Shown here piece after piece: positions 1 through 64,000 of a DNA stretch of 64,000 bases. Location of the stretch: NCBI GenBank assembly GCA_951406725.2, contig OX597815.1, forward strand, positions 168,826,001 to 168,890,000, written 5' to 3'. The notes beneath the pieces are model-generated. The model was given only the letters and a program-made list of their open reading frames with translations, had not been told where the DNA came from and did no database searches. Within the stretch, counting starts at the first letter, position 1. Every line of letters begins with the position of its first letter. The position numbers were made by a program, and so were the translations under genes. This DNA is from Octopus vulgaris (taxonomy: Eukaryota).

Positions 1-152
1 GAGTAGTTTGTGATTACCCCTAGTAGTCATAGCCATTAAATACTAATTGATGCAGATGGCCATAACCTGGAGCATAACTGGGAGTACCACAGTATCCACC
101 CCGGATAATATCACCCTCTGAACTCTATAATGAGTAGGTGTGTATGTGTGTG

Positions 153-193
<41 letters not shown>

Positions 194-1103
194 CACACAG
201 TCCAGCACCCACTGCTTGTTATTCCTAAAGACAGATTAATAGCATTTAGTTCACCAAAAACAACAGTCAAGTTTAAGTCCCAAAACTTGTACCACAACAA
301 ACTGAAGATGTTTCTAGCCTCTAACAAGCCTCTTATTACTCAAGTGACAGATGTCAGCTGTTAAACACAGAACAGGCAGCTGTCAACCAAACCCCAAAAA
401 GGTGTTTGCTAGCTGCTACAGTCAGACAAGACCCTTAAGCCACAGAAGGGATAAACAACAGCAACAACAACAACAACAAGAAAAGAAGAGGAAATAACAT
501 GAACGGTGGTGGTGGGGGAAGTGATTATTCAGAGATAATTACAAGCACAAGCCTACAGTTTAGGAAAGATTTGTGAAGAGTGAAGCTAATGTAAAGAAAA
601 CATTGTTTTAGAGCAGCCGTGTCTTGTTTTCTATTCATCTTAGCTTTAATAATGGCATAACATAATATATTTCAGTATTACAATAGCACAGCTTCAGGCA
701 AATACTCTTACTCTCTCTCTCTCTCTCTTACTATTATAAAGTAAACCCTCTCTCACTGAAAGAACTATTATAAATAATTATACATGTTTTCTCTTGTAAG
801 GGACTTATTACAATAATACTGGCAAGACACACATGCACACGCGTGCACACAATGAGGCTCAAGCAACCACCCTCCCACACACTCATAATCATTAACAATT
901 CAGCTGTTTGTACACTCATTCCTTCACACATTACTATATCTTGTAAACAAATATTTAAAAACAAATGTTTTTTTGTTTTGCTGAACAACCAAATCAATTG
1001 TTTTTTTTTTGTTTTGTTTTTTTTTCATTTTTTTATCTTTTACTTGTTTCAGTCATTAGACTGCAGCCACGCTGGAGCACCACCTTGAAGGGTATATTTA
1101 TTC

Positions 1104-1360
1104 CAGTAATTCTCATCTGGGGTCCATGTGACCCTTGAGGGTCCACATAAGATTTTGTTGTAAAATATGTGTAATGAAATCAGTTATACTTCTACAATAC
1201 ATAAAATATTAATTCAATAATTTTTTTAATACAATTCCTAATAATATTCAACTATAAAAATATATTAGGATTTTTTAAACAGTGAATGGCTAGGAGGGTC
1301 TATCTGAGTACAATGGGAATCAAAGGGGTCCAAAAGGTAAAAAACAGTTGAGAATTACTG
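1104..1360. mobile_element. hAT-like MITE; a related copy at about 60593-61617 carries nested RTE and SINE insertions
   Basis: TIRs CAGTAATTCTCA / TGAGAATTACTG with GGGGTCC subterminal motifs. It is inserted inside a SINE tail. Confidence 0.6.
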
Positions 1361-2984
1361 GTTTAGTCAAACAAATCAACCCGTTACTCTTTTACTTGTT
1401 TCAGTCATTTGACTGTAGTCATGCTGCAGCACCGCCTTTAGTCGAACAAACTGACCCCAGGACATTCTTTGTAAGCCTAGTACTTCTATCGGTCTCTTTT
1501 GCCGAACCACTACGTTACGGGGACATAAACACACCAGCATCGGTTGTCAAGTGATGTTGGGGGGACAAACACAGACACACAAACACATACATATATATAC
1601 ATATATACGACAGGCTTCTTTCAGTTTCCATCTACCAAATCCACTCACAAGGCTTTGGTTGGCCTGAGGCTATAGTTGAAGACACTTGCCCAAGATGCTG
1701 CACAGTGGGACTGAACCTGGAACTATGTGGTTCGTAAGCAAGCTACTTACCACACAGCCAATCTTTTTTCTTTTCAAGTTTGGTAGTTATTTTATCGGTT
1801 CTTTTGCCATCATGGCGATATAAAAAAAACCAACACCAGTTGTCAAGTAGTGATTTGAAACAAACACTAAGACACATACACACACACTCACACTTCTTTC
1901 AGTTTCCATCTACTCACAAGGATTTGGTCAGCCAGACGCTATAGGAGAAGACACTTGTTCAAGGTGGCATGCAGTGGAAATGAACTCAAGACTATATGGA
2001 TGGGAAGCAAGATTATCAATCACATAGCCATGTTAAACAATCTCTCAACCTAATATTATTCACATAATTGTTTATAGAATCTTATACACATCATATTCAT
2101 TTTATGTTCCCTTTTTAACATGCTGGTATGTCCACTTTTTTTTACATGCTGGTATGGGCTGTATGAGACTTAGTGAAGAAATATTCTATGGCTGGTTATC
2201 CCTCTTGTTGCTAATCCTTACCTATTTTCAACCCAAGTATTTTTATACTCCAGTGGTTTTCACATGTCAAAACTGGCAAGAGGGCATATTGTTTATAGGC
2301 AACACAATATCTTTCTCAACTCACAGGGCATTCACACACACACAACTGGCTTTTATACAGTTTCTGCCAAGCTGTTTCATTCACAAGGCATTGTTCAGCA
2401 TAAGACATTTGTCTGGAGTACTATATATATTGAGTTGGAACACAAAACCTTATAGTTACAATACAAATGTATTAAGACATATTGTAAACATGTTAAAATA
2501 AAGATGAACTATGAATTCCACTATGACATGAATTCAAAGAGAACCTGGAGCTGCAAGGGTGATATAACAGCCAATCTGCCATCTTAAAAAAAAAGGGAAA
2601 CTAATGCATATGACCCTTTACAGGGCCTTCAAGATTGGTGGAAGGGAAAGAGAAAATTATTCTCAAGCCAGAGACTTGGTCTAAATACTTGCATCTGAGT
2701 GGACACTACTAAAGTCCCCCAAGGACCAGGTGGTGATGGAAAAATATGTTACGGATTAAATCAACCACCCAAATAGACCACAGTGAGATTAGAAACCAGG
2801 ATGCAAAGAACTTGGACAAATAACACAAAACGCCCAATGTTCTAACAATTCTGCCATCCCACCATTCTAGACTGATACTTTATGGTCATGATAGGAATGT
2901 CTTTAATTGCTGACCTGCTCAATAAGAGTTAACTTGGGGCTAAATAATTTACAGAAGGTAACTCATCAAAAGTAAACTACTCCT

Positions 2985-3376
2985 TCATGGGGCACAAAAA
3001 GTCTGCTTGCGAAGACCTGTTGAGGCAAGTGAAATCGGAATCGAAATCAAAATCGCTCAAATATCAATGGAAATTGTAGTGCCGGTAAGCATGTAAAAGA
3101 ACCATCCGAACGTGGTCGTTGCCAGCGCCGCCCCAACTGGCCTCTGTGTCGGTGGCACGTAAAAAGCACCAACCGATCATGGCCGTTGCCAGCCTTGCCT
3201 GGCACGTAAAAAGCACCCACTACACCCACAGAGTGGTTGGTGTTAGGAAGGACATCCAGCTGTAGAAACACTGCCAGATCAGACTGGGCCTGGTGCAGCC
3301 TCCTGGCTTCCCAGACCCCAGTCAAACTGTCCAACCCATGCTAGCATGGAAAGAGGACGTTAAATAATGATGATGA
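2985..3376 (+). mobile_element. RTE LINE 3' UTR-only copy. Other copies at about 19596-19940, 29860-30440, 31511-31655, 35473-36260, 39876-40200, 46603-46865, 56412-56735, 59958-60140, 60677-60937 and 63033-63260
   Basis: Shared core GGAAGGGCATCCAGCTGTAGAAAC...CCCATGCTAGCATGGAAAGCGGACGTTAAACGATGATG, which matches the 3' end of the 41646-43064 element. Confidence 0.8.
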
Positions 3377-4280
3377 TACCAAAGACCAAAAACAACTTAT
3401 AACAGACTAGACCATTCTCTACTATCCCCAATATTTTTTAAACTGCAATTAAAAAAACCTGTTCACAAGCCAATGAAAAGAGTGCCTGGTTGTTTCACCT
3501 GCAAAATTTAGTCATTAAATCTCCCTTAGAAAATACTCTACAGTCTCTTAAAACCCATGAGCTAGACTTGAAAAGAAAAAAAAAAAACAAGATGGTCACC
3601 AACAGGATACCTTTAGTCATTAGATGTAACTGATCAAAGTCCATGCAGGGCTGAACAATAACATAAACAGAAAAGCTATATAGACATATAAATGTCTAAT
3701 GTTTCTTTAGCAACAATCATGAGATATTGAGCTTTTCATCAAACCATGTCCCTTCTATTTTTATCATAGCCTCTATTAATCTAAAGTTACTATGCCCATC
3801 CCAAGTCCATTGACTATTGCCTCAGTGCACCTGCCTTCCCACTTCATGATAAAAAACATGCATCAAACAATATGTGCAACCTGTCTTCTTTGTCAATGCA
3901 TTTTTATTTACTATTAACTGACATAATTTTTTTAGTATTTCATTTCTTTTTATTAGACTAAAAGTAAACCTTTAAGGACAAAGGAAAACACACACACATC
4001 AAAATTTTATTTTTTTAAATGAACCATATTTCTGTAACTAACCAAGTTAAACAGTAAACTATTCAATACTCCTTTACTTGTTTCAGTCATTTGACTGTGG
4101 CCATGCTGGAGCACCGTCTTTAGTCGAGCAAATTGACCCCAGGACTTATTCTTTGTAAGCCTAGTACTTATTCTATCGGTCTTTTTTGCTGAACCGCTAA
4201 GTTATGGGGACGTAAACACACCAGCATCGGTTGTCAAGCGATGTTGGGGGGACAAACATAGACACACACACATACATATG

Positions 4281-4312
<32 letters not shown>

Positions 4313-5337
4313 TATATACGACGGGCTTCTTTCAGTTTCCGTCTACCAAATCCACTCACAAGGCTTTGGTCGGCCCAAGGCTATAGTAGAAGACACTTGC
4401 CCAAGGTGCCACGCAGTGGGACTGAACCCGAAACCATGTGGTTTGTAAGCAAGCTCCTTACCACACAGCCACTCCTACACCTTTAAAATAAAGGACATTT
4501 TTTAAAAAAAAGTTGTCATAAAGGATTTTAACCCTTCTGATGCCAACCTTCCTGAAATGACCCTACTCTTGTGACAGAAACTTCTTATTTCAAAGTGATC
4601 TAAGTTAAAACCTTGGATGAAAATTCTATATTAATTTATGTCCCAAACAAGGCGGCAGGCAGGCAGAATTGTTAGCATGCTGGGCAAAATGCTTAATGGC
4701 ATTTTGTCCCTCTTTACATTCTGAGTAGTAATCCCACCAAGATCAACACTGCCTTTCATCCTTTTGGAGTCAATGAAATAAACACCAGTTAACCCTTTTG
4801 TTATCAACCTGGCTGAAACCCGGCTCTGGCTCTGAGTACAAAATGTCTTGTTTCCATAAGTTTTGAATTAAAATCTTCCACCAAACCTTAGTCGTAATTT
4901 ATGGTTCCTAACACTAGCTGAATGTTAACTAAGCTATTTTACTAAATTCTTTGTTATATTTAAAGTAATTGAAAGAAACACAGAGCATCTCAAAATAAAT
5001 ACAATAACGAAAGGGTTAAACACTAGGATCAATACAATCAACTTATCCCTTCCACCAAAATTGCCGGCCTTGTAACAAATTTCTGAAACCGATTTGTGTC
5101 CCAAATAGCAGCTTAATAAGGACAAAGTTATTTTACAAGATGCAATGGAATCATGTCAGTCAGTCAGTGCTTTAAAATTGTTTACACCAAATAATAAATG
5201 TTTAAATGAAGTTAACAGGCTTTGGATGTTTTTGATTGGCTAACATGTGTCTTCCACATTGCAGTCATTTTCATTTCACTAAATTCTTCATTATTTTCAC
5301 AATTAACTGAAACAAAAGCAGTGCATTTCAACAGGAA

Positions 5338-5724
5338 TCTCTCTATATATAAACGGCAAAATGTCTGTTTGTGTGTGTGTGAGAGAAAGAGAGCGTGTCC
5401 TTTATACAAATCCACAATTTTTCAGTTAGAGGGCTCGCACTTACTGTGGTCATTCAAAACCGTCCAAGGGTGGTCGTGCACATCTTTACATTTCCCCAGT
5501 CACCCCACAAAGCCATTAAAAAAATAAATAGAAGTGACTTTTTTGTGAATTTTCTATCCAAAACCCAATCAAAATGCCCGAAACTTGATACGCCAATTGA
5601 ATGCCAGCTAGCTGTTTGTGATTGGTCGGAGATTTGGACAGTACTCACATGTATGTGCGCATGCACACAGCTGCATATGCATGCACTAGCACCATGACCC
5701 GGCGTTGCTGGGTCATAGTGCTAG
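5338..5724 (+). mobile_element. Non-autonomous Helitron
   Basis: 5' TC start after A, 3' hairpin ATGACCCGGCGTTGCTGGGTCAT, then CTAG followed by T. Confidence 0.7.
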
Positions 5725-8699
5725 TATTGTAATAAAGGGTTAACAAAGATCTCAAAACAACAACTTAGCAGGTAATATCAAACTTACTTTTTAATACATT
5801 TAATTAAAAATCAAAACCTACACACTGTGTAGAATAGAGCCTTTAATGTAGGTGTATACCAAACAGAATCATAGATTATTGTTAATAATAGTGTAACAAA
5901 GAAGGCTTTTAGAAGGAGAGAGAGAGTTAGAATGACTGAGGTCAGAAGATATGAAAAAGTATTTAGAAATTTTCGAAGCCAATTTATTTGACATATGTGT
6001 ATAAATCATATATCAACTAAGCTATCAGATGCTGATATACACCACTGGTCACAATGTGCTTCACTGCATAGTTGTAGCCTTCAAATGATTGTTCCTTCTC
6101 AAGCCACACCTGGCTCATTAGGGCCGGTTTCCCGGTTTCCTTGGCGTATAGGTTCCCCACCTGGACAGGACACCAGTCCGTCGCAGGTGAGCTGCAAGAT
6201 GCAGGAGGAAAGAGTGAGAGAAAGTTGTGGCAAAAGAGTCAGCAGAAGTTCGCCATTACCTTCTCCTGGAGCAGCGTGGAGCTTAGGTGTTTTGCTCATA
6301 AACACACACATCGCCCGGTCTGAGATTCAAACCCACGATCCCTTGACTGCGAGTCCACTGCTCTAACCACTAGGCCACGTGCCTCCAAATGTAGCCTTCA
6401 AATGATACCATCCTGCTGGCTAGGCAGGCAGGTCAACATCTTCCCTTAACAGAACACCAATCTGTCACAGATTTACCCACCTATTTCTTTACTACCCACA
6501 AGGGGCTAAACACAGAGGGGACAAACAAGGACAGACAAATGGATTAAGTTGATTATATCGACCCTAGTGCGTAAGTGGTACTTATTTAATTGACCCCGAA
6601 AGGATGAAAGGCAAAGTCGACCTCAGTGGAATTTGAACTCAGAACGTAGCGGCAGACGAAATACTGCTAAACCTTTCGCCCGGAGTGCTAACGTTTCTGC
6701 CAGCTCGCCACCTTATCTGTCACAGATTTACCCACCTACAGCTGAGTGGACTGGAGTAACATGAAATGAAGTGTTTTGCTCAAGAAAACAACATGCCACT
6801 AGTCAGGGAATCAAAGCAGTAATCTTGCAATCATGAGTGCAACACCCCAGCCACTAGTGCACACTCCTTCACACGTGTATCTTTTTACATTCAAAAGCCA
6901 CAACATTTATTATTAAATAAAAAAAATATACTGCAAAGTAAATTGATTACTCCCCACCTGCTGAAGGCTTATATTGCATCTTCATTTTTGCAGTAATTAC
7001 TTTAAAATCTGGTCGGTAGGATGTTAGAAGTTTGTTTTACTAAGATATGATTTTGAAAGCCAATCTTATCTCAGGAGTTGCACACAGCAGCTCAAGAGCC
7101 ACATGCAGCTTGCAAGCCGCAGAGACCCCCCCACACACACACACCTCCTGTTGTTATATAGAGAAAAATATACTGTTTCTTCCTCTTTATGATACCTCTT
7201 TGTTTCAAGAGCAAGATGGCTATTAAATAATAGCCTCAAATCTCTCTTTCTCACTCTCTCTCTCTCACACATGATAGAGAAAGAGAGAGTGTATGAGTGA
7301 GTGTATAACTAAAAAGTAAAAAATATATATATATATATAAATCGTGATCAACTTTTCTCATTTGGAGCAAACATGTTTTCCAACTGCTGTTATGGCAGTG
7401 TGCACATGAACTGTACATGTTCAGAGTCATATATAAAATGAAATAATATCTCAATGTATATAAATTGCCTTGTTCACAAACAATATACAACAATAAAAAT
7501 AGAGTGCATACACCATCAAGAACAAAATTAATAGCAGCTGTTAAAGAAATGAACTATTTAAAATTAGCTGAATATATCCAACATAGTTGTAATAAATGTT
7601 AAGAAGAAATAGCCATTTGATAAGAAGACAGTTGACCAAGAATTCTGTTCTCGAAGTCCACAATCAGATTAAAACCTTTGGTATTCAAATTACTCTGTCA
7701 AATGTAATGATTATTTATTTACATTGCTTTGAATTAATCATGCATTATATCATAGCTTTGAGATTGCAATGATAGGATCGTTTATAGTTAGAATGACATT
7801 GTAGGTGTGAGAGGCTGAGTCTGACTGGTTTGAAGATAAAACGGAATATATGAACTGGATATGGCTAGTTTAAATGCTAAAGTTTTAAAGACCATGAGTC
7901 TTCACTCAATTGCAGATTTCTTTAGACTATTGTCTAACCCATGCTAGCATGGAAAGTGGACGCTAAATGATGAAGATGATTCAGACAAAGCGTAAGAAGT
8001 GTGATAGAGGAGCCAAATGAAAAGAAGTGATGAGATCAGATTTCAGGACATTGAGAAGTCCAGTAGAGTAAAATATGAATTAAAGGGTTCGTAGGCAAAA
8101 AATAATTGAGAACCACTGGATTAAACCGTTCAAGGTGGTGCCCCAGCATGGTTGTAGTTCAAATACTGAAACAAATAAAAGAGATTTGTACGACAGGTAA
8201 TGCAATATTTTGCTGTCTGGTTAAAGCTCCTACACTGAATGAGGATCTTTTCGGTTTGAACGGCAGTTTTCTCTAGCGGTGTCATATGAAATTGTCACCC
8301 ATAATTATGACCCTAGTATCGATCTATTGCATTTCAATCTGTTTTAGGGTTAGGGTTAGGATATCTTTTTTTCTTCAGAAATGTAAATAAACCCAATCTG
8401 TTTCTTAAACGAGGGACAGATTCATACGGCACAGAATGTTTTCACCTCAATAGACGTCATTGATTGGTTGAAATTGCAGAAATTGAAGAAAAAAAACAAC
8501 AAATATCTTACAAACAATATAATTTTCTCAATAAAGCCTAGAGAAAAAGATGCTTTATAAACACATTCTACCAGTATATGAAGTTTAAAAGTGTTTAGTT
8601 ACGTGGAAATTATTTTTAAAAACTGCCGTTCAAACCGAAAAAGACCCATAATATTATAGCAGTTTAGTCATTAACTTTCAAGCGGTCAGTTCCTTGGAA

Positions 8700-9676
8700 C
8701 GAAATGAAAATTTATTTAAAATAGAAAAAAAAAAAAAAACTAATTATATTAGTAGGAAAAATGTTCCTAACAATTACGAAATTGCGCCATCTACCTCCTC
8801 TCCACTCATCCCCCCTTTACCCAACAATAAAACTATGAGAGTGGACAGAGACACATCCAGTACGAACTTTCTGTCGTTTGCCAAAATTAAAACTGTCAAT
8901 CAACATCAGATTCCCCATCCACGCTTCATCCAGTTTTCATTTCCTTTGTAATGCATCTATATAATTAACAAACCTTTTAACGTTACGCGCGCCTAGTATT
9001 AAGATAAATTGAGAAGGAGATAGATAAAAAAATATATATAATAATAACAAAACAAAAAAAAATCAAATAAAACAGAGTTTAGAAAAGAAAAGATTAAGAA
9101 ATCTAAGTTTAATAAATTATAGCTCCGCCCTTCTTGATAGTGAACACGTGTTTATCAAGTAGGATAAACCCATCCCTCTGTTTGCCTTTAATACTCCAGC
9201 TCAAAAGTTATTCAGTCGTATTGTTACAATTCCTTTTCTTTTCGTCGCTTTCTTTCTGTTCGTAAGTTAGTGGGGCGAGAGTGGATAAAGAAAAAGTTAA
9301 TAGAGGCACGAGCATACAGGTGAGAAAGACATGTTTTGATACCCCACAGGCAGCAAATCAGCAAGCAGTCAGATCAGTTGAAAATTACCCAGTAAATATA
9401 ACATATCTATATAACTGACAAAGAGTTTAGTTGTTAAGTTCATTTGTCGAGCGGATCCGTCTTGAGAGGTTACACTATTGAGCGTCGTCGATTTTATTAT
9501 TATTAGTAACATCGTTATTGTAACTTTTTATCACGGTCCAAATCAAATCACACCCAAAAAGGATTGAATTAAAAACGGAGGGGAAAAACTCTACACTTAA
9601 ATTACTGCTTTGCTTTCTTCCTTAAAACTTGGAGAACAAAAGCTGTCAAAAATCAAGTCTCGACACAGCCAGAAAT
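8700..9676. promoter_or_regulatory. Probable promoter / 5' UTR region of the dae4-like gene, possibly bidirectional
   Basis: Repeat-free and visibly richer in CpG than its flanks. It has a GC-box-like CTCCGCCC near 9123, GCGCCATCT near 8784 and CGCGCG near 8987, and lies directly upstream of the first coding exon. Confidence 0.4.
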
Positions 9677-9757
9677 ATGATAAATTATAAGTTGCTAATA
9701 TTTTCACTGACAGTCACTACATGGATACAGACTGCAACAAGCAGCGCACTAAAAACA
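9677..9757 (+). CDS. dae4: Exon 1 (coding part) of dae4-like gene: signal peptide MINYKLLIFSLTVTTWIQTATSSALKT
   Basis: ATG at 9677, 27 codons with a basic residue, hydrophobic core and small-residue cleavage region. It ends exactly at a consensus donor ACA|GTAAGT in phase 0, matching the phase-0 acceptor at 15743. Confidence 0.8.
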
Positions 9758-10203
9758 GTAAGTATTTATTTTGTTGAACTTTCTGGCTTCATTTAATATC
9801 TTAGTATAAAACAGTATTTAACGTATACAAATATTCAAAGCATGAAACTCCATACCGCTGTATATAATATGCGTGTGAGACAAGCGTACCCCCAACACAT
9901 ATTAGGATAATTTTTTTAATGAATTTGTCTAGACAGGCGGGCGCGCACACACACACACACAGCTAATCGAAGTTACAAAGTGATTTAAGAGCCAAGAGTG
10001 TCTAGCCTGACATTACTTTTTGAGTTCTTTTTCCGTGTTTGTATTACAGATTGGATTGATAAATAATTTAATGTAATTCAGTTTGAATGATGTAAATAAC
10101 TTGGTTGAATGATAAATTTAGTGTTGCTGGTGACGCTGGTTTGTCGAGGAGGGAAGCTTTGAACAAGTGGGACAAGACAAAACGATACCTTGGCCCTTAT
10201 ATC

Positions 10204-10248
<45 letters not shown>

Positions 10249-10654
10249 ATGAGATTATATATATATATGTCCGCAGGGACCCGTATCATCATGACCGAGT
10301 GGTTCAGAAATTTACAATGCATTCATGAAGGCAGGGTTCGATCTCACTCCATGTGATCTTGGGGAAAAGATTCGACCTGAAAGTTACGTTCAAGGAACAT
10401 GCGGCGACGTCTTTAGGCATGGGCACACTGGGCAGTTTCCTGGGGGCCCCTCACGGGTCAAGGGGCACAGTTTTGATCTATGCATGCTGTAGCGTGCTGG
10501 CAATGAATAAATGTTATGAAGATCCAGTAATTTGCCCTGAGACGGCCATGGGAACATGTGTCTGTTAATAATACTCAATGAGTAAGTGTAGGTGGTACAG
10601 TTGACTGAATAAATAAAGGTTCATCGCCAAAGCCAATAGATCTATTATGTGTGT

Positions 10655-10691
<37 letters not shown>

Positions 10692-11552
10692 ATGCGTGTG
10701 TGAATGTATTTATGTAGATTTCGAAGGAGCTTACTGTGATGGCCTGCTCGATTCTCAGGATCCATATTTTATACTACTCTTTTATAAGGCATGATATATT
10801 GGTTTGAAATTTCCTGGCACAAGGTGCCAGCAAATTCGGTGGTGGTGGGGTAAGTCGACATCGGCGGAATTTGAATTCAGAATGCAAAGACTTGAAATGC
10901 TGCCGCTAAGCATTTTGCCTGGCGTGCTAATAGTTCTGCCAAATTCGTCGCCGTATAAGGAATGATATACTTCATGTAATAAATATGCAACATATATTAC
11001 ACATAATAGAAACAACATATTACATTAGATATTCACACACAATACATGAATACACCAATCTTTACGTCGTCATGTTGGCGGGTTGTCATGAACTGGGGTT
11101 CTTATATGGGGTTATTGACTTTATAGAAGAACTGGGGGATCACGTCTCGTCCTCACGTTTTCTTTTTGGTTGATTTCTACAGCCGAACTCCCTTCCCGTC
11201 ACCAACAACTGCACAGAGTGCACTGGTTGCATTTTAATATGGCAAGGGAGACTTCGTGTCCTTGGCTAGACTAATGAGTTCTCTTAACATTGCCATATCA
11301 TTCATAAACCACCATAAATCACATGTAACATATATCATGCAGCATATACATTATATTACTTCTACATACATAAATACATACATACATACATATATACACA
11401 CACACACACTCACACGTGCGTGTGTATATCGACCCCAGTGTTCAAATGGTACTTATTTCGTCGACCTCGGCGGAATTTGAACTCAACGTAAAGGCGAACG
11501 AAATGCCGCTAAGCATTTTACCCGGCGTGCTAACAAGTCTGCATGCTCACCG

Positions 11553-11605
<53 letters not shown>

Positions 11606-13226
11606 TGATGGCTGCTCCCTCGTTATTGAGTATGGACATTGCACGAGGCTTAACTGTTATCGGTTCTGTGATCGAATGTGACTTTTTAGCCCAGCTAAAG
11701 ACCTACAATGTCTTGTACAGAATTGGCAGCTAAAACCTTTGCCGGCTGTAGTTATATACACATACGTACATATACACTCATACATACATACAAACAAATT
11801 TTTAATATCAGATACACACACACACACCGTGTCTATGAGCCAATATCCTGAAACCTGACCTCCACTACTTCTTTGCTATAGCTTCCTGTATCACACTTGT
11901 TAATAGTCAAAAGAAATCTATTACATACACGCACCCACATATCTCCCATACTCAGACAAGCATTGAAACGTGGAATCGAAATTTTAGCGTCCGTAGCTGT
12001 CACCCACTGAAAAACAACAAAAGGGGTAACTTCAACAGTTTTATACAAAGAACAGGTATGCTGTTTGTGGAGAGAGAGAGAGAAAGCAGGGTGTTTATGC
12101 GCATACCTTACAGGTGGATATGAGAAGACAGCATAGACTAGAGATATCGTAGTTGAACACAAACAAGAGGTAGGGTGCGAGTGAGGTTGACAAATAGTGA
12201 GGTGGGAGCAAAGGCAGATGTTTACTGTGAGAAACAATGCTTGGCTCTGATAAAAAAAAAAGTACAAAAGAACAAAACAAAAATAGTAAAGAAAATAAGA
12301 ATGACCCGACTATGTGGGCAGCACAAGAGGGCCCGAACGTCTACGCAATTGCTCAAACTGCTAGAAATAATAGCCAGCTCTCCCTCAAATCAAACCCATA
12401 CCGTCTTAAAAAGGGAAGAGTTATACACCACTACAATGCGGTACAACAGCTAGCATATGCCTTAAAAACAGAAAAATAATGTGATGGTCACAGCTTGAAC
12501 TCTTTTTAAGGTCTGGTTGATTTGAAGCTAAACCGCTTACTGTGATTTGGAGCAAGACTCCGATAAACTGACTTCTAGGGAGTATTCAAAAGCTATCCTG
12601 TCGTTCTTAATTTCTCTGGCTTAGTTTTTCAACAGGAAGAAAATAAATTAAATGTTCATTATCCAGAACGAATTTGATATGAATGAAAAGTTAGCATATA
12701 TGTTTCACTGTCGACAAGTCAATGCATTATCCCGCTCTATCCCTGCTACAACCACCAAGTAATCGCAGTAAAACTAGTTCAGTTCACTCAAGTAAACAAC
12801 TAAGATAGAAAAGAAACAGGTCGGGTTTTTTCCCAGTTATTTTCATTGTGCATTGAGAAAAGCAAATTGAGTACAATATTTGGCGGCAGTTGAACAAGAA
12901 TGAAATAGTGGAGAGTTTTAAAATCAACATGAGGAATCATAGATTGTAAAAAGGTTGCAGGTTGGACAAGGGCGAAATGTTCTGATTTGCCCTTTGTGGT
13001 TACCCTTTATATTTATTCATCTATTTCCTAACTTTTATATCTTTCAATCGGCGATATTAAAAAAAATATTTATAAAATAGTGTTAAATTTCCAATTTTTG
13101 CATGCTGTCTTGGTTCGTGTAAGGCCTTTGTTCTTGGATTTCTGTTTTTCTTACTATTTATAGGCGCAAGAATGATTATTAAGAAGGTCGCTTTGCAACC
13201 ACGTGGTTTCGGGTTCAGTCCCACTC

Positions 13227-13286
<60 letters not shown>

Positions 13287-14229
13287 TGTTGTTTGTCCCC
13301 TTACCATGTCTTCGACAAAAGAAAAAAAAAAGAGACTAATAGAATAAGTACCAAACTTGAATATAAGTACTGGGGTCGATTTGTCCGGCAAAGCCCTTAA
13401 ATGCGGCGCCTCTCCAGCATGGCCGCATTCCAATGACTTAAACAAGTAGAAGATAAAAGATCCTTGTAACAAATAAAGAAATTAATATTTCTATCTGGGA
13501 AAATGTTCTACAGTTTCCGTTACGAGTTTATGTGTTAAATGTGATATATTACGCACAGTCGCGACAAATAAAATCTACGACGGAGTTTCGATTGTGAATA
13601 GTTTCCTTTCTTGGGGAAGGTATAAATTACGTGGTATATAAAGAAATACATAATCGAAAACAAAGCAAAAAAAAAAAAAAACACCATTATTAGTAAGAAA
13701 CTCTAGCATTCGAGGATGCTAGTTAGGATAAATTATGCCTTTCGAAATTCACTTCAATTTCCACTTGACTAGATCCAGCTGGAACACTTCTCAGCTGCTT
13801 CTGCCATTATTACCTTAAGAGCTCTGGTAATTATCATTAAGGAGATAACCACAAGGCAGAGGTAATTTCCTTGCGAATAAAACTAATTATCTTTTTTTAA
13901 TAATATCAGGATGTATGCATTTCTCTTTATATATTTCTTTATTGCCCACAAGGGGCTAAACATAGAGGGGACAAACAAGGACAGACATAGGTATTAAGTC
14001 GATTACATCGACCCCAGTGCTAAACTGGTACTTTATTTATCGACCCCGAAAGGATGAAAGACAAAGTCGACCTCGGCGGAATTTGAACTCAGAACGTAAC
14101 GACAGACGAAATATACCGCTAAGCATTTCGCCCGGCGCGCTAACGTGTCTGCCAGCTCGCCGCATTCAATGCATTTCTCTTTATATTAGTCGCTACTACC
14201 CTCGTGCCATCCACTCACTGACTGTGTTA

Positions 14230-14830
14230 CCTCATACATAACCTTCAGAAAAATAGATATTTAAAAAAAAATTCTGCAAACACCTTTCAAATATTGTAGA
14301 TTCTGATTTGTTGTGAAAAATTTTGTTCAGAAGTGGGGAAGGAGTTTTGAATAATTTATATAAATCGACTTTGTTTCCTCATAACTTTTAGCAAAAATTA
14401 GTACTTTTTAATAAAATTCAGAAAGTATACATTATAATTATATCAGAATTTCATGTGAAAAAAAAAAAAAAAATGGTGGATAAGCACACACATACATACC
14501 AACACATCACATAATTTCAAATTTCATTTTGTAAATATATATGTGATGTGTGTATGTGTCCACTAATTTTGTTTCTTTTTATCTTATTAAATTTCAATGT
14601 AATCCTAATGGTATTTGCTGAAAATTTCATTAGAAAAAAAATACACGTTTTTTTCTGAAAGTTATGAGGAAACAAAGCTGACTCATGTAAATTATTCAGA
14701 GTTCGCCCGACTACTCCCCAAAAAACTTTTCACAACAAATTCCATTATAATCAGGATCTACATCATCTGAAAAGTATTTGTAAAAACTTTTATTTAAAAA
14801 TATCCATTTTTCAGAAAGTCATGAGGAAAG
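14230..14830. mobile_element. Old foldback/MITE with long imperfect inverted arms, in intron 1 of the dae4-like gene
   Basis: ACCTTCAGAAAAATAGATAT pairs with ATATCCATTTTTCAGAAAGT, TTTGTTGTGAAAA with TTTTCACAACAAA, and TTTGTTTCCTCATAACTTT with AAAGTTATGAGGAAACAAA. Confidence 0.65.
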
Positions 14831-15742
14831 AAAGTTGGAGAGGGCACAATTCTATAGGTATGCCCTAAAGACAGTCATGAATGCCACTGTGAAGTCTGAT
14901 GCATGTGAAAGAAATTTTTATAGAAGTTACAGCCAGATAAGAACTGGATGTAACCCTCAAAGACTAGGAACTTATGAAGTTAAACATCTTGATGCTTCCA
15001 ATCTGCTACTGACAAAGGGCTTTTTGCCCAAAACATTGAAACTCTTGCCTTCTTGTTTCCCCATGACATATGAATTTATCCAAATTTTTGAAATTCATTA
15101 AATATTTGCTGACACAGACCATCACTAGTTTCCTCAATTTCTGGTTTTTATTTAATTTTCTATTTTTTTATCAATGTCAATGAAATAAGTACCAGTAATA
15201 TACAGGAGTAGATTCCAACCCAATGGCTATATTTATTCCACTCACAGAAAATAAAAATGAAAATGTAAAAAAAGTGCATCTCCATGGTCACCCAACATGC
15301 TAGAAAAAATAACAGCAAAATCTCCCTCAACTGTCTTAAAAAGGGATTGATTAGCGTCATCCAGGTTCATTATGCCTGTGACAAGTCAGTAAGGTCATGA
15401 CTGGAATGCCTTTCAACACAAGTCAATCAGAACCAACTTGGGACCAAATAACAGAAAGGGGTTTTATGTCACAGCAAAAGAAAATATTCTCGTAGTCCTG
15501 TGCCAAGACTAAAAGTCATCATCATCATCATCATCCTCTTCACTACCACCACCACAATCTTTCCAGTCATTGAGAGAGAGACAATGTGAGAAACACTTGA
15601 CACTTCCTATTTCATTGGACAAGATACTTAACTCCACTTGCTAACAGTCTTAATTCCTATTTAGAGAATCAAGCATCAAAATATTTTTCATCATTATATT
15701 GCAATAATTTACATACAAATTTTTTTTTTTTAATTTTTACAG

Positions 15743-16265
15743 CTACCACTACCACAGTTCCAGTCACTAAAGAAGTTCTACCCAGGGTATAAACAGTATG
15801 GTGGAGAATTCAACAAGCTCCATCTATTTACGCTGATAGGATGTAATGAATCTTGCCAGAATAAAGTTTTGCACGACTCGAGTGCGTTACGCTTATCCTA
15901 TGCACTCAATAAGGTTGGTGGAGTCCACTCCTTGGGAAAAACACTTATTCGATTATCCACAAAAGGTGAGGACAGTGTGAGCGGCACAGATAATAACCAG
16001 TATATCTTTCACCCCATTGCTTATGGACCATATTTAGCAGACAAATATGGTTACCCAAATGTTTCAAAGTTACATGCTACAGATCCCATACAGACAATGA
16101 AGAAATTCTATGGAAAACAGGGAATAATACGGATAATAACATATGTCAAGCAAAACAATATGCCTAAAGGACATGTTGCATTGTGGGATTGTACACATTT
16201 CCACCAATCAAAAAACTGGTTGGTCAGTCATGAATTATTTACATTGGAATTCTGGGAATCTCCAG
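15743..16265 (+). CDS. dae4: Exon 2 of dae4-like gene: Tae4-family (T6SS peptidoglycan amidase effector, NlpC/P60-like fold) domain
   Basis: A poly-T tract and TTTTACAG acceptor precede 523 nt of open frame, which ends at donor CCAG|GTAAGA. The translation LPLPQFQSLKKFYP...HDSSALRLSYALN...SVSGTDNNQYIFHP...FYGKQGIIRI...KGHVALWD...LEFWESP has, in order, counterparts of the Tae4 motifs as recalled: RPxF, NACPIRMSYVLN, TVTGSDKKRYMFRV, FAGKQGII, TGHVTLWNG and FWSL. Confidence 0.9.
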
Positions 16266-18210
16266 GTAAGATATAAAATGTTTATACTTAGTTTACAATT
16301 TTTAATACATCACAATTGGTTGTTTAGCTTACTAGAACTAGTAGCTAAATCACCCTCAAATCTCACACTACCATCTTTAAAAAAAAAAAACAGAAGACAT
16401 ATTAGGTATTATGGGACTAGATAAACTTTGACTGAGAAAAATGATGAAGTGGTTGTGGTTGGAACACCAAAGATCAAATGTGTGATTGATCAAGGCAGAT
16501 GTAGAACTAAATAACAATCCCAATAATCCCTTTAGGGAGATGGAATAATAGAGGCCTTAAAATATTTAATTACACCTGTACCAGATTCAAACTTGATTTT
16601 CATTAATCTGGGACATCAATAAAATAAGTTCTACTCATTGTTTAGTCTCAGGTTAATCCAGGCCTTTTGATCTAAGGCATTCCTAAAGTGACTAAGTGTA
16701 TCTAGGGATACACTTATCTAATGTTCTTTTTCATTTTTAAGATGCAAGGGAAATTTTGCTATTTTTTTAAAAGTATTGATGATATATTTGCTGTTGTTTC
16801 AATTAACAACTATCATTTGTAACATCATTTTTATGCTAAATCGAAATAAATTACTTAGAGAAAATGAACTTTACTTTTAACTTTTAAGAAAGAGAATAAA
16901 TATCAACATCATTTCATAGCATGTAGTTTTGTTAAAAAAATAAAGGCCACCAACCTACGAAAACCATTTCTAAAGAATATATGTCCCATACCAATTCCAC
17001 CAAGAAATTTTCCCTTATTGTTTGACTCTGTTTGCAACAGAAACAGCTTTGTTTCTGAGTTGTAGAAGTTATAGTTAGGTTTAAAACACATCAAATGTTA
17101 AATTATCATATTAACAGAATTTGGTATATTTCTATATTTCCTTAACCCTTCAGTATTTGAAAGGGCCACACCAAACCAAAATATTCTCCTGGTTTTATAT
17201 TCAAACCAGCCAAATCCAGCTTCTCACACCTATCTTACAATGTCATTCTGAAAATAAACACTCACACCATCAAAATCTCAAAGCTGTTAGATAATGTATG
17301 ATTAATTCAAATCAATTTGAATAAATGAAGAATTATATTTAACAGAATAATCTGTATGCTAAAAAGTTTAGATTAACAAAGCGAAAGGGAATATTTGTTA
17401 TCCAAATACATCTCTGTACCTAAGACCATTGATTTAATTAGCAGTGGCAAGCTAAAATGTATGCCACACAGGGCTGTCCTCAAGTTTGCTGACTGCAGCA
17501 GGCCCAAATGTGCAGCCATCCCCCACCTTGAAGTGTTGCTTAGTGCAGACTGCCCTCATCACCTGAACTTCCTCAGATACACTACTGCCTGAAAGTATGA
17601 AAAGTAACCTTGAATCTGAGAAGATTCAATCTCTAAAACATGAGCACAAACCCAAGATATCCAAAATCATTTAGGCTCTTGATATTTTGCATTATTTTTC
17701 ACAGCCTGGTCATTGGACTCCAAATAATCCAAGCATTCATCATCATCATTTAACATCTGTTTTCCATGCTGCCATGGGTTGTACAGTTTGACAGGAGCTG
17801 ACCAGGGCTGTTCAGACTTTCATGTCCATTTTGGCATGGTTTCTACAGTTGGATGCCCTTCCTAACACCAATGAAATACATTGTGTTTGAGTAATTCTGA
17901 GCAATTCAAACATATAAGATTGTTTTATTTAAACCACCCATATCTAATCCAAATATTCTGTCTACCTGTTTTATATTTGAATTAACCAGATCCAGCTTTT
18001 CACACCCGCCCAACAATGCCATTCTATAAATAAACTATCGCATCATCATAATCTCAAAGATACAAGATAGTTCATGATTAATTCAAAACAATGTGAATAA
18101 ATAAGCAATACATTTGACAGAGTAATCTAAATGCTAAAGAGTTAAAATAAATTCAGATCTTCTGTAATTTCAATTGTCATAATGTAATTTTGGTTTCCAT
18201 TTCTTTATAG

Positions 18211-18419
18211 ACTCCAGCTGCAAACTGACAGATAATTATCAATGGCAAGATTACTATCAGAAAGCAGATCCAGCTGATATTGGCAGAAAAAGTTCCAAAT
18301 CTTTAAGACACAAAGCCCATAATAGACACAAAGGAAGCCAACGCTACCAACATCTTCTACGACTAGTTAAGAGTAAGCAACGGCCAAAGAAAAAGCACCA
18401 CCAAACATTAGGAAGCTGA
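18211..18419 (+). CDS. dae4: Exon 3 (coding part) of dae4-like gene: linker plus cationic C-terminal tail, stop TGA at 18417-18419
   Basis: The acceptor TTTCCATTTCTTTATAG is phase-1 compatible with exon 2 (G+AC = Asp). The frame reads DSSCKLTDNYQWQDYYQKADPADIGRKSSKSLRHKAHNRHKGSQRYQHLLRLVKSKQRPKKKHHQTLGS*. Confidence 0.8.
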
Positions 18420-19110
18420 GTTGGAGAAGATAAGTTTAAAAAATTGGCAGAAATCCATGACAAAAGTATTTCAACAACTGCAGCAATGTTACTTGAGCTT
18501 TATGAATGCAGAATACCCAAATGTGCCATGAAACTACTAAATAGTAGATATTGTTTCAAATTAATGTTCATTTTATTAAGATGATTAGATTAATATCAAA
18601 TAAAGAAAACCATAAATCTGCTAAATACATTGAAAGAGATAACACTTTAAAAGTTTATGACAATCTTGAGTTTGTATAAAATATAATGGCTTGGTCACAT
18701 GTTGAGAGGTCATTTTTTTTTTTTTGGTTATAATATGCTTTTGTCATCAATGGTTACTAAGAAACAACTAAGATGTTTCCATACCAAACATTTTGGGGAA
18801 ACCAACATAGGGAATATGTTTCCTGCATAACAGGGGGTCTTGCTGCAAGTTACTGTGGTAAAAGCTACAGAAGAAATACGTAAATGACATCCTTGGGTTC
18901 AGTGGCTGAACTGGCATTTAAAATTGATAATCATGTCAAACGTATATTAAGGATGGATAAAGATGTGATCAGGTATGTCCATGAGTCACCAAAGGACTGG
19001 CTATCTAAAGATTATCAATAACCTTTGCAGCTATGAATGCAATAAAGAAAATACCCTTGTGGTAAATGTTTTCTATTTGTAATATAATAAAGCTGTTCAT
19101 AAAATATGAA
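18420..19110 (+). promoter_or_regulatory. Probable 3' UTR of the dae4-like gene with polyadenylation signals
   Basis: Repeat-free stretch after the stop codon. AATAAA occurs at 18599-18604, 19041-19046 and 19086-19091, and SINE sequence resumes at about 19160. Confidence 0.5.
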
Positions 19111-22100
19111 TGTAAGTTCTTATTTCTTTAAATATTTTTGTTCACCCTGGATTATCTGTTTCTTTATTACCCACAAGGGGCTAAACATAGAGGGGACAAA
19201 CGGCTTAAGTCAATTACATCGACCCCAGTGCGTAACTGGTACTTAATTTATCGACCCCAAAAGGATGAAAGGCAAAGTCGACCTCGGCGGAATTTGAACT
19301 CAGAACATAACGGCAGACGAAATATGGCTACGCATTTCGCCTGGCATACTAACGGTTCTGCCAGCTCGCCGCCTTTCACCCTGGATTATCATTATTGGTT
19401 TAATGTTCACTTTTCCATGCTTGAATGAGTCAGACAGAATTTACTGAGATGGGTTATTTTTTACAGTCAGATGCCCTCCTTGTTGCCAATCCTCACATGT
19501 TTACAAGGGAGATTGGAAATGGATCTCACTTATGTAACATGTGGTTACAACTATCTCATGATGCTAACTAGGACAAGGAGACAGTAACACACACACATCA
19601 TCATCATCGTCGTCATTTAACGTCCGTTCTCCATGCTAGCATGGGTTGGACAGTTCGACCGGGGATCTGGGAAGCCAGAAGGCTGCACCAGGCTCCAGTC
19701 TGATCTGGCAGTGTTTCTACAGCTGGATGCCCTTCCTAATGCCAACCACTCCGAGAGTGTAGTGGGTGCTTTTTACGTGCCACCAGCACAGGTGCCAGGC
19801 AAGGCTGGCAACGGCCACGATCGGATTGGTGCTTTTTATGTGCAACCGGCATGGAAGCCAGTCTAGGTGGCGCTGGCATCAGCCACGTTCGGATGGTGTT
19901 TTTTACGTGCCACTGGCACGGAAGCCAATCTAGGCATCGCCCATGATACATATATAAATGTATGAGTGGGTTCCATTCCATTTACCAAATTTCACTCAGA
20001 AGGCATTGGTCAGTCAAATGCTTCAGTAGAAAGCACTCAAAGTGTAACACTGAAATTGAACTCAAGACCACACGACTGTTTAGTGAACTTCTTAATCATA
20101 CTACTTCTTCCTACCTATCTACCAAAACCCGTGCATGTGTCCCAACATACCCATGTCGGTCTCTACCCATAGCTATGCTTGTACCTAACACACAGTCATG
20201 CCTGCATAAAATACATAAAAACACTTAATACAACAAAGATAATAAAACAAAACATCAAAGGTACCCAAGGTATGCTGAGCTGCACCCGATTTTGCAGTGA
20301 AAGTACAGTGACAAAATAGACATATGAGAGTTGACTTGTTTGTCAAGTACAATTGGAAACTAACTAAATAACCCCAAAAAGCAGAAAGGAAAAAAAGTAA
20401 TAAAAAAAACTGCCGATAAACTAATGCAATAAAAACAGATTAATATATTAAGAAAATATATTAGCTGTGTCTATGTTTTGCAAGTAGCAACTAGATATAA
20501 CATTTTTATGAAAGAAAATCATAGCCTCATTTAGTTATGTTAAATTTCTTTTTCTATAAAAGTTTTTTTTTTCTTCTTCGTTTTACTATATCTTCACTGT
20601 GGTTCATTTATGCTAGTTACTATTTAAATCTAATGTCGGCTTCTGAATTCAAACCCTATTCTACATGTGTGTGTGATTATGAACATAGAATTTAGAATTT
20701 GATAAATTACAAGGGTTAATAGCTAACCAAATCCTTAAGGAACTGTATGTACGTAGTTATGTCTGTATGTATGTATCATCATTATCTTTTAACGTCCATC
20801 TCCCATGCTCATATGGGTTGGACAGTTCAATTGGAGCCAACACGGTCTGAGCAAGGCATTGTGCTTCAATATGTGTGTGTGTGTGTGCAAGTATATACAT
20901 ATGTGTATGTGTGCATATGTAAATATATACATGTGTGTGTTTATAGACAAATTTAGAGAGAGAATAAGTGAGTCAGTTTATTTTTCCTCAACATTACTGC
21001 CTATACAATAAAGAAAGTACATTTAACAATACTGCTATCACTAGATTAATTATGTAGCTGATCATCTAATTAGCTCAGCGGTTCTCATACTGACAATTAT
21101 CAAACCTCCTACCAAAAACAAAATAATGTGTACCAGTGGAATTTTTTACTGCCTTCCTCTTTATTAATGAGAACACAAAAGAGTCGGCATTCACATACGT
21201 CTTGTTTTCTCTGCTGCATTGTTGGTTTAAAAAGTTTAAAACTATCTAAATTATATTTAACATGGCAAATTCTTTGTCCTCTTTTTTCATCTTCACAGCA
21301 CCTCTCATGGAGAGAGGGTGAAAAAGCTAGGTTCTCCTATGAGAAACACTGACCTAGATGATCTAATTAGTGCTGGGGTTGTTGCACAAGCATAGTTAAA
21401 AGAGTAAGGGAAAAGGAGGAAGGAGGAGTGCTACAAACAAAGGGTTTCTTTCTTCAAGTGAAAAGTAGATTGTAAGAAGTATGATGTTGCAGACTAAGTG
21501 TGGAAGATCTGTGTAAGCTGGAGAGAAATAAAGCAAACATGATCCACTGGGAAAGTAATAAGAGACACAATATAATGAATGCTAGAAAGAAAATTTTGAG
21601 GGTCAAATCTTTGATACAGGGCCTCATGAATTTGAGATGGGTAATATACAGTACCTTAATAGAACCAGACAGTCAATACTAAAATGGAAAAAAATACTTC
21701 AAAGTACTAAATGATGACAACAATGATGCTTTGATTTCTTATCACCATCACCTTTATCCCTCTTTCAGACACCACGCCATTCAAAGTGGGGGAGCCCTGA
21801 ATTCCTACTCAACCCACTCGAATGTGCTCCTTATCACACTGCACCTCTTTCCCTTCTGTTTCTCTCTTTCGTAACAAACTCTGTTAGTCTCTCCCCTATC
21901 ACACTCTCAAAACAATAAACCTACTCCAATCATAATTTAGCATCTCTCACCTAGTCACATCCCACTCTCTCTCTCTCTCTCTCATTCTCCCACTTAGTCA
22001 TGGGGAACCCTTCATCTTGTGAGTTGTAAAGGTGACCTCACTAGTGCTGGTGATGCAAGAAAAAAAGTACCAAGTACACTCAGAAGAGTACTGTAAATCA

Positions 22101-22512
22101 AGCAGAGACAAAACATGATTGAGATGATTCTTTAGTCCTGCCAATACCAAGACCTCTCAGTATTACTGGTGCACCCTGTACATTCTGTAAAGTAGTTTGC
22201 ATTAGGAAGAGCATCCAGCCTTTGAAACCATACAGAAAATTGAGGCCCTGGAGCAAAGCACTGTCATTCTTTACCCACTGGATCCTGTTGTAATGCCCAT
22301 CTCATGCCAGGATAAGCACTCTACACTTAACCATTATCAGGGGTGCATTGAATTGTTCTCAAGGAGCAGGTTGATGCCTTACAACGCTTTTTTTTTCAAA
22401 TTAACTATGAGACCAAATATGTTTTATGAAAAATCAAATGAACTAATTAGGTTCTGAAAACCTTGATCAGTGAGACTTACTAAGTCATAATCATCCACAT
22501 ATAAAAGATTTT

Positions 22513-22906
22513 GGATCTTTTCGGTGTGAACGACAGTTTTTTCTAGCGGTGTCATATGAAATTGTCACCCATAATTATGACCCTAGTATCTATCTATTGT
22601 ATTTCAATCTGTTTTAGGGTTAGGGGTGGGGAGAAGGGTATCTTCTTTTCTTCACAAATGTAAATAAACCCAATCTGTTTCTTAAACGAGGGACATATTC
22701 ATACGGCACAGAATGTTTTTTAACTCAATAGACGTCAGTGATTGGCTGAAATTGCAGAAACTGAAGGAAAAAAACAACAAATATCTTACAAACTATAGAA
22801 TTTTCTCAAGATGTTTTATAAACACATTCTACCAGTATACGAAGTTAAAAATTTTGTAGTTACCTAGAAATTATGTTAAAAACTGCCGTTCAAACCGAAA
22901 AGATCC
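22513..22906. mobile_element. Non-autonomous TIR DNA transposon with an 8-bp TSD; second copy at 8243-8646
   Basis: TIRs GGATCTTTTCGGTGTGAACGACAGTTTT / AAAACTGCCGTTCAAACCGAAAAGATCC. The flanks are AAGATTTT and AAGATTTC, and there are internal TTAGGG units. Confidence 0.85.
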
Positions 22907-23368
22907 AAGATTTCTTCAGGTGGTATAACATTAGTTAATGTACAACACAGCATCCCTCTGTTGTACATCAATTAATGTGATATCGCCTGAAGAAATGAAT
23001 CAATGATGATGATCAACCGGATGCCCACCGAATACTACAGACTACACTGTAATCATCCCAGGAATACGGACCATGATCTTAAGAGTCATGTGCCTTGTGG
23101 AAACACACGTGGCAATGCATTAAATGTTTATAAATTCCATCCAAGGATTATTGTTATTATTATACACACAGACACACACACAGAAACTTACATATAAATA
23201 AATTTTATATATATAGGTGTAGGAGTGGCTGTGTGGTAAGTAGCTTGCTTACCAACCACATGGTTCTGGGTTCAGTCCCACTGCGTGGCACCTTGGGCAA
23301 GTGTCTTCTACTATAGTCTAGGGCTGACCAAAGTGGATTTGGTAGATGGAAACTGAAAGAAGCCCATC

Positions 23369-23428
<60 letters not shown>

Positions 23429-24127
23429 ATGTTGGTATGTCAGTGTTTGTCACCTCCAACATCGCTTGACAACAAGTGTTGGTGTGTTTACATCCCCACA
23501 ACTTAACGACTCAGCAAAAGAGACCGACAGAATAAGTACTAGGCTCACGAAGAATAAGTGCTGGGGTCGGTTTGCTTCACTAAAGACGGTGCTCCAGCAT
23601 GGCCACAGTCAACCGACTGAAACAAGTAATAGAATACACATACATAAAAGCACATAAAAGAGAGGGAGAGAGAGAGTGTGTGAGCCAGCATACATAAATA
23701 CCCAGACACACAATACAAATAGTTAAGCAGAATGCTACCTGTCAGCAGTCAGGTCTGACCCTGGACTCTGTACCCAGTAGCTGGAATTCCTACACTCCAA
23801 CAACCATATCTAAAGCACAGGAATTCTTTCTGAATACACAGTGTAGATGGCTGCAGACACAATGGAATTTGGGTGGTAAACTGAAGGCCTTCAATAGCTA
23901 TTTCTTAATTTTTTTGCCTTTCTTGTTTATACATTGCCTTATGATTAATTTATCTCTAAGCTACTTGGGTAATTTTTCTCTTTTAATTTTCTCTTTTTTT
24001 TAAATTTCTCAGTTCTTTCAAAAAATTTTTAGGTACAAGTGTAGCTTTGTGGTAAGAAGTTTACTTCCAAATCACATGGTTCTTGGTTCTGTCCCATAGT
24101 ACAGCACCATGAATGTTTTCTAACATA

Positions 24128-24362
24128 TATTTCTTTATTGCCCACAAGGGGCTAAACATAGAGGGGACAAACAAGGACAGACAAACGGATTAAGTCGATT
24201 ACATCGACCCCCAGTGCGTAACTGGTACTTAATTTATCGACCCCGAAAGGTTGAAAGGCAAAGTCGACCTCGGCGGAATTTGAACTCAGAACGTAACGGC
24301 AGACGAAATACGGCTACGCATTTCTCCTGGCGTGCTAACGTTTCTGCCAGCTCGCCGCCTTA
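24128..24362 (-). mobile_element. tRNA-derived SINE family B. Copies at about 6482-6714, 13933-14165, 19160-19375, 31680-32280 (tandem cluster) and 33554-33790, among others
   Basis: Head AAGGCGGCGAGCTGGCAGAA...GAGTTCAAATTCC, core GTCGACTTTGCCTTTCATCCTTTCGGGGTCGATAAA and tail TGTGGGCAATAAAGAAAT. Confidence 0.9.
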
Positions 24363-26109
24363 TGTTTTCTAATATAGCCCTGGGCCAGCCAAAGCCTTGT
24401 GAGTGGATTTGATGGATGAAAACTGGAAGAGGCTCATCATACATACACACACAACACACATACACACACGTGTATATTTTAATGTGTCTGTATTTGTGTT
24501 CGTCCCCCCCACCACCACTTGACAACCAGTGCTGGTTTGTTTACATCCCCATAACTTAGCAGTTTGACAAAAAGTGACATATAGAATAAATACCAATAGT
24601 ACTGGGGCCAATTTATTCGACTAAACTATTCAAAGCAGTGCCCCAGTATGGCTGCAGTTTAATGACTGAAACGTAAAAGGTAAAAGATTAATCTTTCTTA
24701 ACTAGGTTTCTTTTATTACTCTGATTACTATGAAAATATTTGGAAGATTGTCATAAATGTAGGTTAGTTGGCTAAAATAGCTAAAACACTCTGTAACTAT
24801 TTAAGCTTTTAGTGTTCACATTAATCTGTCAAATGTAATGCTTATTTATTCACATTATTTTGAAATACTCAGGTTCAAGAGGGGTGTCCACAATATTTGC
24901 TTGTAACTTTGTTAATTTTTTACAAACAGATTTGAAATTTTGTCAGTGGGTGCTTATATACCAGTGGTTTATAGTTATGTAATTTTAACTGATCTTTCTG
25001 ATTAAATTTGACTTTTATGGGCAGGTAAATTTAATTAACAGGTGTAAAAGCAATAACATTATGGATAAACACTAAAATTGAAGTACAAGTGGAAAGATAT
25101 ATTTTTTCAACACATAAGTACTGATAGAACACCATATATAGGTTAGAATCCTTACAAAGCAGAAAAATCTGTTCTATCAGTACTTACACGTTGAAAAATC
25201 TGTTCTATCAGTACTTACACGTTGAAAAAAATATATCTTTCTACTTGTACTACAATATATTTCAGTGCTTCAAAAACAAACTTATGTTTGTTTACATAAA
25301 ACATACTAAAATTGAAATTCTTAATGCATCTTATCTGTTTGATTTGTTACTAAAATTATCCCAGATGTCAACCACCAACAATTTTGCCACTTTTCAAGAC
25401 GAGGTACATTAATTTTAATTATTAAAAATACAGGTATAATCAGTACAAGATTTTTTCTTTTTCTATATTTCATTCAAACATTTTGATTAAAAATAAAGTG
25501 CAGGAGTGGCTGTGTAGTAAGTAGCTTGCTTACCAACCACATGGTTCCAGGTTCAGTCCCACTGCGTGGCACCTTGGGCAAGTGTCTTCTGCTATAGTCT
25601 CGGGTCGACCAAAGCCTTGTGAGTGGATTTGGTAGAGGAAACTGAAAGAAGCCTGCCGTGTATATGTATATGTGTCTGTGTTTGTCCCCCCAACATCACT
25701 TGACAACCGATGCTGGTGTGTTTACGTCCCCGTAACTTAGTGGTTCGGCAAAAGAGACCGATAGAATAAGTACTAGGCTTACAAAGAATAAGTCCTGGGG
25801 TCGATTTGCTTAACTAAAGGTGGTGTTCCAGCATGGCCACAGTCAAATGACTGAAACAAGTAAAAGAGTAAAGAGAGAGTATAAAACTCTTTTACTAGTC
25901 AATATACATTGGCTATGTACTCTTATAAAATTTAATGAATACATTTATGTAACAGAATGCTTCTAATAAAAAAAGCTCATTAACAGGTGAGACAAAGGTG
26001 AATACAAGTGTGTAACATACTGAAAATTAATGTGTATTTCTCACATTCACATATTTGTAATAAAATAACATGGAAAATGATAGTATTACTAGTAAACAAG
26101 ATATAGTTA

Positions 26110-26600
26110 TGCCATATTTCTATTCTGAAACTGTCCAAAGCACCCTTTACACAAGGGCACTTTGCAAAATGAGCACATGTATGAGGTCCTGACCTGGTAT
26201 CCTTTTGTAGTCTTTTTTTTTTTTTTTCGCAGTGAAAACATAGTTTGCAAACTTTTTTCCTTCCATTAATTTTTTCCACTTCATGGAAGTCAATATTTTT
26301 TCTATTGACATCCACTTCAGTTAATTTTGCTTTTCTCCCAGTTCAGTGCTTTCTGGAAGAAAAGCCCTCACGTAACTAAGATGCAATATCAACCCAAAAT
26401 TTCAAATGAGTGTAGTCCTTTGGTGGCGGAGGTACCTTGTGGTTTTTTACATGATATATGAATTAAATGTAGTTAGACATATTACTGGAGATATATGGAT
26501 TACCATGCCTTGTATCAGGACTCCAGTAGTTCCACAGTCGAGGAAGCTGCATGATACCAAACATAATGTTTATAGTAAAAAAAGCTCACATTTCTGTAGT
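26110..26600 (-). mobile_element. Internally deleted piggyBac (PGBD4-like) transposase remnant
   Basis: The minus strand gives IMFGIMQLPRLWNYWSPDTRHGNPYISSNMS, like the piggyBac LP..DYWS block. It is joined to a C-terminal Cys-rich domain RKKVCKLC...GYQVRTSYMCSFCKVPLCKGCF across a frameshift. Confidence 0.7.
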
Positions 26601-27000
26601 ATCAATTGACTGCCGTAGTGGATCAGGTCTTCCACAAATAGAAATTATATATTGAGCATATCTATGTAGTAAGACATGATAAAACTATTTTTTTTTACTA
26701 GAGCACAAGTTAGTTGTTTGGACAAGCGCTAAACAGGTATGGTTGGCATTGTACAGATTCAAACAATAACTTCCGCCCAAGGCTAGAACACGCCTTCAAA
26801 CAGAAAGAGGATTCAGTTGCTGCTTTGTTGTAGAGTGTTGACGCTACTTTGGCCCACCCAGTAAAGTCAACACATGTTAACAATTGAATGATATAACCGC
26901 AGTTCCTGATTGCAACTCAAGGTAAGAGTAACTATATTTTTGTGCCTTTAAACTACTCTGCATTTTTTAAATCCACCCAATATAAACAAACGAAAGTGTA

Positions 27001-28620
27001 CAATGGACACTGACAGGAACAAAAAGAAAACATAAAGTCATCACTTTGGAAACGAAGTATGAAATTGTCAAAATGTATGATGGCAGTACAACTGTGAAAA
27101 ACATTTGTGACAAATTTTCACTTAACTCATCAACTGTCTGCCCGATTCTCAAAGAAGAACAAAAATATTGATCTCAAGTGAGAAATGTGCAGCCTTTGCA
27201 ATCAACCTGGGCTTGTAAAAGAGATGCTGGAAGCATTATTCCGGAAATGGAAAAACTGTTAAATGCATGGATAAGTAACAAAACACAATGCATGTATATG
27301 AATGTTAATCAAGTGTTGATTTGTAGCAAAGAATTGTCTCTTTTCAGTATGCTTGAAGAAAAGTAAGGTGACACAAATGAAAATTTTGTTGTAAGCAGAA
27401 AATGGTTTGATTGATTTAAAAATTGACATGAGTGGCATTTCATTGAAGTGCAAGGAGAAGCATCAAACGCAGATGCTGATGCAGCAGAAAAATTTCCAGA
27501 AACATTGACAGAAATAATTAAAGAAGAGGGTTACATGCCACAACTGATTTTTAATGTCAATGAAACAGGACTTTCCTGGAAATGTATGCCATCCAGTAAT
27601 TACATTGCTAAGGAAGAATCTGCACTGCCTGGTTTTAAAGTTGCAAAAGATTGACTGACATAATTATTTGGAGGAAATGCACCTAGGGATTTAAAATTAA
27701 AAGCAATCCTAGTTTATCAAGTGGAAAAAGCAATCCTAGTTTATCAAGTGGAAAATCTGGGGGCACTTAAAAACATTTTAAAAAGTACCCTTCCAGTCAT
27801 ATGGAAATCGAATAAAAAAGCTTGGGTTACAGAAATATTATTTGAAGAATGCTTTTAGTATCACTTTGTGCCAAAAGTTAAGAGATATTGTGATAAGAAT
27901 GAACTTCCATTTCATGTAATGTTGCTTATCGACAATGCACCTAGCCACCCTCCAATTCTGCAACATCTCCATCCTAATATCAAAGTTACTTTTTTGCCTC
28001 CAAATATGACATCACTTTTGCAACCAATGGACCAGGGTGCTATTGCAACTTTTAAAGCCTATTATTTAATACTGAATGAAGAAACAGACAAAGAAGGGGA
28101 ACCAACTGTAATGGAATTCTGGAAAAATCACAATTATACCACAGTAAAAATCATAGGAAAAGTATGAGATAATATTCCTCAAAAGAATTTGATAGGCACT
28201 TGGAAAAAAAATTTGCCCTTAATTTCTTAATGGTTTTGAGGGTTTTGAACCATTACAAGAAAAAGTACAAAAAGAAACAGAAATTGTAAACCTGGCAAAT
28301 GAATTGAATTTCAACGTGTTGACGAGTGACATAGATGAGCTGCTTCAATCATATGGTGACAAACTCACTAATGAAGAGCTTACTGCAATGCAAGAGCAGG
28401 CAACAATAGAAGAGGAAAAGAACACTGCCAATGAAATGCCAGTCGGTGCATTCATGTTGAAAGGGCTCACAGAAGCATTTCAACATTTGGATAAAGCCGC
28501 GGAAATTTTTCAAGCACAAGATCCAAATTTTGAACAAAGTGCAAAAATTTCTACTGCTATAACAAATGCTTCTGCATGTTACCGAGAAATTTATAGAGAG
28601 CAAGAAAGCTTCTTCTAAGC
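27001..28620 (+). pseudogene. Decayed pogo/Tigger (CENP-B-like) transposase
   Basis: Contains KRKHKVITLETKYEIV (HTH), EMEKLLNAWI, QGEASNAD, IFNVNETGLSWKCMP, LLIDNAPSHP and FLPPNMTSLLQPMDQGAIATFKAYY. It has several in-frame stops and a 26-bp tandem duplication near 27701-27755. Confidence 0.9.
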
Positions 28621-28856
28621 AAGCAACTCCAGACTTGCTTTTTAAAAAGAAATCTACAAGTCCATCAACTAGTGCTAGTAAATCAGTAATCACGTCTACA
28701 AATGATGTTATGTGTGAGTTTAGTGTGAGTGAAAGTGATTCTGAAAGCAATTATGATATTAATATTTTTTATGGTAAACAATCTTGACACTCTTTTTATT
28801 TTACATAAAATATTCTTTACATTCTACTGTTGTTTTATTGCCATTGTTTATGAGTA

Positions 28857-29357
28857 CAGTAATGCCTCGATATATGAGTTAATTCATTCCCTGAGAACAC
28901 TCATAAAGTGAAAACTCATAGACAGAAAATAAAACTCATAAAAACTCGTAAACCCGGGGTTTCATAAAGCAGGACCTTGTAAAGTGAGTTATTGCTGTAT
29001 TATAAATATCTCCCCTGGCACCTGTGCCAGTGGCACATAAAAAGCACCCACTACACTCACGGAGTGGTTGGCGTTAGGAAGGGCATCCAGCTGTAGAAAC
29101 ACTGCCAGATCAGACTGGAGCCTGGTGCATCCTCCTGGCTTCCCAGACCCCGGTCAAACCATCCAGCCCATGCTAGCATGGAAAACGGACGTGGTGGCGG
29201 CGGCGGTGATGATGATGATGATGGGTAAAATATTATTCTGGGAACAAATTACAATTGATAATAATGCTATTATGGGAAATTATTGCTCTGCTTTATGAGT
29301 TTTACCTTTACGAGTGGTCTCCGGGAATGAATTAACTCGTATATCAAAACATTACTG
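28857..29357. mobile_element. Tigger-like MITE with a nested RTE 3' fragment (about 29015-29225)
   Basis: About 35-bp TIRs (CAGTAATGCCTCGATATATGAGTTAATTCATTCCC / GGGAATGAATTAACTCGTATATCAAAACATTACTG), with TA on the left flank. Confidence 0.7.
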
Positions 29358-29379
29358 CATATGCAAGTGAGTTATGGAG

Positions 29380-29765
29380 TACTATGAAGAGAGACTGTTT
29401 GGCTGTCATGCAAAGAATCATAGAAAGATCCATGCTAGGAATATCCTTATGAAAGCATATTCAAAATGAGACAATTCAAGAATGGAGTGGCATGAACAAT
29501 GTGATTAAACAATATTGAAAGCACAAGTTTCACTGGGCTGGACATGTTGCAAGGGTCACAGACAACAGGTGGATCCATGAGAGTTGTCAAGTGGTATCCA
29601 AGAGATCAAAAAAGAGCTACTAAGAAGGCCTCCGTGATGAGAAGACAATTTAGTTAAGTGATTTGGGACAAGATGGAAAAGAACAGTACAATCAAGAAAG
29701 AACGGGAAGCACATTGAGGCCAGTTATGTATAACGATATCTGATAGTTTGGTTGATACAGTGATA
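29380..29765 (+). mobile_element. Degenerate 3' end of an RTE-type LINE
   Basis: Fragments read KFHWAGHVARVTDNRW and VVKWYPRDQK. Confidence 0.7.
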
Positions 29766-31363
29766 CATGTATGCTTACAAAGGGAAACCAAACTAGTTAA
29801 ATAAATCATTGCTTTATAGTAGACATGGATGAATAATAATCCTTCTTTTTATAGGTATAACCTTGAGGCCTATGCCAGGGGTGTAACCAGTTCACTTATG
29901 CGTGCCTTTCCTTCATTGGTCACTAAACTCTGCTTGCGAAGACCTGTCGAGGCAAGTGAAATTGAAACTGAAATCAAATTCGATGACTGGCATCTGTGCT
30001 AGTGGAGTGCTAAGAGTACCATACGAGTGAGATTGTTGCCAGAGCAACAAGCAGGCCTCCGTGCCGATGACACATTAAAAACACCATTCGAGCGTGATTG
30101 TTACCTGCGTCGCCTTACTAGCACTTGTGCTGGTGGCACATGAAAGAAAAACATTCAAGCGAGGTTGTTGCCAGTGCCGCTGGACTGGCTCCTGTGCAGG
30201 TGGCACATAAAAAGCACCATTTGAGTGTGGCCGTTGCCAGTACCGCCTGACTGGCCCTCATGCCGGTGCCACGTAAAAGCACCCACTACACTCTCGGAGT
30301 GGTTGGCATTAGGAAGGGCATCCAGCTGTAGAAACTCTGCCAGATCAGATAGGAATCTGGTTCGCCAGACCTCAGTCAAATCGCCTAACCCATGCTAGCA
30401 TGGAAAGCGGACGTTAAACGATGATGAGGATGATGATGATAAGGCCTGAAATTTTGTGGGAAAGGGAGCCTAGTCAATTACATTGATCCCCAGCACTCAA
30501 CTGGTACTTATTTCATCAACCCAGAAGGGATGAAAGACAAAGTTGATCTCAACAGAATTTAAACTCAGAACACAGTGACAAATGAAAGTCTGCTAAGTAT
30601 TTTGTCTCCTGTGCAAACAATTCTGCCAGAATACAAATTCCAACACAGGAAGAAGTAAATTACATGGAGGCTCTCACATTACATATTTCACCAAACTTTG
30701 CACTCACACACACATACACACGCAAATTCAGACACAGACAGACAGGCGCACACATACAGAAAGCAAGACATCATAAATTAATAGATATATGTGATGGCCT
30801 CTCACTTTATCAGGTCAACCACATATTCCCGCCAATAAAACAGCCACTAGTTGATCAGTGAACCTACTAGAAACAGCAGCCAAATTTCCTTCAAATCACA
30901 ATCACATTTAACATTAACAAAAAAGACATTAGATAATGTTAGTCCTAGATGTTTCTAAAATGATGGAATGGTCATGACTGGAATGCATTTGATAATTAGT
31001 GCACATGATCAGAGTTGACCTGGTGTTAAACAACAAATTCCATCAGTGGTTGGTTAAATAAAAAATTACAAAATACAGATAATTATCACAGTTACTAAAT
31101 GAAATGAGATGGCAGGCATCTCTTACTGCTCACCACCACCAACAACAACAAAACTCCTACTGCTGCTACTAGTGGTAGCAGAGGTAGTAGTAACAGTGGT
31201 GGTGGTGAAGGTGGTAATGGTGGTGGGGTGGTGAAAACAGTCAGTTTATTCATATGGGACAGAAATGCTTAAGAGAAGTCAATCAATAAAGTAACCGTCT
31301 GAAGAGAGAGATCTGAAGTAGTTAAGGCATGTTTGAACAGCAGGTATGAAGAATAAAGTTTGT

Positions 31364-31402
31364 CTAACAAGGGATGAAATATGGAATTTCAGTTATCCAA
31401 AC
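31364..31402 (-). CDS. Candidate terminal exon (VWITEIPYFIPC*), possibly of the minus-strand gene
   Basis: Acceptor TTGTTTTCAG, then a short open frame and a repeat-free UTR-like stretch. Linkage to the 58-63 kb exons is not shown. Confidence 0.25.
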   Translation of the reverse strand, partial: VWITEIPYFIPC

Positions 31403-32809
31403 CTGAAAACAATGGCAACTCTGTTTTCCATGAAATTTAGTTGAGAAAAAAAAAAGCTAAGAACTAATATAAATAAATAAATGAATAATATTAATTCTTT
31501 CTGCTACAGGCATCATCATCATCATCATCATCATCATCATTTAACGTCCGCTTTCCATGCTAGCATGGGTTGGACGATTTGACTGAGGTCTGGCGAACCA
31601 GACTCCAATCTGATCTGGCAGAGTTTCTACAGCTTGATGCCCTTCTTAATGCCAAGGTCTTACTAAGGACTGAAATTTGAGGGAGGCAACTAGTTGAATA
31701 CATCGACCCCCATCAGCCCCGAAAGGATGAAAGGCAAAGTCGACCTTGGTGGAATTTGAACTCAGAATGTAGTGACAGACAAAATACTGCTAAGCATTTC
31801 GCCTGGCGTGCTAACGTCTCTTATTTCTTTATTGCCCACAAGGGGCTAAACATAGAGGGGACAAACAAGGACAGACAAAGGGATTAAGTCAATCACATCG
31901 ACCCCAGTGTGTAACTGGTACTTAATTTATCGACCTCGGAAGGATGAAAGGCAAAGTCAACCTCGGTGAAATTTGAACTCAGAACGCAATGGCAGATGAA
32001 ATACCTATTTCTTTACTACCCACAAGGGGCTAAACACAGAGAGGACAAACAAGGACAGACAAACAGACTAAGTCGATTATATCGACCCCAGTGCGTAACT
32101 GGTACTTATTTAATCAACCCCGAAAGGATGAAAGGCAAAGTCAACCTCGGCAGAATTTGAACTCAGAACGTAGCGGCAGACGAAATACTGCTAAGCATTT
32201 TGCCTGGCATGTTAATGATTCTGCCAGCTCACCGCCTTGTTAGCTGGCACAATGCTAACGGTTCTGCCAGCTCTCTGCCTTAATGATGACAATGATTTCA
32301 AATTTTGGCACAAGAACAGAGAGGAAGTAAACCAGAGTGAAAACCAATAATGGCTTAAAAGTTCTAGGCTAAAAACAGAAACAAGTCTGATTTTAGCTGC
32401 ACAAGACTGAAACCAAGCCACAAATAACTATGAAAATGGTGGGAAAAGATTCTAGAAACAGACTTTGCAACCAGTAAGATAAAATTTTCAGCTACATTAT
32501 CTCTGGTAGCCCACTTCTTGCTAAGTCCTAGTATATTTTGTCTTTTATCTTCTAGCTGTTTCATTTGTGAGACTGTGGCCTAGCTGTGGCCAAGTCTTGA
32601 ACTTTAGCTGAATGAATCAACTCCAGTACATTTTTTTAAGCCTGGCAATTATTCTATTGGTTTCTTATGCTGAACCACTAAGTCACAGGGATATAAACAC
32701 ACCGACACCGGTTGTGAAGCAGTGGTAGGAGACACACACACACACATGCATATATAGCTTCAACCGATTGTGGCCATTTGCCAGCCTCCTCTGGCCCCTG
32801 TGCCAGTTC

Positions 32810-33365
32810 ACTGGCACGGATGCCTTTTACATGTCACCAACACAGGTGCCTCTTATGTGTCACCAGCATGGGTGCCTTTTACATGTCAGCAGTATCGGTG
32901 CCTTTTACATGTCAACAGCACAGGTGCCTTTTACGTGTCACCAACAAGGGTACCTTTTATGTGTCACCAGCACGGGTACCTTTTATGTGTCACCAGCACG
33001 GGTACCTTTTACATGTCACCAGCACGGGTGCCTTTACGTGTCACCAGCATGAGTGCCTTTTACGTGTCACCAGCACGGGTACCTTTTACGTGTCACCAGC
33101 ACAGGTACCTTTTACGTGTCACCAGCATGGGTACCTTTTACGTGTCACCAGCACGGGTACCTTTTACGTGTCACCAGCACGGGTACCTTTCACGTGTCAC
33201 CAGCACGGGTACCTTTCACGTGTCATCAGCACGGGTACCTTTTACATGTCACCAGCAGGAGTGCCTTTTAAATGTCACCAGCATGGGTACCTTTTACGTG
33301 TCACCAGCACAGCTGCCTTTTACATGTCACCAGCACGGATGCCTCTTATGTGTCATCAGCACTGG
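32810..33365. repeat. Minisatellite with a ~26-bp unit (GGGTACCTTTTACGTGTCACCAGCAC), about 21 copies
   Basis: Directly visible tandem array. It explains the overlapping repetitive ORFs at 32768-33457. Confidence 0.9.
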
Positions 33366-34334
33366 TCACAACTATGATTCCACTTAGCTTAACATGTCTT
33401 CTCATGTACAGCAAAACACCAAAAGTCTTACAAAGCTACAGGATAATGCATGATTAATTCAAAACATTGTGAATAAATAAGCATTACATTTGACTAATAT
33501 GAATGCTAAAGAGTTAAATGATAGAGGTTAATAGCATAACTCAAAACAGTTTTCTTATTTCTTTATTGCCCACAAGGGGCTAAACATAGAGGGGACAAAC
33601 AAGGACAGACAAAGGGATTAAGTCGATTACATTGACCCCAGTGCATAACTGATACTTAATTTATCGGCCCCGAAAGGATGAAAGGCAAAGTCGACCCCAG
33701 CGGAATTTGAACTCAGAACGTATCGGCAGACGAAATACCACTAAGCATTTCACCTGGTGTGCTAACATTTCTGCGGGCTCGCCACCTTATCTCAAAACAG
33801 TTTTCTCTCTGCATAAAACATATACACCATACAGTCACTACCCAAGAAAATAACACAATTCACACCCAAGCAACACATATATTCAGAACTGCTACCAAAC
33901 AATATAACACAGCACAAACTCTTACATAACCAATGCTGAACACCAACAACTCACACTCCATCATCATAGCTGCAGCCTATGAATGTTACACAAACCACAC
34001 ACCACATTCTCTACAGTAAAACTCATAACTCTATTTACACAGTACATACAAAACACAAATACCATCCAAAGAAATAACACAATTCACATTGCAAGCTACT
34101 CTCTTTAACAACGGATAAAACACTAAAATAACACGACAAATTACAAACCAAATCTCATAACAAAACAAAACTGTTGTAGTATACAAACACAGACAGAGTT
34201 ACATTCTCAGGAAACAATGGTGCTCCCAAGACTTCAAATAAACGATAATGATAATAATAATAATAATAATAAGCCCACTGACATCTTTGATTGAGACTTG
34301 GGTATGAATTAAAGCATAACCAACAACAACAACA

Positions 34335-34948
34335 ATAAATAGAGGACGAAAATGTAACTATTCTTTGAGACTTCCCAGTATGTACAGACTGGACCATCAA
34401 GGCAAATAAACCAGATGTTGTTGTGAAAGACAAAAGCAATAAAGTCTGTTTATTGATTGACACGAGCATACTCTGTGACCATAATATCTCAGCAAAACAA
34501 TTTGATAAGCTCAGAAGATATAAAGATTTGCTAATCGAAATCAAAAAGATGTGGCATCTCAAGATGGTTACAATACCAGTGATTGTAGGAGCCCTTGGAA
34601 CGATCAAAAAAGGAACTGAAAATTATTTAACCCTTTTGTTACCATATTTCTGTCGAGATGCTCTATCTTTTTTCCAATTAATTTTAAATAAAACAAAGAA
34701 TTTAGTAAAATAACTTAGTTATCAATAAGCTTGTGTTAGGAACATAAATTGTGACTAAGGTTTAGTTGAAGACTTTAATTAAGAAATTTTGAAAACAAGA
34801 CATTTGTATCACAGAGCCAGAGGCGGTTTCAGCCGGGTTGGTATCAAAAGGGTTAAGAAGGATCCCTAGCTTATCATCCATACAGGAAGTGCAAAAGATT
34901 GTCTTAACTGGTACGTCACACACACTAAGAAGAAAATTGGCGCTGTGA
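34335..34948 (+). mobile_element. 3' end of an R4/Dong-like non-LTR retrotransposon (restriction-like endonuclease domain), interrupted by a MITE
   Basis: Reads IKANKPDVVVKDK...CLLID...KLRRYKDL...KMWHLKMVTIPVIVGALG. After removing the MITE the frame continues NYLRRIPSLSSIQEVQKIVLTGTSHTLRRKLAL*. Confidence 0.85.
34631..34852. mobile_element. TTAA-target (piggyBac-like) MITE. Other copies at 4793-5015, 59369-59590 and about 43651-44276 (with a nested SINE)
   Basis: TIRs CCCTTTTGTTACCA / TGGTATCAAAAGGG, flanked by TTAA at 34627-34630 and 34853-34856. Confidence 0.85.
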
Positions 34949-35424
34949 ATTTTCTTTCCTTCCCCACCCCTTTATTTTATTTGTTTATTTTTCTATTTTC
35001 TATTCTTTTCCTTTTTCTCTCAGGCTTCCCTTTTTTCTCCATCACATGACTTTGTAAATAAACAATTTGGTGTGTTTGTTTTAATGGCCTTCCAATGTAT
35101 ACAGTATGTTTCCCTGCCCTAGGTATCAGGAAGACACTTGGCAAGAAATGGAAACAAAATTGAAAGAAGATGCTAAGGAAAATGATGTTAATAATAATGG
35201 TTTCAAATTTTGCCACAAGGGCAACCATTTTGGGGAAGCGGATGAGTCAGTTACATCGATCCCAATGTTTCACTGGTACTTAATTTATTGACCACAAAAG
35301 TATGAAAGGCAAAGTCAACCTTGGCAGAATTTGAACCCAGAATGTACTGGCAGATGAAATACCACTAAGCATTTCACCCAGCATGCTAACAATTCAGCCA
35401 GCTCGCCGCCTTCTTAATAACAAC

Positions 35425-35468
<44 letters not shown>

Positions 35469-37379
35469 TAATCATCATCATCATCATCATCATCATTTAG
35501 CGTCCGTTTTCCATGCTAGCATGGGTTGGACGGTTCAACTGGGGTCTGGGGAGCCCGAAGGCTGCACCAGGCCAGTCAGATCTGGCAGTGTTTCTACAGC
35601 TGGATGCCCTTCCTAACGCCAACCACTCCGAGAGTGTAGTGGGTGATTTTATGTGCCACCGACACAGGTGCCAGACGAGGCTGGCGAACGGCCACGCTCG
35701 GATGGTGTTTTTATGTGCCACCGACACAGGTGCCAGACGAGGCTGGCAGACGGCCACGCTCGGATGGTGTTTTTATGTGCCACCGACACAGGTGCCAGAT
35801 GAGGCTGGCAGGTGCCAGACGAGGCTGGCAGACGGCCACGCTCGGATGGTGTTTTTATGTGCCACCGACACAGGTGCTAGATGAGGCTGGCGGACGGCCA
35901 CGATCGGATGGTGTTTGTTACGTCCCCAAAGCACGGAGGCCAGTCTATGCGGTACTGGCTACGGCCACGTTCGGATGATTTTCTTGTGTGCCACCGGCAC
36001 TGGTACCACAAAGATACAAATTCCATTTATGTTCATCTATTTTGATTTGTTTTGATTTGATTTGATTTTCACTTGCCTCAACAGGTCTTCACAAGTGTCA
36101 CAAGAAGGAAGGTATGCACAGGTGGACTGTCTACGTCGCCGGGTCTTCGGATGGTGTCTTTATGTGCCACCGACACAGGTGCCAGATGTGGCTGGCGAAC
36201 GGCCACGATCGGATGGTTTTCTTGTGTGCCACCGGTACTGGAACCACAAAGATACAAATTCCATAGATTGTTTCAAATTTTGGCACAAGGTCAGCAATTT
36301 CAAGGAAGGGGCTAAATCAATTACATCGATCCTAGTGTTCAGCTGGTCCTTACTTTATCAACCCCGAAAAGAAGAAAGGCAAAGTTGACTTTGGTGGAAT
36401 TTGAACTCAAAAATGTGAAGACAGATGAAATGACACTAAGCATTTTCCCTGGTGTGCTAACAACTCTGCCAGCTCGCTGCCTTAAACAGAATAAAATAAC
36501 AGCATAAATATATATTAATATATACTGAAATAATAAGGCAGTAAGCTTGGCAGACTCATTAGCATAATAGGCAAAAAGCTTAGCAGCATTTCATCTGCCT
36601 TTACATTCTGACTTCAAATTCTGTTGAGGCCCACCTTGCCTTTCAACTATTCAGGGTTTATATAAGTACCAGCTGAGCACTATGGTCAATGTAATTCCCC
36701 TCCCCGAAAATTGTCGGCCTTGTGTCAAAATTTGAAACTGTTATACTTACATAATATGAATGATGAACTGAGAGAGAAAGGAAGATTAAGAGAAAAAAAA
36801 CTAGGCACTGAGTGAGATTGAGAAAGAATAATTTTATGAGATAAAGTAATAAAACAATATTTATACCATCGTGGGATTTGATTTGATTTCATTTTTATTT
36901 TACTTGTTCATATGCATATCTGATAGACATCATAAGTTAGTTATTTGCTTAAATGTTAGGAAATTAATGACAGGATTTTTCTCATGCCTTACGTCTATAA
37001 CTAAGAATAATCATTTTTATATGTGATTGTGTTGAGGAATAGCCTACATTCAGATGAAATTACAAATGCAAAAGGACATTTATTTAAATCATCAAACACA
37101 CAAAATATATAAATAGGCACAAGTATACTAATATATTATCAAATCTTTTATCTTTTATCTGTTTCAGTCATTAGACTGCGGCCATGCTGGGGCAGCACCT
37201 TGAAGAACTTTCAGTCAAATGAATTGATCCCAGTAATATATTTTTCTGGGGATTTTTAAGCCTAGTACTTATTCTATCGGTATCTTTTTGCCAAAATGCT
37301 AAGCAATGGGGACATAAACAAACCAACACCAGTTGTCAAGTGGAGGAGGACAAAACAAACACAAAAACACAGACAATAC

Positions 37380-37439
<60 letters not shown>

Positions 37440-37442
<3 letters not shown>

Positions 37443-37847
37443 GCAGGAGTGGCTGTGTGGTAAGTAGCTTGTTTACCAACCACATGGTTCCGGGTTCAGT
37501 CCCACTGCGTGGCACCTTGGGCAAGTGTCTTCTACTATAGCCTCGGGCCGACCAAAGCCTTGTGAGTGGATTTGGTAGACAGAAACTGAAAGAAGCCCGT
37601 CGTATATATGTACATATATATATACGTGTGTGTGTTTGTGTGTCTGTGTTTGTCCCCCATAAATTGCACAACCGATGCTGGTGTGTTTATGTCCCCGTTA
37701 CTTAGCGGTTCGGCAAAAGAGACCGATAGAATAAGTACTGGGCTTACAAAAGAATAAGTCCCAGGGTCGAGTTGCTTGATTAAAGGCGGTGCTCCAGCAT
37801 GGCCGCAGTCAAATGACTAAAACAAGTAAAAGAGTAAAAGAGAGAGT
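37440..37847 (+). mobile_element. tRNA-derived SINE family A. Copies at about 1384-1765(-), 4067-4480(-), 23215-23630(+), 25497-25880(+), 43738-44140(+), 57688-58080(+) and 60940-61385(+), plus many partial copies
   Basis: Pol III A/B-box head TGGCTGTGTGG...GGTTCAGTCCC, an internal (TA)n/(TG)n tract and tail GACTGAAACAAGTAAAAGAG. The copies are near-identical. Confidence 0.9.
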
Positions 37848-37854
37848 ATATATA

Positions 37855-38237
37855 TCTTATATATATAAAAGAGAGTTGTAATCTCCGTATTTTTCTACAT
37901 AGATAACAAAGAAAAACTGAAAAAGCTACAAATTAAGACATTGTGGTGGGGATAGAGGGAAATTAAAATTTTGAAAACATGATTTCTGGACGAAATCGTA
38001 TTAACTTCTTTTATACGATGAAACAATACATAGTTTCTGATCCTTCTTAAGAAAAAAAGCAGTTTCATGCAAACCCATGCAAATTATACCCTCATCCTTC
38101 ACTATTAAACAAAAAATAACTTCTATTATTCCATTAACTATATATCAGCTGTGCCAATTCTGCCCATAAGAAAGGACCAAATAATTCAATGAGCTTGTAG
38201 GTCATAATACCTGGGCAACGCCGGGATGCATTTCTAG
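37855..38237 (+). mobile_element. Non-autonomous Helitron
   Basis: A|TCTTATATATATAAAA start. The 3' end has a CCTGGGCAACGCCGGG hairpin, then CTAG|T. Confidence 0.65.
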
Positions 38238-39114
38238 TGTGTGTGTATAACTACGTTGGGCTTCTTTCACTCTCTGTCTACCACATCTATTCTCAAGGCT
38301 TTGGTCAGCTGGAGGCTTATAGTAGAAGACACTTGCCCAAGGTGCCATGCAGTGGGACCGAACCCAGAACCATGTAGTTGCAAAGCAAACTTCTTAACAC
38401 ACAGCCTACATATACAAATAATGTAATGCAGGGGAATAATTGCTACTGTTAGTAAAAACATTTACAATAACAAGTTAAAAATCAAAATTGCATTTTCTTT
38501 GCTGGTTTAGTTACGATTAAATCGAACAGATGAATCATCAAACTGATAAGACAGGCAAACAAACAACTGATAATCAGCTAGCTTACATGGTTTATTTGCT
38601 TATTGTGTAAATAATTTTCAGTTTAGATAAACTAGTTACTAATAAGAGAAAAAAAAAACTCTTACAAAGCATGGTAATATCATTTAGAGCATAAGAAAAA
38701 TTTGTGGATCGTTTTGAACTTTTCCCAATCACCAAAATCTTTTTCCTAGATTTTTTTTTTTAAATGTTCAACACTGATGTAGTTTTGCATGCTGATGATG
38801 AAAATCATATTTGTTTTCTCTAGAAATTATTAATAATAATAATAATAAGTTACAAGCCTTTAAAGTTATACAATCTTAAGCAATCAGAAGTCTCCTTCAC
38901 CAACATACAGGAAACAAAAAATTAAATCATCATCATTCTAACATCAATTTTTCAATGCTTGCATTGATTGAATGGAACTTGTTGAAATGGATTTCCTACA
39001 GCCTGAAGCCCTTCCTGTTACCAACCCTCACCTGTTTTCAAACTTATATATATTACACATAACAGATATACATATATATATTACACATACACACACAGAT
39101 ATATATATATATAT

Positions 39115-39422
39115 ATCACGTGATCACGTGACCGACCAGACCATCAGATGTTGTTACACATCGCTGGTCACAATGCGTTCGCATTGTTTTAGCCTTCGAA
39201 TGACGCCACCCCGCTGGCTAAGTGAGCAGGCCAACAGAAGAAAGAGTGGGAGAAAGAGTGGTGAAAGAGTACAGCAGGGATCACCACCCCCTGCCAGAGC
39301 CTCGTGGAGCTTTTTAGGTGTTTTCGCTCAATAAACACTCACAACGCCCGGTCTGGGAATCGAAACCGCGATCCTGCAACCGCGAGTCCGTTGCACTAAC
39401 CACTAGGCCATTGCGCCTCCAC
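39115..39422 (-). mobile_element. tRNA-derived SINE family C; related copies at about 6040-6390 and 45600-45878
   Basis: tRNA-like head TGGCCTAGTGGTTAG...GGTTTCGATTCC, followed by a body shared among the copies. Confidence 0.75.
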
Positions 39423-40205
39423 ATATATATATATATATACACACATATATATGTATATTACACATATACACACATATATATGTATATTACACATACACAC
39501 ACACATACACATATATATATATACACACACACATACACAGATATATACACAGTGCCATGTGACAGGACTGAACCCAAGTCCATATGGTTGGGAAGCAATC
39601 TCTTACTGCACAGATATGTCTGTGCTTATAAAATGAATATGAAGCAAATACAAGTCTCATAGAACTATAAAATATGGTTTCATACCACATCACATAGGTG
39701 CAGGCATGGCTGTGTGGTAAGATGTTTGCTTCCCAACCACATGGTTCTGTGTTCAGTCCCCTTACATGGTACTTTGGGCAACTGTTTTCTATTTTAGCTC
39801 CAGACCAACCAAAACCTTGTAAGTGGATCTGGTAGATGGAAACTGAAAGAAGCTTATTGTATACATATATATATATCATCATCATCATCATCATCATCGT
39901 TTAACATCCGCTTTCCATGCTAGCATGGGTCGGACGGTTCGACTGGGGTCTGGGAAGCCAGGAGGATGCACCAGGCCCAGTCTAATCTGGCAGTGTTTCT
40001 ACAGCTGGATGCCCTTCCTAACGCCAACCACTCCGTGAATGTAGTGGGTGCTTTTTACGTGCCAGGCGAGGCTGGCAACGGCCATGTTCGGATGGTTCTT
40101 TTACGTGCCACCGGCACTGGTATCACAACTACAATTTCCATTGATTTTTGAGTGATTTCGATTTCACTTGCGGTCAACAGGGCTTCACAAGCAGAGTTTT
40201 GTGTC

Positions 40206-40241
<36 letters not shown>

Positions 40242-41645
40242 TTATTTATTTATTTATTTATCTGTGTGTTTGTTATGTTTGTCCCCAACCACCACTTCAC
40301 AACCAGTGTTGGTTTTGTTTAAGTCCCTGTTATACAAAAAAAAAAAAATTCACAGGCTTAAAAAAAAAAAGAAATTGGGATTGATTTATTTGAATACACC
40401 CTTCAAAGAAGAGCCCCAGCTTGGCTGCAGTTCAATGACTGAATCAAGGAAATGATAGAAGATATCTCATTAAATTCTACTTTCTCAATCTCACCCAACA
40501 TCTTCCATACATACCTACTTATCTTCTAATCACTCTACCAACTTTATCTCCAGTTCCCCATTGTTCCTCTAATTCATGCTTCACTATTTCCTCCCATTGT
40601 CCTGTACAAATCATCTCTTTTCTTTTTTTTTCTTCTCCCTACTTTTCACCTCTTCCTCTTCTACTGATATGTTATAGTTACAGGAAGCTTTATAAAAAAT
40701 TAAGGATACTGCCCTTCTGCTGAATAAGCAAACAAAAAAAAAAGTCAATTTGCCCTCAATTCTAATTGGTGTATCATGTACATTTTATTCATATTTTTTT
40801 TTTAAATTTTATTAAGTTGTTCTGCTCAAGTGATGACAAAAGAAACTTAAAATAATCAGATATATAACAAGAATCAGGTGATTACTAAGTCCCCAGAATT
40901 AATTAAAAGGTCTTTCTGATATTGGTGGCATGATGGGTACAAAGCAAAATAAGTGGATATTAAACAATGATGATGATGATGACAGTTCAGTCAGAGAAAG
41001 GAAAGCAATGCTTGTGACCTTTTTGCAAGGTTTTTGAAACTGACTACTGGTAAGAGAGGAAGAAGTCATAGCTGATAAAGAAGCTGCAGTAAGGAGCAGT
41101 ACATCAAGATATTGTGTTCTCCTCAGAATGGAATACTAATCGGAAAGCATAGTATAGAATGGATTCTTTTAAAGCGGTGGTTCTCAACTGGGGTCCATAT
41201 AAGATTTTGCAGGGGTCTACACAACAAAATAGTAAATTGGAGATCCACAATAGTATTTTAAGGGCCCCTACGTCAACACCAACATCAAAATAAAAATCAA
41301 ATGGAAATTGTAGTTAAGATACCCATGCCGGTGACATGTAAAAAGCACTGTCCGAACATGGCAGATGCCAGCGCCGCCTGACTGGCGTCCATGTCGGTGA
41401 CATGCATGCATGTATGTATGTATGTATGTATAAAAACAAGCTTCCATCAACAAAGTTCACTCATTGGTTGGCCTGGGGTTATAATAGAAGACACTTGCCC
41501 AAGGTAGCACACAATGGGACTGAACCCAAAACCAAGTGGTTACAAAATGAGCTTCTTAACGACACACCAATGTCTGTGCCTATTTAATGAAAACTTCTTA
41601 TAAAAATTGTTTCTTTGTTGTGCTAATCATATAAGTGTTGCTGAC

Positions 41646-43064
41646 ATCATCATCATCATCGTTTAACGTCCGCTTTCCGCGCTAGCACGGGTTGGACGGT
41701 TCGACCGGGTCTGGGAAGCCAGGGGCCGCTCCAGGCTCCAGTCTGAATCTGGCAGAGTTTCTACGGCTGGATGCCCTTCCTAACGCCAACCACTCCGTGA
41801 GTGGATTGGGTACTTTTTACGTGCCACCTGCACAGGGGCCGGAGGGTCCGGCATCAGTCACGATCGGTTCGAGCTTTTAACGTGTCAGCGGCACGGGGGC
41901 AACGAGGTCCGGGGTACTTTGGGGATCGGGGTACTTTGGGGATCCAGGGTACTTTGGGGATCCGGGGTACTTAGAATGGGTAGGGGGTATGTGGAATTGC
42001 TGCAGAAAGCAGCCCGGGTCTTTGTAGTCACAGCATATCTCCAGAGATCTCGGTCCTTCGCCATTGCCTCAGTGAGGCCCAATGCTCTGAGGTTATGCTT
42101 GACTACCTCATCCCATGTCTTCCTGGGTCTACCTCTCCCCCTGATACCTTCAACTGTTTGGGAGTGGCACTTCTTCACACATCTCTCTTCATCCATCCGC
42201 AGCACATGACCATACCATCGCAAGCGTCGCTCTTGCACACCACATCTGATGCTTCTTATATCCAGCATTTCTCTCAGGATGCTTACACTCTGTCTTGCGT
42301 GCACACTGACACTACACATCCAGCGGATCATGCTAGCTTCATTTCTTTCAAGTCTACGCATGTCTTCTGCAGTCACAGCCCATGTTTCATTACCGTGAAG
42401 CATGGCAGTTCGCACACATGCATCATACAATCTACCTTTCGCTCTGAGGGAGAGACCTTTTGTTGCCAGTAGGGGTAGGAGCTTTCTGAACTTTGCCCAG
42501 GCTATTCGTATTCTAGTGGTGATACTCTCTGTGCATCCACCTCCGCTACTAACTTGGTCACCCAGGTAGCGGAAACTATCAACTACTTCTAGTTTCTCTC
42601 CCTGGAGTGTGATGGAATCTGTTTTCTGAGTGTCTGTTGTGTCTATTGTCCCTGTGCATCTGCCGCACATGAAAGCTATCTTATCTGTTAATTTCCCTTT
42701 AATGTTGCTGCACCTCTTATGTGTCCATAACTTACATTGGGTGCATCTTATGGAGTTTCTACCTGTACCTTTCCTACAGGTTGAGCAGGGCCACCTACCC
42801 GAGGGGGTGTGTGCTGAGTACCTCTTGCTGCTTACTAATACTTTGGTCTTTGCTACATTTATTCTAAGGCCCTTTGATTCCAACCCTTGCTTCCACACCC
42901 GAAATTTCTCTTCTAGTTCCGGTAGTGATTCTGCTATGAGAGCTAGGTCATCGGCATAGAGGAGCTCCCAGGGGCATCCCGTTTTGAATTCCTCTGTTAT
43001 TGCCTGAAGGACTATGATGAATAAAAGGGGACTGAGGGCTGAGCCCTGGTGCACACCTACTTCT
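41646..43064 (-). mobile_element. 5'-truncated RTE-clade LINE: RT C-terminal part, PHD finger, 3' UTR and (GAT)n tail
   Basis: Uninterrupted frame with GVHQGSALSPLLF, LLYADDLAL, VDSFRYLG, RRLRWYGHVLRM and GRGRPRKTW. It is contiguous with the 3' UTR sequence found in many short copies across the window. Confidence 0.92.
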
Positions 43065-44349
43065 ATATATATAAAATATAACATGCTAACACTTTCTCAA
43101 ATTCTCAGTGAGAAGTTACTATCCAGAACTTCAAAAGTACCAGTATTATTGCAGAAGAGCCATACTTAATTCAAAATAGACTATCAATAAACAAACAGCA
43201 ACTGAAGTTGTTCAACTTATCAGTTAAGCGCGTCCTAGTATGTCAATAACATGAAAATAGCCTTATCATGGTTAAGATAAACAGTGAAATTCAAATACAT
43301 TCAACAACCCAGCTTTCTCTTTACTACATATGGTGCACAATATTAGGAGAATTTAATCAATTTGTTTCTTACTTTTAGTCAAGAGGGAAGGCAATGCCTA
43401 TGTTTCTTTACTGTCCCTCATCCCCCTGAGACTAGTAAGAGGGAGAGAGTAAGGTAACTTCAAAGAGGAGACCTGGCCTCAATGCTTGCAAAGGAAATGG
43501 ACTCGGTTGCCTGGTACCTTAGGTATTTTTAACAATATTAAACAAGGTTGTAAATTAAGTCAGTCACCCAGGTAGGTCATGGCAGGATCCAAACACAAAA
43601 TGCTAAAAGCAGAAATAAATACTGCAAGGCAACCACTCTCAGATTCTTAACCCTTTCATTACCATATTTCTGTAGAAATACACTGATTTTGTTTTAATTA
43701 ATTCTGAAATAATGAAGAATAAAATAATTTTACTATAGGCACAGGCATGGCTGTGTGGTAAGAAGCTTGCTTCCCAACCACATAGTTCCAGGTTCAGTCC
43801 CATTGCATGGCACCTTGGGCAATATCTTCTACTATCACCTCAGGCCAACTAAAACCTTATGAGTGGATTTGATAGACGGAAACTGAAAGAAGCCCATCAT
43901 ATGTATATGTAATATGTATGTATCTTTGTGTCTCTGTTTGTCCCCCCCCCCCATCACTGCTTAACAATTGGTGTTGGCGTGATTACGTCCCCGTAACTTA
44001 GTGGTTCAGCAAAAGAGACCGATAGAATAAGTAGTAGGCTTAAAAATAAATTCTGGGGTTAATTTGTTCAACTAAAAACTTTCAATGCAGTGCTCCAGCA
44101 TGGCTGCAGTCAAGCTACTGAAACAAGTAAAAGGATAAACGAATAAAAAAAATATTAAGCTGAGGTTTGGAACATAAATTAAGTTTTGATGGGAGGTTTT
44201 AATTTAAATCACTTTAAAACAGTAAGTTTATATTACAGAACCAGGGGCAGTCTCAGGCAGATTGATATCAAATGGGTTAACAGTTCTGTTAAAGCACCAA
44301 CCTGGATTATTACTCACATTTTTATCACACACACACCCCCATCAGAGAA

Positions 44350-44670
44350 ATCAAAAAACAACACAGCACCCATGGCTTTCGAAAACGTTTTTTTCACACT
44401 AAGAATTAAGAATTGCTGAAGCATGGAAAAAAAACTACCCACATCAGTTGTTAGCTCTAGGGACACTACATCTTTCAAAACCTCCATGCTTCCCGTAATT
44501 CGCCAACAGTACATCTGATGTCCCTCACCCCAAAACTTTATTTAAACAACTCGTCCACTGTTCACTTTCTATGCATTATTCTATGTACTGTTCGAGCACT
44601 CTTGGCTACTTTTTCTGGTGAGTTGTAGTGCACCTGAGCACTTTATACAATAAGTTGAGTATTATTATAA
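44350..44670 (+). mobile_element. 3' end of a CR1/L2-type LINE
   Basis: Reads HGFRKRFFTLRI..AEAWKKLPTSVVSSRDTTSFK, resembling the CR1 ORF2 C-terminus, followed by a short 3' UTR and (ATT)n. Confidence 0.6.
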
Positions 44671-44841
44671 TTTTAAATGAAACACAAATTTGACTTCAGC
44701 AGGATTTGAAAAGACAACTGGAATAAACACTATAAGACAGTCAATCTGACTTGCCAATTCACTAGTTGGATGATTTGTAATACTGTATGAGGAGAATTTA
44801 GAAAGTAGATAAGAGTATTGTAATCATATATGTCAGACTAG

Positions 44842-45090
44842 AATTTCATCTAGGCCAGCCGTGTGCTAATATCAAATACAACCTTTCATGGTAGTAACAG
44901 AGAGGCTAAGGCGTAAGGCCACTGGCTCATATATCCTCGAATGAGAATTTCTTACTACTATTTAATTTCATCTAGGCCAGCGATGTGCTAATAGCAAATA
45001 CAACCTTTCATGGTAGAAACAGAGAGGCTAAGGCGTAAGGCCACTAGCTCATATATCCTCGAATGAGAATTTCTTACTACCATTTAATTT
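44842..45090. repeat. Tandem direct duplication, 122-bp unit, two copies
   Basis: The units start at 44842 and 44964 (AATTTCATCTAGGCCAGC...) and differ by a few substitutions. Confidence 0.9.
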
Positions 45091-45884
45091 TATACTCAAA
45101 AATTATATATTACTTAATGGAAAAAAGTGAAGGCATGTGGCTCACATGTAGCTCAGTGGTTAGAGTATTGGGTTCAAAATCATGAGGTAATGAATTTGAT
45201 TCCCGGACTGGACTGTGTGTTTTGTTCTTGAGCAAGACAATTTACTTCATGTTATTCCAGTTCATACAGCTACAGAAATGAGTTGCAACGTCACTGGTGC
45301 CAAGCTGCATCAGCCTTTGCCTTTCCCTTGGTGGTGTGAAGAGGGGCGGCTGGTACACATGGGATGGTCTTCCATGTGCAGACTTGTGCCTCAGAGGGTA
45401 ACTTTCAATATGCAATCTCATGGTCATTCATGACCAAAGGGGATCTTTTACTCTTTACTCTTTAATAAATAAAAAAAAAACAGAGGAGGAGGAGATAGTA
45501 ACATAGTACAAGATAGTGCTGCAATATTACTTAACCCTTCTGATATCAATGCACTTGAGACAAGCCTTATTTTTGTGATACAAATTTCCTGTTTAACCCT
45601 TTGTTTTTATGTGCCCTTTTCAAGCCTAGCCAGATTCATGGGCCTGGTTTCCCGGTTTCTGTGACATATGTGTTCCCCCAGCTGGATGGGACACCAGTCC
45701 ATTGCAGCGTTACTCAAGAAACAGGAAGAGAGAGTGAGAGAAAGTTGGGGCAAAAGAGTACAACAGGGGTCGTCATCCCCCCCCTGCCAGAGCCTCGTGG
45801 AGCTTTAGGTGTTTTCGCTCAATAAACACACAACTGTGAGTCCGCTGCCCTAACCACTGGGCCATTGCACCTCCACAGTGCTTA

Positions 45885-46085
45885 ACCCTTTAGTAATCAG
45901 ATTATTTTGTCAATTGTGATGCTTCATCCATTACCTTGTAGCTCTGAAATTTTGATGATGTAATTATTTATTTTCAGAATGACACTGTAGGGTAGTTATG
46001 AGAGGCCGAGTCTGGCTGGTCTGAACAGAAAATAAGTTAGAATATTTGGGCAGGCTAATGGCTGATTTAAATACTAAAGGGTTAA
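45885..46085. mobile_element. Second TTAA-flanked MITE family. Related copies near 7672-7885, 17145-17370 and 17930-18145
   Basis: Ends TTAACCCTTTAGTA...TACTAAAGGGTTAA, with a shared internal sequence. Confidence 0.6.
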
Positions 46086-48255
46086 AAATGAGGCAAATTA
46101 AAATCTCCAGTCAAAATTTCATGTTAATATATGTTCCAAACACCATCTTAATAATGGCTTCAAATGTTGGCACAAGGCCAGCAATTTCATGGAAAGGTAT
46201 AAGTCATTTACATCAACCAAAGTAGTCAACTGGTGCTTATTTTATTGGCCCCAAAATGATAAAAAGTAAGCTCTACCTTGGTGGAATTTGAACTCAGAAC
46301 GTAAAGACAAGGCAAAATGCTGTTAAGCATTTTACCCAGTGTGCTAATAACTCTGCCAGCTTGCCATCCTAAACACCATCTTAATAATGACGACAAAATT
46401 ATTTGACTAAATTGTTCAGTATTTTCAAAATTTATTGAAACAAAGGCAGTATACTGTTGTGTCTGGGGAGAGTCATTTTCTTTTTGTGCCTTATAATGTA
46501 ACACACTCACCGGTAAAATTTCCACTTATTTCTTATTTTTGTTTTCCTAAAATTTTCGTTGCGTCTTGCAACCTTTTCAACAGTCTTAACAGTACATTTC
46601 AACATCATCAACATCATCGTTTAACGTCCGCTTTCCATGCTAGCATGGGTTGGATGATTTGACTGAGGGCTGGCGAACCAGATTGCTGCACCAGGCTCCA
46701 ATCTTGATCTGGCAGAGTTTCTACAGCTGGATGCCCTTCCTAACACCAACCACTCCAAGAGTGTAGTGGGTGCTTCTTACATGCCTCTGGCACGAGGGCC
46801 AGTCAGGCGGTACTGGCAACAACCTCACTCGAATCTTTTTACACATGCCACCGGCACAGGTACCAGAACATATAATATTTTAGTATAGTTACTATAAAGT
46901 GACAAAAGGAGTGAAAGCCTCGGTTGGATTGACACTTCCAAACCGCTATGGCAGGAACATTTTGTGATTATAAATTTGTCAGGTGCCTTCTTTCATAACT
47001 TAACCAGAACTTTATGGTCATTTCTGGGACACCTCTGGCCAGCTCAGTCAGAGCTAACTTGAGACAATCAAAATTAACCTTCAACAGTTCAAACTGAACA
47101 TTAACTACAATAAATTCATCAAATTACACCCATCTCCTGTCCCCTCTAGGAGGGAATACAAAAATTTAAAGGTGTGACGAAAATTTGATCAAAACTGAAA
47201 ATGATATAATACTAAGACTTCTAAGCTTAACAGATAGTGGTGATGATGGTGGTGGTAGTGGTGGTTTAGATATTTAGCGAAGAAAAAATTTTTTGAGATG
47301 TGTGATATTTAGTTCGACAATGATCATCCATACATTTAATGGTACATTACATAATGTTGAACTATTTGTGCAACTATCTATCCAAATTTTTAGAACATTT
47401 AACAGATTTGAAAATTGTGAAAAAATAAATATATGTATACAAAAATGAAAACTTGTATTAAAAAAAAATGCAAAGCATTAAAAATTACAGGTACTTAGGA
47501 TAGTCAAACCTATTTACAACAATTCAATGAAATCAACACACATTTTGTACTAAATACTACAGGTCATTATTTGATACCGCCCAAGTTTCATTTGATAAAC
47601 TGATGTATCCATTACACTTCTTAGGATATTTGATCACCTTGAAAGATACTTTTCTATGGTTTTCCTTGCTTGTTTGTGCTCGTCTTTCTTCAGATTACAC
47701 ACTTACAGTAAGCGATAATCACAGCTTTAACAAAAAGCCACTCCTCAATAACAGCTACTCTTATCTTATTATGATGTGACAGAGATAGCAGTTTGCAGAG
47801 TCACTAGACAGTAAACCTTTCTGATTTTTGCACAAGGCCAGCAATTTTGAGAGGAGAGGTTAGTTGATTACATCAAACCCAGTGTTCAACTGGTACTTAT
47901 TTATCAACCTCAAAAGGATGAAAGCAAGGTTGACCTCAATGGAATTTGAACCAGAAGTAGTTCTGCTAAGTACTTTGGCCAACATGCTAATAATTCGGCC
48001 AGCTCACTCACTGCATTAAGAGTCAATAGACTACAATAAAAGAGAAAATTCCATTTATTCTTGTACGTGTTTCAGTCATTTGACTGTGGCCATGCTGGGG
48101 CACTGCCTTAAAGGGTTTCAGTTGAAGAAATCAACCCCAGAACTTATTCTTTGTAAGCCTAGTACTTATTATATCAGTCTCTTTTGCTGAACCACTAAAT
48201 AAACACACCAAAATCAGTTGTCAAGCAATGGTGGGGGACAAACAGACATAAAGAT

Positions 48256-48877
48256 ACATCATCATCATTGTCGTCGCTTAACGTCCACTTTTCATGCTGG
48301 CATGGGTTGGACGATTTGACTATACCAGGCTCCAATCTGATCTGGCAAAGTTTCTACAGACTGATGCCCTCCCTAACGCCAACCATTCCAAGAGTGTAGT
48401 GGGTGCTTTTTACATGCCACTGGCATGAGGGCTGGTCAGGTGGCACTGGAAACAACCATGCTCAAATGGTGCTTTTTACGTGCCACCAGCACAGGACCAA
48501 TCAGGCAGCACTGGTATTGACCACACTCAAATGGTGCTTTTTACATACCACTGGCACTGGAGCCAGTCAGGCGGTACTGGCATCGGTCACAGCAATGACT
48601 TCACTTGACTCAACATGTCTTCTCAAGCACAGTTCATTGCCCAATGATTGAAGAGTACACTTAAATGGGCTGGTTATGCTACACTGGCATATGCCATGGT
48701 TACGGTCTCACTTGCCAGGTCTTCTCAAGCACAGCATATCTCCAAAGGTCTCGGCCACTTGTCATTGCCTCAGTGTGGCCCAACGTTCGAAGCTCGTGCT
48801 TCACCAGCTCATCCCAGGTCTTCCTGGCTCTACCTCTTCCACAGGTTCCCCCTACTGCTAGGGTGTGACACGTTTTC

Positions 48878-48880
<3 letters not shown>
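48256..48880 (-). mobile_element. Short RTE LINE 3' fragment of a related family
   Basis: CGRGRARKTWDELVKHELRTLG...DLWRYAVLEKT, followed by the shared 3' UTR and (GAT)n. Confidence 0.8.
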
Positions 48881-48918
<38 letters not shown>

Positions 48919-48961
48919 TGCAGCACGGTACTGGCAACGGCCATGCTCAAATAGTGTGTAT

Positions 48962-48999
<38 letters not shown>

Positions 49000-49685
49000 T
49001 GCATGCACACAAAGATAGAGTGATAGATACAACTGAGTGGGCAAACAGAAATATGAAACACTGCCTAGTGCTTTTTTTTTTTTTTTTTTGATAAGCCTGG
49101 AACTTATTCTATCAGTTTCTTTTTGTGAAACCAGTAAGTTATGGGGATGAAAATAAACGAACAGCAGTTGTGAGGCAGTGATGAGGGAGAAACACAGAGA
49201 CAAAGACACACACATACACTTACATGTATACATACATATATATACGATTGATTTCTTTCAGTCCACTCACAAGGCTTTGGTTGGTCTGAGGCTATAGCAG
49301 AAGACACATGCCAAGTCACCACACAGTGGTACTGAAACCAGGACCATGTGTTTTGGAACCAAGTTTCTTACCACACAGCCACACCTGCACCTATGTATGT
49401 GTGTGTGTGTGTGTGTGTATGGGTGTATATATGTATGCATGTATACATATGTGTGTACATATTACATGTACATCTATATATATAGATCGCCATGTTGATT
49501 CGCTAGCTTCTGCACGCATTTTTTTTCTCTCCTTGTTTCTCTCCGTGTTTCTTTTCTGTTGAAGAGCGTAGGCTCAAAACGTAAAAGACTTGTTTTATTT
49601 CCATTCCTGAGCGCCATACTAATACAATTGTTTGTTTGTACTCCACCTGCCTTCGTCTTTTGTTTATTTTCATAAAGCTTCCCGT

Positions 49686-49765
49686 TATATATATATATAC
49701 ATCTACACATATACATGTATACATATACATCTATATATATGTACATCTATACATATACATATATA

Positions 49766-49807
<42 letters not shown>

Positions 49808-49960
49808 CATGTATATATACATATATATATACATATATATATATACATATATATATACATATATATATATATACATGTATATATACATATATATATACAC
49901 ATGTATATATATATATATATACACATGTATATATATATATATATATACACATGTATATAC

Positions 49961-50010
<50 letters not shown>

Positions 50011-50126
50011 GTATATATATATATATATATACACATGTATATATATATATATATACACATGTATATACATATATATATACATATATATATACATATATAT
50101 ATATACATGTATATATATATATATAT

Positions 50127-50190
<64 letters not shown>

Positions 50191-50207
50191 TATATATACA
50201 TCTATAT
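49686..50207. repeat. Long (TA)n/(TACA)n compound microsatellite
   Basis: Directly visible. It is the source of the YI-repeat ORFs. Confidence 0.95.
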
Positions 50208-50244
50208 AAAAAAGTTGAGTTGTGGGGTATCGCACGAGTGGGAT

Positions 50245-50902
50245 TATATATGAAAAAAGGTTTGAAAATGCAATTTAAACGATGTTTATTTACTTAACCG
50301 GTTTCACTCTTTGTTAAAAAGATTGTCAAAAGTAACATTGAATATTATGGGTTCAAAAAAAGTTTTTTACATAATTGTCACATTGAATATTATGAATTCA
50401 AAAATGTTTTTTTATACATAATTGTCACATTACATGTATAAATATAGTATAAAAAAGTTCAATAGTGTGATGAGAATATTTGGAAAAATTGGCAGAAAAG
50501 AATAAAACAAATATATTATTGGAAATTTGGTTGCGTTAATTATTGGTTGTCGCAAATTGTCACATTACATGTATATATATACAGTCTTTGGTAGAAATGA
50601 CATGTTAAAGACATAAGGAAGTGTAATAGTTTGGTGAGAAAGCTTGTAATATTGACAGAGAAAATTAAAATGGATATTTTAGACATCTCAGAATATTTTG
50701 AATCGAAGGCGAGAATTTGTTTTTTACTGACCTGTTTGTTTTAGCAGAAAAGTTGAATTGAGAGAAAAAAAGATATGTACCCAATTTGGTTTATACTTCC
50801 CCTTCAAGCATCAGTGACTTTGGGGTTATTGGGAGGTGAGTATGCGGGTGTGAATAGATGTGTCCGTGTGCCTGCTGGTCAGACAGCGTCTGTTTGTCAC
50901 AC

Positions 50903-50992
<90 letters not shown>

Positions 50993-51097
50993 CACACACA
51001 CACACAACGCACCCACATATATAATATATACACACAGCACACAAATATAACATGTATTTATATATAATATACACACATATATAAAACATACACACAC

Positions 51098-51143
<46 letters not shown>

Positions 51144-51858
51144 CATAATATAAATATCACACAAATACACCTAGCATATATATACACATACAATACACAT
51201 ACACAGCATGTATATAATACACATACACAATATATGCATGCAATATACATACGCAATACATACATATAATATATATATATATAGACAATGCATATACATA
51301 TATACATATATACATATAAATAGTGTTTACATACACATACATAGATATACCACATATACACACAATATACATACATACAATGCATACACATACACGTACG
51401 CATACATATAAAATATATAGACACACACACACATAACATACATACACAATGCATACATATATATACACGCAACGTATATACATGTATTCATGTATATATA
51501 GCACACTTACAATATACATATATACAATGCACACATACACACATATATACACTTAATTGTACACATACATATACAATACACATACATACAATATACATAT
51601 ACACAATGCGCATGCAAATAATGCACATGTTTATACACCCATATACATGAAAATATATATACACACACACACATACACACACACATATATATATATACAC
51701 ATATATATATATATATACACATATACATACATACATACATGCACATACATATATTTTTTCACACACATACACACACATATATATATAAAATTCACACACA
51801 CACCCACACACACAAAATACATTGTGTACGAGTGTATGTATTTACATGTGTATTTGTT

Positions 51859-51890
<32 letters not shown>

Positions 51891-52685
51891 CTGTGTGTGT
51901 ATATGCATGGTATGTGTGTATATGTGAGTACATTGTTTGTGTGTGTGTGCGGTATGTAGAGATATATTTGAGTGTGTACACTATAGGTTTGTATTTTGTG
52001 TGTGTGGGTGTGTGTGTGAATTTTATATATATATGTGTGTGTATGTGTGTGAAAAAATATATGTATGTGCATGTATGTATGTATGTATATGTGTATATAT
52101 ATATATATATGTGTATATATATATATGTGTGTGTGTATGTGTGTGTGTGTATATATATTTTCATGTATATGGGTGTATAAACATGTGCATTATTTGCATG
52201 CGCATTGTGTATATGTATATTGTATGTATGTGTATTGTATATGTATGTGTACAATTAAGTGTATATATGTGTGTATGTGTGCATTGTATATATGTATATT
52301 GTAAGTGTGCTATATATACATGAATACATGTATATACGTTGCGTGTATATATATGTATGCATTGTGTATGTATGTTATGTGTGTGTGTGTCTATATATTT
52401 TATATGTATGCGTACGTGTATGTGTATGCATTGTATGTATGTATATTGTGTGTATATGTGGTATATCTATGTATGTGTATGTAAACACTATTTATATGTA
52501 TATATGTATATATGTATATGCATTGTCTATATATATATATATTATATGTATGTATTGCGTATGTATATTGCATGCATATATTGTGTATGTGTATTATATA
52601 CATGCTGTGTATGTGTATTGTATGTGTATATATATGCTAGGTGTATTTGTGTGATATTTATATTATGTATATATGTGTGCGTGTG

Positions 52686-52722
<37 letters not shown>

Positions 52723-53578
52723 GTGTGTGTATGTTTTATATATGTGTGTATATTATATATAAATACATGTTATATTTGTGTGCTGTGTGTATATATTATA
52801 TATGTGGGTGCGTTGTGTGTGTGTGTGTTCTGTGTGTGTGTGTGTTGTGTGTATGTGGTGTGTGTGTGTATACTATGTGTGTGTGTGTATTGTTGTTGTG
52901 TGTGTGTGTGTATATATGTGTGTGACAAACAGACGCTGTCTGACCAGCAGGCACACGGACACATCTATTCACACCCGCATACTCACCTCCCAATAACCCC
53001 AAAGTCACTGATGCTTGAAGGGGAAGTATAAACCAAATTGGGTACATATCTTTTTTTCTCTCTCAATTCAACTTTTCTGCTAAAACAAACAGGTCAGTAA
53101 AAAACAAATTCTCGCCTTCGATTCAAAATATTCTGAGATGTCTAAAATATCCATTTTAATTTTCTCTGTCAATATTACAAGCTTTCTCACCAAACTATTA
53201 CACTTCCTTATGTCTTTAACATGTCATTTCTACCAAAGACTGTATATATATACATGTAATGTGACAATTTGCGACAACCAATAATTAACGCAACCAAATT
53301 TCCAATAATATATTTGTTTTATTCTTTTCTGCCAATTTTTCCAAATATTCTCATCACACTATTGAACTTTTTTATACTATATTTATACATGTAATGTGAC
53401 AATTATGTATAAAAAAACATTTTTGAATTCATAATATTCAATGTGACAATTATGTAAAAAACTTTTTTGAACCCATAATATTCAATGTTACTTTTGACAA
53501 TCTTTTTAACAAAGAGTGAAACCGGTTAAGTAAATAAACATCGTTTAAATTGCATTTTCAAACCTTTTTTCATATATA
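50245..53578. repeat. Large inverted repeat: arms 50245-51821 and 51990-53578, 168-nt spacer
   Basis: The unique portion 50245-50900 is the reverse complement of about 52920-53578. Mirrored ORFs (51557+ / 52254-, 50775+ / 53047-) have identical starts. Confidence 0.95.
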
Positions 53579-53594
53579 CATCTATATATATACA

Positions 53595-55025
53595 TCTCTT
53601 ATTATAAAAGGCAGATTTTATCTGCCTCCCTTTGGGAGTTATAGAAATCTACAATATAGGATTTCTTCAATTACAATTTACCTAGCATTTTTAAGAGTAG
53701 AATGCATCGGGTCATGCCAGGTCCAGTTTTTAAAATTTAAACTCCAATTAAGCAAAATTTACAGAAAACTCACATTCTGGTGTGTATGTCAAATGCTTTT
53801 CTTAGTCTGGTTTACAGCACACGCAAACGCACACACACAGTGTGCAACGAATAAAATGAAAGTAAATAGCGACAGAGTGATTTGAGGAAGACTAAACTGA
53901 AAGTATTTAAACCACTACTCAAAAAATAAAAAAACACAGCAAACAGAAACAAATAAATACATAACCATTTACTCCTCACACAATTTCTTCAATTAGAATT
54001 TACCTAAGATTTTTCAAAGTACTCCATTCGCTCATGCCATAATATATTTCTTTCAATTTCACCCCCAATTAAGACAAAATTCGAGAAAACTCAATATTTT
54101 AACATTTCACTCCGAAAGCATTGATGTACATGTGTGCATGTGTGTGTGTGTGTGTTTGATGGGTTGTGCGACACAGAAAGTATGGTGTGTAAGTGAAGTG
54201 CTTTTGTTAGTGTGTGTAAAGAGACAGACAGAGTGAAAGACAGAAATAACTGAAGTTTTCACTATGATATCATCACGTGCGAAAAAATTCGAAGGGTTTT
54301 GAACAATTGAGATACAGATGTCACGCCTGTATTGAAACCATTGCTAAGCTGCCGTAATTGCTTAATTAAGACTTTGTTTAAATTGAAAGGGGCAAATATG
54401 TGACGAGGTTGAAAAAAAATAACCCAGAAAAAAAAATGTACTGCTGGTATTTATATAATTCACTACTATTTTGCTACAATGTCATGAAAAAGAAAAAATT
54501 TAGGTATGTAAATCGAATTCGCCACCCCCTTTTCCCCGTTCGCGTTTGTGTAAAAAAAATTATTATTTAAGTTTTTAAAATTATTTACTTTGTTCAAAAA
54601 ATATTAATATTAATTAATTTTCAAGAATTATTTAATTTTATTCTGTAAAATAGTAATTAATTCATTTATCTGTAAATCCGCGAGGTTGTTACTCAGGCAC
54701 CTAGAATGGTAACCTTCAACTAACACTATCTCCTCCGAGACCCTGCGGCGCAAGTTGACCAAAATTGAGACTATGGTAGAAGAAGGGTTGCTCTTCCTTC
54801 CGTAGAACATAAAATTCAAATCGGACCATGTTAACACCAAAAATTATTTACATCAAAAAGATGCTTTTTTCTATGAAAATCCCTATTTTTTACGATTTTT
54901 TCACTGCTGTGTTGCCACTTTTCGGTGTATTTCGACCAGAAAAATGTTCACAAAATTTTTACTTTTCAAAATTACAATTCCAGCGGGTCGAAACAAACCC
55001 GAGCAACGCCGGGCGATACTGCTAG
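53595..55025 (+). mobile_element. Non-autonomous Helitron (~1.4 kb)
   Basis: A|TCTCTTATTATAAAAGGC start. The 3' end has a CCCGAGCAACGCCGGG hairpin, then CTAG|T at 55022-55025. Confidence 0.7.
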
Positions 55026-55088
55026 TCTATATATAAACATTTGTGTAGATGTATCTGTGTGTATATATATATATCTATATATACACAC

Positions 55089-55136
<48 letters not shown>

Positions 55137-55206
55137 GGTATATATATAAACATTTGTGTAGATGTATGTGTGTGTATATATATATATCTATATATATACA
55201 CATATA

Positions 55207-55243
<37 letters not shown>

Positions 55244-55244
<1 letters not shown>

Positions 55245-55331
55245 ATTCAAAGGGCAAGACTACTAGGTAGTCGGTCGTATATGCTATTTCTAGCATACGG
55301 CCGACTACCTAGTAGTCTTGCCCTTTGAATA
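55244..55331. repeat. Near-perfect 88-bp palindrome within a (TG)/(TA) tract
   Basis: TATTCAAAGGGCAAGACTACTAGGTAGTCGG...CCGACTACCTAGTAGTCTTGCCCTTTGAATA. Confidence 0.9.
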
Positions 55332-58206
55332 TACACATGTATTAAAATTTTCTCTGATTTTTCAGATTTTTTTGTATGCTAGGCTACTGGTTTTAAATTG
55401 ATATTAATTAAATTAATATTAAATTTATCTCCCTCATTATTTAAATATTTTTATATATTATATATATGTACGTATGCCTGTATATATGTGAGATAATAGT
55501 TTCACTGTAATAGTTTCAGTATTAAAGTGAAACTATTAAAGTGACAATATCTGACATTACAATAGAGAGATGTTATTGTTTCACTTTTGACACGTAATAC
55601 TGAAATAGTGGAGAAGATATGATATTGCTGTAAGCTTGCACTAGGCAAGAAGTTAAAAAATCATTTTGGCCTATGACACATGGACCCTAAGTATGGCATG
55701 TGTAAAATTTGAATGAAATTGGTTGCGTAGTTCTCAAGTTTTAAGGATTCACACAGACAGACAGACAGACACACATTCTCATCTTCATATATATATAGAT
55801 ATATGATGGGCTTCTTTCAGTTTCTTTCTATCAAATCTACTCACAAAGCTTTGGTCGGCTATAGCAGAAGACATCTGCCCAAGGTGCCAAACAGTGGGGA
55901 CTGAACCTGGAACCATGTGGTTGGGAAGCAAGCTTCTTACCACAAAGCTATGCCAACACCCATAAATAATAACACTTTTTTTTTTACCTTAAATATTTAA
56001 AAGGATATAAGAGCAGGTAATTCACAAGACCACAATGTCACCTGCCTTCCAGTAAACAGCCATAACAGTTTCTAGAAATGGCGTCAATAAAGTACAATTG
56101 ACATCTTCTAACAATTGATACTTGAATTTTTCCCAAGTCTTTGTTTGCAATGAGAATGCAACAGATTTAGTTTGAAAAACTGATAATGTACTTAACAAAC
56201 TGCTGATAATTTCGTTGCGTTCTTGATAATAGATTTTATTTAACATCACTTCAGTTCACCAAGGTGTTATGGATAGGCACCACATTATCTGTGAATGTTC
56301 TCAGAAGTACAATGATGTCCTATCCAGTGCAGAGATTTTTTTTCCCATCTACTTCATACCAGGAAAAAGAACAAAGTGATGCCTGCCAAGGGACACAAAG
56401 GTTCAAGGAAAATCATCGTCATCATCATCATCATCGTTTAACGTCCGCTTTCTATGCTAGCATGGGCTGGACAATTTGACTGAGGTCTGGCGAACCAGAC
56501 TGCAATCTGATCTGGCAGAGTTTCTACACTTGGATGCCCTTCCTAACGCGAACTACTCCGAGAGTGTAGTGGATGCTTTTACATGCCACCAGCATGAGGA
56601 CCAGTTTGGTGGTACTGGCAACGGCCACGCTCAAATGGTGCTTTTTATGGGCCACTGCACAGGAGCCAGTCCAGCGGCACTGGCAACGACCTCGTTCGAA
56701 TGTTTTTTTTTTCACATGCCACCAGCACAAGTGCTAGTAAAAAAAATATATTTAAATATTAAAGAGGATTTATAACAGATCCCAGTTTCTTCACCTCCTC
56801 ACTGTCGTTATCGTTTAATGTCCATTTTCCATGCTAGCATGGATTGGACGGTTTGACAAGAGCTGGCCACCCAGAGAGCTGTCCAGGCTCCAATTGTCTG
56901 TTTTCGCACAGTTTCTACAACTGGATGCCCTTCCTAACACCAACCACTTTACAGTGTGCTGGGTGCTTTTTACATGTCACTGGCACAGATGCATTTATGT
57001 GAAACCAGCATGAGTGCATTTTACGTGGATTTAAATTCTGATATTTCAGCTTATCTATCATTGTTTGCAGAGCAACAAAAATTCCTTTGTTTCAGTAAAC
57101 AATGAATTATAGAAATCATTTACATAAGAATTCATTATTGATGTTTTAAAATTGATGTGATTGTTTCTGATGTTGTTGGGCAGTATTAGTCATTCTGGAG
57201 ATACAGAGCTAATGTTGTTGTTAGTGGCGATTTACCATGTTAGTGGTGGGATTTATCATGCTAATAATGGGACTGTTCATAGTATAATTAATGGGTTTAT
57301 AGGTATTATCTTTTAGCTTTTACTTGTTTCAGTCGTTATACCGTGGCCATGCTGGGGCACTACCTTGAATTTTTAGTTGAATGAATTGACCCAAGTACTT
57401 ATTTTACTTTTTTAAGTTTGGTATTTATTCTATTGGTCACCTTTGCCAAACTGCTATGTTATGGGAATGTAAACACACCAACACCAGTTGTCAAGAAATG
57501 GGGGAACACAGACACAAAGACACACAGATATACACACACACACACACACATATATGATGGGCTTCTTTCAGTTTCCATCTGCCAAATCCACTCACAAGGT
57601 TTTGGTCAGCCTGAGGTAATCAAACTCCAACTGTATAACCTTTCAACCAGATTCACTACAACAGCAACAGAGATATATCTATAACTAGGTGCAGGAGTGG
57701 CTGTGTGGTAAATAGCTTGTTTACTAACCACATGGTTCCGGGTTCTGTCCCACTACGTGGCACCTTGGGCAAGTGTCTTCTACTATAGCCTCAGGCCAAC
57801 CAAAGCCTTGTGAGTGGATTTGGTAGACGGAAACTGAAAGAAGCTCGTTGTATATATATATGTATATGTATGTATATATGTGTCTGTGTTTGTCCCCCCA
57901 ACATCGCTTGACAACCGATGCTGGTGTGTTTACGTCCCCATAACTTAGTGGTTCGGCAAAAGAGACCAATAGAATAAGTACTAGGCTTACAAAGAATAAG
58001 TCCTGGGATCGATTTGCTTGACTAAAGGCGGTGCTCTAGCATGGCCACAGTCAAATGACTGAAACAAGTAAAAGAGTAAGTGTCTGAGTTACATATTTTT
58101 GATGGACACAATAGCAACAGTTGTCTATTGTCCTACTTTAATATATCACTTTTTATTACTATTTGACATGCTAGCATTGGTGGACTCTCTCTCTCTCTCT
58201 GCTAAC

Positions 58207-58233
58207 CATTCTTCTAGACAGTCAGAGTGCAAC
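58207..58233 (-). CDS. Candidate 27-nt microexon (phase 2/2): LHSDCLEE(W)
   Basis: It follows a 73-nt intron with a CTGACTAAT branch-like sequence and ACAG acceptor. The donor is TG|GTTAGC and the frame is preserved. Confidence 0.45.
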
Positions 58234-58306
58234 CTGTTATATTAGTCAGACAATCATAAAATTAACAACAGAAAAAGCATTGAAAAGAAACAAGCTAGAA
58301 ACTCAC

Positions 58307-58420
58307 GTTTGTGTGTTGAGACTGGTGTCTTTAACAATTCCCTCATCGCCCTCATCCTGTTCCTCTGTCGTTCCTATGGATCCTACACAAACTGCAGCAA
58401 TCTCAAAAGATTCTTTCGGC
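58307..58420 (-). CDS. Internal exon (114 nt, phase 2/2) of the same gene: PKESFEIAAVCVGSIGTTEEQDEGDEGIVKDTSLNTQ
   Basis: Acceptor TTCTTTCTTTTTTGCAATAG and donor AC|GTGAGT. It is in frame with the preceding exons. Confidence 0.75.
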
Positions 58421-58639
58421 CTATTGCAAAAAAGAAAGAAACAAAAACAACCTATATAAAAAAAACAATATACACAAAATATAAATTTCAATTCACTTTA
58501 GTCACTAATGGATGCTTGAATTGCAGGAGCTGGTCCAATAACGTGTAAACTCCAGCATTTAATCCTCAAAAGAGGACAACTTGGTGAAAAAAAAGAAAGG
58601 CCAAACTTTCTATCTTCAATTTCAATTCAGTTTCTTGAC

Positions 58640-59125
58640 AAAAATGGGCATCAAATCTGTCCCTCAGCCTCTCTGTGGCTTAATTCTTCCTCAAACTGAA
58701 GGAAAACCTCAGAAGCAGTTGTTTTGAAGACATTAAGAAGATTGAGGAGACTGTAATAAGGGTCCTGGGCACCATTTGGAGGACTTCTGTGGGGCCTTCA
58801 CGAAGTGGCTGGAGTTCTCCGACAAGGGCACTGGAGTCAGAGGATCCTACCTTGAGGGAGATTAGATTTTTGAACGACCTTAGAAATTAATATACACACA
58901 TATACAAGAGGGTGCCAAAAGGTTCTTGGCATTGGGCGAAAGAAAACACAAGAGGATCAATTAATTATGATTTTATTCAACATATTCCCCTCTCAGATTC
59001 ACGCACTTATTGCAGCAGTCCTTCAGTTTTTCTAAGCCCTGTAAAAGAACTCAGATGGTTGGGCCTCCAACCTGGCCTTTCACGATACCCTTAAAGCCAG
59101 GAACATTTCAACACTCCCTCTTGTA
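58640..59125. mobile_element. Mariner transposase 3' remnant followed by a mariner-like MITE (about 58903-59125)
   Basis: Decayed LKENLR..FED and YLEGD-type end. The MITE has TIRs TACAAGAGGGTG / CACTCCCTCTTGTA. Confidence 0.55.
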
Positions 59126-60194
59126 TATATATATATATATGAAGCAGGCTTCTTTCAGTTTCCTTCCACCAAGTCTATTCACAAGGATTTGGTTAGCCCA
59201 GGGCTGCAATAGAAGATACTTGCCCAAGGTGTTGTGAAGTGAAACTGAACTATAATCACATAGTTGGGAAGTAAGCATCTTAACCACACACCAATGCCAA
59301 CAGCTATAATTTTACAATTCAAGAATTCTACACAAATATTTACACGTTCTTCTAATCTTCCATTTTGACCCTTTTGATACCAACCTGCCTGAAACCGCCT
59401 CTGGCTCTATAACACATATGCCTTGTTTTCAAAAGTTTTGAATTAAAATCTTCCACCAAACCTTAGTCACAATTTATGTTCCTAACACTAGCTTAATGAT
59501 AACTAAGTTACTTCACTAAATTCTTTGTTATATTTAAAATTAATTGAAATAAACACAGAGCATCTCAACAGAAATATGGTTACAAAAGGGTTAAATGAGA
59601 AATTGCTCACTCATCATCATCATTTTAACATCCATTTTTCCATACCTGCATGGGTTGAACAGTTTATTGAGGTAGATTTTCTACATCTGGATGCCTTTCC
59701 TGTTGTCAAACCTCACTTGTTACCAAGCAAGGTGATATTTTCCCACAACCAGACATGTTTTGCAGAATATTGGAAATGAGTGACACTGGGATTCATTCAG
59801 TTTATCAGAATGAATCTCAGATCCTTTCACAAGGCTTTGGTTGGCCCTGGGCTACAAAAGGAGACACTTGTCCAGGGTGCCATGCAATGCAACTGAACCC
59901 AGAACAATGTGGTTGGAAAGCAAACTTCTTACCACGGAGCCATGCCTACACCTTCCACATCATCATCATCGTTTAGCATCCATTTCCATGCTAGCATGGG
60001 TTGGACGGTTCAACTGGGGTCTGGGAAGCCAGAAGGCTGCACCAGGCCCATCTCATCTGTCAATGTTTCTACAGCTGGATGCCCTTCCTAACGCCAACCA
60101 CTCTGTGAGTGTAGTGGGTGCCTTTTACGTGCCACCGGCAGAATAAATTAATCTTGTGAAAGTAGGGAAAGAACAGAAGGTATTTTGTACTTAC

Positions 60195-60296
60195 TGTTCA
60201 TTTGTGTCCAGTGTTCGAATGATATAAAGGGTTTCATAAGGCAAAGGGCCTGCAGTAAACACTGTGTACATCTGTGTTCCATTATTCATTGAAAAC
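60195..60296 (-). CDS. Internal exon (102 nt, phase 2/2) of the same gene: FSMNNGTQMYTVFTAGPLPYETLYIIRTLDTNE
   Basis: Acceptor TTTCTCTTCCAAG, donor CA|GTAAGT, open frame and non-repetitive composition. Confidence 0.75.
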
Positions 60297-61090
60297 CTTG
60301 GAAGAGAAATGCACAATATACATCTTTAGCAAAATCATTACATTAACAACTAATTTTAAAATACAAGGCTGAACAAAAAGAGGTTTGAAGATTTCACACA
60401 ATTTCAAGGAAGACAATTACATTCGTTAGCAGAAAGATAAATCACTTAAATTTTGCTACTACAACTATCTTTCCTTCTGACTAAAGGATATAAAAAACAA
60501 ACCTTTTCTAAATGCAATACTCTTTTCTTTACTTCATTAAGATTTAGTATGCTCTTGCAAACATTACTACACAATCATGAATGACACTATCTAATGGTTC
60601 TCAACCATGGTCCATATGGCTCTTGGGAGTCCACATAAGATTTTGTTGTTAAAATTTAAGTGAAATAAATTGCTTATCATCATCATCATCGTTTAGCGTC
60701 CGTTTTCCATGCTAGCATGGGTTGGACGGGTCAACTGGGGTCTGTGAAGCTGGAAGGCTTCGTCAGGCCCAGTCAGATCTGGCAGTGTTTCTACGGCTGG
60801 ATGCCCTTCCTAACGCCAACCACTCCGCGAGTGTAGTGGGTGTTTTTTACGTGCCACCTGCACAGGTGCCAGACAGAGCTGGCGAACGGCCACGAACGGA
60901 TGGTGCTTTTACGTGTCACCGGCACGGGGCCAGGCGAATAGGAGTGGCTGTGTGGTAGGTAGCTTGTTTACCAACCACAAGGTTCCAGGTTCAGTCCCAC
61001 TGCGTGGCACCTTGGGCAAGTGTCTTCTACTATAGCCTTGGGCCGACCAAAGCCTTGTGAGTGGATCAGGTAAACTGAAAGAAGCCTGTC

Positions 61091-61154
<64 letters not shown>

Positions 61155-61767
61155 GTATGTATGTGTGTGTATATGTTTGTGTGTCTGCGTTTGTCACCCT
61201 AACATTGCTTGACAACCGATGCTGGTGTGTTTACATCCCCGTAACTTAGCGGTTCGGCAAAAGAGACCAATAGAATAAGTACTAGGCTTACGAAGAATAA
61301 GTCCTGAGGTTAATTTGCTCGACTAAAGGCAGTGCTCCAGCATGGCCATAGTCACATGACTGAAACAAGTAAAAAAAGTAAAAGTCCGTTTTCCATGATG
61401 GCATGGGATGGCTGGTTTGACATGGAGCTGACCATACTTTATACTTCTATAATACACAAAATATTTTAATTTTTTTGTTTTTATACAATTCCTAATAATA
61501 TTTAATAATAAAAATATAGAAGAATTGTTTTTATATACATTGAATGGCTATGGAGGTCCAGTAGAGTAAAATAGAAATCAAAGGGGTCCCTTTGTAAAAA
61601 ATGGTTGAAAGGCACTGAACTAAACCCTTCAAAGTAGCACCCCAACATGGCCACAGCCTAAAGACTGAGACAAAACATAACAGATAGTCACAGCTATCAA
61701 TGTCTTTGATCAGCTTCGGACAATGACAACAAAATTCAATAGCCTAATAAGTAATTTGGCCATTATA

Positions 61768-62135
61768 GTTAACCCTGCACGTGTAAGAGAAGCAGGGTTA
61801 TTGTAGTCGCTTGTTTTTGTCTGTTTGTCTATGTGTTTGCAAACATACTGGAAAACGGCAAAACGGATTTTCACCAAATTTGGCAGAAATATTCATTGGG
61901 TGAGTGGCTCAAACTCATTAAATTTTGGCTTGATTATCTACAAAACTGGCAGACTGATGAATCAAAATGTTTCTTTTTCTTTGTTACATAGGCGTAAACG
62001 ATAAGCAGGGGACATAACTCATTTTGACATTTTGTTGAAATATGAATTCATCTGAGAATATATTAATAAAATTAAATTTTATTTTCTCATAGTGTGCATG
62101 CAGGGTATGCACTGCCCCTCCAATGCCTTTTTTTT
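61768..62135 (+). mobile_element. Helentron-associated (HINE/DINE-1-like) element
   Basis: 5' short inverted repeat AACCCTGC...GCAGGGTT, a GTCT-type microsatellite, a second GCAGGGTA near the 3' end and a T-run terminus. Confidence 0.45.
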
Positions 62136-62850
62136 CCATTATCATTTTTTTTCAGTTTTCACAGAACTTGTTTTGAATATCTTTTTCTTTAACTTGTTTC
62201 AGTCAATGGAGAGTAACCATGCTGGAGCACCACTTTGAAGGATATTGCTTAGTCAAATGGATGGATCAACCCTGGTACTTATTTTATTCATGTTTTAAAT
62301 CCATCAGTCTCTTTTTGCCAAACCACTAAGTTATAGGAATGTAAACAAACTTACACCGGTTCTCAACCAGGTTTTTTGTGGAGAGATGGTAGATAAACAT
62401 AAAGGCATACACAATCACACACACATTTATGTGGGCTTCCATAGGTTCTGTCAACAAAATTCGCTCATAAGACATTGAGCAGCCTGAGAGTATAGTAGGA
62501 AACAATTGCCTAAGATGCAGCAGAGTGGGACTGAACCCAAAACCACACAGTTACAAAGCAAGCATCTTAACCACACAGCTATATAGACTAAACCCACTTT
62601 ATTTGCTTGCTTTCTCACCATTTAAACTTCCCATCAAATTTCTACATCTCATCACAAATCATTCTCCTGTCCTCATATAATTTGTTTACCATTTCCTTTG
62701 GCATTTACTTTCTTGACCTTCAACTTTTTTTTTTATCATTTTCTAATATGCTTTTCTGCTTCTATAAATCCCAAAATAATTGACATAAATTTTCTTTTTA
62801 AAATACAAGTAAACTAAAAGCAAAATAATAAAATTTAAAAGAATACTTAC

Positions 62851-62886
62851 TGAGAAAATCGACAAACATATTCTTTATCATCTTTC
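62851..62886 (-). CDS. Internal exon (36 nt, phase 2/2) of an unidentified gene: KDDKEYVCRFS
   Basis: Minus-strand acceptor TTTAACAG and donor CA|GTAAGT. It joins in frame to 60195-60296. Confidence 0.65.
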
Positions 62887-64000
62887 CTGTTAAATGCAAA
62901 AAAATAATAAATAAGTAATCTTTCATATATTAACCATTTAGTATTCAGATTTCTGTGTCAAATGCAACATTTATTCTTTCTCGTTGTTTTGAATTAATCA
63001 TACATTATCTCACAGCTTTGAGATTTATTATTCATCATCATCATCATCATTTAACGTCCACTTTCCATGCTAGTATGGGTTAGACGATTTGACTGAAGAC
63101 TGGCGAACCAGATGGCTGCACCAGGCTTCCAAGCTTGATCTGGCAGAGTTTCTACAGCTAGATGCCCTTCCTAACGCCAACCACTTCGAAAGTGTAGTAG
63201 GTGCTTTTACATGCCACCAGCATGAGGGCCAGTCAGGCGGCACTGGCAATGGCCACGAAAAAATTGCATTTTATTATTATTATTATTATTATTATGCTAG
63301 CATGGAGAACGGACGTTAAACGATGATGATGATGATGATTATTATTATGGCCAGGCTATAAAGCAGCAAGCTGGTAGAATCATTAGCATGCCATAGCAAA
63401 ATGCTTAGCAGCATTTTGTCAGTTTTCACATTCCAAGTTCAAATTCTGCCAAAGTCGACTTTGCCTTTCATCCTTTTGGGATTGATAAAATATGTACCAG
63501 TTGAATACTGGGATCGATATAATCAACTTACCCCGTCTCCAAAATTCCAGGCCTTGTGCCTATAGTAAAAAAGATTATTATGAACAGGTTACAACCCAGG
63601 CCAAATCTTTTTTTTTTTTGCCCTTTCAATAGCTTAATACTGACAGAGGGTTAGACGGTTTGACTGAAACTGGGAAGCCAGAGGGCTGCACCAGGTTCTA
63701 GTCTGATTTGGCATGGTTTCTATTGTTGGATGCCCTTCCTAACACCAACCACTCCAAGGGTGTAATGGGTACTTTTTACATGCCACCAGCATGGGTACCA
63801 TTTACATGACACCAGCAACAGCCACAACTACATTCACTTGGCTTGATGAGTCTTCTCAAGCACTGCGTATCATCAACTATAAAATCAATACCATTTTTTT
63901 TTTTTGACCAGGAGGATATAGTGAGGTTATAGAACCTTGCTTCGGTTGAGAGCTCCAACATTCAAAGATCAAGCTTCATTTTTTTTTTTTTAATACTGAG

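Follow-up and report, generated by a model that had tools for sequence, protein, structure and literature searches.

A Tae4-like protein of octopus and other molluscs carries Ser or Thr in place of the catalytic Cys and is probably non-catalytic

Sequence and predicted fold place the protein encoded by a gene of Octopus vulgaris in the Tae4/Dae4 family, but it lacks what an active member requires: the catalytic Cys is absent, with Ser (Ser74) in octopus, and the catalytic His is present. Bacterial Tae4 needs Cys44, His126, and Asp137, and Ala mutants at these positions lose toxicity (PMC3695027). The Cys-His pair is missing from all 162 animal-clade sequences that we retrieved, and to judge from their alignment the substitution is at least pan-molluscan, neither octopus-specific nor recent. 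Because the site toggles among Ser, Thr, and Ala, it is unlikely to be a nucleophile, and the octopus protein, as a member of the mollusc family, is probably non-catalytic.

The octopus gene and its Tae4-like domain

The window that we analyzed is a stretch of 64,000 nucleotides of O. vulgaris DNA, and within the 2.8-Gb assembly the gene is found on contig C2, at 168.8 Mb. An open frame at 15734-16276 in the window matches Pfam Tae4 (PF14113) with 38.1 bits, the cut-off being 27. The protein of the Octopus bimaculoides orthologue, which is 97% identical, located exons 1 and 3 in the window by tblastn. In total, the gene has three coding exons and GT-AG introns, with 813 nt from ATG to TGA encoding 270 aa. 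Its exons and the positions discussed below are as follows.

9677..9757, + strand: coding exon 1, ATG followed by 27 codons that encode a predicted signal peptide (located by tblastn from O. bimaculoides; splice joint in 4/4 runs)
15743..16265, + strand: coding exon 2, whole Tae4/NlpC-P60 domain, residues 28-201 (Pfam PF14113, predicted model, 4 spliced contigs)
15875..15877, + strand: Asp72, at the bacterial Tae4 Asn position two residues before the catalytic Cys
15881..15883, + strand: Ser74 (AGT), at the Tae4 nucleophile position
16172..16174, + strand: His171 (CAT), at the catalytic His position
16190..16192, + strand: Cys177 (His+6), the sole invariant Cys, at the distal end of strand E168-177, which carries the His
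16202..16207, + strand: His181-Gln182 (His+10/+11), at about the third-triad position (Asp137 in Salmonella Tae4), with the Gln codon at 16205
18211..18419, + strand: coding exon 3, with Cys205, a tail rich in Lys, Arg, and His, and the closing TGA (splice joint in 4/4 runs)

Both splice joints (9757 to 15743 and 16265 to 18211, each GT..AG) are bridged by contigs of 4/4 runs, and the spliced contigs of these runs, which come from four studies, have 0 differing letters over 15743-16263 of exon 2. The runs are 4 of the 24 listed; their RNA status is presumed, none of those matching the octopus gene being on record as RNA, and the spliced contigs are the basis for calling the gene expressed, with neither tissue nor level to be read from them. 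Since four contigs bridge both introns and carry no other letter in exon 2, the Ser74 codon is part of the transcript, and an assembly error can be dismissed; the original prediction hinged on AGT at this position, and no TGT occurs in the spliced contigs of any of the four runs. The two introns, the signal-like N-terminus, and the basic tail set the octopus gene apart from bacterial Tae4, and the GT-AG introns, spliced transcript, and signal-like N-terminus are features of an integrated eukaryotic gene. The N-terminus is hydrophobic (hydropathy 2.3 over nine residues), as it is in 13/13 relatives checked, and the protein is predicted to be secreted, the signal peptide being called by hydropathy only. 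The tail carries a net charge of +12 over 64 residues in the O. bimaculoides protein; in the 10 proteins checked, the tails range from +5 to +13 and the domain pI from 8.0 to 9.8, the latter a whole-domain figure and not a measure of pocket electrostatics.

Protein and Pfam searches of the assembly found no second Tae4 locus, a Cys-bearing paralogue included, which sets the copy number at at least one. Since both searches returned only one locus (lower bounds), we rejected the idea of an inactive paralogue beside an active one in the octopus genome. Very high-depth dispersed repeats occur at about 13930-14110 and 19200-19350, within and next to the gene, and a long AT/AC-rich low-complexity block, inverted in arrangement, occupies 49600-53000 of the window. 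We take three further ORF fragments, by motif, to resemble mobile-element genes: a non-LTR reverse transcriptase with a YADD motif at 41885-43096 (- strand), a DDE transposase remnant at 27859-28618 (+ strand), and a retroelement endonuclease remnant at 34369-34713 (+ strand).

The placement of Ser74 was obtained in three ways. With phmmer, DSSALRLSYALN aligns gaplessly on Salmonella Tae4 NACPIRMSYVLN, Ser over Cys (E 0.007), and octopus GHVALW is set over Salmonella GHVTLW. A profile built from 86 relatives matches Tae4 with an E value of 7.5e-12, and a profile-profile comparison with 24 bacterial Tae4 sequences returns a probability of 99.8% and places DTS on NSC/NTC, again without gaps. All three alignments give the same register at the nucleophile. 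Bacteria commonly have N-T-C here (Asn 79/82, Thr 52/82, Cys 82/82), and molluscs have D-T-S in that same register, which puts Ser at the nucleophile position; the octopus codon just before it, TCG at 15878-80, also encodes Ser. Both the Ser at 15881-83 and the intact His of GHVALW (16172-74) are thus where the original prediction had them. The register of the third residue shifts by one between the phmmer and profile-profile alignments, and octopus reads His/Gln there, as had also been predicted. These residues do not favor inactivity, as papain-like enzymes may have either Gln or His in the third place (PMC10318531).

For the O. bimaculoides orthologue, the AlphaFold2 model (pLDDT 85.5) matches Tae4 in Foldseek with an E value of 3.6e-10 and in VIA-align with a Z of 17.4 (second match 17.2) and an rmsd of 2.3 over 151 residues, the next family following at Z 7.4, and the best matches in the ESM Atlas are bacterial Tae4 clusters. 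The octopus protein is therefore predicted to have the Tae4 fold with its groove kept, and in Tae4 this groove holds the peptidoglycan stem (PMC3695027). Overall, the predicted fold, the motif register, and a Pfam score above the cut-off link the protein with bacterial Tae4 (Salmonella and Enterobacter Tae4, Serratia Ssp1; 4HFF, 4J30, 4JUR, 4BI3), and the differences are Ser for Cys, Asp for the Asn at -2, and Gln for Asp as the third residue. A disulfide between Cys177 and Cys205 is likely; Cys205 is Cys in 73/106 mollusc-clade sequences, a denominator that includes rows ending before the site.

The active site across animals and bacteria

Our first search returned 94 relatives, those with names being cephalopods, gastropods, bivalves, and one chiton; with the query included, the nucleophile column held 87 Ser, 5 Thr, and 3 gaps (n = 95). 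Deeper searches added Owenia (an annelid), Lingula (a brachiopod), Tubulanus and Lineus (nemerteans), Sepia, and Acropora. The resulting alignment comprised 275 sequences, 193 proteins and 82 bacterial loci, of which 252 passed the coverage filter and 244 were distinct; the tree was built on 204, with the bacteria halved. Many rows of the wider clade and other non-bacterial rows are taken as animal by their tree position, and the column tallies include near-copies, so that they count sequences and not events. The bacterial tally omits two plasmid loci annotated as Tae4, L004 (Polymorphobacter, 292-891), which looks frameshifted near the nucleophile, and L005 (Raoultella, 302-619), which looks truncated.

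Cys and His occur together in 82/82 bacterial Tae4 sequences, the His count being partly fixed by the search pattern and the Cys count not. None of the 106 mollusc-clade sequences has this pair: the nucleophile column reads Ser in 95, Thr in 11, and Cys in none, and His171 is His in every one, so the orthologues bear out the predicted Ser. In the 26 other members of the clade that contains the molluscs, the nucleophile is Ala (11), Ser (8), Asp (5), Gly (1), or Lys (1) and the His column reads His (20), Arg (5), or Tyr (1), again with 0/26 retaining the pair. The 30 coral-like rows lost it in another manner, with Cys without His in 18 and neither in 12. Thr arose at least twice within molluscs (in cuttlefish and in a bivalve paralogue), and one cuttlefish cluster at 90% identity holds both Ser and Thr variants. 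The Ser74 column is exceeded in conservation by 64 of 183 columns; the bacterial Cys is without any variation.

Other positions around the site are more constant. Asp72 is Asp in 106/106 molluscs, the bacteria having Asn in 79 and Asp in 3 (n = 82), and position 182 in molluscs is Gln in 85, Glu in 16, Lys in 4, and His in 1, i.e., Gln/Glu in 101/106. Coral-like rows without the catalytic His keep the His-Gln pair near the third-residue position (30/30 and 29/30), and this retention where the His is lost points to a structural role of the pair. Cys177 is Cys in 106/106 molluscs and 26/26 other clade members, a position that is Gly in 76/82 bacteria, and the two GCNESC cysteines are Cys in 45/106 and 10/106 mollusc-clade sequences.

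The same variability is seen in metagenomes. Among the 31 of 35 loci that could be parsed, some of the 35 being duplicates, the nucleophile is Ala in 18, Ser in 7 (codons AGY 5, TCC 2), Thr in 3, Gly in 2, Asp in 1, and Cys in 0, and 16/18 Ala loci have the His. All unsaturated dN/dS values printed for metagenome pairs lie between 0.05 and 0.52, from frames that ran stop to stop and took in some intron, which inflates the ratio; the values for the window against the metagenome loci are mostly saturated, with one pair at 0.16 (dS 1.96). The wider-clade relatives remain under purifying selection, and since Ala+His versions are held by selection, retention of His alone is not evidence of catalysis.

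We note several variants in individual lineages. Rows P0104, P0105, P0110, P0111, P0115 (Tubulanus), L106, and L107, in which His is replaced by Arg, have Ser or Thr at the nucleophile; speculatively, Arg at the His position could bind a stem-peptide carboxylate. Three bivalves have two paralogues, Mercenaria (P0037/P0163), Dreissena (P0053/P0084), and Pinctada (P0021/P0164); LOC numbers are adjacent within the pairs of Mercenaria and Dreissena, and it is the second Mercenaria copy that carries Thr. In a separate subclade of 12 rows, which neighbors the Hint-fused proteins of corals, the nucleophile is Asp and the His is replaced by Ser (P0126, P0174-P0181, P0185, P0187, P0190), several copies apparently coming from similar assemblies.

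The Hint-fused group is represented by two proteins of the same layout, P0182 of Acropora millepora, named "desert hedgehog protein-like" (414 aa), and P0189 (415 aa). In both, a signal-like N-terminus is followed by a Tae4-like domain, with Cys kept and His lost, and by a Hedgehog Hint module (Pfam Hint E 5e-44). Their Pfam Tae4 E values of 0.019 and 0.007 fall under the cut-off, and their placement in the family comes from profile search and tree. By domain layout, the coral protein looks like a Hog-type autoprocessing protein with an N-terminal domain derived from a bacterial effector. A literature search for this Hint/Tae4 fusion found no paper mentioning Tae4 among the matches listed.

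In the tree, the non-bacterial rows form one group of 162 with a support of 0.976, on a long branch that leaves the root insecure, and the same split between animal-clade rows and bacterial Tae4 has an SH-aLRT of 99 in a 112-row IQ-TREE subsample. Of 45 pattern matches in GTDB genomes sought as close bacterial relatives of the Ser clade, 0 were confirmed, a result that is compatible with a bacterial donor. The proposed origin is bacterial, most likely through one old horizontal transfer, and the Cys was probably lost before molluscs, annelids, brachiopods, and nemerteans split. Among molluscs the gene has been kept in chitons, gastropods, bivalves, and cephalopods, and annelids, brachiopods, and nemerteans have relatives of it. 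The original prediction implied a cephalopod change one base away from Cys; the loss is instead ancient, family-wide, and at least pan-molluscan.

Readings of the altered site

The Dae concept reportedly goes back to Chou et al. in 2015, whom Margolis et al. 2021 (PMC8713801) cite for the loss of Cys in Nematostella. In that animal, nvDae4, which like the mollusc proteins is a Tae4 derivative of an animal, is a secreted, active amidase with Cys63 that kills B. subtilis, and a Dae4-like paralogue without the catalytic Cys is uncharacterised (PMC8713801). cGAMP induces the two of them via NF-kB (PMC8713801), the Dae4-like gene with a log2FC of 8.3 (PMC8713801 supplement). By eye, the nvDae4 probe NTCAIRLSYAL stands in register with mollusc DTSALRLSYAL (PMC8713801 supplement), and the Dae4-like probe keeps its His (GHVDLYDG; same supplement), the Cys-lost/His-kept arrangement seen in the molluscs. 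This state of Dae4 is therefore already in print for Nematostella, whose nvDae4 differs from the mollusc family in being an active Cys enzyme. Tick Dae2 is likewise active (bioRxiv 2020.04.10.036376).

A precedent for binding without cleavage is mycobacterial RipD, a non-catalytic NlpC/P60 protein that retains peptidoglycan binding (review PMC12067865). RipD shares with the octopus protein the NlpC/P60 fold, the loss of catalytic residues, and an extra C-terminal tail; it differs in being bacterial, in belonging to another NlpC/P60 family, and in its site, Ala-Ser-Glu, from which the His is gone too (PMC12067865). By analogy, RipD would serve as a model for the mode of action of the mollusc protein.

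Non-catalytic PGRPs, with an amidase-derived domain of the Zn amidase_2 fold, bind peptidoglycan uncut. Their resemblance to the octopus protein is one of analogy only, fold and origin being unrelated.

Our preferred reading is that the octopus protein is a secreted pseudo-Dae4, descended from an amidase that was acquired horizontally and now without catalysis, and that it would bind peptidoglycan stem peptides or bacterial surfaces without cutting them; taken whole, we hold this with middling confidence, and peptidoglycan binding in particular is an evenly balanced proposition. Most likely, tae4 entered an ancestor of these animals long ago and gave rise to a secreted protein, which would have lost its catalytic Cys ahead of the divergence of molluscs, annelids, brachiopods, and nemerteans. 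The retained groove would then bind without cleavage, the cationic domain and tail would assist docking on anionic bacterial envelopes, and the proposed role would be recognition, agglutination, or scavenging of bacteria. Ala, Asp, Gly, Lys, and Thr at the nucleophile site and the loss of His in relatives speak for a pseudo-enzyme, the reading that the original prediction favored. Counter to it, the mollusc site is always a small hydroxyl residue (106/106), with His and Asp72 invariant. The Nematostella proteins are not among the relatives that we retrieved, so their immune induction may not extend to the mollusc clade.

The main rival, possible but doubtful, keeps the protein non-catalytic and has it co-opted away from bacteria, as a secreted matrix, mucus, or signalling protein whose old groove would take up a peptide or glycan of the host. 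The mollusc family usually has one or two conserved copies that track the species tree, in contrast to the many immune families that evolve fast, the coral Hint fusion shows the domain to be reusable in another setting, and runs from several studies yield transcript contigs, all of which would suit a host ligand. On the other hand, the nearest folds are peptidoglycan amidases and endopeptidases, bacteria are the targets of those Dae proteins that have been characterised, and in Nematostella the paralogue without Cys responds to immune stimulation (PMC8713801).

It is unlikely, in our judgment, that Dae4 of molluscs has been rewired into a hydrolase with a Ser-His-Gln/Glu site on the NlpC/P60 scaffold, acting as a serine amidase or an esterase, a reading that the original prediction also ranked lower. 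The combination of Ser/Thr, invariant His, polar third residue, and Asp72 could be the signature of a Ser-His enzyme, with Ser+His in 95/106, His and Asp72 each in 106/106, and Gln/Glu as the third residue in 101/106 molluscs. A survey of papain-like folds lists menin, APC5867, DUF2145, DUF2272, and DUF3750 with a conserved Ser at the Cys position, which as in octopus sits beside the remaining triad residues, proposes such families as possible peptidases, and cites two Cys-to-Ser mutants with partial activity (PMC10318531); the survey does not use the word Tae4. Ser-peptidase activity is considered likelier with negative pockets, in the survey's own wording a "speculative" idea (PMC10318531), and the mollusc domain is net positive overall. 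Unlike in those families, Ser is not invariant in the mollusc Dae4 family, as a Ser-nucleophile hydrolase of the papain fold would have it: Thr occupies the site in 11/106 sequences, with two origins, one of them in cuttlefish near Ser-bearing sequences, Lys is the third residue in 4/106, and Ala+His relatives are maintained under purifying selection.

A composite of these readings we regard as similarly improbable; here the molluscs would have a Ser hydrolase aided by the new Asp, the sister lineages pure binders (Ala, His to Arg), and the corals a Hint fusion. Very unlikely is an enzyme with a migrated active site, based on another Cys or on Asp/His chemistry. Such migration is documented in papain-like folds (PMC10318531), and Cys177 and Asp72 are invariant in molluscs; however, Cys177 is six residues further down the strand than His171, is retained where the His is Arg, and has a likely disulfide partner in Cys205. 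The GCNESC cysteines, raised in the original prediction as possible neighbors of the His, are too poorly kept (45/106 and 10/106) to be a substitute nucleophile and are ruled out by conservation, and alignment and secondary structure reveal no conserved substitute Cys near the His. Finally, an assembly error, private allele, or decaying pseudogene has nothing in its favor and is refuted by the four identical spliced contigs, the 813-nt open frame, and the canonical splice sites, and Ser or Thr stands in every relative covering the site (first search; 106 mollusc-clade sequences).

What the family may mean

Domesticated amidase effectors are usually portrayed as captured antibacterial enzymes. 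The present family contrasts with that picture of dae genes in that 0/162 animal-clade sequences keep the Cys-His pair, which is broken in several ways. This is less surprising than an octopus-specific rewiring would be, but it is broader: the catalytic pair is gone from an entire conserved family in animals, and it was lost in several ways. In the literature searched, in which subscription papers are thinly covered, we found no description of the mollusc Dae4 family; the alignments or supplements of Chou et al. 2015 may already show the mollusc Ser or the missing Cys of Lottia.

The natural series of Ser, Thr, Ala, and Arg makes the binder and enzyme readings directly testable. If Ser74 is catalytic, the family would present a case in which nature exchanged a Cys nucleophile for Ser within a papain-like fold, a matter termed "speculative" in PMC10318531. 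If peptidoglycan binding is true, these animals would possess an overlooked peptidoglycan-recognition protein of bacterial origin that is not a PGRP, with relevance to the immunity and symbiosis of oysters, mussels, and cephalopods.

Follow-up and report, generated by a model that had tools for sequence, protein, structure and literature searches.

Within a 64-kb window of Octopus vulgaris DNA, the whole stretch that was analyzed, we found a gene, dae4, whose predicted product of 270 residues combines a Tae4-like domain, with Ser in place of the catalytic Cys, and a C-terminal extension of 69 residues beyond the domain that ends in a strongly basic, His-rich tail. Based upon sequence comparison and structure modeling, we tentatively favor a scheme in which the tail stays attached and serves as an electrostatic, His-rich anchor, fixing a probably inactive secreted domain to anionic surfaces, of which bacterial envelopes are the most likely. 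For example, the protein could be secreted whole, with a dead cleft that still binds peptidoglycan peptides. The tail, joined by a flexible linker, could add to the avidity by binding LPS, teichoic acids or the polyanions of mucus; the outcome would be recognition, trapping or agglutination instead of lysis. The original prediction had read the same tail as a membrane-active peptide that either replaces delivery by the T6SS or is released at a Gly-Arg-Lys site, and these proposals fared less well than the description of the tail itself.

The gene lies on the forward strand. Its 5' untranslated region (9210..9676) has an approximate start, with contigs beginning at 9207-9210 in three of four runs and continuing without a break to 9757. 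The coding part of exon 1 (9677..9757), from the ATG at 9677 to a GT donor after 9757, encodes 27 residues that are predicted, by eye and by comparison with orthologues, to form a signal peptide; the N-terminus is hydrophobic in the octopus and in the orthologues as well. Intron 1 (9758..15742; 5985 bases, phase 0) separates it from exon 2 (15743..16265), which encodes the whole Tae4-like domain (residues 28-201), and intron 2 (16266..18210; 1945 bases, phase 1) separates exon 2 from exon 3. Both introns have GT..AG joints. The first part of exon 3 (18211..18284) encodes a DSxC motif with Cys205 and an acidic linker ending in DPADIG. The 44 residues of the tail follow at 18285-18416, with the stop codon at 18417-18419; the start proposed earlier, 18284, is one base off, and the frame beginning there contains stops. 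The 3' untranslated region (18420..19106), also with an approximate end (contigs end at 18935-19106), carries AATAAA at 18599, 19041 and 19086.

Both splice joints, exon 1 to exon 2 (9757 to 15743) and exon 2 to exon 3 (16265 to 18211), were found together in one contig in each of four runs, which bears out the earlier assumption that exon 3 is spliced to exon 2. These four runs, carrying four study codes, come from 24 listed; their RNA status is guessed and the tissue is not given. At 18396 the window has C and all four contig sets have A, which changes His38 of the tail to Asn and leaves five His in those transcripts; this is probably an allele or strain difference. The predicted protein differs at one residue from the Octopus sinensis model LOC115223700 and at 13 from O. 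bimaculoides LOC106884232, and gastropod orthologues are 63-66% identical to it. Searches of the octopus's own genome returned one match each for the domain, the Pfam family and exon 3 (lower bounds), and by these searches dae4 is a single-copy gene. The hallmarks of a domesticated gene, here one descended from a bacterial toxin that cuts the cell wall, are present: introns, a predicted N-terminal secretion signal and a location on an animal chromosome. An NF-kB-like motif had three matches against 4.1 expected, and none close to the gene start.

The domain matches PF14113 with an E-value of 1.7e-9 and 38 bits, against a cut-off of 27. A structure model built from a 55-row alignment reached a mean pLDDT of 86.6 (34 with a 10-row cephalopod alignment) and superimposed on Tae4 4hfl with a Z score of 17.7 and an rmsd of 2.2 over 153 aligned residues (Foldseek E 4e-10). 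Across the solved bacterial structures (PDB 4hfl, 4hff, 4j30, 6ijf and 4bi3), the fold is common over residues 26-205 of the model, with Z scores of 16-18. Thus, profile and modeled fold both place the octopus protein in the Tae4/Dae4 family. It also has the His of the bacterial GHVxLW motif, but departs from bacterial Tae4 in having Ser for Cys, Gln at the Asp position, a predicted signal peptide, two introns and the 69-residue extension, and in being without a T6SS.

The substitution at the catalytic Cys, as originally called, is supported by the Pfam match, the alignment and the fold. Ser74 (15881..15883) aligns with the catalytic Cys in the NACPIRMSY segment of solved Tae4, and the position is Ser in 49 and Thr in 6 of the 55 aligned rows. 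Among 96 relatives it is Ser in 81 and Thr in 9, the remaining 6 being fragments, and some further relatives have Ala, Lys or Asp. The catalytic His is retained as His171 (16172..16174), and is His in all 87 readable sequences of the 96 first hits. Eleven residues further on, at the position of Asp137 in StTae4, the same 87 have Gln (66), Glu (14), Lys (6) or His (1), and none has Asp; the octopus residue, placed by residue count rather than coordinates, is Gln182. Two other Cys, Cys177 (55/55 rows) and Cys205 (54/55), probably form a disulfide, and the domain as a whole carries a net charge of +7. Mutation of Cys44, His126 or Asp137 is each reported to abolish StTae4 toxicity (PMC3695027), and C63A to abolish the activity of nvDae4 from Nematostella (PMC8713801). 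Because the Cys and the third-position Asp, both required in StTae4, are missing, we infer that octopus Dae4 is a pseudo-amidase that has lost its activity. Other combinations occur in the family: P0105, P0108, P0113, P0114 and P0118, one of them from Tubulanus, have Arg at the catalytic His position and have also lost the Cys, and P0126, P0128 and P0139-P0144 keep the catalytic Cys and have no His at the catalytic position, which is directly preceded by an additional Cys.

The composition of the tail was confirmed in the window sequence: 9 Lys, 6 Arg and 6 His with no Asp or Glu, for a net charge of +15 and a pI of about 12. The 25 residues ahead of it (D202-G226) have a net charge of -3, in keeping with the acidic linker described earlier. 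Net +15 occurs in only 4 of 15,900 stop-free 44-mers from the six frames of the window, and the three of these four with at least six His all lie in the dae4 exon 3 reading frame. KR and RR pairs are absent. Hydrophobic residues make up 16% of the octopus tail, and the median over 54 tails of relatives is 27.5%. The best 11-residue hydrophobic moment in the octopus tail does not stand out from 300 shuffles (p=0.25), and amphipathicity exceeded shuffles (p 0.05) in 4 of 61 tails. In the model, pLDDT falls below 50 at residues 223-238, suggesting that the linker ahead of the tail is flexible or exposed, and a helix is predicted at 245-268 (pLDDT about 67-81). Heparin-binding segments are classically described by the Cardin-Weintraub patterns, which are not needed for binding; the strict consensus, XBBXBX, occurs in 14 of 61 tails against 15.7 +/- 3.1 expected, and not at all in the octopus tail.

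How general is this arrangement? Our 96 hits comprise 54 with a spliced DSxC extension, 33 whose sequence stops within the intron or continues through it, and 9 that are truncated. Among the 54 spliced relatives, 47 have a net charge of at least +4 over the last 30 residues, and 51 have no net positive charge over the first 20 residues that follow the Cys. The predicted conservation of charge therefore holds, and His content is kept as well. In the sequences compared, molluscs generally have a basic, His-rich tail preceded by a linker that is neutral or acidic, and basic ends are found also in a brachiopod (Lingula, net +9), a nemertean (Tubulanus, +6) and an annelid (Owenia, +4). True tails differ from 15 intron read-through ends in charge per residue (0.21 versus 0.09, p 1e-4) and in His (0.11 versus 0.02, p 1e-7). 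Arg-His dipeptides number 78 against 26 +/- 4.5 in shuffles, roughly three times the mean, and a hydrophobic-Arg-His motif is present in 43 of 54 tails, both counts coming from related rather than independent rows. Exceptions include P0057 and P0069, with net charges of -1 and -2, and P0113 and P0114, which stop 7-8 residues after the domain. Separately, P0069, P0073, P0080 and P0085 form a second group of bivalve paralogues, with 100/100 support, that is more divergent and has shorter and less basic tails.

Conservation within the tail is uneven. Among four cephalopod cluster representatives, a basic core beginning LRHK (18303..18374, residues 233-256) is invariant at 19 of 24 positions, compared with 11 of 41 in the remainder of exon 3 after Cys205 (Fisher p 7e-5) and with 107 of 174 in the domain (p 0.11). 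The RKSSKS segment ahead of the core, which holds the proposed dibasic site (18285..18302), is invariant at 1 of 6 positions, and the variable basic end (18375..18419 with the stop codon), where the C-to-A difference at 18396 lies, at 3 of 14. Such letter-by-letter conservation of the core would be easier to explain by a specific partner than by charge alone. Across mollusc classes, tail profiles scored against 200 shuffles each gave mixed results: the gastropod profile recognized 0/4 cephalopod and 12/29 bivalve tails; the bivalve profile, 3/4 cephalopod and 6/19 gastropod tails; and the cephalopod profile, 6/19 gastropod, 8/29 bivalve and 0-1/6 chiton and non-mollusc tails. Homology of the tails across classes is thus weakly supported. 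The octopus tail used as a query returned two candidates in the 148-473 aa range, both orthologues, in a word-limited search that missed the cuttlefish protein and is uninformative on tails elsewhere; in the ESM Atlas, P0003 matched its own mollusc cluster. In trees, 40 rows form a lophotrochozoan-like group (support 87/87, and 81/89 in a smaller set), with one long-branched bacterial-like row. Catalytic loss is common to all 40, and the trees do not order events.

The Gly-Arg-Lys site proposed for release is found in Octopus species only. RK follows DIG in 2 of 10 cephalopod-like rows, both from Octopus; at the same place Argonauta has GAKYSK (AKYSKT after the Gly), the Sepia pharaonis cluster GKEKAK (KEKAKN) and a fourth cephalopod-like cluster GEETAK (EETAKN). 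The six site residues are less conserved than any other part of exon 3. More broadly, G[KR][KR] and RX[KR]R each occur in 3 of 54 tails, and the residue ahead of the hydrophobic-Arg-His motif is Lys or Arg in 16 of 48 cases. Convertases are described as cutting after a dibasic pair, with RK a valid one (PMC9070308). Since they cut after the pair, the product would be 42 residues long. A Gly at such a site would lead to amidation of the domain side, not of the tail. Cleavage in Octopus is possible, but by these comparisons the site does not appear to be what selection kept. At least one dibasic pair is present in 48 of 54 tails, and so clipping by general proteases may occur.

Several roles could be envisioned for such a tail. 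In favor of an attached anchor on bacterial envelopes are the basic tail set against a neutral or acidic linker in most spliced relatives, the lack of a conserved cut site, the low hydrophobicity and the flexible linker of the model. The tested member of the family, nvDae4, is reported to be secreted, immune-induced and active on peptidoglycan (PMC8713801), and animal Dae enzymes are described as unable to cross outer membranes unaided (bioRxiv 2020.04.10.036376). Against it, the strict heparin consensus is not enriched over 61 tails, some relatives have a weak or absent basic tail, and there is no NF-kB-like site near the start; moreover, a single copy and the level of identity to gastropods would be slow evolution for an immune effector. 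An attached tail could instead bind host polyanions such as heparan sulfate, mucus or matrix, or a specific host partner, in a structural or signaling role unrelated to bacteria. We consider this possible, if doubtful, and it comes close behind the bacterial anchor because of the conservation of the core, the single copy and the slow evolution. Loss of catalysis throughout the lophotrochozoan-like group and the Hint domain that takes the place of the tail in one relative (P0173) also point this way. On the other hand, the heparin consensus speaks no better for host polyanions, the retention of His171 in all 87 readable hits suggests that the cleft still binds something, and both Nematostella tae4 homologues, one of them without the Cys, are reported to be immune-induced (PMC8713801).

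Two ideas that build on the original prediction appear to fit the evidence worst of the four readings. In the first, proteolysis would free the tail as a histatin-like or metal-assisted antimicrobial peptide, which we regard as unlikely. The net charge of +15 with five or six His, the exposed linker and the predicted helix would suit such a peptide, and RK is a recognized dibasic site (PMC9070308). A cut directly ahead of the hydrophobic-Arg-His motif could, in addition, give a metal site. Cleavage there would create an N-terminal Xaa-Xaa-His, a metal-binding arrangement. Yet the site is missing in Argonauta and cuttlefish, cut-site patterns are rare among the tails, Lys or Arg precedes the motif in a minority of cases, and few tails are more amphipathic than their shuffles. 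A membrane-lytic peptide in particular is unlikely because the Gly-Arg-Lys site is unconserved, hydrophobicity is low and amphipathicity is not in excess, although so basic a peptide, made synthetically, may well be bactericidal at low salt without this reflecting its natural function. In the second idea, the tail would permeabilize the outer membrane and deliver an enzyme that remains active by using Ser as its nucleophile, in place of injection by the T6SS. Retention of His171, the prevalence of Ser as the substitute (81/96) and the basic domain itself are compatible with this, but the occurrence of Thr (9/96) and of Ala, Lys or Asp in other relatives, the absence of Asp at the third position, and the reported inactivity of the StTae4 (PMC3695027) and nvDae4 (PMC8713801) mutants make it highly improbable. 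A cargo without the Cys and Asp that StTae4 needs is poorly suited to the role, and an enzyme that is dead would not need to be delivered across the outer membrane.

In secreted proteins with polybasic retention tails, and in lysins with polycationic ones, a basic segment is joined to a folded secreted domain through a flexible linker. The octopus protein resembles them in outline, but heparin consensus sites are not enriched and the cargo is probably inactive. Histatins, octominin and cuttlefish hemocyte peptides are, going by their descriptions, basic and His-rich like the octopus tail. However, the octopus tail is far below the 28-63% hydrophobic residues of five cuttlefish candidate peptides reported in PMC7551771, and has no conserved release site. 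Among domesticated effectors, nvDae4 is likewise an animal secreted Tae4 homologue, and Nematostella is reported to have a Cys-less paralogue too; unlike the octopus protein, nvDae4 has retained its Cys and is active, cleaving peptidoglycan and killing B. subtilis (PMC8713801). The nvDae4 sequence was not among our hits. Tick Dae2 is also a secreted domesticated amidase effector, but belongs to another Tae family, is active, and is described as unable to cross outer membranes (bioRxiv 2020.04.10.036376).

Dae4 is a known family, and for the mollusc tail variant our literature search, which covered few subscription journals, found no paper on the protein or its tail. The founding Dae paper by Chou et al. 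in 2015 is said to include mollusc members and may already note the loss of the Cys. The Dae proteins that have been tested are active lytic enzymes. A Cys-less domain with a basic tail is kept across four phyla, and therefore this branch must do something else; in molluscs it offers a compact candidate for a protein that binds peptidoglycan or is anchored at a surface. Taken by itself, the octopus tail is nothing special, and release as a peptide is unlikely.

A separate lead came from P0173, a single record that combines a signal peptide, a Tae4 domain (28.9 bits) and a Hedgehog-type Hint domain (137.9 bits), in which Tae4 and Hint are connected by a short linker followed by a CFP junction. 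Its cluster-mates diverge directly after the domain, at the position of mollusc intron 2, as read-throughs would, and a search of the ESM Atlas with P0173 gave no usable match. Cnidarian Hog proteins are described as having an unassigned N-terminal domain with at least three Cys (Buerglin 2008, PMC2362128), which the Tae4-Hint fusion may identify. It is conceivable, but quite unlikely, that early in lophotrochozoan history a bacterial cell-wall toxin became a dead, surface-tethered sensing or signaling protein, with the exon after the domain acting as a swappable anchor. Molluscs, brachiopods, nemerteans and annelids would then have a polybasic Arg-His tail there, and the P0173 group a Hint autoprocessing domain. 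The Hedgehog signaling domain derives from a cell-wall peptidase fold, and a swappable anchor, if real, would parallel it.

Elsewhere in the window, an open frame of 403 residues on the reverse strand (41885-43096) has a partial reverse transcriptase match (PF00078) and a PHD-like match, as in a fragment of a non-LTR retroelement. A dispersed repeat, probably an octopus SINE, has copies at 13930-14160 and 19160-19375, where contig depth is very high. Two overlapping open frames at 32718-33387 fall on a repetitive stretch and have no Pfam match over the cut-off. The region from 50897 to 53031 is rich in microsatellites and repeats near-identical long frames on both strands, which suggests an inverted duplication or an assembly artefact.
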